This document shows positions 1 through 64,000 of a stretch of 64,000 nucleotides of DNA, one piece after another; within the stretch, counting starts at the first letter, position 1; each line of letters starts with the position of its first letter. Origin of the DNA: Lytechinus pictus (Eukaryota); the NCBI RefSeq assembly GCF_037042905.1, contig NC_087250.1, forward strand, positions 12,774,001 to 12,838,000, written 5' to 3'. Position numbers and translations under genes: made by a program. The notes under the pieces were generated by a model. That model saw nothing but the letters and a program-made list of their open reading frames with translations, was not told the DNA's origin and searched no databases.

Positions 1-925
1 GAACAGGAAAGGGGAGCAAAGGGGGAGGGGTAGGGGAAGTACATGTACATGAATGGAGAAAGATATTGAGCATGGAGAGATAGGCGAGAGACAAGTACAT
101 GTAGGGCTTCATTACTCGTAGGGGCAACAATGGAAGATGGGGGAGGGGAGATAGAGGGGTGGGGAGAGGAGGGGGAAGAGAGAGAGAAAGGGAGAGAGGG
201 GAGAGGATCAGGAAGGGGGTAAGGGAATTATGGAGAACAATATGGAGGGAGAGATAGGCGAGGGACAAGTAAGGCTACATACATGTAGGCCTTGTAGGGG
301 AATGGAAGATGAGGAAATGGTGATGGAGGGGTGGGGAGAGGAGGGGAAGGAGAGAGAAAGGGAGAGAGGGAATCATGGAGAACAATATATAGGGAGGGAG
401 ATGTAAGTGTGAGTGAGGGAAGAGGAGGGAGGGAAGCTGAGGGTGGGAGGTGGGGAGGGGAAGGGGTAGAGGTGGGGGAAGGGGTAGAGAGAGAAATTCA
501 GTAATATGGTACAGACCATGCCTGGGAGGGAAGAGGACAAGTAAGGCTACATACATGTAGGGGAATGGAAGATGAGGGAGGGGAGATGGAGGGGTGGGGA
601 GAGGAGGAGGAGGAGAGAAAGTGAGAGAAGGGAGCAGATCAGGAAGGGGGGTAAGGGAATTATGGAGAACGATATGGAGAGGGAGATAGGGAGGGAGATG
701 TAAGTGCGAGTGAGGGAAGAGGAGGGAGGGAAGCTGAGGGGGGAGGTGGGGAGGGGAAGGGGTAGAGAGAGAAATTCAGTAGTATGGTACAGACTATGCC
801 TGGGAGGGAAGAGGAGAGAAGAGGACGAGATGGGATATGGAGGGAGAGATAAGTAGGTGAGGGAGATGAAGGGAGAGGAAGGGGGAAGTGGAGATGGAGG
901 GGGGGGGGCAGGATGGGGAAGAGAT
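1..925. repeat. Purine-rich (GGA/GA) degenerate tandem repeat
   Basis: Almost pure G/A plus strand with recurring blocks (gtaagggaattatggagaac at ~219 and ~651; gagagaaattcagta..atggtacagac at ~488 and ~767; gtaaggctacatacatgtagg at ~269 and ~541). Confidence 0.9.
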
Positions 926-2289
926 ATAGTTGGTAGACTAAATAAGATAATGTTATCCCCAGGCTTTATCTGACTGGAATGCAGATGGATCAATTGAGAG
1001 AGACTGAGACAGCTTGTCCACCCATGGATGCATCATGTACACTCATGAACTAAATACTCTTCCATTTATAATACTGGGCCACATTATCTTACAGCTACAT
1101 ACATGTACACTATATTCCAAACTATTTGTTGCTGATCTGTCAAAATGATAGCAATCACTTTTCCCCACAACAGATTTAGAAATGATCCTGTCTTTGTGTC
1201 TTTGCTAAACTGTCATTTGTATCATAAAAAGAAATCTTTGAATTAAAAAAAAATCCCAGACTTTATGGCAAATATGTACTTGCAATTGTAAAGTTTCTAT
1301 CTACAATACATGTATGTTGATAACAAAAGGGTTTTTACATGCATCGGATTTGGGATTTGATGAACAACTGATTTATATTTAAATGAAAAGGGACATTGCC
1401 ATCCCATTAATAAATCATAAAAATATACCTTACAATTCAGTAGAAGTTGAATTAAGGCTATAATTAAGGTCCTAAAATTGAAGTTGCTATTTCCATTTTG
1501 CTTTTTTTTGTCATGTAATAGCAGAAGAATAATCTTGATAAATAGTTTTATCCTGTTTTGGATTCTTTAAAAGGCATGTGATGAATGACATCCAAGGGAT
1601 AGTCATTTCTTCACAAGTCAGATAACTTCCTCTTTGTACTATAAAATTATTTCAGTTGATATCATGACCTTGACGAAAGGTGAATAGCCACCAAGGGTGG
1701 GTGGGGGGAGGGGCACTTCAATTGACTTTCTTAGCGAAATAGAATAGATACCCTTTCTTCATTATTTTAGTGTTTTTGACACCCTTATTAGTTATTACGT
1801 TCCGTACATAACATGCCCTATCTTGAAAAAGACATCCTTTTTACATGTTTTTTTTTTGGTCGCGCATAGTATCCACTCGTCAATGAAAGTGCTCCCCCCC
1901 CCCCCCCCCCACCCGGGATAGCCACCAAACATCACTACTTTTTGGATAATAGCAAATTCTTAGGTCTGAAATTAGACTACTGGTTGGTTTAAGACGAATC
2001 ACATCATTCTAAGCAAGAGAAAAAAGAATTCAAAATACTGCACATTCGATCAAAGTAAACTTTTCTTTTCTCCCAATCAACATGAATTATATTTTAAAAA
2101 AGAAAAATTGATCAGAACACTGTATACTGTCATGGACCCAATTAATGTATCTGAATCTTGTATTGAGTTATTGACTAATAAAGTACAAAATAAGCCAAGA
2201 AGATGGTGATATAATATTATAGGGCTAATAATCAAATGAGTAATCTACACAATCTCTAACTGTTGATAGCAATTAGACTTTGCTCTAAT

Positions 2290-2720
2290 GGCAATAGATT
2301 ATAAATGAAGATGTGAGGATGATGATGATGGTGGTGGTGGTGATGATGACTGGATGATAGTGGTGATGATGATGATGGTGATGATGATATTGTGAAGATG
2401 TTTTATTATGATGCTTTGGTTTTAGTGATGGATTTGGTGGTGGTGGTAGTGGTGGTTGATGATGCTTAAGAGGGAAGATAATGAGGATGAATACAAAGAT
2501 GTTCATGATGATTATGAGGATTATGATGCCTAATTATTGTGAAACTATACATGTTTACATAAATGCTTTCTGGTGGTGATGATGATGATAATAATGATGA
2601 CAATGATGATGATAATAATGATGAGGATGATGGTGACAATGATGACGATGATGATGATAGTAATGATGTTAATGATGATGATATTTAAAAATATGATGAA
2701 GATGATGAATCATTGATAAC
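2290..2720. repeat. (GAT/GGT)n trinucleotide low-complexity tract
   Basis: Runs of gatgatgat/ggtggtggt seen directly. Confidence 0.9.
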
Positions 2721-2744
2721 TCCAAACAATTAATCCATAATCAC

Positions 2745-3338
2745 CTGTCGGCAGCTCGTCCACTCCCCAATCCTCCATTTAAAAACCGGCATCGTCAACT
2801 CAACTCGACAATCCGGCAGCTCCTCATCCCGCTGAGTTTCAGACAATTCACCACACTCCTTTCCCCCAAATCTCGGGGCACGAAGTACCGTCCTCGTCCG
2901 GTAGCGATTTGCTGGCTTGCAGGTCCCACTCCAATCCGACCACACACCCCATGGGCCAACGACACAGTTTTCGGGGCAAGGAAGACATTGTCGGTATTTC
3001 AACGGTCGAGGAATACCATCGCAGAAATAAAACGGCACCTGAGTTCTTATTTCACCGATATAAACACAAAATACATCTCTAGATTGTCCACAGAAATTAG
3101 TGTTTTCTTTGCCCCCGCATTCGCCCCACGGACCAGCCGCCCATTCGAACAGGGTGGTAGCTGCGTTGATCGCTGAAGTACTTGGGATGGCGACAGTCGA
3201 ATTCCCGTTGGAAGAACGGGAGTGGTGAGTTTGTTGTGCGAGGGTAAAATCGATTTTTCCCGGGCCAGCCAAGAAAATCAATGAATAAATAAATGAATTG
3301 AACACCGCTTGAAATATGATTGACGGAAATCTCTCCAT
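2745..3338 (-). CDS. Thrombospondin type-1 domain-containing protein 7-like (THSD7A/B family), probable first coding exon; rest of gene lies left of the window
   Basis: ATG at 3338, hydrophobic signal-peptide-like start, then TSP1 repeats (WAAGPWGEC, QSRDVFC, CVVGPWGVWSDW, RYRTRTVLRAPRFGGKEC, WRIGEWTSC) in the alternating pattern of THSD7 proteins; phase-0 donor CAG|GTGATT after 2745. Confidence 0.8.
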
Positions 3339-3974
3339 CGTTGTTCATTGATTGACTTCATGAAAGAGCTCAGAGTCAAATGAAAATTGTGCTCATGTCC
3401 ATTGGTGTCACTGCTTGGTCGAACTTCTGCACCTCTAATAAATGCAAGGGAACAGGTGTAGCGAGCTGGCGCATGCACTGCACTAGCGTGCACTATACAA
3501 TACCCCACCCCCGGCTCCACATCCATAAATTGATTACACACGCTCTGTATATACCCCCCCCCCTCTCTCTCTCTCTCTCTTCTTTTCTATTTTTTTTCTT
3601 GGTACATAGTATCAGATTTAGTCAATATGTTGTGGATTTAATTTATTTCTTCATTTTCTTTATGGTCTTTATAATTGTCTCAGTGCACTCATCAAAGCTC
3701 TAGCTGATTACAGAGTTGTTACCTCCATTGTGTTGTGAAATCTTTGAAATTGTATTAATGCTTTTTTCTTTGGAAATGAATGTTGAATTGAAATTAATCT
3801 CTTTATTCATATAATCATGCCAATACCACTTTATCTAGTATTTAAAAAAAACAATGATACTAATAAAATTGGTAGAATTCTGTATTCAATGAACAGCTAT
3901 AGAAAGTGTTCTGCATTACTTCAATATTATTGGTAACTATCATCAATTCTATTCTAATAAGATCACTATTGATG

Positions 3975-4180
3975 TCATTATTCTCAATATCATCATAACC
4001 ACCACCATCATCACCACCACCATCATCATCATCACCATAACCACCACCATCATCATAACCACCACCATCATCATAACCACCACCATCATAACCACCACCA
4101 TCATCATCATCACCACCATCATCATAACCACCACCATCGTCATAACCACCACCATCAAAACTACCATCACCATCATCACT
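3975..4180. repeat. (CAT/CAC)n trinucleotide repeat
   Basis: Seen directly; explains the Met/Val-rich ORF 3949-4230. Confidence 0.9.
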
Positions 4181-5057
4181 ACTTTTAATTGCAAATTGCT
4201 ATAATTCAATTTAATATGATGGCCATTCATCAGCTAATAATATTCAAACGCTAAGGGGGGGGGGCTGCGATGGGTATCTCACCACCAAAACTTTAGCTTC
4301 TACAGTAAACACAAGCGAAAAATTAATCACATGATCGAAGGTTGTTTGAATTCAATTATAATTGGAACACATTAATACACAAGCTAGAACAAAAAATGTT
4401 CTCATGTGCACACAAATGTATACATGTACATTGTAGAGAGGCTTCAAAGACACATAGGCAAAAAAAGAGTTTGCAAAAGTGGGCATCGATTAAATGACAA
4501 AGAAAGATAGATGTATATTTCTATACTCAATGGCTTAACTTGTTACAGATTAGTTGTGAGCAACATACATATATCAACTTCAAAAATACATGATCTATAG
4601 TTGCATATGATTAATGTTTTATTTTGTGTTAAAATTTTAAGCATCAAAAGAGACGAGGACCTTCTGGGCCATACGGCAAAGAACTTAGTGATCGATAGCA
4701 GGGCTGGTTTCCATGATTGCTTGCATCAACTATTATGTGCAATCAGGCCTATAAATCAACATTACGATCGATCAGTTTTAACATTATGATCAATCGGTTT
4801 TAACCTCAATGTAACAATATTTGTTTCATATCATATGCATCCATCATAGCATTGCCTTCATGTCATAAAAAATATTCTTGAGAAAGAATGTCCAAGACAA
4901 ATTATAGAGAGGTTGAGAAGCAAGAAACTGAAAACTTAAACTGAACTGAAACTGAAACCTGGGACATGAAAAAAAATGATTTGTTGGCAAAAATGCAGAA
5001 AATAATCCTGCTCAGTGGATCAGTATTTTTCTAAATTCCATTTTATTTTTTATATAG

Positions 5058-5432
5058 CTCCCAGATCTATTTTTATTTGAAGATTGAGGGGAATTCAGCC
5101 ATACAGGTCTTCTGCTTACAATATGGAGGTCGCTCTTCAACACCATTTGATATTCTTTATGAATTTCACTTGTAAACAAAATCAAAATGTCAAAATCAAC
5201 CACAACTATGGAAAGCCAGCAACATCAATATCTAAAATACAGTTTGTTCAAAAATGCTTTCTGGATATGATGTATGTTTATACATTAATAGTTTTCTTTA
5301 AAATTCATTGTGCTTCTCTGTGATTACAAAGAACATAGTGTAAATTTCCTGAAGAAAAAATTATGACGTTGATGAATTTCCATATAGTTGAGGTTGATCG
5401 GATCAATCGCAACTCTTTGTAAGATGGGGCCC
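5058..5432. mobile_element. MITE family copy (GGGCCCCGTCTTACAAAGAGTT termini, PIF/Harbinger-like), left end disrupted
   Basis: Right end aactctttgtaagatggggccc; interior aligns by eye with copies at 6261-6532, 22649-22923 and 54101-54230. Confidence 0.7.
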
Positions 5433-6260
5433 AGGTTATCACATTTTTTAAATTTTGGGGTGATGGTCAACTTTGAATACAAATATAACAGGGGGCAAGT
5501 GTTATTAGGATCGGTCAGGTTACAGTATGCAAGCAATCTCCATTTTTAGGCCTGGGCAAAAAAAAATAATCAGAACATACAATTTGTATTATATACAACT
5601 CAAAATCAATTCACAACATAATTCTAAAGAAGCGACATCACAATATACCGTGGCTTCCAATGAAAAAGATCGACCACAAAAATATCGCACCAAATCCACT
5701 CTGTAGAGTGCTCAAGGCGCCTTCCAAGAAATTTTCAAGGAAATTAAGAAGGTATGAAACAAAACTGTTTTCGGGTGTTTCAGAAGATAAACAGGTTTCG
5801 ATGTCTTCAAAGATCAAAGAACTTCAATCTATTATTCTGATCACGAAAATGGTTGCCATATCCCAAACCATACTTGAGTAATTTGAGAACAAAAAAATCT
5901 CTAAGCCTCACATGATATACATGTATTAATATCACATTGATTTCCTAGTTAAATCATGGCTCCTTTTTCACAGAGCAAATTAAATATTGGTTAATACATG
6001 GACCCTTATAATTGAAGTTTTGTTAAATATTGTAATTATTCACTTTGACTCAAGTTAAATTCATATCTTCCTTTTTTCCAAGTATGGATATATCAAGTAA
6101 AAAAAAATCAACAATTTTCATTACATTTTGAAGTTATTCACTCTGACTTCAAGTTCTGGCCATCACAATTTTTTTTTAGTATGAGCATATCAAATTGACA
6201 ATTACTGCTTGTTGCCAATTTGAGGAGTAAATAGAGATAGATTTTTACCTAACAAGGCCA

Positions 6261-6532
6261 GGGCCCCGTCTTACAAAAAGTTGGGATTGATCCAATCAAC
6301 CTCAACTATGGATGGCCAGCGACTTCAACATCTAAAATTCTAATTTTTTCAAAATATTTTCTAGATATGATGTATAATCATACATTCATCGTTCTCTTGA
6401 AGATGCAGTGCGATTCTCTTTGTTTACTACGGAGATTGTGCAAAATTTCTTGTAGAAACAATTATGTTAAGGATGGGTTTCCATACAGTTGAGATTGATT
6501 GGATCAATTGTAACTCTTTGTAACATGGGTCC
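6261..6532. mobile_element. MITE with long terminal inverted repeats (PIF/Harbinger-like)
   Basis: gggccccgtcttacaaaaagttgggattgatccaatc ... gattggatcaattgtaactctttgtaacatgggtcc; four copies in the window. Confidence 0.8.
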
Positions 6533-6533
6533 A

Positions 6534-7014
6534 GGGTGAATTTCATAAGGATTTACAACTATTGTCAATTTGCCATTATCATAACTACCATGGAAAGCTT
6601 GATTGTGATTGGCTGCTGAGCCCTGTTAACATGGTAGTTGTCATAATAACCAGTGTTACTCTTTATGAAACAGGCCCCAGATATATCAAATCGGATCGAT
6701 TGGAAAGATCATAATACTTTATAAGAAAGGGCCCAAGGGAGCATTTCATCAATATCTTGTTGTCTGAAAAGTTTTCAGATCTGACAGCTTTCCATGATTT
6801 CGATTGGCTGTGGAGCACCATTACTATGGTAACTGTTGAATAAAACAGGACTTGTCGGATGCAACATTTGACAAGTTCTTTCGTGAAATGCTCAGATGAG
6901 CATTTCATCAAAATTTTTGTCGGACAGGTTGTAAGACCTGCACGACTTTTCTCGATTTTGATTTTCTGAGAAGCACCATTACTATGGTAACTGTCAGATA
7001 AAATGTCCGACAAG
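6534..7014. repeat. Cluster of short palindromic (tttcat...atgaaa) mini-elements
   Basis: Three ~150-bp units bounded by catttcat.. / ..atgaaa with a central gattggctg..agc.c motif; the third is split by the hAT insertion and resumes at 8838. Confidence 0.6.
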
Positions 7015-8829
7015 TAGTACTGCAAGTCAGGCACCATGTTCGGGTTCGGTTCGGTTCGGCAAGGTTCGGCAGAAATTTGCCGAACATTGGTTCGGTTCGG
7101 GGTTCGGTAATGATAGACTGATAAAGCTATAGTTCATTCAGGTATAACGTAGACAATTTGTACTTGATTGACTGCATGTGCTCGCGTGTACCCCTGTCAC
7201 ATCAAACCATTTTATCTCTATCTTGTTGACATGAAACTATGAAAGTTATAGCGCTCAACGAATCAACAGTTATCTCGAATTTGATTATCTGATGACAGAT
7301 TTATTGGGTAACTCACAGTTCTAAAATGGCGACTCTTCCTAGTCGTCCATACCTGGACCACACTTTGGATACTTGCCAAATTAACTACGCTCGCACTCGA
7401 TCGTACCAGCTAGGCCAGCGCATGCAGTCCCCTTGAGCTCATGAATATTTATATATACAGTCTAGTCCGGCCAAACGTGATTGGCAATTGCATCACATAC
7501 GAGGCGGCCAGCGCCAGTGCACTGAACTGTAGGCATAGTAGGGCCAGGGGCGTGTCGAAGAAAGCGTGCTTATGTAATGCGCCTTTCGCTAATTGGCTCG
7601 ATGGGTGAACTAAACCACCAATCGCATGTCGCTGATTGTCGCATCGGTACATACAGCCACGTGCTTTGTCTGCTCGCGAAACTCAGCTCACTGATTGAAG
7701 AGAAATTCCCGAGATTTCTGTGATTTCATTGGTCAGATTTCATTCGACCATGAACATACAGACCAAGTGGGATGCAAAGTTTTACGACTGTAATGGGACA
7801 GGGGGAGTAGAGTGATCATCGAATTGTTTATGGTTAATTTGAGAAGTTGATAAGAAAGGGAAAAAAAAGTAAAGATTGGGGGTCATTTTCCCCCAAGAGA
7901 TGAATGTTTCCGCATGGCTTTATCTTCATTCAACTTGTCAACGAGGGGAAGGGGATCTTGCTATATGCTTTACCGTAATCATTCATGAGTGTTTGATTTT
8001 TATTTTCATCTGATTGTTAATAATAAAAAAGATAACTTCACCTCATCTCATTTCTATATTATTTGTTTTGCGTCTCTCCTTTTCATCTCTAACAGTCACT
8101 CACTTTATTTCACACTTTCACTGGATCTCTCGTTTTCAAAACTCTTTACTTCTCTCTAAAATCATGAAAACTAGACAGTAGCGAGCCGACACCTCAATAA
8201 TAATGTCAATCACCTCAATCTGATCTTTATTCTCCGCCGCAACAATACACGAGTTACGATCTTAATCACATCGTATCGTAATTCGTAATATTAATGGTAC
8301 TTCATCTTTCACTTTCAGTTTATTGAGCTCGTTTATTCAAAATACTTTGAAGATTTTCAAACAAGAATCTTGTTCGCCACCTAAAAACAACAATATTTTA
8401 GATAATTAGATTTAACCAATGAACACTCATACAGTTTTGGTTTTCTTTACCATGCTTCGGCGATTCGACCACGGAGCGAGAGATGATGAAAGCCAGTAAA
8501 ATGATTATAGCGCAAGCTCGCGCAACATCATTCATCGGATCTCCTTTGCCGTAAAAACCACAATGTCAACATGAAAATGAAAACAAAATCTAGTAACCGC
8601 AAAATAAGCGCATACTTCCAACATACAATTGCAAAGAAGATTAAATAGAGAATGCGCAAATATAATAATTAGAAAGGGTGTAAACTTACAAATTTATTAG
8701 CTGAAAGCCGTTTTTTTTTTTTTGCCGAACTTCCGAACCAAGTCTTAGTGTTCGGTTCGGTTCTGTTCGGTTCGGAAGTGCCATGTTCGGCGAACTACCG
8801 TTCGGTTCGGCGGTTCGGCTACAGCACTA
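7015..8829. mobile_element. Non-autonomous hAT-like DNA transposon, 1815 bp
   Basis: Perfect 8-bp TSD CCGACAAG (7007-7014, 8830-8837); termini TAGTACTGCA / TACAGCACTA; (GTTCG)n subterminal repeats at both ends; no transposase ORF. Confidence 0.9.
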
Positions 8830-8890
8830 CCGACAAGTCATGTCATGAAATGTTTCCCAGATGTAATGACTGGACAATAATAAAGAAAGT

Positions 8891-11800
8891 TTATTTATAG
8901 AGTTTAGCAAGCATTTTGAGCTGCAGGATTTTTATATCGGCAGCGCCTAGATCCATCTTGACGATCCCGTCTTCAGCATCAATGTTGATGAGGGTTCCGG
9001 TGCTGTCACGGTCGTCACCCATTATCACTTTCACCTAGAGAGAGAAAGAGACGGAGAGAAAGAGGTAAAGAGAGGTCGAGGTAGGGAGAGATAAAGTGAG
9101 ATGAAAAAGAGAGGAGAAAGGGAGAGAAAAGGATAGACAGGCAGACATACAAAGATAAAGTCAGAGATAGAGAGAGATAAAGAGAGGTAGAGCAAGATGA
9201 AATACAGAGAGAGAAAAGTTAGAGAGAAAGAAGAGTGAGACAGGACAGAGATAAAGAAAGAGAGACAAACAGATACAAAAACAAAGATATATAAATAGTC
9301 AAAGAGATTTAGAGATAAAGTTAGAGAGAAAGAAAAAGGGATAGACAGTGAGATATAGAGAGAGATAGGGAGAAAGAGATTTTTAAAATAATTTATGCAC
9401 ACAAGGAATGATGCAGGGATGTAGACTGGTAGTTCCGATTCACGAGGTCACTGGGGTAAATCTTCTCCCATAAACTTTGTTCTTGTGACTCAGGGCAAGG
9501 TTGGGGCCAAGGCCTGCAAAATGGGGCTTTTAGGCCAGCCTTGACTACATCCCTTGACAGTCTTCAAGTAAGATGTTCCATGTGTCGTTGTTCTTATAAA
9601 ATTCTACTACATTTTATTCAAAAGTGGCCCTTAGATCAGTCATAACTTTATTTGAATTTATATCAACTCATTGTTAGATTTATAGGCCCCTGGAAATCTA
9701 GGTTCAAAATGACTTACTCTGTCCGTTTTGCTTGGCATGACAGGCTCAAGATGAACTGCTTTCACTGTTACGACTCTGTCCTCCCCGTCCGGAAGGTACA
9801 CCGAACACAATGGACCCTGATAAGGACAAAAATCATTCAAAGATATTATTAGGCAACTTTCAAAAGAATATATTACACAATAAAATGCACTATCAATTCA
9901 CACACATGACATGTGTGTCATGTATGTGTGAACCATTTGTTATGAAAATATTTACACTATACACGGAAAAATTGTGTCTATCTATCTACTGTATTCTTCA
10001 CAAGAAGGGTAGAAAAATTTATATTTTTAGGGGCTATCTTTTTATCCACATCAGTGTGATTGCAGAATTTGGGGGCTATTTCTTTCCTTTTAAGGGCTAC
10101 ATTTGACCATGGACCTATTACGAATGGACATTCAACGAATCCCCTCCTTTGACCCAAAGACCGTCGCCGCTAATCCTTTTATAAACAGAGCGCTGGCAGC
10201 TGACACCCATCAAGCCGGTCGCAAAACTCGCTCTCACTGATGGACAGCGGAAATCAATTGTACGCTGCTCCTACCCATTGCGATGTTGTTCGTTCACTTT
10301 ATCAAAAGCAACGCACAGCAGCGAACGTTAGCGCTATGAAAATGATAGCAGAAACAAGAAAACAGGCGTGCATAAACGTATTTTTTACGTACATCGCTAA
10401 CAACCGGAAATGAAATGCATTGACATCACCTTGCAGATCCGTATATCTACGGCAAAAAAGCAATTGAAATTCGACGAAAAAATCTGCGGAAAAACGTTAA
10501 AATTTCATCTTTTTCGGACAGTATTGATGTCGATAGTAGCGCTTACCTTCGGTCAGAAGTTGATTTTCATTTGGGCATAAAATTCCACAGGATTGATGAA
10601 ATTTAACGGGATTTTTTTTGATGGACAGACGACAATCGCACATTATAGACAGCCTAAAATAATGTACTGAAAAACCGGATATGAATTGCGCATTGCATTC
10701 TAGGTAATGTAGGGACTTTCCCTATTGGCAATCGGGGCTACAACATGACCGTCTTTGGTCGAAAGAGGGCCAGTGATCAATCGGTGACGATCATCGGCCG
10801 AAAGGAGCTTGTGTAAACAATCGCCCCGGGCGGTCGTCGTAAAAACCGCGTAAAGAGAAAGTTAAGGGTTAGACAGGAATTTTGACAGCTGGAAACAGGT
10901 GGTGGTCATAAAATGCTCTCGTTGAATGTCCATTCGTAATAGGTCCATGATTTGACTGAGGGGCAACAGGAAACTGTGAAGTGAATGCGAATATCCATTC
11001 TGCCTTAGTTAGAATATTGATTTCCTTAAAAATCTTCAATATTTTTGGTGACAGATCTCGGGGGTGGGTGACTCTAAAAAGAATAGTCGCCCCATAGCAT
11101 GCATTTTGAGGGACTTTTAGGGGCGATTTTGGCTGTCAAGGGCAAAATCGCCCATCGCCCTGATGTTTTTTCTACGCTGTTTACAAGTTATTACATGACA
11201 TAGATGTTATTACAACATCATTTGAAGATTAATACACGATACACACATTTTCATATCACATTTAAAAAGAAAAATTATCGAATGGCAACCATGCATAAGT
11301 AATTACCGACGCATGACCAGCCATGCAAACGGTAAATTTTCCATGCGTCCAGTTATTACCTATGCATGGTAAATTAACATGATGCATGGCTAGCCATGTG
11401 TTGGTAATTACTTATGCCTGGTTGTAAAACAAATGATTCTTTGCCAAAAAATTCAACCATTCTATAAAACAAATAATACACAGGTTTGTTTGTGCATTAG
11501 TAGGACTAGTGAGAATGCGGTAACTATGGAAACTAGTCTTTTATTACAGAAACTAGTCTTTTATTACAGTTCCATAGTTACCTTATGCTCGCAAAACCTA
11601 CCAATGCCCTCACATCTGTGCAGCTACCGGTACATTTCTCACCTGGACGCTTCTGATGACACCCTCCTTGAAGATGAGCGAGGGGTCGTCATGGGAATCC
11701 TTGATCCTCACCATGATCTCGGGGGTGTGCCAATCGACCTGGGAGGGGTGCATGATGTCGCCCCCTGGTGTCTGGGGGTTGTACCCCAGGGGCGATGGGG

Positions 11801-14800
11801 CCATGGGGGTGTTGGCAGAGTACCCTAGAGGGCTGGGATTGCCCTGGTAGCTCCCGGGCGATGGGGTGTGGTAGGTGCCCGAAGGGGATGGGGTGGGTTG
11901 GTAGGAACCGGGGCTCGGGGCAGGCTGGAAACTGCTTGATGGGCTGGGAGTGGCTGCAGAGCAAAGAGACAATTACAAGAATTTATAAGGGTTACAAGAT
12001 ACGATCTCATTTTTAATACAATTTTTTATTTATAACTTCTTGTATATCTAACTTTTAGCACAAATTTCATTTGTTATCTTGCACTTTATGTCAAATATAA
12101 AAGATAATAGCCAAGTAAGCTTTAAACTCATTATCAGACCATCAATGACACAAAAATCATTTAATCACCAATCTTCCGCCTCACTACAATGACCAATGCA
12201 CAGCTATGACTGTAACCTCCCTCCTTGCCTCTCAAACAAAAATGTAGTACATTTTTGCCAATATAGGCATTATTTTATCATCACTGACACAAAAAACATT
12301 GAATTCAAGCAATCATATTCCTTCACCTCTTCCTCACAACTACCATCACACAATCATCATCCTAGCACCCATGTCCTACAATACTCACGCTGGAACCTTC
12401 CCGGTGACGGTGTCTGCTCAAGCAAGCATTAAAATCATTATCTTACCACCACTGATACAAAATCATTTAATCATAATTGTAAACCTCCTGCCTTTCCCCT
12501 CAGAAATGGAGCTTGTGTCTGCCCATATAGGGATCATCAATGTCTATAAGCAACAGGGTTCCTAGCTTTTCAAGAAAACAAAATTCCCTGATTTTTCCGA
12601 GATTTTTCCCTGATGAAGTTTAAAAATTCCCTGATTAAGTTATTTAAACCCATTCCCAACTTCGCCTGTTTTCTAAGTTTTTTCAGTGAATTACATGTAT
12701 TTTCAGCATAAAAACAATAATGTAATACTAATTAGTACCACCATAACCAGTCATTCAATGGATGTTGCTTTGATATGCAACCAAATTTAACAGAGTCTGA
12801 CTGACTACCGTCCTTCAGACTTTTGGGCTGATCAAAATTCCCTGATTTTCCCCCAATTTGAGGTATTTTTAATCAGATTCCCTGATTTTTCCCTGACTGG
12901 AAAAAAGTAAAATAATTTTCCCTGAAGCAATGATACAAAATCATTAACACATTATCTTCCTCCTCCTAATCCTCCCATCTACCATAGCACAATCATCACC
13001 ATCCTGTCCTCCATGCCCTATAATACTCACGTTGGTAACTTCCAGGGGATGGCGTCTGCGTCTGCCCGTACGGGGAGTAGGTCGACTCACTCCCGTACAT
13101 CCCGGATGAGTTGGGTGTGGCAGGGGTGTACGGTCCCGTCCCCGGCGACTGGGGTTCCCCGGAATACCCTGGAGTACCAGGGGTGGTGGATCCGTAGGGT
13201 TGGGGCGAGGGAGACGACTCGTCAAAGCTGGAGGGAAAATTGTGAATTCAACAATTAAATCAATATTGAATGACCAGTCGTAAAAATGGCGTACATTGGT
13301 ATGGGCACGTGTTGAGGAGGGATAACAGGCATGTTTTAATGGCTTTTTAATTCGAGGCGGGTGGTTCGAGTAGGAGGGGACGGCCAAAGAAGACATGGAA
13401 AAGGCAAGTGGAGGAGAGGAGGGTTGGCTTGAGGATGGGGGATGCACTCAATCAGGCAGAGTGGAGGGAAGGGAAGGGGCGAGGGCGATTGCTGCGAGTG
13501 TGAGATAAATCCGACCATCCCTGTTCACAGGTACAAAATCAAGATTAAAAGCCTTGGATCGATGATGACGATGAGCAGTAACAATATCAATAACACAAGA
13601 GGGGAAATCTAATGCTGGCTTCAGAATGCCATTACATTCTATTCAGACACACAGATGGTTAAAGTGAAATGTCAAATAAAAGATTTTATGGGAGCTGCTG
13701 TCTTGATCATCTCCAGAAATTGCATTTTTCTAGTGAAAATAAATCATTATGGCACTCCCCTCCCCCCCCCCAAGGGAATTTTCAATAACAAAATATCAAG
13801 ATTTGCATCATAATCTGTTACTCATAGTACATGCCTGCCTATTAACCCTGACAGCACAGAATCAGGAACAAATTACTAATTTCCAGAAATTGAAAATGTC
13901 TTAAATTTCCTACTCAATACTACATAAATAGACAAATTTCAATCAGTAAAAGAAAAAATAATGACACATTAACAAATTTTGGCTAAAAACACTATTTGCA
14001 TTGTATTTGTACATGAATTCACGTTTTTGAGCAATTTTGGGTCTGTATGCACTTACGAAAGGTTGCGTAATTTCGGAACCGCGTACCTGGGGGGTTGCAA
14101 TTTTGGTCTAAAGAGTTGCGCGAGACTTGAAAGTAAAAGGTCAATTTTGCGCGTTTGATTAATCACGAAAAATGTCGAGGGGGGGGGGGGGGCTGAATCA
14201 GCCCCCTCCCAATAATAGGGGTAAAAGCATAAAAATTTGCCTACTTTAAAAAGTGTTTAATGGTATATGTTTTCTTTATACTCCCACTGGTCAACTCCAA
14301 ACACCCGTTTTATTAATAGAGTTTAAAAGTTTTTCAAAATAGACGTAATGACTCAGGCCCAAGACCAGAGTTTAATTGAAACCAGAGTTAAGGATAAGGG
14401 ACAATCAAAGAGCTTACCCCATAGGAGTACTCGGTGCAGTGGGATCCCAGGCTCCTGATCTTGATGGGGTCATGCTGCCATCATGTGACGGGGTCATCGA
14501 GCCGTAGTGCGGGGTTCTACTTCCTGTGAAGGCATAATGAAAACAAGACAAGGATTAGTTGAGAAGAACAATGATAACAGATAATACTGGTAATATCAAG
14601 ATTTATATTGCCCTTTACACATGTGTTTAAAAGGCCCTGTTTACACAAAAAAATAACATAAGAACTAATACATAATAAAATGTGACATTACGTGTCCTTG
14701 CAAATCATTTAATAAATTGAAAACATAATAAACTACAGTATTTAAAAAAAATTGTCTTCTAGCAAAAGAATAATTGATTACTATTGGTGCTGCATCTGAA

Positions 14801-17800
14801 AAAAAATAAAATCTGTGTCCTGTTTGATAAAGACTTGTTATAATAACAAATTCACAATTTCTATAACAAATTTACTATCAGCCAATCAGATTGAATGATT
14901 TCAGTAGCTTTAAACTGAAATGGCCTTGAAATGTGACTGCTTATTTGATATCAATTGTGTGACTTTGCATCAATAGTACCCCCCAAATCAAAATGTTCCA
15001 CTCTAGAAATACAACACTTGGACCAGACCTGCCAACCTCTGGGAATGAAAAATTGTATTCTGTGATAAAAAAACTGTATTTTTCCCAAAAAAAGTGTATT
15101 TCATAATAAAATGCGTGGTGCACTCGCTCATCTCGGCGCTCAAGCTGCATGCAAGCTAAAATGCGCACTGCTCTTGCAGATGAAAAAAAAACATTGAAAC
15201 ATGTGTATATCTCACCCTGGTTTTAACAAAATGATTGAAAAAAAAAAGCTACCTGAAATTACATTGATCTAATAACCATATTTGTAGAAGTTTTATGAAA
15301 TAGAGACATATAGAGATGATTTTTCTCAATAAATCACAAATTTGTAAATTTTTTTTACATAAACGTATTTTTAAAAGAAAAAATATATTGGTCGCAAAAA
15401 CGTACTAAATATGCCAAAAAACGTACTGGTTGGCAGGTCTGTTGGACCAATTTTCCCCTCATTTATATCACTGATCCTGTATCTTAAAAATTTACATTGC
15501 AATAATGGTATCGGTATCCAATATACTTTGCAATTAAGTATTTTGATTGGTGGATTTGTTCAACAGTCCCACAAACTGAAGATCATGTCATGCTGATTCT
15601 TGAATAAAATTATTTTCTACAGTCCCATATACTTACCATCGTGTAGTGGAGTTTGAGAGCCATACATAGGAGTCCTAGAGCCGGTACCATACATGGGGGT
15701 TTGAGAGCCGTACATGGGCGTGTTTCTGCTGTAAGCTGTCGTCATTCCACTTCGGATCTGATCGCTGTAATTCAAAGATAAAGTAATGTTCTGGTCATGA
15801 TATCGAATTACGAGGGAAACACTCTAAAGAAAGAAAAAAATTGATAACAATGTACGCTATTTTATTCATTTCATGAGTCCACTCCACTGTTTTGAATTAA
15901 TGAGTCCACTCTTCAAACAGTGGACTCATGAATAAAATAGCATACAATTTTATCATTTTTTTTTCACTTTGAGAGTGTTTCCTCCATAATTCGAAACATG
16001 GCAACAGGAGTCAATTTGGCGCACTGTGACAAAAGCGCACTTCAGCATTGGATATTTTTAATACACGCGGTAAATAAGTGTAACTTACACAAAAAATCTG
16101 CAGACACCATTGGTTAAACCGATGGTTTAAGAACCACCTTTGTGAATTAGGGCCATTATGGTATCAAAATGTTTAAATAAGAAACAAATTTTAGTGCCAT
16201 CATGGCTTCAAACTTATTTCGGGATCGTTACCACTATTCGCGTTTACGTTTAACATACCTTACAATGTTCATGCGGCTCCTGTCGACGTTGATAGTTTTA
16301 CAGTTCGTATGAAGCTCTATACGAGCCGTTGATTCGGTGGCATCCTTGACGATACCAATATGACCTTCATGAAATTGGGAGAAAAATAATTCCTATTTAA
16401 TTAAATTCAATTCAATTCATTCAATTCAATTCAAATAAACATTTATTTTCCTCCATTTTACAAAATTTCTTCATTTTTGTTAACAAGAATTCATATGAAA
16501 TCAATTTCCATAAAGAATATAAATATATACAACTTCTGTGTACAGAGAAAGGCGTAGGTCCCAAGAAGCACATGCTTGTGGCGGGATATGCCTGTGGACA
16601 TATAAATATATACAATACACAATTCATTTTCCATTAAAATCACATTGTGAGTGGGTGACAACATCAGAATAAGATGATCACATAACTGTTTTGAGAAATT
16701 GAGTGAAATTACTAAATTTCATAACTTTCTTTTTAAAAATCCTTTTAAGATGAAATGTTCTGTATTTAACTTCTTTGATTTTTCTTTTTTAATTTGAATT
16801 AACTTTTTGTTGGGGCGTACTTCCCCTTTGAATTCATTTTGTGATCAATGACTACAGAAGCACCTCTATTTATATGACAGTCTTCTGTGAAACGAATACT
16901 GGACTGAACCAATATTAGGCTGTGACCTACCTTTGAATGGTCCCTTTGTTATACGCACTGTCTGTCCAATCAGGCCTCTATCTCTACCGACACGCCCCCT
17001 GCCACGCCCGCCACCACCAGGTCCACCTGCAGGCTGTTGACCTGTCAAAACAACATCAAAATTTACATCAACAATTTGCATGTTGCATCATGACCTTTAC
17101 TAGGCCTGGGAGTAAATTCCAAACAATTAATGCATTAAATCAGTTTTACGATGGCTCTAATATTCTTTTAATAAAATAAATGAATAATAGTAATACAAAT
17201 GATTTATATAGCGTCTTCTCCATTTTTATTAAATGCTCAAGGTGCTAGAAGAGAGCCAAACATAAAAGTAAAGAGAACTAAGAGAAATACAAGAAAGGAT
17301 AAATTACAAATGAGGAAAAATTTTTGTCTTCAAACCTAGTACCTACTGGTGAACAAATGCAATTCAAGGTTGCTCTTAAAGGATGTTGCAGAGTTTGAGT
17401 TCTTCGGCTCCTGTGGTAGTGAATTCCACATGGCTGGTCCGGCATGAGCAGAGGCTCGATCGCCCCAGGATTTTTTTATAGATAGTGGAATATGTAAGAG
17501 ACTATTCACATCAGGGGAAAATTGCATGGGGGCTCGAGGTAATTTCGTCCCTGAAGTGCTCAAATGAGCCCTGGAAAATAAACAAGCTCCCAAAAGTCCC
17601 ATTCACTGCAATGTTAAAGCATTTCCAATATTACAGATTTAGCTAATCCGTTGTGAAAAGTTGCCCCTTAAAATAAAGAAAATATAAAATAGGATGTGAA
17701 TCAGGCCAAAAGTATATATTATATACTTTTGGCCTGATTCACATCCTATTTTATCTATTTATTTACTTATTTATGTATTTATTTATTTATTCATTAATTC

Positions 17801-20800
17801 ATTTATTCATTCATTCATTCATTCAACCATTCATTCATTCATTCATTCATTTATGCTTTCTTTATACAGGGTGGTCCCTTCAGCACATAAAAACTGCTTT
17901 TTCGAGAGAGCCCTGTATATATGTGTACATTAAGAATTATGAAAGTCTCAAGATTTTTAAAATTCCATTTTTTCTTCTTCTATCTTTGAGGACCCCCTCC
18001 CCCCTAAAAATAGAAGAAAATATGTACATACCGGGACCTGCACTTGGATGCATGGGACTTGTAATACGTGGGCTCATGGGTGCAAATCCAGTCGAAAATC
18101 CACCATCCGATTTCTAGAAAAGATGAAATTGAACGGAATACAGAACATAAGTTTTATCATATCGAAATTTGTCATTCTCGATTCTCAGTGTTAAAGGGAT
18201 GGTCCAGGCTGGAGATATTTATATCTCAATAAATAGAGCAAATTTCCCAAAGCAAAATGCTGAAAATTTGATCAAAATTGGATAACAAAGTTATTCAATT
18301 TTAAAGATTTGCACTATTCCGAGGAAACAGTTCTAGGCATGTCTTCATAAATATTCATTAGGTGGGCTGATGATGTCATATTCCCACTTGTTCTTTTGTA
18401 TTTTTAAATGAAATAAGGTTTATCCAAAAATTTTCTATCAAAAACTAAAACAATTGGATTGACAACTGATTAAGTGCATTAGTTATTTATTGCCGCAACT
18501 TACTTTATCATAATGGAGACATAATTTACACATGTATGAAAAGGTGAATCAATTATGATTTTATGTAATAACATAAGAAAAAGGAAAGAGGGGATATGAC
18601 ATCATCAGCCCACTTAATGAATAATCATGATGATGTGCATATAACTATTTTCACAAATTCATAACTTCATTATTTGTTGTCCGATTTTGATGAAATTTTC
18701 AGCATTTTGCTCAGTGAATTTTACTCTATTTATCTAGATATAAATATTTTCAGCCCAGACCATCCCTTTAACTGTGCACTTGGGTAAGGCACACTTACAT
18801 CTGATTTGTATTTGAGACCACTTGAAGTACACCATTCTTGTAAGATATTACACAGGTAAAATATAGATAAAATAGTACACAGTGCAAGATAGTACAGAGT
18901 TCAACAGACTTTCCTCTATCATGGACTTTTAGGTATCTTACCCTTGAGCCTCCAGCCAGTACAATGTGCCTATTCCTAACTATAAACACACAATATTAAA
19001 TATGTGTGTTAGACAGTAAGATCACTAATAGGTAAAATAGTACACAGTGCAAGATAGTAAAGAGTTCAACAGACTTTCCTCTATCGTGGACTATTAGGTA
19101 ACTTACCCTTGAGCCTCCAGCCAGTACAATGTGCCTATTCCTGACTACAAACACTCCCCCATTCTCGGTCATCAGACGGGAATGCAGGAATGCGTAATTC
19201 CTGTAGATATGTCTGACTTCTCCTTCTCTTCCCTGTAAGAAAACAAATGAAGACACACAGGTAAATTCACTCAATTAAATATTTCTTTGGATTACAGAAA
19301 TTTGTTTGATTTTGGTGAAATGCATGTGTTCCACAAGGATTTTAATGAGACTTAAGAGTCGCACTTAAATTCCCAGTCAGTGCGGTATAGAAGGCATCAC
19401 CGCATTTTGTCATATCATGATAAGAGGACGCGCGCTTCTTAGCATTTATCAATATGATTGTGCATTATATATCATGCACGCATCAGCATTTAAACATGAG
19501 TTTAAGTCACACTCTTTGTGAAAAGAAAACCCAGGTCTGAAAAAAAATACTACAACTCAAGTGATCATTAGTTACAGATGACAACCTAAGCCTTACATCA
19601 CCATTATGCTGGGAATACAAATTAACAAACCATCAATATGAAACACACTCTATCTTTTCTACTTTTTTAAACTTTGCCCCACTGGAAATAGTGATTTTGG
19701 TATTCTTACAAGTTACAATAGCAGTTTCAAAACACTGCATGACTACCAATATCAATGAATTTCTTCTGACCAAATAGAGGCTTCATAAAGCTATTTGTAA
19801 AACTACGCATGACTCTATGCACGAATGGAACATGTTATCAGTGCTAAATCAGCTACACAGGGATATATCATTCTGTACTAAAAAAGGTCATCAGCTGTAA
19901 AACCTGGAGACGGAATCTCTGTATACATTTCAAATTATATGACACCTAGATAGATCCTTGTCATTTGATTAATTGTTCGAGATTGATCATTCAGCCCATT
20001 TTACAATGACGTCATCAATCGTGCAATTTTAGATCCATTCATCGTGTAATTTTGGATCCATACGATTTTGTCCATTGCACAAGCGCAACCAGACTGCAGC
20101 CACCACTTGTGTTTGCAGCGTTCATGTTGTATGTACATGATAATCAACAGACCGAGCTCGCACTGCATGAGCATATTTTGCATCGAAATTCACAAATTTC
20201 ATATGAAGAAGAATCTATTTTTAGGTGTCAAATAAACCAAATAATGAATGTTATTTTCATTCATGCAATGGACACAATACTTCAATCGGTGAAAGATAAA
20301 ATGAATAATCCATTCAACTCGGCTACACTTCGTTGACCTTATGAAGTATTCTGTCCATTGCACTCATAAACATTAATTATTAGTATACTATTGACCTACC
20401 GAGTGCGGACCATCAATGACCTTGACAATGTCTTTGACCTGTAGGTTGTTCTGTTCGGCGTCCAACGCTACTGCATGTCTGGAGTCTTTCTTACGGGTAA
20501 CAGCTTGGGGCTTTACTTGAACAAGCTACATCAAAATAGAAATTAAAGACAAATGCCAGATAGGGTGAACAATTTCAGAATAACAATGCACAGAATCTAA
20601 TCAAATGATCATCCAAGTGTCTTCCTGTTTCAGTTAAAAGTATGTGCCAAAAGATTCAGGCAGAAATCGTGTAATGGCTGAGAAATTAGGAAAATAAGTA
20701 TGGGATTCGAGTTAAAGACAAATACCAATTGTGGTAACGATCTCAAAATGAGTTCGAACAGAATCCAATGAAATTACAACCAAAGTGTTTGTATGTATAA

Positions 20801-23800
20801 ATACAAAATATGTGCCGAATAGCTTTGCAAGAAAATGCGTATTTGATGAGAAATGCGCAAAATAAGCACGGAATTACATATATTAATACACTGTCCCACA
20901 TGTCCTTTTCTTGGTTAGTGATCATCAGAATTATCGATTTTGAGCTAAGACTTCATGATTTTACAAAGATAAGCTTACATTAATGTACCAGATCTAGATG
21001 TATGATAATATTTTGACGATTAAACTTGATTTAAAAGACTTCTCATGAAATAATTGTTTGCTGCAACTGCTGTCTTTCACCTTTAAATATCAGGTATTTT
21101 GCCATGCAATAATAACACACTGTCCCACATGTGCTTATCTCTGTTAGTGATCATCAGTGTGAGTGTTTGTCAGCTTAGATTTCATGATTTCACAAAGTTC
21201 AGTTAATATAACTGTACCAGATCTAAATCTATATTGTCAGTGACAATTTACCTTAATTCTATAGACTTCTCATAAAATCAGTGTTTAATGCAACTACTTC
21301 CACTTATCTTTAGGCACTAAAGAAAGGAGCACAAGTCATCAATTAAATCTCAACAAAGACACTTCATCTAAATGTTTACCTTGTTATGCATGTTGAGTAC
21401 TTGGAAGGTCTCTTTCTCCAACCTTACGATCGAACCAACCGTCTGTGGACTGAGAAAGAAAAAATCTTTAAATAGAATATCAAAATGGAAGCACATACTT
21501 GCATAAAGTTTTTCACTTCATTTGATTGTGAAATTCAATCAAAGGAATATTTATCTATTCAATGTCATTCTTCAGTTATTAGAGACTCCTTGCTTTAGTC
21601 ATTTCTCAGCGAGAATGTGAATGAAAATTTCTACATATACAGTGATCATAGATCCAAAATTTCAAATGCAAGGGACATTTGTTTATAAATAACTTTTAAG
21701 ATTGAGTCTTCTGCATGATTGCTAACAATGACAAGATGTCAGCAAATTACATTTCCCTATTATGGCCACGATGTTGCTCCCCCTATTAAACAATCATGGA
21801 TTTAAAATTAGTCTCCATCTAGTGACAACTCATAATTGGGACCAACTTTTGTGAAACAGGTCCCGAGTCCAATGATTTGGGTCATACAACACAAAGCATA
21901 AAATCTGATCAATGAGCTGATGTTTATGATTCATTGCATTGATCAATAAATGCAATCAATAGTACAACTCAACCGTAGGATAACATGTGCACTAAGATTA
22001 CCTTTCTGTCTCCTTGTTCTTTACAAGAGGGGGATGTACGTGTAGAAATTGTGGGCCATTTATGATGGCTATGTTCAGTTAACATTCATGTATTAAAGGC
22101 ATACTTACTCAAGCTGAACCAAGTCACCCAATTGAAACTGTCCTAGAGAATCTACTCCTGTGCTCATCTCTTGGCATAGCTGAAGGTCCCTTGGCAATAC
22201 TTTCATCTAGAAGAGCGAGTGACAGAGAGAGAGAGAAAGAGAGAGAGGGGGGAGGGGTGGGGAAGAGAGCGGGAAGGAGAGAATGAGATGGAATGAGTGA
22301 CATCGGTTATTAGACGAAATGGTGAGTGGACAAATTGACAATTAGACCATGTGGATAGTGGACAAGACGAGTTGGCAATTGGACGAACTGGAAATAAACC
22401 TTCGTTTAGACCAACCTTAGAGCATTCCCTCTTCTCCATATTCTTCCCATGGGATCTTTGGTGTTCCCTTTCCTCTTAGGCCATTCACATCCAGATTCCA
22501 TGCTCTTTTCACAGGTTCATCATCTTCCCTCCTCAACACATCTCCCATCCATCTCAAATCACTTCTCTTCACCACTTCCATAACAGTCTCCTCCAAGCTC
22601 AACCTTTCCATGAGTTCACTTGTGACCTTTATATCAAATGTTTCTATCGGGGGCCCGTCTTACAAAGAGTTACGATTGATCCAATCAATCTCAACTGTAT
22701 TGAAATCCACCCATAACATAATTTTTTTCTCCATGAAATTTGCACAATCTCCTTAGGGTACGAAGAGAATCACACTGATTTTTTCAAGGAAACAATAAAT
22801 GTATGATTATACATCAAATCTAGAAATTATTTCGAACATACATGCATTTTAGATGTTGATGTTGCAGGCTTTCCATAGTTGTTGTTAATTGGATCAATTA
22901 TAACTCTTTGTTAGGAAGGACCCTCATATCTAAAGAAAAAAAAAATTCCTTACCTCGTGCATAGTGAGATCTGAAAAGACGATGGCTAGATTTTCCTCCA
23001 CCCTGACGACCAATCCCGTATCTCCCTCGTAGCGACCTGCGATGACCTTTACGTGATCTCCAATCTTGAAATGCTTCCTCAGTTCATGAGCAGGAAACTC
23101 CAAGGTATCCTTTACAAGACAAAACAAAACAGAATTATTTTGTGCATGCAGGTATCTGACATTTCAAAGGTACTATGTTTTATTCATCTCTTTAGAATCA
23201 AGACAACTTGGATTATTTTTTTTTATTCATTTTTTTCCATTAATCAATAAGAGCAAGAATTCAGGGAGAAATTACAAAACAAAAAAAAAACATATTCAAA
23301 TGAGCAAGCATAATGCTGAAAAATAAATTAATCAAATGAAAATAAAAAGATGTTTGTGCTTGAATGGACACATAAAACTAAAGGTACATATCTCAACTCT
23401 GGTAAAAAATTACAAAGAGATCATCAAATTAATAATTCTGGAATGGAAAATGCAACATGAATTGATCAGTATAAATCAGTCAATTGTTTCTTCGGTTATT
23501 TTAATTCATTTAATCTAGGGACATTGTTTATTTTTGATCTCATGAATTCCGTTATTTGGTAGGCCTGGGTGTAAAGCTTGAACGATCGATGCATCGATCA
23601 GTTTACCAACAAGCAGCAAGCAAATACTACTTTTAACACTAACTGAATGTTTGCCAGATGTTGATTACTGATTTGAGACATTCGATCATCGAAAGAACAG
23701 GGGTATAATCTTTGACATTTGACAAAAGCAGGAAAACAAAGGAATTTATGCTACTATTGAATCCAAGCATTGTGGCTGTTTCAAGATACACAATTGACTG

Positions 23801-26800
23801 TTGTACCAGCGAATGTGCATCACTCAGCTATGCTCATGTGCATGTCATAGGCACTGTACTGGAATACTCGACTGAGTCAGCACACTCATTATGTGTGACC
23901 ATCGGTAGGTCATAGTAATACATACTTGCCAACTTTAGAAAAAAAAAAAGAGGAATCAATTTTTCAGAGTAACGAGCGTGTGACATTTTGCGGGGGAAGG
24001 GTGTGGGGGTACCCCCCTGCCACGCCCACGGTTAGAAATTTTTGGAATTTTAGAACGTGAAATGGGGGTTTTCCTTCACTTTTGAAGTGCCTTTTACCTG
24101 TCCACAAAGAAAAAATCTTAATTTTGTCCCAGTGTAATGAAGCATGAAACAGGAAAATCAACAGGATTCCTTTCATGAAATTGTACCACATTTTTAGTCT
24201 TCAAAAACATGTAGATCTATTTCCTTTACAATATTGTACTAACTGGATATATCCTGAATGAAAATTTGGATGAGATTGATAGAAGTGAAATAACTGTATA
24301 TTTCTCAGAATACTCCTTCTTGTATTTCTGATTAATTTTGGGTTTGCTAATTTTTTGCTTTATTTCACGAAAACAGACTACTAGTAACAGTCTAAATGCA
24401 CATGTAACTTACACATGAACTTAGAATCTATGCAATTGCAAATGCACTGGTACGGTACTCGCTCACTGTCATAACCCAGGGAGCTCCAGCCCGCGAAGCG
24501 AGCCGCGGCCACGAAGCGTGCCGGAGCTCCCGGGGTTTACACTGTCACTGTGTCGTACTGCCCACTGCACTGTCTGTATAACGATCGGAATCACAGTCAC
24601 ATTCACAATCCAAACGATGCATTGGCGACGGTATCCACTTTCCACACACTGAATTTGTGATTTTTGGCTTTAAAATTCCACGGAAAAACTATATCCTTTG
24701 GCCATTAGCATTAGACCGACAATCGTTGAGCTGGATCTTACATTTGCACACGTATTATGCACATGTTTAATGCATGCAGCGCGGTATCGCGACGTCCGGC
24801 GACGTCGCAGCATGCATTGTATTTACACGTGTTGTCGCTCTAGCTGTGTTTGCACGCGCTTCTGCAATGTGCGCGCCATGTGAGATAGGCAAAGTGAAAA
24901 ACTACGTACAAGAGTGTGTTCAGTTGGTGGAAAAATAATGCTATTTGGGATATCGCGATATCCAGGTGCCCGCAAGCTTCAGTTTTGTCTAACCTTCGCT
25001 CCAGCCGTATTTTCAATATTATCAATGTAAAAATTAATGAAAATCGGAATTATGGGGTTGATATTCGTAATGCGGAATTGGCAATAAAAAATCGGGATGA
25101 TTCGGCCAAAATCGGGATGGTTGGCAAGTATGGACTAATAGATCAACTTTTTGTCATTTCTGATAATCCGGTACGCTTGATTGTTCTAACTATTATATTG
25201 TTTACTCTGGTGAACAATAAAATGGCAAAAAGGGTATTCGTCCCAGGCATATTTGGGTACATTGAAAACAAAACTTTCTCAGTTGCAGTCAATAATGTTA
25301 ATTATATGTTTTTCTGACTAGACTTAACTATCTGATAATAGCATAACGTTGTTTATTTAATGCATAAACATTTTATATTGACTGGATATTATAATTGCAC
25401 ATGGAAACAAAACATTCTTCATTATTAAGATCTTCGTTTTAATAAGTAATGCATCTAAACATTTATTGCCATTTTATACCGATTTTATTTTTTATATTTG
25501 TAAACCCTGACTCGTCAGGAGAGCTTCATAACAGAAACAAGTTTTTCTTTTGGTCATACTCAGGCACTAGTCGGTGGTAATTTTTTCCTCTTGTACATAT
25601 TCTTGTTGTCTTTTGCCTGGAAATAAATAAACAAACAAATAAATAAATAAATAAATGAATAAATAAATAACTAAATAGATAATTTCTAAAAGTTGAATTC
25701 CCATTTAACTGTCCCAAAGGACTTCCTTACCTTTAGATCTTCGTGTTTTGGTAGGACCAGGATGGTATTTCCATCGACGCTCTTGATTTTCCCTTGAAGA
25801 TGGATCAATTCTCCTTCCACCACTTCCACGTTGTCTCCTGGAGCAAAGCTGTGACTCTTTTCTTTGGTTGATTTGCTCTTCGCTACCACTGTTATGGTAA
25901 AACTGGTTAAGGAAAGACTTACATGTAAACCCCCCAATGCATTTATCACTAATGCAATTCATTATTAAGATTATTGATGAATAGGTGGTGATGAGGATTT
26001 TTTACCTGATTGCTAAGAAAGCATGAATGCTTGTAAGCAAGCAACCAGAATGAACAAAGAGCATTTCATTATTTATTTTTCTTTTACTTTGTTTGCCAAA
26101 TAATTCTGTGTTTAAACTGTCACTTATTATAATAGCAACAGTAGCATTATGCTTCCTCATTTTAGGTGAGGAAAGTACAGCTGTAATCCTGACTGGAAAA
26201 AATTTGGTCACAATCTCCATGAAAATTGTTAAAGGATACATTCTACGTCGATGTCCTCTGGCTTGTCTTCAAATCTCTCCAACTCAGACAGGGTGGGCTT
26301 GATACCTTCAGCAATCTGTGATTGGTATAACAAAGATAAGCATGGTAAAGGATACTGACAATGACAACATAAACAACGATGACGACAATGATGGGATGGT
26401 GCTGGTGGTGACAAGATGGTGATGATGATGAGGGTGATGGTAATGATGGTGGTGGTGAAGATGATGATGATGATAGTGATGAGGATGATAATGGTGATTA
26501 TAATGGTAATGATAATGAACATTTTGATGGTGATGATGGTGGTGTAGATGATGATGATGATGATGATAATAATAATGATGATGGTGGTGATGATGATGAT
26601 GATGGTGGTGGTGATGATGATGCTTATATTGGTGGTGGGTGGGGGCAGTGGTCATGATAATGGTGCTGATGTCAACGATGGTGACAATGATGATGCTGTT
26701 ACTGATAAAACATTATGACACAACATCTGGTTTGAATCTTCCCATTCAAAATTAGGAAGAATGTTACATTCTTTACTATCAACCAAAAGTTATATGGAAA

Positions 26801-29800
26801 AAAAAAAGAGTATTCTCAAAAACTGCATTCTTAAGCAACAAAGACTTACGATAGCGCTCATAGCAAACGTCTTGAAGAGGAAGCCCTTCCTGCTGTAGCG
26901 ATTCCCTTCAAACACCAGGAAATCACCATCAGATGTAACCTCTCCTCCAATCCTACGAATAGCTTCCAGGTCAAAGAGCTTCTGCTCCGGACGCCGTCGC
27001 TTCCGCTTCTCGGCCGCGGTCTGGGCCGTGCGCTGGATGCCGCGTGGTCGGGTGTAATCGATGCGCGGAAGGAGTTTCAGGATAACCTGGTTCTGGGTCT
27101 GATCGACGTAGTCCACTTGGCCCAAGTCATCTTTGAAAACCCCTCTCCTATAAAACACAATCATTAGGTGGAAATGGAAGTATATCAACAGACGTTTTCT
27201 AAAAGACTGGTCAACTGTCACAGAAATTATAGCAGGTAATCTTCAAGGCTCTTTCAGACATGAGACAACATATGGAATCACTGAATGCAGTCAGTATTCC
27301 ATTCATTTTCATTGTTGTAGTCTGCCAGGAGCGAATATTTGATCTCAAATAACATGAGAGATCATACTCTATCAGTTTCAAATTTCAAATTTTAATAATG
27401 ACATGTTTGACGACAAAGATTTATTTATCTGAAATGGGCTATTAGGTTGCTTTTTACTGGGGCACACCATAAAAATCAATCTTACTTGAGACTGACTCTG
27501 CTTTCCCCTTGAGCAAAGCCATCTCCTTGACCACCTAGCACCCTTGGTAATTTCCTTGATACGATTTATGGCTTCAAATTAAAAATCACATCATACGTAT
27601 AACACTGAAAATGTGTTTCCTTTTCGGGGGACAAACGGTACAAACCTAACTTACTTGAGCCTGACACAAGGCTATTCCCTTGAGCATAGCCGTCTCCCTG
27701 ACCACCAAAGGACATTGGTAAATTCCTTACTACAAATTATGGTTTCAAATTTAAAATCATATCAAATATTACCACTGAAAATGTGTTTCCCATTTTCTGG
27801 GACACACTGTTTGATTTAACTTACTTGAGTCTAACCCAAGCTTTTCCCTTCAGCATAGCAGTCTCCTTGACCACTTTGAGAACATCGGTCATCTCCTTGA
27901 TGGGGACCATCTTCTGCGTCCACTGACCGATCCTCAGCATCCCGACACCGTTGATGGCTTGCTTCACATGAGTCTGCTTGTACGACTCGATGTAGATGTA
28001 ACCTTTCAACCCCTCGACTGCCACAATGGATTTGATTTGAAGCGGCTGCATTGAAAAGAGATTATTTAAAAAATATATATATTTACATTGAAATTATTCA
28101 ACATCCCCACACCACTAATCACTTGCTTAAATGGGCCTGTTTATAGGACTTGAATGTAGATGTAACCTTTCAGCCCCTCGACTGCCACAATGGATTTGAT
28201 TTGAAGTGAATGCATTGAAAAGAGATCATTAAAAAAAAAAGGTTTGCACTGACATCCTTCAACATCCTCATACCATTGATCACTTGCTTAATATAGGACC
28301 TGAATGTAGATGTAACTATTCAATCCTTCAACGACAAGTTTGGCAACATCAAGTTACACTGAAAATTGTATTCGTGTTTGTTGCAAAAATACTCAGAAAA
28401 TATGACCTTCCGCACACAAACAGCCAAAGTCTTGTTCTTTCCTTTTTTCTTCAAATGAACTTGCGATATCTTGATGAATAAACACCTTTGAAATAATGCT
28501 GAGAATGTGAGGTCATAGGAGTTATTGAAAAAAAAATTACAGAGACATGACTCATTTTTTCAAAAATTTGTTCATTTTTTTCAGGACAAGGAGATATCTA
28601 TCCGTATAGTGATTGAGGGCAACGCTCCTCTCCATTTTTCGCAATAAATCTAATGCGAATTCTTTTTCCTAACGAAATTCCTAAGTGTATCATTATTTTC
28701 ACCTTCACTGATTAAAATCAATAACTTCAAGAGCATTACAAAATTCTGTGAGCCAAAAAACAGAGAAATATTATTTCCGGTAGGTCAAACGCAGGGTTAC
28801 ACTACATACTTTACTTACATTACGCTAAGGCTACTATAAAGCAGGGTAGGGATTGTTTTTTATTTTTCAGGCAGAATCTTTTTTTCCACATTGGGGCGAT
28901 TGCAGAACTTTGGGGGCTACTTTTTAGAGGTAGCAAGTAATTATGCAATAAAAGCAAATATCATCATTCTGCCATAGATAAGTATTGTATTTAAATTTGT
29001 TGTATTTATTTTTTGTGACAGATCTTGGGGCAGCTCTAGAAAGAATGGTCGCCCCAAGCATGCATTTTGGGGGAATTTGAGGGGCTATATGTCCTGTCAT
29101 GAGGGCAAAATCGCAAGTCGCCCTCGTGTATTTCCAACGCTACTACTAAGACAGGTTTACTTTTTTGGGGGGGGGGGTGGAATTGCCCTAAGGCCCCCTG
29201 AATCTTGTGTCTGTGACGTTTCGTTTATTTTGAAACCAATTGATTCACTGGTTAAGATTTTCATGGATATTTTTTTTTTTAGCTGGGTTTTTTTCAATTC
29301 TTTTGGGTTCCGTATTTATTTAGATATGTATATATGTGAATATGTAATTGTGCTATTGATTATGTAAATATTACTGATTCAATTATATATTAATTATAAC
29401 AAATTGCATGTTATGCCGACGGGGCTGTTGTAGAAAGCAGTTCTGAAACTGACAATACTAACCTGAGAAAATAAAACTACAAATAATTACAACAAAAAAA
29501 TGTGGCATAAATTTACCTCTTCTGTATTCTGGTACGCAATGAACTTCCTCATCAGCTGGATTGCGACCTCTTTCTCCTGACCAATGGTACACTTGACCAT
29601 CCACAGATTGGGATCTCTGTACGTTATGAGATGGGATCAAAATAATACCACTCTCCATTATAACTCATAGTAATAATGTATTTAAGAATCCAACCACTGG
29701 GTTCCCATTCTTCTAGAACACAGTGTACAAATATTACTTACTTGAGTCTGGCCAAAACTATTCGCTTGAGCATAGCAGGCTTCTTGAACCACTTTGTGCA

Positions 29801-32800
29801 GTCTTTTCTTTATTTCATTTGATGCATGATTTTTTTTGTCTATTTAGCATTTATACAATTATATTGAATATAAAATTTGCATTTTGTGCTAATAAATAAT
29901 AAGTTAATCTCACCAATTTCTTCCATTTACTGTATTTATAATGTGCCCTTTCGTATCCGTGTTTGAATGCTTTTTAAATGCTTTAATGCTATTGTACATT
30001 ACCTGTATTTTTATCAGATTGTGGGAATTGAAAAATCTAAATCTAAGTGTCATGTCATGTTACGTTGCATTGCTATCATGTATGCTGTGTTATACTTAGT
30101 TTCTTTATTTGTAATCAAATAAACCTTACTTGACGCCAGGAAGAAGTCCTTGTTGTGTGATGGAGTCTGGGAGCTCATCTTCATCTCTGTACGACGTGCT
30201 GGTCCCTTCAGCATACTTCCTCTTGTAATACTCCTCGAGCTCATCCTCCTTTTGTGTACTGCAATACAAGCAGAGATAATTTGATTTTAACAATTTAAAG
30301 GTAAAAGAAAGTAAGTGCAGGATACAATCATTTCATAAGCCTTTAATATCAAGGCTAATTCCCACCATATTATCATCTATAGATCTTGAACTTGTACATT
30401 GAAATCAACTCATCTTTGTGAAATCATAAAATCTTGACTGAAAACTGATGATTCTGATAATAACTAACGTGAAAAGGCATCTGTGGGACAGTGTATTAAT
30501 AATATTGCTTGGAAAAATACCCATTTGATGGAATTCCATGTTAGTTTGCTCATTTCTCAGCAATTACACAATTTTGTACTGAGCCAATTTGCACATTTTA
30601 TTGGATTCTGTTTGAACTCATTATGAAATCGTTACCACAACTAATATCTTTAACATCTAAAACCGCTCCGGAACTACCGCCTCATACTCGCTGAATGGAC
30701 GAAGACGGTGTTTGTGTTCAGTCCCATTCATTCAATTATATGTGCAGTGCAGATTCCAGTAATTTTTACTTATTGGGCTTAAAAAGGAGCCAGACCCCAT
30801 CAAAGCCCATATACCCTGAACCTATTACAGTGTAGCGACTGAATGCGAGGCTGATTTTTATAATTGATTAAGTACACAATACACTGTAAATGTCATAGAA
30901 ATCGACCCAATGATGGGACAGGGAGGGTTTAGTCTGCAGCACAGACCCGTGGTTTTCGCGATTCACATAGTGCATAATGCAGAGTCTGAAGTAATGAGAC
31001 TAGTTTCACTATTTGGCACAGACATTGGCCCATATTCTGAAGTCAGGTTTAACTTAGACTCAGGTTTAAAGTTGTGGTTTAAGTATGGGAAGCCAAAAGT
31101 ATCATTTTCTTTATTAGGTTGTGCGTTTCTTGTGTTTACTGTGCTCTTTCCTGATTCATCGATGGTGAAGACAATAATCTATACATACTTCCTAGACAAT
31201 TATGAATGATATGAGAGCCAAATGAGCTGAAATATGATATCTCTACCATTAGTGATTTATGTAACAATTGGCTGTCCATACTTAAACCACAACTTTAAAC
31301 CTGAGTTTAAGTTAAACCCGACTTCAGAATACGGGCCAGAGTCTTAAAGGTCTAGTCTTCACACTAGACCTGTTATTGGTTGAAGTGTCTAATATGAGTA
31401 TGTGCCTGCAGACTAGGGAGGGTGTGTAAGAAAGCTGTTCAGAAGTTAGGAATTGCTTTACGAAAGACTGGTACCCCTTTCTTGAAAGCTAAACCATGAC
31501 AAATGAAAGTTTGGGCTACAACAAGAAAGGCCCCAGATCCGGGATAGCAAGTGTGTTAAAACCAGGGGTGTGAGTGGTCACAAATAAAAAGATCTGAAAA
31601 AAGCTGAAGAGTGTTGAAAAAGTCTGAAATAGAAAGAGCTCCCATACTTTTTGTACAGAGGAAGGCCAAAAATAAGCTGAAATTAAGCTGAAAATCAAAA
31701 CAAAAAAATTTGAAATCAGATAAAAATCTGAACTCTCACACCCCTGGTTAAAACATTTAAGATTAAGCTGAAAACTAACCTCTATAACTCATTTTATCAC
31801 TGATGATTTTTTTTGTTATTTGTTATTTTTGTTTTGCTCCCCCTTCACTTGTGCGCCAGGAGTATCTCTCACGAGATGGATATGGCACCTAGTAAATCGC
31901 ATTTATTATTATTTATTAACAATATTATTATTATTTTCACCTAAACAGCTGAGTAAGTCGTCGGGCTCCATGTTGATCGCTATCGTTGTAATCTGTGGGA
32001 GCGTTGTTGATCAGTGCTTCGGCTCCAGCTTCCCATTCATCTTCCTCATCATCCTCACCGTAGTCATCATCAACGTCTTGTTCATGCAGAAAAAAAAGGA
32101 AAAAATTAATCAATAACAGGCTTATATATATAGCCTACAGTTGTACTCTAAAATTAGTGAGCCCCACCATAAAATGCACACCTTCATGCTGAGTGTTGAA
32201 TGTAGACAACAACACTACAATGCACTACGGTGGTGCTCAAAAGTTAGTGTACCCCACCAGAAAATGAACATATTTAAAGTGTTTAAGTACTGTCATGTTA
32301 ATAGGATATTTAATTGTGAAGTCAGGTGATAAAATATTACATTTATGTTTATTTCTCAGGGCTCACTGAACATTGTAGTGTTGTTGTCTACATTCAACAC
32401 TCAGCATGCAGAAATAATCTATTCCAAGGAGCACTTTTAATTACTACCTCTACTTAAGCTCGAGCTGCCTTCTAGCGCTCAGTGCATACAAGGCATTCCT
32501 GCCGGGTACACCCCCACTGAGCTGAGCACAGCAAAATGTGGGGAAATTTCTTGCTGAAGGAAAACAAGCCCTGGCTGGGATTTGAACCCACGTCCCTCTG
32601 ATTGAAAGAATAAGCAATAGACCATGACCACATGCCCCAAAAATCAAGAGGTGAGCAACTCAGACCTCATCGAACCACAGAAATAAGATGAACTTGGGAG
32701 AAACTTGACATAACAATATGATAGCGTTTTTTTTTTATTTACCCAGGATAGCCAAAGCAGGTATACCTGAACTTCCAGCAGGCAAAACATAAAATCCATT

Positions 32801-34367
32801 ATTACCCTTCTCCATTGTAATACATTGAACACCTGACAAGAATACAGAAGGACCCGTTTTGCAAGTCTTTGTTATGACTCGGCCGGAGACCGAACCCACT
32901 ACCTCCCATTCATGAGGCGGGCACTCTACCACTGATCCACCATCCTCGGTCAAAGAAAAGAAACACAGGACAGAATAACATGAATTTGTGCGTTTAGAAA
33001 TAGGAAAAAATTTGGACGTAGCCAGCTTTAAATTGATCACTACTCTAACATTTAAGAGCAAGTTTGAACTCACCAGCTTCGTCAATGATGAAACTCTCCA
33101 CTTTCCTCTTCTTTGTCTTCTTCCTATGGTCATACCCATCGTGATCTTCCTCTTCCTCTTCGTCCTCCTCTTCGCTCCGTGGTTCACTCATCAAATCCTC
33201 CCCATCCTCCGGTTCTTCTTCCCCGTCGTCGGCCTCCTCTCCCTCTTCGGCTTCATCCGCGCTCCCTACAAGACTACCCTCCTACAAAATGAATCGTTCC
33301 ATGAGAATAGTCGGTCAGACGTGCTCAATAGTACTGGGCAATATTTCAATGAATCAAAATTCTGTACTATTGGAAAAATATCCCTGGTGTAACGAGCCAA
33401 AAATTTTGAGGGGGCTCCATCTGGCTTATCGCATAAAATTTTCAAAAAAGTTGGGAGCAACCGAAGCGAGCGAGCAGAAGTTTTAACAGTTTTATTACGA
33501 AAATCCAAGTTAATGATAGATTATGACATAACATTCAGAAAATAATATACTTCACCCTTATCCCTTTCCTTTTCTCTTTTCCTTCTTGGTCGTGAAAAAG
33601 TTTTGGGGCAAAAGCCCCCCCCCCCCCCCATCTGTACGCCAGTGAAAAATATTGAATATTCGATGATGGATTTACACTATGTTGATATATTGCTGATACA
33701 CGATATGACCAAAATATTGTTGGTTATGTAGAGTTAATGACTATTTATTGACCATTTTCTGTATTGCTTCGAACCAACTCAGCACTCTGTATTAAAAAGT
33801 TGGTACCCAATTGCCTGCTTTTCATGGACTTTCACCGATGATAGCCTTTCATTTCCCCCTTCCCTTCTCATAACAAAAAAAGGTGTAATTCAAAATAAGT
33901 GGGGCGAGCACAGCTGGTAATATGCACTGAGAGCCCTGGGGGGTGTTTCACAAAGATTTAAATATGACTGAAATCGCACTCAAATGCCAACGCGTATCTG
34001 AAATGCAACGTGCAATCTAATTGATCAATACGCAGTAGTGCACACCCTCTTTGAATGATCTGACCAATGCAATCATGGCTTTTATACCGCGCGCAACTAG
34101 GCATTTAAGTACAACTCTAAGTCATACTTAAATCTTTGTGAAACACCCCCCCCCCCCCCCCCCTAGTATAGTATGTAGATCTAGGGATGTGAGAGGGGCA
34201 GATCTATGCATTTTTCCATTGAAATTTAATAACCTACATGTATGAAAATGGTTCATTTCAACCTGGCAACACTGTCATGAAATACCTACATCGCTATCTT
34301 TCTGAAAGCTTTCTTCCCCCTCCTCTTCTTCCTCCTCGGAGAAAATACTGTTGTCACTGTCGGACAT
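8891..34367 (-). CDS. SUPT5H: Transcription elongation factor SPT5 (DSIF large subunit), 23 coding exons, 1087 aa
   Basis: Exons 34290-34367, 33074-33281, 31941-32076, 30130-30258, 29517-29616, 27825-28045, 26850-27147, 26240-26315, 25731-25888, 22954-23109, 22109-22206, 21380-21449, 20400-20525, 19107-19232, 18032-18113, 16931-17041, 16259-16364, 15637-15764, 14418-14523, 13031-13227, 11643-11953, 9718-9816, 8891-9034. All GT-AG, phases consistent, total 3264 nt. Encodes acidic N-terminus (MSDSD), NGN domain (KDPNLW, KGYIYIE), KOW domains, CTR repeats (TPMYGSQTP) and C-terminal KOWs. Confidence 0.97.
9036..9380. repeat. (GA)n-like purine tract (long polypyrimidine tract of last SPT5 intron)
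   Basis: Seen directly. Confidence 0.9.
10004..11179. mobile_element. Older hAT-like MITE split by the P-like element; related uninterrupted copy at ~28842-29141
   Basis: agggtagaaaaa ... tttttctacgctg ends; shared internal blocks (gattgcagaa.tt.gggggcta, gtgacagatct, gaat.gtcgcccc, gggcaaaatcgc). Confidence 0.65.
10108..10949. mobile_element. Non-autonomous DNA transposon, P-element-like, nested in an older repeat
   Basis: Perfect 31-bp TIR CATGGACCTATTACGAATGGACATTCAACGA; 7-bp TSD ATTTGAC (10101-10107, 10950-10956). CA..TG ends with a 7-bp TSD fit the P superfamily. Confidence 0.85.
12553..12925. mobile_element. hAT-like MITE remnant with TTCCCTGA subterminal repeats
   Basis: Begins cagggttcctagc; about seven ttccctga motifs clustered at the two ends; right TIR not seen. 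Confidence 0.6.
15024..15441. mobile_element. MITE with CAGACCTGCCAACC TIRs (hAT-like)
   Basis: 14-bp perfect TIR; flanked by direct repeat TTGGAC. Confidence 0.8.
17185..17510 (-). mobile_element. 3' end fragment of an L2/CR1-group LINE
   Basis: Translates as [31 protein letters not shown], the typical ORF2 C-terminus, followed by a short 3' tail ending in (TAT)n. Confidence 0.8.
17684..17754. repeat. Perfect 71-bp palindrome (35-bp arms, 1-nt spacer)
   Basis: 17684-17718 is the exact reverse complement of 17720-17754. Confidence 0.95.
18195..18767. mobile_element. TTAA-targeting MITE (Kolobok-like)
   Basis: TTAA|AGGGATGGTC ... GACCATCCCT|TTAA with long imperfect inverted arms; family copy at 63145-63732. 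Confidence 0.85.
19945..20385. mobile_element. Interspersed repeat with 3' hairpin; second copy at ~56050-56512
   Basis: Near-collinear identity with 56050-56512 (acacctagatagatccttgt ... attctgtccattgcactcataaacatt). Confidence 0.8.
20600..21312. mobile_element. Rearranged/duplicated copies of a TTAA-type MITE family (also 30296-30653 inverted, 45376-45767)
   Basis: Shared blocks gatctcaaaatga, aatatgtgcc, acactgtcccaca, gacttctca..aaat, gcaactac. Confidence 0.7.
22417..22625 (-). mobile_element. RTE-type LINE ORF2 C-terminal fragment
   Basis: Translation [32 protein letters not shown] matches the LRWxGHVxR...GxRxxGRPxxxW motif of RTE-like elements. Confidence 0.75.
22649..22923. mobile_element. 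MITE copy (same family as 6261-6532)
   Basis: ggggcccgtcttacaaagagtt ... aactctttgttaggaaggaccc. Confidence 0.75.
23921..25132. mobile_element. Non-autonomous hAT-like transposon, ~1.2 kb
   Basis: 13-bp perfect TIR CATACTTGCCAAC; degenerate 8-bp flanks tagtaata/gactaata; aatcgg(g/a) subterminal repeats; CpG-rich interior. Confidence 0.8.
25889..26239 (-). other. U12-type (minor spliceosome) GT-AG intron in SPT5
   Basis: Donor GTATCCTTT at 26239-26231, branch site TTCCTTAAC at 25914-25906, AG acceptor 17 nt later with no long pyrimidine tract; splicing keeps the SPT5 frame (DVE-L-VAK). Confidence 0.93.
26340..26700. repeat. (GAT/GGT)n trinucleotide repeat
   Basis: Seen directly. Confidence 0.9.
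31027..31338. mobile_element. MITE with ~60-bp TIRs (PIF/Harbinger-like), nested in a tagtctgcag..ctgcagacta element (~30930-31415)
   Basis: ggcccatattctgaagtcaggtttaactta.. / ..taagttaaacccgacttcagaatacgggcc. Confidence 0.8.
31563..31746. mobile_element. hAT-like MITE
   Basis: TIR CAGGGGTGTGAG; perfect 8-bp TSD GTTAAAAC; repeated aaaagctga/aaatctga motifs inside. Confidence 0.9.
32186..32409. mobile_element. Foldback/MITE fragment with ~38-bp inverted repeat
   Basis: catgctgagtgttgaatgtagacaacaacactacaatg ... cattgtagtgttgttgtctacattcaacactcagcatg. Confidence 0.75.
32450..32640 (-). mobile_element. tRNA-derived SINE (degenerate)
   Basis: Minus strand: A-box-like start, B-box GGTTCAAATCC, then SINE body ccttcagcaagaaattt. 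Confidence 0.7.
32797..32950 (-). mobile_element. tRNA-derived SINE head plus core
   Basis: Minus strand: ggtggatcagtggtagagtg (A box), gggttcggtctcc (B box), followed by gagtcataacaaagact body rather than a tRNA acceptor stem. Confidence 0.7.
33937..34150. mobile_element. Short palindromic MITE (GGGGTGTTTCACAAAG termini); relatives at ~19330-19530, 53341-53490, 54395-54570
   Basis: ggggtgtttcacaaagattta ... taaatctttgtgaaacacccc. Confidence 0.8.
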
Positions 34368-35524
34368 GATCAAGTGTAATTCACCAGTGCAGTGGGATGT
34401 AGTACCAAATACCAAGCCTGTGTAACAAAAACAAATAAAGTTTAATACAACGAAGTCAATGTCCTTTTCAATTATATAATACTAATTTAATGGGAAAAGC
34501 TGACTTATAAATGTTTACATAGACCATTGTCCTGGCTTGTGTTTTTTTTTTGGTGCCCACAAATCAGAGCTAAAAAAAAAGACAAACATCCTTAGTTATA
34601 GCACAGAGTCTAGTTGGAGAATAGATTAGACTAACCCTGCCCTCACTCGCAGTATGCGGTCTTTTACAAGGGGAAGCCCATGTTACGCTATGACGTAAAC
34701 ATTGTGACCGGGATGATTGGATCCAACCTGAAATTTCCAGCGAAATTGTCAAATATCTTTTTGGGAGAAAAAAAAACAAGACTAAAATGTAATATAGGGC
34801 CTGTCTACCAGTTGGCATGTCTACTTTCTTAAATTAAGTGAGAAATTTGAAAGATTTCTAGGATTTCACATTTTAGTCTTCACAAAATATCTACCCTTTC
34901 CATAGAGTATATCGTCAACAAAAAGGCCCTTTTACAAGAAAAATCATGTGGATCTAGACCTATAGAACTTTTCAGTCTACATTTGTCTCGAATTGATTTC
35001 AAAATATACCCAGTTGCCTTTTTGTGTCATGACAATCAATTTTAAACAGCCATGTGGAAAAGTTAACGAGAAAAGGTCCATCAATTTTTTTGTACTGTTA
35101 TGATTAAAGTGTTAAGCAATATTATAGAGAACAAAACTGAAGAAAATTACAACTATTGAATTCATAATTTTTATGTAGTAATCGGAAGCCAAAAAGGCAT
35201 CCACTTTTTAAGTGTTTGGACTACTCACCCCCATCCTATTTATTTAAAAGGGAAATATAAAGCCGACTCTTACTCAGCTCTGCAAGACAGCATCTAGAGC
35301 CTCTGCTCTGTATCTTTAGTGTAACAGTCAGGCTACACAGGAATAACCAGTGTTTCTGAGGATTTATTATTAACGATTTCTGACATTTTACTATTAAAGT
35401 AATTGGTGAGTGGAGCCAACGTGGTTCAGTGGAACAAACAATGTACAGAGACTGAAGCTTGTGGTCTACAGGAGACATAGAATCTACTGTAGATCTAGAT
35501 CTCAGGTGTTGGAATGGCTTGTAA

Positions 35525-36090
35525 AAACAAGTGGAGCACCTCTTGCAGTCTCGCCTGCATTATGCGATTCAATATAGCAGCAGTCCTGACTTTGAAAATG
35601 TCTATTCACCCCAAAACACCATTCATGTAATGTGCTGCTACTGTACGTTCATTGATCCTAAATGAGATTTGACCTTTATCAAGTGACCTACGACTTGTGA
35701 AAGATGAGCAATGATATTGGATTACCCCTATGTCCACATTTCATTAACTATATCCAGTTATGATGGCAATTCAACAATTACCTACAACATGGCCAAAGTT
35801 CATTGACCTTAAATGACCTTTAACCTTGGTCATGTGACGTGAAAATTGCACAGGATGTTCTGTGATACTTGATTACTCTTATGTCCAAGTTTTATGAACT
35901 AGATCCACAAACTTTCAAAGTTACGATGGTAATTAAACAAATACCCCCAATATGACCAAAGTTCATTGACCCTAAATGACCTTTGACCTTGGTCATGTGA
36001 CCTGAAACTCACACAGAATGATCAGCGATACTTGATTACTCTTATGTCCAAGTTTTATAAATTAGATCCTTAAAATTTAAAAGTTACAAA
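35525..36090. repeat. TGACCT-rich interspersed repeat with ~3 internal tandem units of ~170 bp
   Basis: Unit gttcattgacc.taaatgaccttt.accttggtcatgtgac ... ttgattact repeats three times. Confidence 0.8.
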
Positions 36091-37430
36091 GCTTTGGTCT
36101 CTGTTTTGTTGGTTGTTGCGCTGAACTCCGTTGGCTCCACTCACCAAATACAGATACCGAAGTTCTAGCTAGATCTGTACAGGGACTCAATGGCCATATG
36201 TTTATGTATTGAGTTCGGATGAAACGGAAGTGATGTTGCGCGACAGCTGAAGTAAGTCACTGTTTTTTCACCCTTTTAAGTTAATTTTTCTCCGTTTTGG
36301 TGCATTTCAGGCCAATTAATACGGAATAATGATCTTTATTTTGGTATGGCAGTGTATCCTATTACCGGACACCTTTATTTCAGTGCTTTAAAATGACAAC
36401 TAGAGACAATACAATCAAGAAAAATTTGCACTTGCTTTTCCAAATATTATGAAAATTATGAATATGATAAAATCATTTTATATAATTTACCAACCGATTT
36501 CTTTGCCTCGCACTTGTCGCATACCCCTCCACGAAAAACAGTTATTTTTGTGCGTGACAAATTACATCATGATTCCGGGTGCGCGCCAGACAGGTAAAGA
36601 TATTCTTCATTATAATGATGTAAGAAAAAATTTGTGTGATTTTTTCTTTATACATGTATATCACATCATGCATTAATTCTAAGTTTTTGTTTGCTTTTTT
36701 TCTGAGCAGATTTTGGTAATAAATTCGTGTTTGATAACTTATTTTATTTTTCTTGTTAGCTGCATGTTCCATGGCACTTTCCAATATTATGCTCGTTCGT
36801 ATCGTGATGCTCATCAAGTTCTATCGATGCGCTGCCGATCGTCGACGGCTCTACTCACGGTAAACCTCGCGCACGGGTACCTTGAGAACTAGCCGTCGAC
36901 GATCAGCCACAATACACCACACCTCATCAATGGATCGAAGGAGCGGACGAGATTGAAATTCGGCAAATCAGGCCCATATTTCCATCAGAAAATATATCAA
37001 TTGTTAATGCAAAACTATGTTATATGATATTTTAAGCATTTTCTGTCATTTTAGAGATAAGGTAAAAGTCAGATTTTTTTGCCTTGTTTTTGCAATCCTG
37101 TTCTATGTATTAATTGCTCTGTGAAATTGAATTGCGGAAGTCTTACGGTACAAAATTGTTTTCGAACACAGTAATATGCGCGTCCGGAATCATAAGTGTC
37201 CGGTTATACTTATACAATACGTGACTATAGTTCTTTTTATAATTATATATTTTTATGAAATAAAGACAAAAATCGATGAGCCCCGTTGGGGGGATTTTGC
37301 ATTGTTAACCCCCTAATGGTGGCTGCACGATAGCGAGCCGTCTGTGTACGAGGTTGAGGAGAAATAAAATAAAAATTAAAAATGTAAAAAAAACCTGAAA
37401 CAGACGGCTGCCAGCTATTTAGCCAAGGTT

Positions 37431-37877
37431 CAGTAGAGGCGCACGGCCAATATTGGAGACTGTCTCCAATGTGGGAGATTATCTCCAATATCAGAGACTT
37501 TTGTAAAGAATTTAGGTATCCAATTTCAGAGACAGTCTCCAGTTTTGGGGTCCAATTTCCTTTGTTTACATTTGCTGCAAAAGGATTAACTTGGCGGCAA
37601 ATAAAAATGTGATAAGCAGATTCCTCATGAAAAATTACCCCTTTTCACCGTCTACTTTAAAAATTCACCGTCTACTTTTGTTTTGATAAGGATTTTTGTT
37701 GTCAATCACACACAAAACAAATGGGCTTCTGACCTCAGTGAGACAAAATTTTGGGTGGAGAAAATCATGCTTTTGTTGGTGTTGTTTCTTTTGTCCTTTT
37801 GCAAAGCAAGTCTCCAATGTGGGAGATTGTCTCCCCTATTGGAGAGAGTCTCCCATATTGGCTGTGCGCCTCTACTG
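37431..37877. mobile_element. MITE with CAGTAGAGGCGCAC TIRs and 5-bp TSD
   Basis: About 29-bp imperfect TIR; AGGTT directly flanks both ends; repeated tctccaat motifs. Confidence 0.85.
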
Positions 37878-38249
37878 AGGTTAGGCTCTATCTACGTCTT
37901 AAAAATTAAAATTTAATAAATCGACAACTTGTCTAAGTTATAATCCGTCGTGGGAATACCGTACTCGTACTCGTAGCAAATATCTCTCACTCAGTCTCAG
38001 CTCTGACCCCCCTCTCTGATCTGTTTAAGTTTGAACTGTTAACAAGTTACCGGTGTCTTGAGATGAGACTTGACTCTCTGTCTTGTTTTTCAAATATTTT
38101 GACTTTAAGTTTGACTTGAGTAGGTCTTGAGTCTTGGCTTTTTTTCCGTGCAAGATAAGGTCGTTTATTATTCTCGCTTCTATTTAAAATTTATTCATAA
38201 CTTAATCAACTTATTGCCTTACTATATTCGGCTTCAACTAGCTCACTTG

Positions 38250-39300
38250 GCTTTCACTCGATGTCACCAGCTAGCTTCAAACTTCCTTGATGCTGCTTCT
38301 GTGTTCAACCACCAGCCCGATAACAAACTGCACCGCCAGACTTTCCCGCGACTGTAAATTGGTTTTACGCTACCTCGCAGTCGCACTGACCGTTGAATGC
38401 ATGCACTGCTGGATGCGTGCACTATCACATGCGGGTATCCGAGCTGTGTGAGAAATGCTGCTCGTAATGTCACGAGTACGAGTACGCACGGAGCGTTCGT
38501 TCGTGCGCGCACCTTTGCTGGAGCTTTTTAAGGATATCAGTGTACACTAAAAACAAAACACTTTGAGAAAATATATATTAAATGGTTACCTTTTTGGACT
38601 AGCTATTATGTCCAAGAGTGTACATATTTCAAATTGAATTTTCCATCAAGGAGTAATATATTTTAGTACAAGAGAAAAAATCATACATTAAAAAATCGAT
38701 TCCAGTTTTCCTTTCGAAGCTACCATAATTGAATTGACGCGGTAATGATGACGTCATCTTTCGAAGCATTAGTACGCCATGTTTTTCATTCTGCGAAGGG
38801 GGAAATCTGCTCATCTCTCAATGAAAGAATGGATTCATCGTGAAATGGATGTGAAAATGCTGTGAAATGTAATCATTTCCTTAACAACATTGCATAGAAC
38901 ACATTGACGAGGAAAAATCGAGGAAACAAACAGGAAAACGTCAAAAAATGGCGCTTGAAACCCTGTTTGAAACACCCCCGCCTCTCGTGTCCTGTGAAAA
39001 CAAAGAAAGCCTAAATGAAGGCTCAGAAAGGTCGAGTAGCTATTCTCAAAATAATATTTCTATCACATATCTTGTGTAGCGTAAGTACATACACAAAGCT
39101 GTAGCAAATTGGTGATGTTCTGTGGATTTTTAAGTATGATAAATCGTCAAAATTGCCTTCTTCGTACGTAGACGCCCTAATGACTCTGTTGTCTCATTTG
39201 CATAATTTATTCGCGTGACGTCATGTCTTCCCGCTTGGTCGTGTGGACTGGTCCACTTTGGGAGAGGGAGGATTGTTGGGGTCGTTCTCTGCAGAGCTAG
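38250..39300. promoter_or_regulatory. Probable shared bidirectional promoter of SPT5 and the ZC3H gene
   Basis: CpG-rich; palindrome GTGCGCGCAC at 38503; CRE TGACGTCA at 38749 and 39216; YY1-type AAAATGGCG overlapping the ZC3H ATG; minus-strand donor CAA|GTGAGC near 38247 could close a non-coding SPT5 exon 1 that splices to the acceptor at 34417. Confidence 0.55.
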
Positions 39301-42300
39301 AGGGACCCGCGACGCTAACGACACCCATGGCATTGAATTCGATTGTTGATGTTCTGTCTGAAGAGTCAAGGGGCAAGGCCAAGGAGAGCTTCTGAAAGCT
39401 ACTTTGGGCTTGACTTATCGAGCTCATTTTTGGGATGTTGGAATTAAACACTCTCTGTGGAATACTTAGAATATAGAAATGTTATTTGCTGTGTTTGTAA
39501 ACCCAAACCTACCCTTTCTTTGTCATTCACCCCACGGTCTTCCTTTGTAGACTACATAGAGCTAGTTCAGTGTTAATTCTGTGTACACGTTTCACGGCAA
39601 AGTTCGTTGACCTGCAGTTTATTCTGCGTTTAGGATACTTTATATAGTCTTTGTATTTCATCTTAATTTCGGTAAATTCAGGCAGACATAGTGAATACTA
39701 GTAGTCATTTTGACAAGGGCCAGTTTCAAAGTCAAACTAAACAAAGCACTGTTTATCAAATTGCAAGACATGGCTTTTTAGTGGTTTTAAGATTGGACCC
39801 GAGTATTATTGTGCTGTGCCTGTCAACATTTTGTTTTTTTTATTATTCAAGTTTTTCAACATTATATATATTTTTTTTGCAGCACACCTAACTCTGGGGT
39901 TAGATGTTTGGCCTAGCCCAAGCAAGATTTTTTTTTTTTTTAAGTTGGACTTGGACTTATAGACTGATTAACTGTTCAATTCAAATCACTGGCCTGGTTA
40001 ATACATGCATTCTAGTATTACTTTAACCCAATTAACCTCATTTTCAATATAGGCTACAATTAATGTTAGATCTTATTTACTATCTAGATTTTTGTGTCAA
40101 ATCCTAAATATATATAACTCCACTAAATACATGAAAGTTAAAAGAAAGGGCTTATTTTGCATCAGAATCTATCTTTATGAAAATGGGAGGGGTGCATTTG
40201 GCCAAGGACTTTCATTGATAAGAATTATTGATAGCATCTGTTCCATTCAAATTTGAAGCTCCTGAAGAAATGACCTTGAATTACATGCAGTGAATTGGAA
40301 GAATAATATCCTTTCAATCAAAGTATTCATTGACAATGATCGTTACATGTATCATGGACCTATTCATGTATGCATTCCAAGTGCAGTTTTGATTTCATCA
40401 ATAGAGTGAAGCCTATTTACTAGTCTACATAAAGAGACCCTGATAAGCAAGTTCTTGAGAAATCATTTTTTCTGTTTCAACTGTGTTGAAGCTTCAGTGG
40501 ACAATTGACAATAATAATTATATGCAAATTATATATAGTGTAGTCTAAACTTCAGACAGCTGGGTTACCATGGTTTGACAGATAATAAAGTTTATGCCCT
40601 TGGCCCCTTGTCTATCCCTGCAATTATATATGATCTATTTTTATGTATTTGGTATCATTTGGGGCCAACATTTTTAGAAAAACTAAAGGGGAAATTGGCA
40701 ATAATGCAGGCAAATTTAACTGCTATAGAGTCTATAGGCTTATATTAATTTCATAGACAATATGGCAGTCTATTTACATTAGTCTATAGCCAGGAAGTGA
40801 AATAAATAGTTTCTGCCTACACTTCTTAACATTCCTTCTGCTATATAATTTCCTTTTTGGCTCTTGAAGTTTTAGGAGTTTTAAGGTCTGTTGTAATTTG
40901 GAGGGGCTATTTTGCAACTATACTGTTGGGTCATTTTTGGGGGAATCATATGTCTCTGTAATACCTAATTAGCCAATTTTCAAAAAAACAAAACAAATTC
41001 TTTGCCTATTTTCTTATTACTTATTTTAATATTTTGTGGAGTATTTTTATTTATTATTCTTTTCATTTATTTATTAATTTTCTAAGGGGGAATATCTGCA
41101 TACATGTCTCAAATCCACAGACCATCAATAAATCCAATTGGCTACTCTTTGTGTATGTTGATACATTGATTTATATAAGCTGGCAATGTTTGCATGCATG
41201 TTTGGTGTAAATTTAATGTTCAGCTTGTAGGCTGTAGATGCGTATTACATATATGACAACCCCATTCCCTGAATGAGTGAATTTGAATGTGGAAATATTT
41301 GAGATGCAGGTTTGATGAGATTGTGTGTCATATTTTTTCTGACTGATTGCCGTACGTCCTTCATTTGATAAAATAGCAACTTGTCCCTTAGGTATCTCAA
41401 TAGTCATTTTCCCCCATATAAGCATCTTTAAAGGACAAGTCCACCCCAACAAAAAGTTTTTATTTGAATTAAAAAAGAGAAATCCAACAAGCATAACACT
41501 GAAAATTTCATCAAAATCGGATGTAAAATATAAGAAAGTTATGACATTTTAAAGTTTCGCTTAATTTCACAAAACAGTTATATGCACATCCTGACTGGTA
41601 TGCAAATGAGGAGACTATGACGTCATCCACTCACTATTTCTTTTGTGTTTTATTATATGAAATATTCCAATTTTATCCTCATTGTCGAGTGATACAACGA
41701 TTAATTCCTCCCTGAACTTGTGGAATTAGCATTGTTTAATACTATATGGTTCAGTCAAGTTGGTTCTTATTGTCAAATCTACAAAAAATGAAATATTGTA
41801 TAATTCAAACAATAAAAAACAAAAGAAATAGTGAGTGATGGACATCATCGACTGACTCACTTAGTTGTGCATATCACCGTTTTGTGAAAAATAAGCGAAA
41901 ACTTAAAAATTTTATAACTTTCTTAGTTTTCATCTGATTTTGATGAAATTTTCAGCACTATGCTAGTTTGATTTTTCTCTATTCAAGTCAGCATTTTTCT
42001 GGGGTGGACTTGACCTTCAAACAAAGTATGCCCTAAATGCTCTAATACAAACAAAATATAAGCATATATTGTCAATGTTAGTTAGCCTATATTCTGATTA
42101 CATTTTGTGAATTTAGTATTAGGCTATTATTGGCATCATGATTACTAGACTTTTACAAGTACTTTATATTGTTTTAATTTACCAATTAATTCTGATGATT
42201 CAATAAATATGAATCCTATTATTATTTATAATATTTTATTAACATTATTACCCTCATTATAGTATTTTGTTATCATATATTATGTAGACCTATCCAATTT

Positions 42301-45300
42301 CTTACCTTTGTCTCGATATGCAGTACTCCAACGCCCCGTACCCAACCCAAGAAAAAAAAAGATGTAAAGAAAAAAAAACATGCCATGGAATATTGATGTT
42401 CGATATTCCCTATGATAGCCAAATCAAATCCAAAATCCTGATGTCCTTTTCCCTTCATTTCAGCCACCCACCTCTTTTGTCAAGAAAGTTTTTACCCCCC
42501 CCCCCCCATGTCTCATGTCATTCCATTGTTTTTACCAACTCTTTGATTGTGGATACCAAGGGGAAAGACTAGAAAAGTAGCTCAACATATCATGTTTTTT
42601 TTTTCATTTTATTACAAAAAATGACTACAGATTGCAATATGGTTAATGAACAAATAATCGTTATGAAAGGAAATCACTCCAAAATAATATGAGGTTAAGA
42701 TTTCATATTTATAAACAAAAAAGTTATGAAATGTTAGAATAAAAAGCCATTGGGCCTGTATGTTTTACAAAACACTACATGTGGGTACGTTAATTAATGT
42801 ATGTTTTAATCAATACCTGTAGCCTGAAAATTGCCCTCCCAACATACATGTATTGTCATGGGGGGGGGGGTGGATCTGTGCATGATGTTGGTTCTGTACT
42901 CTAATTGCCAGCCCAATCTTAAACTTTCTTCTTTATTAATTTTTTTTTCCGCTTTCGGAACCTCTTGTATTTTGTACTTTCAGTGTGAGTATTGACAAGA
43001 AACATGAAAAGTTTTGCTCCTGTATTAAAAGGTTGGAAGAGTCCCTAAAAGGGTCTGAATAAATAGACTAGTGAACTGTGCTCAATAAAGCCAGGGGAAA
43101 ATGTCCATATAAAAATTAATGGTTTAAAAAAAAAGGCAAAATGTATAGCATATTGATTTTTATCCTCTATTTTAAGATGCAATTCCTTTAGAAGCAATTC
43201 CTTCTTTCCTTTTTTGAACACTGCTCAAATTCGATTCATTTCAATCTATTTGGGCAACATTTTACACTAGTATAATGCTGTCCCTCATAGAATGATAATA
43301 CCCCTTCCCATAGAGTGGTATATGCCAAGGTTATGGCAGCTCATGAATATGCAGTTTTTTGGCAACCACTGATTGGATGGCTATTTATACACCCTATTCA
43401 TATTCATTATGTAGAGGGTTACAGTGCATTCATTTTATGTGAGGAAATGTGATCTCATGATGTGCAGTCAATGTTCTATTCATTCCATATCTTTCAAACT
43501 CAAGTTTTCTATGTACTAGCATGGATCCTACTATGGTACTAGTAATCAATACAGTATCAAAGTTATGAAGAGAAGGTAATGGCATACGTAGTTTGTTCAT
43601 GGATGCTGTATGTTGGGGGGGGGGGGGTGGGGATCATGATTAGGCCAGAAATGTGAAGTGACAATACTTCTTGAATATATGCCAACATTTACATGAAATG
43701 AGTAAGCCTATATGCATGCAAGTAGTCACTACAGTTGTTTTCCAAGTGTAGTATTGACTGATTGTTTATAAAATGGATAACTAAAAAATAAGAGAAATTG
43801 GCATTGACGGCCACATACACCCATCCCCCCCCCCCCCCCCCGGCCCCCTCTTAAAAATTGCATGCCGACATCTATGTTATCTAATAATTATAATTAATTA
43901 TATAGTAATAATAATAATGATGATGATAATAATAATATGTATAGTGCTATTCCGAAATAACATTGTTTCTCAGCACCTTACACAATGATTTTGGAGTGTA
44001 AAAAGATCACAATACATGGAGCATTAACATATTCTTCCTTCAAATGTAGATCTGCAATCAGTTTTTACAAAACAGTAAACCTACCTGGCTCTTTTTTCTT
44101 CAAATTATTTCATTAGTGCCTAGCCTCTCCCTCTATTCCACCCTTCCTGCTGCCACCCACCAGTTTAATGGCAGAATTAGCAGGGAATAATTTTCCTGGT
44201 ATCGCATCGCAATTTGCTCCACATTTTTGAAAGACTGTAATATGCATATAAAGTCTTTTGTATAACATATTTTTTAATAGGACTGTACATTTCTTAGTTA
44301 AAATAAGAGCTTTTCTCTTGTGACCAAAAATGCTATTCAAATTTGTAACGCAAAATTATTCCCTGATTAGGCCTATGGTTCTAACATCAATGAAAATGTC
44401 AAATTAATTCATTTACTGTTGAACTACTTAAGCATGCAAGGCCCCCCTTGGCGATATAGGATAATAATGCACTTTGAATGTTTATAGATCGATCCCTTGC
44501 CTTGTACACACTAATCCATTAACTGTGTCGGTTTGGACAGCAGGGAATCCAAACAAAGGAATATAGATCTTGAGGGGGGGATTATAATGCTCATGTTCAT
44601 GCTCATGCATGTTCAAGGATAGCAGGGGCCGCGGAAGCAGGGGGGCTGGGGGGGGCTTCAGCCCCCCACTTTTTTCCAAAACCGTGTAGAAAAACGTAAA
44701 ATTACCATAGGATTGTGATTTTTTGCATGGTCAGCCCCCCCACTTTGAAAACCGTTCCGCGGCCCCTGGATAGTTATAGTACTTCTAATTATTCTGAAGA
44801 AAAATTATTTATATATTGACATCATTATAATGATGTCATATGATAATAATACATATAACACACCGTCTGGGAATAATACTGTGCAATAGTAATAATGATG
44901 AAAATAATTATGAAAATGATGATAATGATGACAATAATGATGAAGATGGTGATGATAATGCTGATAATAATAATAAAATTTGAAAATAATAGGGCCTACT
45001 GATTTGTATGATGACAATTATTATAACCATTTGTATCCACTCTGCTGATAATTTAAAGTTCTCATTATGGTAGTAATGATTTTGACAAGAGGACAAATGA
45101 AAAAGACAATTGAATCGTTGAAAAAAATATATATATATATAGATTAAAAATGTGCTTGTATGTGCCTTGAAATACATGTTTTGGGGGCTTTTTTAACTTT
45201 CATGATTTTTTCTCCTAATATCGAATGAAAAATGAATATTGAATGTTTATTTGAAAATGACTGTCTCTGCTCAAAGCTCTAGTTATGATGAAATCAAACA

Positions 45301-48300
45301 ATGGGGAAAAATATGTAATTAAATGCTCACATCCACTCATACATGTACATATATTCGAATATGCTGTCATTTTAAAGATAAATTCCAGTTGTGGGAATGA
45401 TCTCAAAATGACTTTTTACAGAATTTAATATAATGATTACCAAAGTGTCTGTTTGTATGAATAAAAATATGTGCCAAAGAATTTTGGAAGAAATTGTGTA
45501 ATTGCTGAGAAATAAGCAAAATAAGCGCGGATTCGGTCACTTCTGTCGGGTCTTTATTCCAGCAATAATAATACACTGTCCCACGTGTGCCTATCTGTGT
45601 TGGCGATCTTCAGTGTGATCGTTTTTTAGCTAGATATTATGATTTCACAAAGTTCAGTTTATGTAACTGTACAAGATCTAGATCCACGATGATATATCAA
45701 TACTTTACCTTGGTTTTACAGACTTTCTCACGAAATCAGTGTTTTACTGCAACTACGATCATTTAGCTTAAAGCAGTATATCACCCATTTCTGTCTATTC
45801 TTCTCCCTCTATCTCTTTCTCTCTCTTGTTTGCTGAATGAAATGTATATTCACACATATTGCTGCTAAATCTAATAGCCATCATTTGACAAATAATTGCA
45901 TTTGATCTTTGAAAATTGCTCGAACCAAAGAAGCCAATATGGTCCTGGGAAGCGGGGGTGAGACCCCCCCCCCCCTATGAAGACTTGTAAGTGCAAGCAC
46001 ATTTTAATTCAATAGATTAATGCAATCTCACCCCTTTGCCAAAGTTCCAGGTGGAAAGGACCCATTTCTTGAATGAGAAGAATGCTAAAAAACGGCCTTT
46101 GTCATTCCAAAGATAAAATGAAATTAAAATAGTTTTCAAAATCAGGGGCGGATACAGGATTTTCCAAGGGGGGGGGAACATTTTCCCTGAGGTAAAATTT
46201 GACTAGCAAAAAAAATAAAGAAAAAATTCAACCAGAAAATAAGGACATTACGAAGAAAAAGACAAGCCCCCCCTCCCCCCCCCCAAAAAAAAAAAAGGAA
46301 ATTTCAACCAAAAAATAAGGACATTTTGTCCACGAAAAAAAATAGACAAGCCAAAAAAAAAAGTTTTCAAAAAGGGGGGGGGGGCACACTTTTTAAGCTG
46401 TTTTAAAGGTAATTTTGCATTACAAATTTTAATTGCGCCTCTTAAAGGGGGGAGGCACGGGCCGGCTTTGCCCCTCCCCCCTGGATCCGCCAGTGCTCAG
46501 AATACCAATCCAGGGAGATTTTATGTGAAGTATTATCTCACTGATTTTAACAGAGATAAAAAGTTTTATTTTATTTGAGATAAAATGGATCTCAGAATAC
46601 CACTCATGATTTTCATTAATTTATCATCATTATTATTATTATTTATGATTATCAGCATTATTATTATCGTTATTATTATTACCATTATTATCATCATTAT
46701 TTATTATCGTTATAATTATTATTATTATTGACATCATCATTATCATTATTTTCATCATCACCATCATCATTATTATTATTATTATCATTATTGTTATTAT
46801 TGATATTATTATTACAGGAATCCTGAAGAGGATGGCGAGATCTTGGAAGACGGTGAGCTCAGCGACGAGGTCGAAGGAGTCCAGCAGCCCGATGAGATGG
46901 GCAACGAAGAGGAGGGGTACGTGGATGGAGGAGGCGGTAACTATGGTTATGAAAATGATGCAGGGGTGGAGGAAGAAATGGAAGAGCAAGAGCAAGGTAT
47001 GTCATTAAGGGTAAATTGCCAATTCGTCTACTGCCAATTCATCCACTCACCACATGGTCTACTTTCATACAGTCTCATGCCATTCCGTCCAACATTTCGT
47101 CTAACAACCATCACTACGTCTATGACCATTTTTTCTCACGACCAGTCGGTCTAATATCCATTTCAATTTCATTCATTTTGCACAATTAACACTTAGTCCA
47201 ATTAGACCAAATGGCTATTGGACCAACTGGTTATTAGACAAAATGGTGAGTGCTTGAATTGTCAATTAGACCATGTGGATTGTGGACAAACTGATAGTAG
47301 ACCAAATGATAGTAGATGAGTTGGCAATTGGACATATTGGCATTAGACGAATCAGAAATAATCAGGTTTTATTTAATTTAAATTTGTGTGTGTGTGTAGA
47401 TACATGTACAGAACAATCTGAATCGGTCTATGAGTTGGCTAGATTTCAGATCTTTGTATTGTCAGAAGTAACTTTTAGAGCAGCTTTATGATATATTAGA
47501 TCTGCCATTAGGGCCAAGTATTAGTGATATTGGTGCTGATATCTCATACTTATACTAGAGATATCAGTTCCACAATCAATTGTACTAAGCTTTATGTTGC
47601 CCCAGGCATACTGTTTCATGGATACTATTGGCATAAAACTGTGTAAAACTTGTTATTGCATGACAGTGATGATAATAACAGTCATAGACCATTTCTAATC
47701 CGTAAATCCAGTTGGAAAATGCCCCCGCAACATAATTTTTCGTAACCTTTTTCCTTTCTACATCTGCAGTCGTTGAAACCCCTCGCAAGAGCAGGAGACG
47801 CCACCGTCATCGAGAACATAAGGAAGAAGGCGATGATGAGGAGGAGGAGGAGGAAGGAAATGAGGAAGGGGAGGATGATCGAGAAAAGAGGAGGAGACGA
47901 AAAAGGAGGAAGGAGAAGCACAGTAGCAGACGGCATCATCACAAGAAGTCGAAAAGAAGAAAAAGGCATCATTCTAGCGAAGAAGAAAATGGGGTAAGAT
48001 GATAAAAGCGCTAGGGATATTAGTTTTGTGCTTGTATTTGTTCCAACTAATTGTAAGATCAGTCATTGAGGGCCCAATACTCTGTAACACAAAGCTCAAT
48101 GATTAATTTTGGGACTATATTTTACAATTGGTCATATGTACAAATACCCATTGAAATAAATTGTAGTAATTAGCCCAACAGTCGATGGCTATGTTCTATA
48201 TCTTTCAATGCTCTTTTCACTGTATCTTTCCATAACCAGAGTCCTGAAGACATGGATGCAGACGGAGCACGGGCCCCTTCGAAGAAGAGACGCTCCGTTC

Positions 48301-51300
48301 ACCGAGAAAGAAGACGCCCTTCCGAGCCAGACGAGGAGGAAGGCTGGCACGGCGAGATAGACGGTCCCGATGACGAAGGCAGGATGGAGAGAGCGAGAGG
48401 AAGGAGGGGGCAGAGGAGCATGAGTAGGGGAGGGGAGATGTGGGGGATGAGAGGCATGGAAGGGCAGGAGGAGGAACAGGGATACGGGAGCTCTGGAGCC
48501 GATTCGTGGGAGGAGGAGATGAGGAAGTACAAAGCCCATCAGGCAGGGTAAGTAAAACAAAATTTCCTCTGTTCTTTTTGGGGAGGGGAGGGAGAGGCTT
48601 GGGTAACGGATGATCGGGAAAGGGGAAGTACAGTTTGGTTTCACACCCTTTCGCAGGCAGATCTTCTTGGGTCATTGAAGAAGTCCTGTCCAGTGAATGG
48701 CACAAGGTCTGGCTTTGTGGTTGGAAGACTCCAGATCTTGGACAGTGCATGACACTGGTTGTACAATGAAATTAGACATATTTTTTTGTTAAACAAAATG
48801 GCAGCAGTGGGATTGCTTCATTTCAATTATTGAAGGGAGTTATGCTGTTGTTTTTACAGAAACATTTAGGTTTATGTGGTTGTGACGAACCATATCATCA
48901 GGTCATAAAATAGTTACTTGATCTAGGCCTCCAGAGATTATAGATATTCTGAGAAGAGTAACCAAGTATTTTACGAAAAGAAAGCCTTGTGGAACTCCTT
49001 GCCTCATTCTAGTTTATTATTTAAAATTCAATTAATTGGAGATCAGATATAGAAATAGTTTGGTTGATGTGTTGTATGTCACTTTTTGCAGTACTATGCA
49101 TTCCTTCAAAATCTTAAAAAATCTTCACATCTTTTTCATAGTTCTGGAGAAAAAAAACAGTGCTTGCATTTCACAAATAGTTTGATTTTACTTTGCCTCA
49201 GTGAAATTAGTTCTCAGCTGATCAAAACCAATGTTACTTAAATTAAATTGTTGGTGATTGATGAACAATTCCCTTGTGGCTCCTTTAATCCCTTTACTGT
49301 CTCATTCTGACTCTCTCTACCCAGGTTTGTAGATGAAGAATCGGAGGAGGAGGAGATGTCACCCCGTATGGCCGGTGCCCAGCGTGGGAGGGGCAGAGGC
49401 AGGGGCAGGGGAAAGCCCCCTCCTGGTGCCAAACATGTAAGTATGTCACCGAAGTATAATGGTTATAGGCGGGGTTGGTGATATAGTTCTCTCCATTTGG
49501 GAAGGGGTAGAAGACAGAGAAGAAAGTTGGTTGGGACACATGAATATGCAATGAGTGAGCTGATGATGTCATCTACCCCTAATGTTTTTCTATTGGACTT
49601 TATGAAATTGTGTGTACGCAGATTCTGTCCTCCAAGACTGAACTAATAGGATTAATTACCAATTTACACTGTAAGATGATCATTGCTGAAATTTAACTTT
49701 TGCAAATGGAGATAGGTTTCCACTCAAAAATATGAAACAATTATGATGTCATGTAAAAAAAAATAAGAAAAAGGAAAGTAGGGACATGACATCATAATCC
49801 CACCTATTGCATGTTTTTTTTTAAAGGAATGCATATATAACTTTTTACAAATTTATTGCAGAAATTTAAAATTCAATCTTTTCATTATTTTAATGAAATT
49901 TTTTGTTCAATTATATTCTATTTAGATATTATCTTCAACCTTAGGTACCTCTAAGCATGATTTCATCTGTTGATGAATAGAATAAACCACCAGTTTTCTG
50001 TTTAAGAGTAATTCCTATATCCATAATCCCAATTTCATTGTTTATTCCACACAGAGTTTTATCCAAGAGAAATTGAAGAAGATAGCTCTCGCTGCTAAGA
50101 TGAAAGGCAAAGGTCGAGGGCGTGGATCCGGGCCTCCTGGTCCTAAGCCACCCAAAGAACCGATGGGAGAGAAGAAGATGATGCTACATCTCATCTGCAA
50201 ATTTTACCTTGAAGGTCGCTGCAAGAAGGTCAGTTCTCATCTCTCTAACAAGGGCCATTTTCCCATACAGATGCAATCAATATCTGCACTCAATTGCAAC
50301 TTATTGTATCACATTTTTCAGACTTCCAATTACGTTTGAATATACAAGTAATTTTCCTAACTAAGATCTTGGGAAGTAATGAAAAGAAATGTGCACAATA
50401 TTTATAATTGATTTAACTTTTTGTACTTGGTTCATTATAGACTTTCTGCCATGATTAATTGAACTTACATGTGTATACAGGGCCCTTAGCTTTTAAGCAT
50501 TTAGTGTCATGACTTATCTTTAGCCTTAGTTGATCAGTGTTTTATCTTGGAATTGGCAACATTATTTTGTTGGAATTTAATTCTTGCACTTATGGAGCTT
50601 GTGTGGTCATATGGACCGACAGAAGCTTTGATAATTCCATTGCATTGCCAATTAAATAATTTTTATTTCTTATTTTCATTCAGCTTTTTTTTTAAATCAA
50701 AATAAAGATGCCAAGGATGAAAAGGGAGGGTATGTGGTATATGAAGATTTTATTTTGTATGATACAATTTAGTTCTCTTATAGCTCTGCATAAAAAAGAT
50801 GCCTGCCCAATTGACTAATTTGGTCACTATAGTTGAACGGGTTGAAGAAATTATTATTTTGTTAATTGTTATGCATGCTATTATTGTTAACAGGGAGAGA
50901 ACTGTACTTATAGCCACGATCTGACGCAGCAGAGGAAGCAGGAGCTCTGTAAATTCTACGTCAGCGGATTCTGCAATAAAGGAGATACTTGCCTGTACAT
51001 GCATGATATCCTTTCTATCTGTTACTTTATTAAAGAAACCAGGGTCATGTTTTGTAAGGCTCGTAGGGGTTGGCACACCAGGGGGCGGGGTGTTTCACAA
51101 AAATGTTAGTTTAACTAAATAAATAGATTTCAATTAATGCAGAAAATGGATGTTGCCCTTGAGATTGTTTTTTTTTCAGTAAAATGGATCAATATAAATC
51201 AGCACCTGCATAAAATACTGAGGCTTTATATGACTTCATTGTCTGTTTTATTAGGGGCGGGCAAGGTAGCTATTTGGTGTTATTTCATCTCTTTGATGTG

Positions 51301-54300
51301 CAACATTTAATTTGTGGTTAGGAGACATACCATAAACATGGTGCAGTTTCTACTGCATGATTTATTGATGTTCATTATACTATTAAGGTACTTAAATATT
51401 AGTCACATCCACATGTGGGATTTTGTAGTGGGGTTTGAAAGCTGTCATATTAACGTGTACTACCTTTTATTGATGTACCTTAGGCTAACATCATTTGTCT
51501 AGTTTTATTCCATTGTTTGTTTTATTCTTTGCCAGATAGGCCTGTGTTGCTTGCTGCAATAACCCTCACCATGTTATTGCTCCAAGTTGGCACCAAGTTT
51601 CCTCCAAGCTGCCTCTCTCCTACCACTCCGCTCTCCTCACAACCATTCTATCAACTTTATCGGCACCGTTTCCATAGGATTCGTGTCGGATTGGGCCAAC
51701 AAATGTATTTCAAATACAACAATCGGTGTTCTGCAATTTCCATCAGATTATACGTCTTTGAAACGCGGAAAGACGTTCTTGGGGCCACAAGGGACCACTT
51801 TATTTGTGCTAAACCATAAACTCCATCACTATGTCATCTAAATCAAAAATATTCAAAGCAGAAGGAAATGTGCTGCTATTTGAGTTTGATATACGTATAT
51901 AGCTTTAGCGTAGGAGAGATGCAGACTTTTGTTTATTTTCACCTTAGTTTTCTCCTACTAATACAGAGGTGAAAAAATGATTGATTATAGTCCTATGGAT
52001 GTGGATTGATTAAGAGATGGTGGTTTACTAGAAATACAAGAGCACATTTCCTTAACATGGTCCCTTGTGTTTTTGTGTCTTTGGCATTTAGCCATTGTAG
52101 CCATTGCCCGTTGAGCTCGGAAGATCAGGGCGCTGTTCGTGGCGATGAGGAGAGACAGAGAGGAGAGAGGTCAGCCAGGAGAAACGGGGAGGTTGTTGAG
52201 GGGTCCGATATGGACTTAGCTAGCGACGTGGACCAAGACCCATGGCCAGAGCCTGGTCTTCCCCCTTGGGTCCCAACCAAAGAAGACCTAGAGATTGAGA
52301 AAAGACTCTGGTGCTGGATGACCCCGGACCAGTTACCCGATCGTCCAGACCTCGTTGAAGAGCTGGGGACCGCTATCGGGTCCTGGTTCCGTGCCGATCC
52401 CTCAAACATGTACGAAGATGCTCTTGAATTTGCAGAGTATTGGGTCAGGCATGAAATGGGAAAGGTGGAGGCCCAGAAAGAAGCCCTGGGGGACTCCATC
52501 GAACCCGGTCTTGGCGCTTGGGTTCCAGTTCAGGAACCTGCTCTGGAAGACATTGTAGACATTGATCCCAAAGTAATAGACCCAGACAGACCTGGTCCGG
52601 GGTATTATTTCTATACTACTCCTGGGCCCGAGGAAACGGTTCTTCGTTGGGCCTATTTACCAAAGAGCGCCCTCCTCCATGCGCCTGATGTACCTTCCTT
52701 AACTCATAATCTACGTGATTTCCCGTGCAAGTACTTCCATTCAGGATCAGAATGCTACCAAGGCGAGAAGTGCCGCTTCTCCCACGAACAATTGAATCCA
52801 CATACCAAGATGCTTCTGGAGAAGGTATGTAGGAGTTTCGCAAAGGCCTGAATTCACAAAGTTGTTTTTGAAAACCATCGGTAGACTTTATGGTTTGTGC
52901 ATATTTCATCTATAAATTACTGTTATAATTTACTGTGTATATTGACAATAGGTGCTATTGTTACAGTGCCCCCAATGAATGCCTGTTGCCATGGTTAAGC
53001 ATGCCATTTTATTCACGGGTCCACTGTTTTGAAGAGAAGACTCATTAATTCAAATGGACATTTTTCAATATGCATGGTAAATTAAGTGTAATTTATGCAT
53101 GAAATCTGCGCAAACCATGGGTTCAACTGATTGTTTTCAAAACAACCTTTGTGGATTTGGCCCTAATTGTTTTGTGATGATATTCTGTCTTGTTTATCAC
53201 TTCTACAGTCAAAGTCAGCATTCTTTCACAGTACAGTACTTGACATTCAGAGCTAGAGAAATTGGGTCACTAGACCATATCTTATGTGATTGCAGTCAAG
53301 TTTTAAGTTGTGTGTAAACTACTGTCAAAGAAAGCAGACTAGGGGGGCGTTTCATAAAACTGTTCGTAAGTTAAGAGTGACTTTGAGAACGCCTGGTGAT
53401 CCTTTTTTGTGGTAAATGATATTCACCATTAAATGTTCATTGGAGATTATGTAGCACGTAAGAAAGGTCCACCAGTCGCTCTTAACTTATGACCGATGAT
53501 ATTGGAAATTTGTTACAATGAATCTGTAATAGTCAAGATTTGATAAATCACCTGTCAGAAAGAATGAATTATTGAAGCTTTAAAACCGAGACATCCCAGT
53601 CCTACTCGCGAGAGTCCGACTCACAGCGAAAAGGGTTGTAAGATTGTCAAATGGTAACCCATATTGATAATGATGATGATAACATTCAGTTCTTTTATAA
53701 GGCATAACACATAGCTAAGTGTGTCCCCGTACACTTACATAAAATAAAAGAATTAAGTACAAATAAAGAGATGACATTAGAAAGTAAGTAAATAGTGTTG
53801 GGCAGCGAGTTCATTCCATATAGAGACAAATACTTTATTTAGCAAATTCTTCGATTAATGTATCATATTTTTTTCATCCATATTTTTTCCTTCATTTTTT
53901 CATTCCAGTCCCTATCCTCGTTCGATGAGTTTCAAGAAGGTCCCCCACGCTCCCCGTCTAAGACCAAAGGTCTTCTCCCCACCCCTGGGGATACAAGTCA
54001 CATACCATCTTTGCTTGACATTGATGTTCGGCCTCCACAGTTAGAGGAGCCACCTGGACCGTGAGTATCAAAATCATTGTGTAGCTGAGTAATTCCATCA
54101 GGGCCCCGTCTTACAAAGAGTTGCCATCGATATAATCAACCTCAACTATATGAAATCCATCACTGTCATAATTTTTTCTCGTAGGAAATTTGCACAATGT
54201 CCTTTAAAAAGGGGAACACACCATGTAATATATATACATTAGTTTCTATGTTGTGCTCATTTGACAAACAACAGTCAGATAATCTGTTTTGGGGGACAGG

Positions 54301-57300
54301 TGATATTAAAGAAATCACCTTTTTTTCTTCTTCTTTTCTTCCCTCGGATGTCAATTATTGAGCATTTTCTCTGTAGTACTCAATTAATGACAGGAGGTGG
54401 GTATTTCATAAAGCTGTTCGTAAGATACATATGACTTCACGCACGACTGGTGATCCTTTCTTGCGATAAATGATATCCCTGTATAATTGATATATGACCT
54501 AAGAACATGTTCCATTCGTGCGTAAAGTTGTGCGTAAATTTACAAACAGCTTTATGAACCCCCCCCCCCCTGGATTATTCTCAATATGTACCTGTACTCC
54601 CAGCATTTGTAACTTGATATTTTTCTTTCCTTTGTTTAATGAAGGATGTCCTTTTACGGCGCTGAAAATCCTGAGTACGCCGAGCCCCATCAGCAGGGAC
54701 CTGATCAAAGGGACTACCAAGGACAGTTCCAAGACCAGCAAGGAGGACCTGGTCCATACCCAGACCAATATCAGCAGCAACAGCCGTATCCGCAAGACCA
54801 GGACCAATACCAGGACCCGTATGAGATGGTCAATCAGTTTGTGTCTCTGGCCCGATCGAACCACGATCAAGCGCAGAATCGGGATTCCACTCGTCAGTGT
54901 CAAGACCAGCAGGACATGGATTCAAACAGAGGGCAGGAGACCACGCCCTTACCAAGCTCTCAAAGTGAGGACAACTCAGCTAGTTCGGACAAAGGTCAGT
55001 CACCAGTGCCTTGATATGTAATACCCACAAATACCCAGTAAAAATGCTGTTTAAGATTTTTATACAACACTGTTTATTTTCTAACTGTAGTTGTTTAAGC
55101 AGTTTAAAGAAGTGTTTAAAGTCTTAATCAAATTTTATTGTTTTATATTCTCAGAAAATTAAGCATGATTGTTTAAAGTTAGGTTCATATAGTAAAGAGC
55201 GTTGTATGAAATTTCAAACAGCGTCTTTACTGTGTACTTTTAGGCCAAGTAAACACGCTTTCTGAAAGATAACAAAGACAGTGTTCCATCATGTCGTTAA
55301 AAATAGGTGAACAGATTTCCATAGGCCCAATGTGGTTTATGCAAAACAAGACTGATCTGGAGTATGGGGTGAAAATTGCATGTTGTATCACTTTCAAGGT
55401 TCTTCCCTTCTATGGAGTCATAACAATCCAACCCTGATATGGCCTTTGGCCTATTATAAGATACAACTAATTGTACAATTAAAGCATCAAAGGCCAACTT
55501 TTTAGAAGAGGTAAAACCATTGTAAATATCTGTCATAGAGTGCTGTTCCTGTAAGCAATCGACTATGAATATTAAGTATGACTAATTATGTCTTTCAAAA
55601 TTATTCTTCCTCTGCAGAAATTTCTTCAAGTGACTTCCATCCACGTGAAAGAAAGACCCGGCTTCCATCCCCTCCAACAGACAACAGTACTAAATCCCCT
55701 CCCCGAGAAGAAATGGAACAGTCCGGACAGCCAGACACCTCTGCCCCTGCGTCGTCCAGCGCTTCCAGGCCCGTCCAGGGTGAACTGTCCCCCGAGCCGT
55801 CGCCTCCGCAAGGTTCTCCTGCAGGCGAGAAGCCAGAGAAACAGTCCATCCCGGCCTCCATCCCGGCGAAGCAGAAAGCCCTCTTCATGAGGATACAACA
55901 GAAGCAGCATGATGGGAAGGCAGGAAGTGATGTCAATTCAGAGTCAGATGACAATAGCAAGCGTAAGTCATGTGAGTATGAATTACAGTTCACTTTGTTC
56001 ATTAATTGAATAATCGAAGTTGAGACAATACTACATACCAGATTATATAACACCTAGATAGATCCTTGTGATTTGATTGGTTGTTTGAGATCGTTCATTC
56101 TGCCCATTTTGCAATGACGTCATCAACCGTGTAATTTTTTATCCATTCATCGTGCAATTTTGGATCCATACGATTTTGTCCATTGCACGCGCGCACCGAG
56201 ACTGCAGCTACAGGCACCAGCAGTGCGCATGTTGTAATGACGTAACAATCAACAGACCAAACTCGCACTGCTTGAGCATGTTTTGCATCGAAATTCATAA
56301 ATTTCATATGGAAAAAAAAAATCAATTTTTAGGTGTCATATAAACCAAATAATGAATGTTTCTTCATTCGTGCAATGGACAGAATACTTAATTTGGTGAA
56401 AGATGAAATAATGATCCATTCAACTCGGTTAGCCTCGTTGAATGGATCATTTCATCTTTCACCTCATGAAGTATTCTGTCCATTGCACTCATAAACATTC
56501 ATTATTTGTATATTATGCAAAATCGCATTGTAAATTTAATTTGCCTCTTCCAAAATACACTCAGCCAAGGTCTTACAAATTTATCTTGTCCTAAGAGATT
56601 AGACTTCAGCAGAATGTCCTGTGCAAGATGACAAAGTGTTCTGAGCTCACATTATTAAACTTAAGCAGTGTGCAGATATATATTTTTTAGCTAAAGGGAG
56701 AAAGATATTTTCAATAATTAATTTCCTGTGCAGAGTAGGAATTATTCAACCCACAAGGGGAGAAATACCATTCCCTATATACCTTCAATAATGTCATAAA
56801 CTTTCAATGTCCATTCATTTGTTTTACTTGCAGCTCAAGACGAGGCCCTCTGGTATTCAAGTGATGAAGAGGAACGAGCTAAGAAGAAAAGCACCTCTGC
56901 CAAGAAGATGAACGAGCCAGTCATAATCCCTAAGGATTCTGCAGAAAAAACGTCAGATCCAGGACTTCCTGCTGGCACTGGTATGAGCTCTGATGCTGTC
57001 AAGAAACTGACTGCCATCCAAATCCCAAGTGCTCTCGCCAATCTCTTCGCTGGAAAGACCACGCCCACAACCCCGTCGAGTTCTGGTAACCAGGTGACTT
57101 TTAATCTTCTTGATTTTGTCAAGAAGGGACCTGCAGCATCCAAACCCGCCCCTCTGACTCCTACTTCACCTCAGACAGAAATCTTGGACTCTCCTATGTC
57201 ACCGATCAATGAGGAGTTTAGGTTGATTGAATGTATTCGTGAACCAGGTAGACCAGACCCTCGTTCAGGGAGGGAGAAAAGGGACAAGTCTGATATGCGT

Positions 57301-58977
57301 TTTAGAGTTTTGCATTGGAAAGACAATAAATATTCCATCAATGACCCGGACGATAGGCCGTCGCTGCAACCGATTGAGTTAACAACACCAACTGAGCTTA
57401 AAAGTCAGCCCAACTTTCCAAAGACGACTCTCTCTCAATTCATGCCTGGAAATCAAATGGCCCAACCCAGCATGACGGTGCCGCCAAGTCAAGGTCCTCT
57501 TGACCCGAGAATGAAGAGAGATCCCCGGCTTGCAAGAATGCAAGGCCCTGAGGAAGCCGCAGGTCCAAAGGATCCACGTATGAATAGAGACCCCAGGTCA
57601 ATGGCTTTAAACGTGCCAAATATGCCGGACATGGGAATTAATAACATGCCCCCTCCCCTTCTGCCAATGCCTGATGAAAGAATGAGACACATGGGACCTG
57701 GACCTAGACCTTCACCTCAAGATGGACTTTTACCCATGCCACCTGGGGGCCCGAGACCACCACTTGGACCACTGCCTCCGTTTATGCCAGGTCCAGGTCC
57801 TAGGGGTATGTTGCCGCCATTCGGTGGACCACTTCCACCTTTGGGTAGGTTTCCTCAAGATATGCCTCCCCCAGACATGAACATGCCACCTAGGGGTCCA
57901 CCTTTCCAGGGACCTGGTCCAAGAATGGGTCCTGGACCTGGGCATGGTCAACATCCTCCATTTATTAGGACTCCATTAATCAGACAGATGTCCGATGGAT
58001 CGGGTCATGTCTCAGGCCCTCCCAATTTTCAGGGTGGACCAGGCCCAGGAGATCTGCCAATGAACAGATTTAGAGGACCTTCGCCAAACGATCCGAGGGG
58101 TAATGTCAATGACCCAAGGAACATTAATCCTAGACAAGCAGCTCCAGATCCGAGACAGGCAGTGCAGGATCCAAGACAGGCAGCACAGGACCCCAGAAGT
58201 CAAAGACAGATAGCACAGGATCCTCGAGATCCAAGACAGATGGCACAAGATCCGAGAGGTCAGAACCAGACACTACAAGATCCTCGAGATCCTAGACAGA
58301 CAGCGCAAGGTCCCAGAGATCCGAGACAGATGGCGCAGGATCCCAGAGACCCACGGCAAGGTCTTCAAGAATCGAGAGATCCTAGGCTTGCACAGACGGA
58401 CTCTCGAGATCCCAGGAAAGGTCCTCCTGCAGAGAGCCGTGATCCTCGACTTATGAGGCAAATGAGCAGTAACAAGCCCGGAGGTGGTAGTCCTTCTCAG
58501 TCAGACAACTTGCCAGCTCAAGATATAGATGAAAGGTTGAACATTCCCAAACTTCAGGATGTTGATCTTCGCAGGCAGGTTCCCGACCGTAAAGCCAAAT
58601 TGCAAGGATTCTCTATCCCAAAGTTGCCGAAGCGATCCGACGTAGCTGAAGCTGACACGACTAGTGGGGATCCTGATAATTTGGGTGGCAGCGGTGGGAT
58701 TAGTCACAGGAAGGTACCCAGTGCGCACCACGGCCTTCCACAGGGTCTGGCATCGTTTGATGTCGGTGGTAAGACCAGGACTAATTTCCCCAGCGGGGAT
58801 CCAAGGACTAAAAGCGGGAGGGATTCTCCTCAAATGACCCTCCAGATTCAGATCCCTGGTAACGGCGAAGGCGATGGTGACATGGCTGCGGCAATCGCTC
58901 AACTAGCTGAGGAACCTGATATCCAACTAAAGGACATGTTCAAGACCCAGGATCCTACAGCATCGCCATTCTGTTGA
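38948..58977 (+). CDS. ZC3H4: Zinc finger CCCH domain-containing protein 4/6-like (Restrictor/Su(s) family), 12 coding exons, ~1430 aa
   Basis: Exons 38948-39030, 46818-46996, 47770-47993, 48240-48547, 49325-49436, 50055-50228, 50894-51005, 52715-52824, 53909-54060, 54645-54994, 55618-55962 (or 55971), 56834-58977; phases consistent. Motifs: EDGEILEDGEL, three CCCH fingers (ICKFYLEGRC, LCKFYVSGFC, FPCKYFHSG), WYSSDEE, DPR repeats, C-terminal LKDMFKTQDPTASPFC. Exon 1 is the least certain. Confidence 0.92.
41432..42016. mobile_element. TTAA-targeting MITE (Kolobok-like)
   Basis: TTAA|AGGACAAGTCCACCCC ... GGGGTGGACTTGACCT|TCAA; internal inverted arms like 18195-18767. Confidence 0.85.
44623..44768. 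mobile_element. Short GC-rich MITE
   Basis: TIR CAGGGGCCGCGGAA; flanked by direct repeat GATAG. Confidence 0.8.
45376..45767. mobile_element. TTAA-flanked MITE (Kolobok-like)
   Basis: TTAA on both sides; homologous to 20600-21312 and 30296-30653. Confidence 0.75.
46143..46495. mobile_element. hAT-like MITE
   Basis: caggggcggatacagg ... cctggatccgccagtg; degenerate 8-bp flanks ttcaaaat/ctcagaat. Confidence 0.75.
46615..46812. repeat. (ATT/ATC)n microsatellite abutting ZC3H exon 2 acceptor
   Basis: Seen directly. Confidence 0.9.
47010..47365. repeat. Interspersed repeat with TAGAC/GTCTA internal periodicity; partial copy at ~22305-22400
   Basis: Shared ttattagac.aaatggtgagtg...caattagaccatgtggat..gagttggcaattggac. 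Confidence 0.7.
51006..52714 (+). other. U12-type AT-AC intron between zinc fingers 2 and 3 of the ZC3H gene
   Basis: Donor ATATCCTTT at 51006, branch TTCCTTAAC at 52695-52703, AC at 52713-52714; the join gives CLYMH-G-DFPCKYFH, the expected finger linker. Confidence 0.95.
52092..52714 (+). CDS. Candidate alternative coding extension hidden in the U12 intron (about 207 codons, unknown domain)
   Basis: Stop-free from 52006 into exon 8 in the ZC3H frame; GC-rich and protein-like; upstream branch (52048), pyrimidine tract and AG acceptors (52091, 52100). Confidence 0.55.
52845..53163. mobile_element. MITE (GGCC..ATTCACAAAG termini, Harbinger-like); related sequence at ~15800-16155
   Basis: ggcctgaattcacaaagttgtttttgaaaacc ... 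ttttcaaaacaacctttgtggatttggcc. Confidence 0.7.
56050..56512. mobile_element. Interspersed repeat, copy of 19945-20385, with intact 3' hairpin
   Basis: gtgaaagatgaaat..atgatccattcaac..gttgaatggatcatttcatctttcac foldback. Confidence 0.8.
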
Positions 58978-59739
58978 TAACCCCATGAAATCCATGCCAC
59001 TTTTGTGAGTAGCTGCCATTTAAAACGAGTACTTATAGATTTAGCACCAGTGATCCATGCATCATTTATCAGTTTCTTGAAACTTATTATTTTGTATTTT
59101 TTCTACTGCTATAAGCCACTGACAGCATGGTACTTGATTGGCTGATAACAATGTTGTCATTAATTTTAAGCATTTGTTATTGATAGCAAGTTTCATGAAA
59201 CTAGCTGTTGGTTACAGGGTTGTTCCACCTGGATGATTTAGCCAGTGTTTGCACTTTGCAGGCATTATTATGGCAAGCTGTTTTATCAATTAATCTTATT
59301 TCAAGAATTAAATTCTTGTTATCAAGTGGCTTGCAATACATATGTCATACACTGACTAAATCACTCGGGTGGAACAGCCCCCTCAATACATGTATATGAG
59401 AGAATGTTAATTTTGAAATTCTTTGAAGATATGAGTCAGTTTTGTTTCTGTATCATCATGAAGATAATTGTCTTGTTATTTTTTGTTCATTCAAATGGTA
59501 CGTCCAAATTTTATTAACATAGAAGAATGTATTGCACCATGGCCAACTGAGATGTGAGAGTTCAAATGGTATTTATATTTGGTTATTTTGTTCTGTGAAC
59601 ATTAAAAGCTGAATACAAATTTATAACAAAGACTGAGTAACAGAATGCCCTCCAATTTTGCACAATTTAACATCTATAGCTATATTCAGTATGAGGGTAT
59701 GGATCTACTCATAATAACTTTATTGTTTAGGGTAATTTT

Positions 59740-60045
59740 TCATTTATTTTTGTAGTTTTTCTTTTATTCCATCTTTCTTCAAGTCAATATTTCCTATCTC
59801 ATTTCTACTCTTTGCCGTTCTGCCTCCTTTTTTTTGTCTTCTTCCTCCCCCTCTTCTTCCTCTGACTTCTCCTCTGCCTATTTCTTATTTTTCCTCTTTT
59901 TTCCATCTTCTGCTTTTCCATCTTCTCATTTTCCAGCTTTTTATTTTCCATCTTTACCATTTTCCTTTTCCTTCCTCGTCTAAGTATTCCTCTTATTCTC
60001 CTTCATTTATCTTTTTTCTTTTACTCTTGATTTATTCTTCCTCTA
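59740..60045. repeat. Pyrimidine-rich low-complexity tract downstream of ZC3H stop
   Basis: Seen directly. Confidence 0.8.
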
Positions 60046-60372
60046 GAAAATTGAGAGTTGTAAAATTTGATAAACTTCTCTATTTACTTTTTATGGCGAT
60101 TCTCAAATTGGCAATATTGCTTTAGAATGACGGACGTATTCGTACAAACTTCTGTTTTCTGCCCCATTGGCACATGAATTATTTTTCAAGATTGTATTAG
60201 ACTGTAATTTCTCATTGACTCATGTATGATTTATAAAAATTGAATTTCCTATGATGTATCTGAGGTGAGAATAGCATAAAATGTGACCTGCCACACCAAA
60301 CCAACAAGTCAGCCGAAATGATTTTATTATTTATTTCTTTTTAGCTTGAAAATGCACATCCTAAGCTGTTAA

Positions 60373-60749
60373 AGGTATTGTTTAACTTTGTGAGCAGCCG
60401 ATTTAAAAAATTCTCAAACCAAGATGAAACATGTGTACAAGTGCATGTATTAGAACTAATAAACCCTGAAAACGACCATTATTGAGAATGAAAAGCTAAA
60501 ACTACAAGGCAAACCCCGAGTTTGTAAATAGGCGTCTTATAGACGCCTAAATAGTACACATAAGTGTAAGGGGTGAAATTAAGATGGTGTTTTCGGTCAC
60601 TTTATATTTCAATTTTGAAGCACTAAATACTTAATTTCGAACGCAATTTTTTTTGGGCTTCATTTTTGTAACATATCACAGACACAGGTGACAAGTGTGA
60701 CCTTCTAGCTCAGATTTTTTAAAAGTCAAACCAATGTTAACCAATCACT
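60373..60749. mobile_element. TTAA-flanked MITE (Kolobok-like)
   Basis: TTAA|AGGTATTGTTTAAC ... GTTAACCAATCACT|TTAA. Confidence 0.7.
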
Positions 60750-62159
60750 TTAAGTAATAAGTAGCTTGTCAAAATTAGACACCAATAACCTTAACAACTT
60801 CAAGTTTGACGGTATGATGAGGAAAACTTTTTTTTTTCATATAGGCAAATTAAATTTTGAATACCAAATGATTATTTTGTCTATTTACAAAGAACCTTCC
60901 CTGGCGACATTTTGTTGGTTTGGGGTGCACTTTAAGAGGTGATGCTGAAAATATTAAAATTTAGGAACTCAAAGCATTTGAATATCACTGAAAAATCAGT
61001 GAAGTCTACATAAATCAAACTTCCCTATTAAATTTGAAGCAATTTTTATGACCATGATGGTGTTTCACAATGATTAAGATGTGATTTACACAATAAAAAC
61101 ACTGCAAAATTTTGTACAACTATGCTTACTGTATGAACCTTACCATGGTTGTTTAAACAGTTTAAACATGTGTTTAAAATCTTAAACCACAAAGCTTAAT
61201 TTTCAATAAATTTGGCATGGTTGTTTAAACTGTTAAACAACTACTTTAAGTTTCATATAGCATTGTATAAATTTTAAACAGCGTTTTTATTGTGTAAAAA
61301 ATGGCCCTCTAACTCCCAGCTGGGTGCATCATCACATCACAGTATTTGGTGGTATCATAGTTGGGCGATGTACCTACTGATTAATTTATAGATGAGAGTA
61401 CTTTTTAAGTTTATGTTAGAATTTAAGAATTTTGATCTTTCATGAAGTTATTTCTTTGCTATGCTATGTCTTGTTTTTTTTTCAGTCATTTTAATTGCAC
61501 TCAGGAACTTCATGTATATTTATAGATTTGCTTAAAGCCTGTCTTCAGCTTCACTAAATCCCCAAAATGTGCGTGTAACTATTACAAGTCATCACTTGAT
61601 TTTATGACTCGGTGTGCCCTAAAACAGTTATGATGCGAAGAATATGAGACGAGAATGTGTTTTACCAGATAGGTTTTGTGATTTTACATAAAAACGTATT
61701 TTGAACAGGTGCCCGATCGATATTCAAAATCATGTACTCGGCTGAACATTTCAGGATATATTTTTGACAGTAACTTCTTAATATCTAATCCTTTAATTTG
61801 TAAGATAAATGCGTATAGGGCCCATTTTAAGGAAAACACAATTTTGTCGATAGAGGGCACTAGATATGTTTGATTTGAATATGTCCATTTTCACATAGAA
61901 TTTGCAGTTTAAAAAATATCAAATGGCTACAATCCAGTCTTTAAGATTGTAATGTGTGTTGATAGTATAATTCACATTACTGACTGTTTATCAAACTAAA
62001 GTCAGGCTTTCATTGGTTGGGCGTGTACTGTTATGCTCAAAACACACTGTACCAAAGTGACAACATTTTGAAGTTTTGCCAATTTTTGATAATATGATGC
62101 AGAGCCCTGAAAATCATACAACTATATCAGAATCATTAAATTGGCAACTATATCTAAAT

Positions 62160-62740
62160 CATTAAATTGGCAATGAGTGGAACCAGAAAATCATTGCTTT
62201 ATCATGAGAATTTTGATATTTTCTTTTAATGGCAATTTACTTAAAATCTAATGTTTCCCTTTTCAATAGACTCTGTTTATTTGACTGTTTTTGAGACCAA
62301 GACCTGCTGAAAATAGTTGCGACACTGTTCTTGAAAGAAATGAATGGAATAAATCAATAAATCGTCAAATTGGCAATGCAGTGGAACCACAAAATCCTTG
62401 TTTTATCATGAAAATTTTGATATTTTCTTTTAAATCCAAAGCACTTGAAATTCAATGTTTCCCTTTTCAATAGACTTTTTGATTTGACTGTTTATGAGAC
62501 CAAGACCTGCTGAAAATATTTGTGACACTGTTCTTGAAAGAAATGAATGGAATAAATCACTAAATCGTTATATTGGCAATACAGTGGACTGGAACCACTA
62601 AATCCTTGTTTTATCATGAACATTTTGATATTTTCTTTTAAATGGCAAAGTACTTAAAATCCAATGTTTCCCATTTCAATAGACTTGTTGATTTGACTGA
62701 TTGTTATGAGAATAAGACCTGCGAAATATGGTATTGACAA
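62160..62740. repeat. Tandem repeat, ~205-bp unit, ~2.8 copies
   Basis: Unit attggcaat..gtggaacca...tttatcatga..attttgatattttctttta...caatagact...aagacctgc recurs at ~62167, ~62369, ~62572. Confidence 0.9.
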
Positions 62741-63144
62741 TGTTCCTGACCCCCCCCCCCCCCTCAATCTTTTGTTTCAATTGTAAGTATGGATGTATAT
62801 AATTCAGAATCAGATATTTGTATAGTGTATAAAAAAATGCCAGCAGGTATTTTGTCACTTAACACCTAATAACGCATTTATGTGAGTGAGTGGTGAAAAG
62901 AAAAATATGCAGATTTCCTCTATGGATGTTGTATTTTGTACCCCTGTCTTGAAAGTGGTTGCTTCCGTATTATGCTGTACTGATATTAGGTACATTGGAC
63001 TGTACCATTTGTTGATAGGGTTATGAGAGATGTTATTTGCTTTTGTTATTGCTTTATGAATAAAATACTATTGAACTTGCCAAAATAATACTTCAGGTTA
63101 AGGCTCCCTTTTTTTTTGCTTGTATTTACAAGATTTTGCATTAA

Positions 63145-63732
63145 AGGGATGCTCTGTGCTGAGAAATTTCATATCTGAATAAATAGAGTAAAATTCACAG
63201 AACAAAATGCTGAAAATTTCATCAAAATCGGATAACAAATAACATAAGTTATTTAATTTTAAGGTGGAGTAATATCTTGTGAAAACAGTTATATGCACAT
63301 CGTCATGAATATGATGATTAGGTGGGCTGATGTAACATCCCCACATTATTTTTCTTGTGTCATTACATGACATCATAATTGTTTCATTTTTTTAACATAT
63401 GTGTAAATGATGTGTCTCTATTACGATGAAATAAGTTGCAGCAAGAAATAACTAATGCACCAAATCAGTTGTCAATCCAATTGTTTTAGTTCTTGGTAGA
63501 AAATTTTGGAATAAACCTATACAAAAGAACAAGTGGGGATATGACATCATCAGCCCACCTAATGAATATTCATGAAGACATAACTAGAACTTTTTCACTG
63601 AAATAATACAAATCTTTGAAATTCAATAACTTTGTTATTTGTTATCCGAGTTTGATCAAATTTTCAGCATTTTGCTCTGTGAATTTTACTCTATTTATTG
63701 AAGTATAAATATCTTCAGCCTGGAGCATCCCT
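63145..63732. mobile_element. TTAA-targeting MITE (Kolobok-like), same family as 18195-18767
   Basis: TTAA|AGGGATGCTC ... GAGCATCCCT|TTAA. Confidence 0.85.
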
Positions 63733-64000
63733 TTAAATTTAATTGTAACCATGGTTATTAGGGGAACCACAACAAAAGTTTGTTTTAAAAATACCAAGAA
63801 AATCTAATGACAAAACGTTGTTCAAGGTTTGAGGAAATCCATTAAATAAGATTATTAAGAACTTATTAGAATGATAAGTTTTTGATTTGTGAACAAGCAG
63901 CTATTATGTTAGGCAATATAACATGCATTAATTCCATATTTTTTAGTGGTTGGTTAATTTTTCCCCTTTCATGCAGGAGCGGGTGTGAAACGATTTTGTC

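Follow-up and report, generated by a model that had tools for sequence, protein, structure and literature searches.

A conserved reading frame within the AT-AC intron of a ZC3H4-like gene of Lytechinus pictus, and an overlapping major-type intron that may bring it into the protein

The window analysed here, a stretch of 64,000 nucleotides of Lytechinus pictus DNA, carries a gene that is approximately 100% identical over all its exons (by tblastn) to the Lytechinus pictus protein model XP_063957008.1 ("ZC3H4-like isoform X1"). It encodes three tandem C3H1 fingers of KIAA1064-like type, which place it in the ZC3H4/ZC3H6/ZC3H8 family, and NCBI names it ZC3H4-like: finger 1 is visible in frame at 50196-50228, finger 2 matches zf-CCCH families, and finger 3 corresponds to Pfam family zf-CCCH_9 ('KIAA1064-like') with an E-value of 2.1e-10. 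The introns of the gene are rich in repeats. Between the exons carrying fingers 2 and 3 lies an intron of the U12, AT-AC type, for which the 5' splice site consensus is /ATATCCTT (the slash marking the start of the intron); the 5' splice site found here, ATATCCTTT at 51006-51014, fits this, and the last A of TTCCTTAAC (52695-52703) falls 12 nt before the end of the intron, within the roughly 10-15 nt expected for a branch site. RNA was mapped from four of 23 sequencing runs (X1, X5, X21 and X22; runs X1-X20 are only presumed to be RNA), and the joint 51005->52715, with ends AT..AC, is present in all four, at contig depths of 40.2 in X1 and 162.6 in X5 and with 4 reads in X21 and 6 in X22. The intron really is a minor intron, spliced in RNA, as a first-pass annotation made from the sequence alone had supposed.

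That annotation had also drawn attention to a stop-free, GC-rich frame late in this intron, and what it said of the sequence itself holds good. Of all stop-free stretches in the six frames of the window, 51991-52851 is exceeded in length only by the 725-codon last exon; 241 of its 286 codons (51991-52713) are intronic, and GC content over 52000-52750 is 0.51-0.56, as against 0.30-0.44 on either flank. The translation contains all three of the peptides that had been picked out (PEPGLPPWVP, IEPGLGAWVP and MYEDALEFAEYWVRHEMGKVE) and then continues V-P-S-L-T-H-N-L-R-D-F-P-C-K-Y-F-H, the frame passing through TTCCTTAAC and then the AC that closes the intron (52713-14) before it enters zinc finger 3, which agrees with the proposed dual coding of the splice signal, the branch site being read as P-S-L-T. 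An ATG is indeed present in frame at 52210 (TCCGATATGG), with G at both -3 and +4. The description of the frame as 'hidden', on the other hand, has to be withdrawn, NCBI isoform X1 already containing it. When the 207-codon part of the frame that is discussed below was shuffled by mononucleotides it stayed open in 2 of 20000 trials, while no random sequence out of 20000 matching the upstream intron in composition did so. GC content by codon position follows the order GC1>GC3>GC2, as in most other exons of the gene, and the RNA reads differ from the window at 6 places within the frame, 3 of them amino-acid changing, at columns that are variable among relatives. The features of the locus are collected in Table 1.

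Table 1. Features around the AT-AC intron of the ZC3H4-like gene (positions within the window; a slash marks a splice junction).
Feature	Position	Strand	Basis
Constitutive exon, end of CCCH finger 1 and finger 2 (GENCTYSH...CKFYVSGFCNKGDTCLYMH; last base G, phase 1)	50894..51005	+	Translation; Pfam zf-CCCH; tblastn of XP_063957008.1; RNA joints 50226->50892 (cut +2) and 51005->52715
Putative GT-AG intron (U2 type) giving the long isoform; weak donor CT/GTACAT; 3' region with TTCCTTAAC (52048-52056), T-rich tract and AG 52090-91	50995..52091	+	RefSeq junction GDTCL/HCSHC; frame logic; X22 depth edge near 52092
U12-type AT-AC intron, 1709 nt; 5' end ATATCCTTT, TTCCTTAAC at 52695-52703, AC 52713-14	51006..52714	+	Sequence and RNA joint
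Stop-to-stop open frame, 286 codons	51991..52851	+	Six-frame ORF listing of the window
Probable alternative coding extension of the finger-3 exon: 207 codons plus split codons, pI 4.3, 8 Trp, 43 Asp+Glu	52092..52714	+	Identity with XP_063957008.1; sense-strand RNA depth; GC1>GC3>GC2; composition
Conserved core of the putative orphan domain, 168 aa from an invariant Met; motifs WPEPGLPPWVP, RLWCWMTP, GSWFR, NMY.DA..AEYW.R, GLG.WVPV, PDRPGPGY.FY..PGP, L.WAYLPK.AL.	52210..52713	+	Alignments at 98%, 76% and 51% identity
Dual-coded stretch: U12 branch site, spacer and AC, also encoding S-L-T-H-N-L-R	52695..52716	+	Sequence and alignment
Constitutive finger-3 exon (DFPCKYFHSGSECYQGEKCRFSH...LLEK), donor GTATGT	52715..52824	+	Pfam zf-CCCH_9, E 2.1e-10; joints 51005->52715 and 52822->53907 (cut +2)

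In XP_063957008.1 and its L. variegatus counterpart the insert comprises 207 codons and is entered by the join ...GDTCL/HCSHC..., three RefSeq models from these two Lytechinus species (P0007, P0009 and P0010) carrying both insert and junction; RefSeq XP models are computed rather than experimental. In other urchins the searches made found the insert only as unnamed fragments, never within a full-length model. For annotation the gain is modest, RefSeq already including this exon in Lytechinus. The GDTCL/HCSHC join implies a GT-AG intron running from 50995 to 52091, the GT donor of which lies 11 nt upstream of the AT donor and inside finger 2, where LYMH is replaced by LHCSHC. At its other end, beyond a second copy of TTCCTTAAC at 52048-52056, AG acceptors at 52090-91 and 52099-52100 (the second also in frame) would start the exon at 52092 or 52101. 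Frame is kept, and remains open through the finger-3 exon, only by the cognate pairs GT50995-AG52091/52100 and AT51006-AC52714; crossed pairs of donor and acceptor stop at once, as does full retention, which stops at 51107. The suggestion in the first-pass annotation of an isoform with a domain inserted between fingers 2 and 3 therefore stands in part. RefSeq models in two species support it, and AG acceptors do exist at the exon starts that it had guessed, but the AT donor joined to 52092 or 52101 is out of frame and meets a stop after 7 or 4 codons respectively, so that insertion needs a separate GT donor at 50995; moreover, the joints listed for X1, X5, X21 and X22 (15 of 30) do not include 50994->52092. 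Taking all the evidence together, the frame is probably real coding sequence, namely an alternative extension, 207 codons long (52092-52714), at the 5' end of the finger-3 exon, arising from a shifted U2/U12 "twintron".

Sense-strand transcription of the frame is clear, though weaker than that of the exons. In X22 the same-strand depth is 5-6 over the frame, compared with about 10-19 in exons, and falls to zero over 51128-51973; in the bin 51974-52114 it is 0.81, which is the value expected if a depth of 5 began at approximately 52092. The two neighbouring introns show zero or near-zero depth outside repeats. In X1 and X5 the frame occurs unspliced, within a retained intron whose depth is some 12-15% of that of the exons, since the contigs concerned (51921-52179 in X1 and 51468-52744 in X5) are unbroken across 52091/52092 and 52714/52715, and much of the upstream intron is covered to the same depth as the frame (51025-52091 being covered in pieces). 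These unspliced contigs suit a different reading, in which the frame would reach cytoplasmic RNA only because the minor intron, being slow, is retained, or through an intronic start, an internal ATG (52210 or 52057) then giving an N-terminally truncated protein that lacks fingers 1 and 2 but has the orphan domain followed by finger 3 and the C-terminal tail. The invariance of Met 52210 in 11 of 11 sequences and the G residues flanking its codon would fit with this, as would the stop at 51107, which prevents upstream translation from reading in, and the lack of the GT-AG joint among the 15 of 30 listed. Nevertheless such a reading seems unlikely: conserved residues continue for about 20 positions ahead of the Met, where E20, G24, E25, R26, R29, R30, G32, G37, S38 and D39 are kept between relatives 51% identical, X22 is devoid of reads over 51128-51973 at a frame depth of 5-6, the three RefSeq models join the insert to finger 2, and a retained-intron mRNA would meet a stop early in a lengthy 5' part.

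Whichever way the frame is entered, comparison with relatives suggests that it is a real, conserved protein-coding stretch. It is unbroken in all the relatives found, which lie at 96-98%, 74-76% and 51% identity and all read in frame into finger 3; over the 168-residue core the identities to the window are 98% for L. variegatus, 76% for the Logan cluster P0013 and 51% for the ENA cluster P0004. Differences in length amongst them are always of whole codons, and all 11 aligned sequences continue into finger 3 and keep, with the same spacing, the P-[ST]-L-T and Arg of the dual-coded stretch. For finger 3 itself, a count on the alignment gives identities of about 81% and 64% in the 76% and 51% relatives, and the divergence of the insert only slightly exceeds that of this adjacent finger. 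The relatives amount to just three clusters, all in frame with finger 3, no further ones being found among 1.84 billion representatives or in word-indexed searches of a collection of 5.8 billion clusters, while of 278 pattern matches in metagenome contigs 0 were confirmed by tblastn.

These comparisons bear heavily on two further readings. According to one, the frame is untranslated, being open by chance or held by some constraint at the level of RNA or DNA (for example minor-intron splicing enhancers), and the RefSeq isoform is an artefact of modelling; the want of a known family or a confident fold, and of a junction directly seen among the joints listed, would be in keeping with this, and beside these points must be set the fact that no RNA family was found either (Rfam gave 0 matches over 49000-55000). 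A frame that is still open at 51% amino-acid identity, with indels of whole codons, invariant blocks of Trp, Pro, Gly and aromatic residues, and a divergence little above that of the adjoining finger, makes it very improbable, the more so as the shuffling tests speak against chance and the codon-position GC pattern resembles that of most exons of the gene. The other, that a transposon-derived or captured foreign ORF landed in the intron, as the GC content of the frame and the abundant repeats in the introns of the gene might lead one to wonder, is hardly credible, since every relative found has the frame in the same place ahead of finger 3, no other copies occur in the annotated Lytechinus proteomes of the collection searched, no direct or inverted repeats, TIRs included, touch or flank the frame, it has no transposase or viral Pfam domains, and its RNA depth is at the level of a single-copy gene, unlike that of the repeats at 53243-53524.

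As to what the frame encodes, the first-pass annotation did not recognise the domain, and nor did the searches made here. Pfam yielded no family for the insert of the window (the best E-value among 4 members being 0.097), a sequence profile gave 0 matches at E<=10 in the PDB, no fold match was found for the insert, and the ESM Atlas gave no usable match. AlphaFold2 predictions from 4 and 11 sequences had mean pLDDT values of 48.1 and 42.1 respectively, i.e. low confidence, and agree with one another only in the order of their secondary-structure elements. A homology to TPR repeats was considered, having been reached from P0005 (E 5e-9) and P0006 (E 7e-8) through 7-8 repeated short matches, and was rejected: the identity of 31-38% is confined to a single 42-residue unit, the 51% relative does not keep the first half of that match (PDRPDLVEELG), and there is no TPR match in Pfam. 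On present comparisons, then, the insert looks like an acidic, Trp-rich orphan domain, with neither known relatives nor a reliable fold prediction.

If the frame is indeed an alternative extension of the finger-3 exon, two overlapping introns would compete for the same pre-mRNA. Removal of AT 51006 .. AC 52714 by the minor spliceosome gives a compact protein with three fingers, which is the predominant form in the RNA that was examined. The major spliceosome, we infer, would instead pair the weak GT donor at 50995 with AG 52091, following the branch-like TTCCTTAAC and a T-rich tract, and in so doing would delete the U12 donor and leave the U12 branch site and AC stranded in the exon, there to be read as ..P-S-L-T-H-N-L-R... 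In the long product (RefSeq isoform X1) finger 2 would then end C-L-H-C-S-H-C in place of C-L-Y-M-H, and the acidic, Trp-rich insert would stand between fingers 2 and 3, where it might re-space or disable the tandem CCCH RNA-binding module or add a protein-binding surface. A much bolder version can be put forward, although as a whole it must be considered rather doubtful: that direct competition of the major and minor spliceosomes at a shifted twintron acts as a switch by which the RNA-binding zinc-finger module of ZC3H4, a subunit of Restrictor, gains or loses an orphan domain restricted to echinoderms, that minor-spliceosome activity varying with stage or tissue sets the form of a transcription-termination factor, and that double selection (for a splice signal and for an invariant P-S-L-T..R) has acted on the branch site and 3' end of the minor intron since before the 51%-identical lineages split.

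Were both forms made and working, the choice of spliceosome would rewrite the nucleic-acid-binding core of a conserved termination factor rather than simply reduce its dose. The locus offers in addition a clear case in which protein is also encoded by a U12 branch site and 3' splice site, and a conserved 168-residue domain that is uncharacterised and has no known relatives; Lytechinus is a tractable animal for such work, as its embryos can be injected and its snRNAs blocked. A search of the literature found no paper linking ZC3H4 with a minor intron, and, judged by titles and the beginnings of abstracts, none on this gene within the literature on sea urchin U12-type introns.

Several known systems invite comparison. 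ZC3H4 and WDR82 form the 'Restrictor' transcription-termination complex (PMC10760643); vertebrate ZC3H4, as described in the accessible part of that source, has three C3H1-type zinc fingers, as in the urchin, with no mention there of an insert between them. ZC3H8, which is paralogous to ZC3H4 and ZC3H6, appears in a list of human genes that contain U12-type introns (PMC1874599 Table 1). When the minor-spliceosome protein SCNM1 is lost, the canonical ZC3H8 transcript declines and alternative splicing yields a shorter variant of the protein (PMC12750831), so that protein form in this family already depends on minor splicing. However, the accessible account describes no inserted domain in ZC3H8, and the effect is that of a disease state rather than a normal isoform. 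The U12/U2 hybrid intron of JNK2, where incompatibility of the sites enforces mutually exclusive exons (PMC1874599), resembles the present case in offering an either/or choice, enforced in the urchin gene by the loss of frame in crossed pairs, but JNK has two alternative exons and an unspliceable hybrid intron, whereas the urchin gene would have two complete overlapping introns. Closest are the U2/U12 twintrons collected by Janice, Jakalski and Makalowski in 2013 (PMC3564746), in which a U2-type intron is alternatively spliced at the same position as a U12-type intron, and which include Drosophila prospero and 18 human genes, amongst them HNRPLL, ZNF207 and CTNNBL1, the table of these 18 containing no ZC3H gene. 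'Shifted' arrangements like that proposed for the urchin gene, with both U2 sites upstream of the U12 sites, are described in that work, and in prospero the choice alters a nucleic-acid-binding protein by 29 amino acids. The urchin case, its U2 junction coming from computed models only, would differ in that the long form reads the U12 branch site and 3' end as codons, and in that the U2 choice both adds a conserved orphan domain of 207 amino acids and rewrites the region of a zinc finger's last ligand.

The host gene lies on the + strand at ~38.9-59 kb, its exons being ~100% identical (tblastn) to XP_063957008.1, which NCBI names 'zinc finger CCCH domain-containing protein 4-like isoform X1 [Lytechinus pictus]'. 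The stop-free frame claimed by the first-pass annotation is indeed present, running stop to stop over 286 codons (51991-52851); it is GC-rich as had been described (0.51-0.56 vs 0.30-0.44 around it), and all of the peptides then quoted are found in its translation. What did not hold is the description of the frame as hidden, as the insert, i.e. the 207-codon part (52092-52714) that extends the finger-3 exon in the 5' direction, is already annotated in the RefSeq ZC3H4-like isoform X1 models and is hence not new as annotation. Its openness exceeds chance (shuffling the insert's own letters 20000 times left it open twice, and 0 of 20000 random sequences with upstream-intron composition were open), and its GC at codon positions 1, 2 and 3 is 0.66, 0.45 and 0.51, high at the first position as in most other exons of the gene. 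That the insert is protein-coding is close to certain. On the - strand, 134 codons opposite the insert (52125-52529) are likewise free of stops, as is common for the complement of GC-rich coding sequence; raw reads there are in sense orientation only.

In a word-indexed search of longer proteins the sole match was an L. variegatus ZC3H4-like isoform X1 (1638 aa, 96% identity over the whole query); the NCBI models in its cluster number four, with L. variegatus and L. pictus contributing two each (one of the L. pictus pair dates from an older annotation). All three models whose sequence was inspected contain the insert with the join ...CNKGDTCL/HCSHCPLSS..., implying for the window a GT donor at 50995 (CT/GTACAT), 11 nt upstream of the U12 AT donor at 51006, and the AG acceptor at 52091. 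When pieces of the window were spliced by script to see which donor/acceptor pairs stay open, the frame was preserved by GT50995 with AG52091 or AG52100 and by AT51006 with AC52714, crossed U2/U12 pairs met a stop within a few codons, and full retention of the minor intron, translated in silico, ended at 51107. The two AG acceptors, 9 nt apart and both in frame with the GT donor, give products differing by H-C-S; RefSeq uses the first. Finger 2 ends in C-L-H-C-S-H-C in this long form, as against C-L-Y-M-H in the compact, AT-AC spliced form, and one may speculate that the His four residues after the third Cys could still act as a finger-2 ligand.

Positions in the window of exons, splice signals, related words, repeats and residue-changing differences
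Feature	Position	Strand	Remarks
Finger-2 exon	50894-51005	+	
Minor intron	51006-52714	+	starts ATATCCTTT; TTCCTTAAC at 52695-52703; ends AC
Second TTCCTTAAC	52048-52056	+	then T-rich tract, AG 52090-91, AG 52099-52100
Finger-3 exon	52715-52824	+	
Minor-intron 5'-site or branch-site word ATATCCTT	24691; 40306	+	exact matches
Further minor-intron word GTATCCTT	23105	+	exact match
TTCCTTAAC elsewhere	38877	+	exact; ~70 nt upstream of first coding exon
TTCCTTAAC elsewhere	25914	-	exact
Downstream-intron repeats	53243-53524; 54089-54200		head like GGGGGCGTTTCATAAA
Further repeat pieces	53341-53422 / 54395-54476		
Inverted repeat arms	54391-54423 / 54540-54572		
Similar repeat head GGGGGCGGGGTGTTTCACAAAAATGTTAG	~51075-51105		inside minor intron
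Q12E	52126		E in reads of 3-4 runs
G123E	52460		E in reads of 3-4 runs
Y172H	52606		H in reads of 3-4 runs

A HMMER search of 1.84 billion representatives returned three matches at E<=0.001, one of them a true relative, P0004 (E 4e-50, 51% identity; a three-member cluster from ENA contigs). Of two profile searches, one brought in the cluster P0013 (nine Logan proteins at 74-76% identity) and the other, among longer proteins, gave nothing beyond the Lytechinus model and P0004. The frame, whose integrity in relatives had been proposed as a check, continues through V-P-[ST]-L-T-x-x-x-R into the (D/E)FPCKY of finger 3 in 11 of 11 aligned sequences, among which indels are whole codons and the Trp, Pro, Gly and aromatic motifs of the insert are invariant. 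Since identity in the P0013 and P0004 relatives is 76% and 51% for the insert and ~81% and ~64% (hand count) for finger 3, the insert evolves only slightly faster than a constitutive functional exon. Its first ~45 residues (52092 to ~52225) form a fast-evolving charged linker, holding six of the nine differences between two Lytechinus models.

RNA was mapped on 50000-54200 in four of 23 listed runs, namely the contig sets X1 and X5 (the latter from a related organism) and the raw-read sets X21 and X22. All four show the AT..AC joint 51005->52715 (contig depth 40.2 in run X1 and 162.6 in X5; 4 reads in X21 and 6 in X22), which proves the U12 intron genuine and the main route. RNA over the frame has the orientation of the exons, and adjacent introns have zero or near-zero depth outside repeats. 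In X22 the frame has depths of 6.1, 6.1, 3.7 and 5.1 (four bins, 52115-52678) vs ~10 in upstream exons and 19 downstream; in X21 it has 0-1.6 vs 1.2-3.7 for comparison. X22 has no reads over 51128-51973 and a value of 0.81 in the bin 51974-52114, by our own arithmetic equal to a depth of 5 beginning at ~52092, a step consistent with an exon starting at that point. The minor intron is clearly also retained: runs X1 and X5 contain the frame as retained intron at ~12-15% of exon depth, in unspliced contigs passing through both acceptors (51921-52179 and 52159-52744 in X1, depth 5-7 vs 40-58; 51468-52744 in X5, 22.8 vs 120-163), and other contig pieces cover the upstream part of the intron. The GT-AG joint 50994->52092 was absent among the 15 of 30 joints listed (four runs, 50000-54200). 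Public models and one coverage edge support the insertion isoform, with a putative GT-AG junction.

Within the frame, reads of several runs share six departures from the window sequence, three of them synonymous. Two of the three residue changes agree with all other aligned species, E123 only with the L. variegatus and older L. pictus models, both of which have E, E and H at the three sites; the assembled haplotype seems to hold the minority alleles. For the related organism (X5), 14 differences were listed in the exons on either side of the frame, 13 of them at third codon positions.

Mid-way in the minor intron lies a C-rich block (51468-51850; GC 0.43, GC skew -0.17 to -0.30) containing open frames of 111 and 92 codons that overlap one another; contigs of both organisms start near its edge (51468 in X5, 51501 in X1), and the raw-read runs have no depth within it. 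Transcription might start here internally, or the block might act as an element controlling splicing. The downstream-intron repeats are covered on both strands, up to a depth of ~29000 in run X1 and by raw reads in the hundreds, and show many 'opposite strands' joints; they look like an abundant SINE/MITE-like family.

The insert itself (207 residues, pI 4.3, 8 Trp, 23 Pro) gave no Pfam family, no match to PDB sequences or the ESM Atlas and no Rfam family, and no repeats were found around it. Two AlphaFold2 runs were of low confidence (48.1 and 42.1) and agree only in element order: helix, strand (RLWCW), helix, strand (GSWFR), long helix (NMYEDALEFAEYWVRHEMGKVEAQKEA) and beta hairpin (GYYFYT / VLRWAY). 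The remaining two HMMER matches are long TPR/CHAT repeat proteins, one 42-residue unit being matched many times at 31-38% identity, and the stretch MTPDQLPDRPDLVEELGTAIGSWFR.. (52309-52428, insert residues 73-112) resembles a single TPR unit. Homology was rejected because P0004, the relative at 51% identity, has not conserved the half that matches, and the resemblance is probably convergence.

In the mechanism we propose, the major and minor spliceosomes would compete for one pre-mRNA. Were U11/U12 to bring the AT donor and the distal branch site together, everything between would be removed, giving the compact three-finger module; were U1/U2 instead to take the weak GT donor with the proximal TTCCTTAAC, T-tract and AG, the AT donor would leave with the intron, so that the distal U12 signals, now partnerless, would remain in the mRNA as codons. 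The acidic insert and rewritten finger 2 may alter how the protein binds RNA or provide a surface for a partner; in vertebrates, ZC3H4 and WDR82 make up the Restrictor termination complex, of which ZC3H4 is the RNA-binding subunit (PMC10760643). Two further papers concern the human paralogue ZC3H8, which is listed as a U12-intron gene (PMC1874599) and, in the absence of the minor-spliceosome protein SCNM1, produces a shortened variant of its protein (PMC12750831). The table of 18 human twintron cases in PMC3564746 includes no ZC3H gene. The arrangement proposed here corresponds to the 'shifted twintron' defined in that paper: a putative U2/U12 twintron, of a kind already known, that carries an orphan domain.
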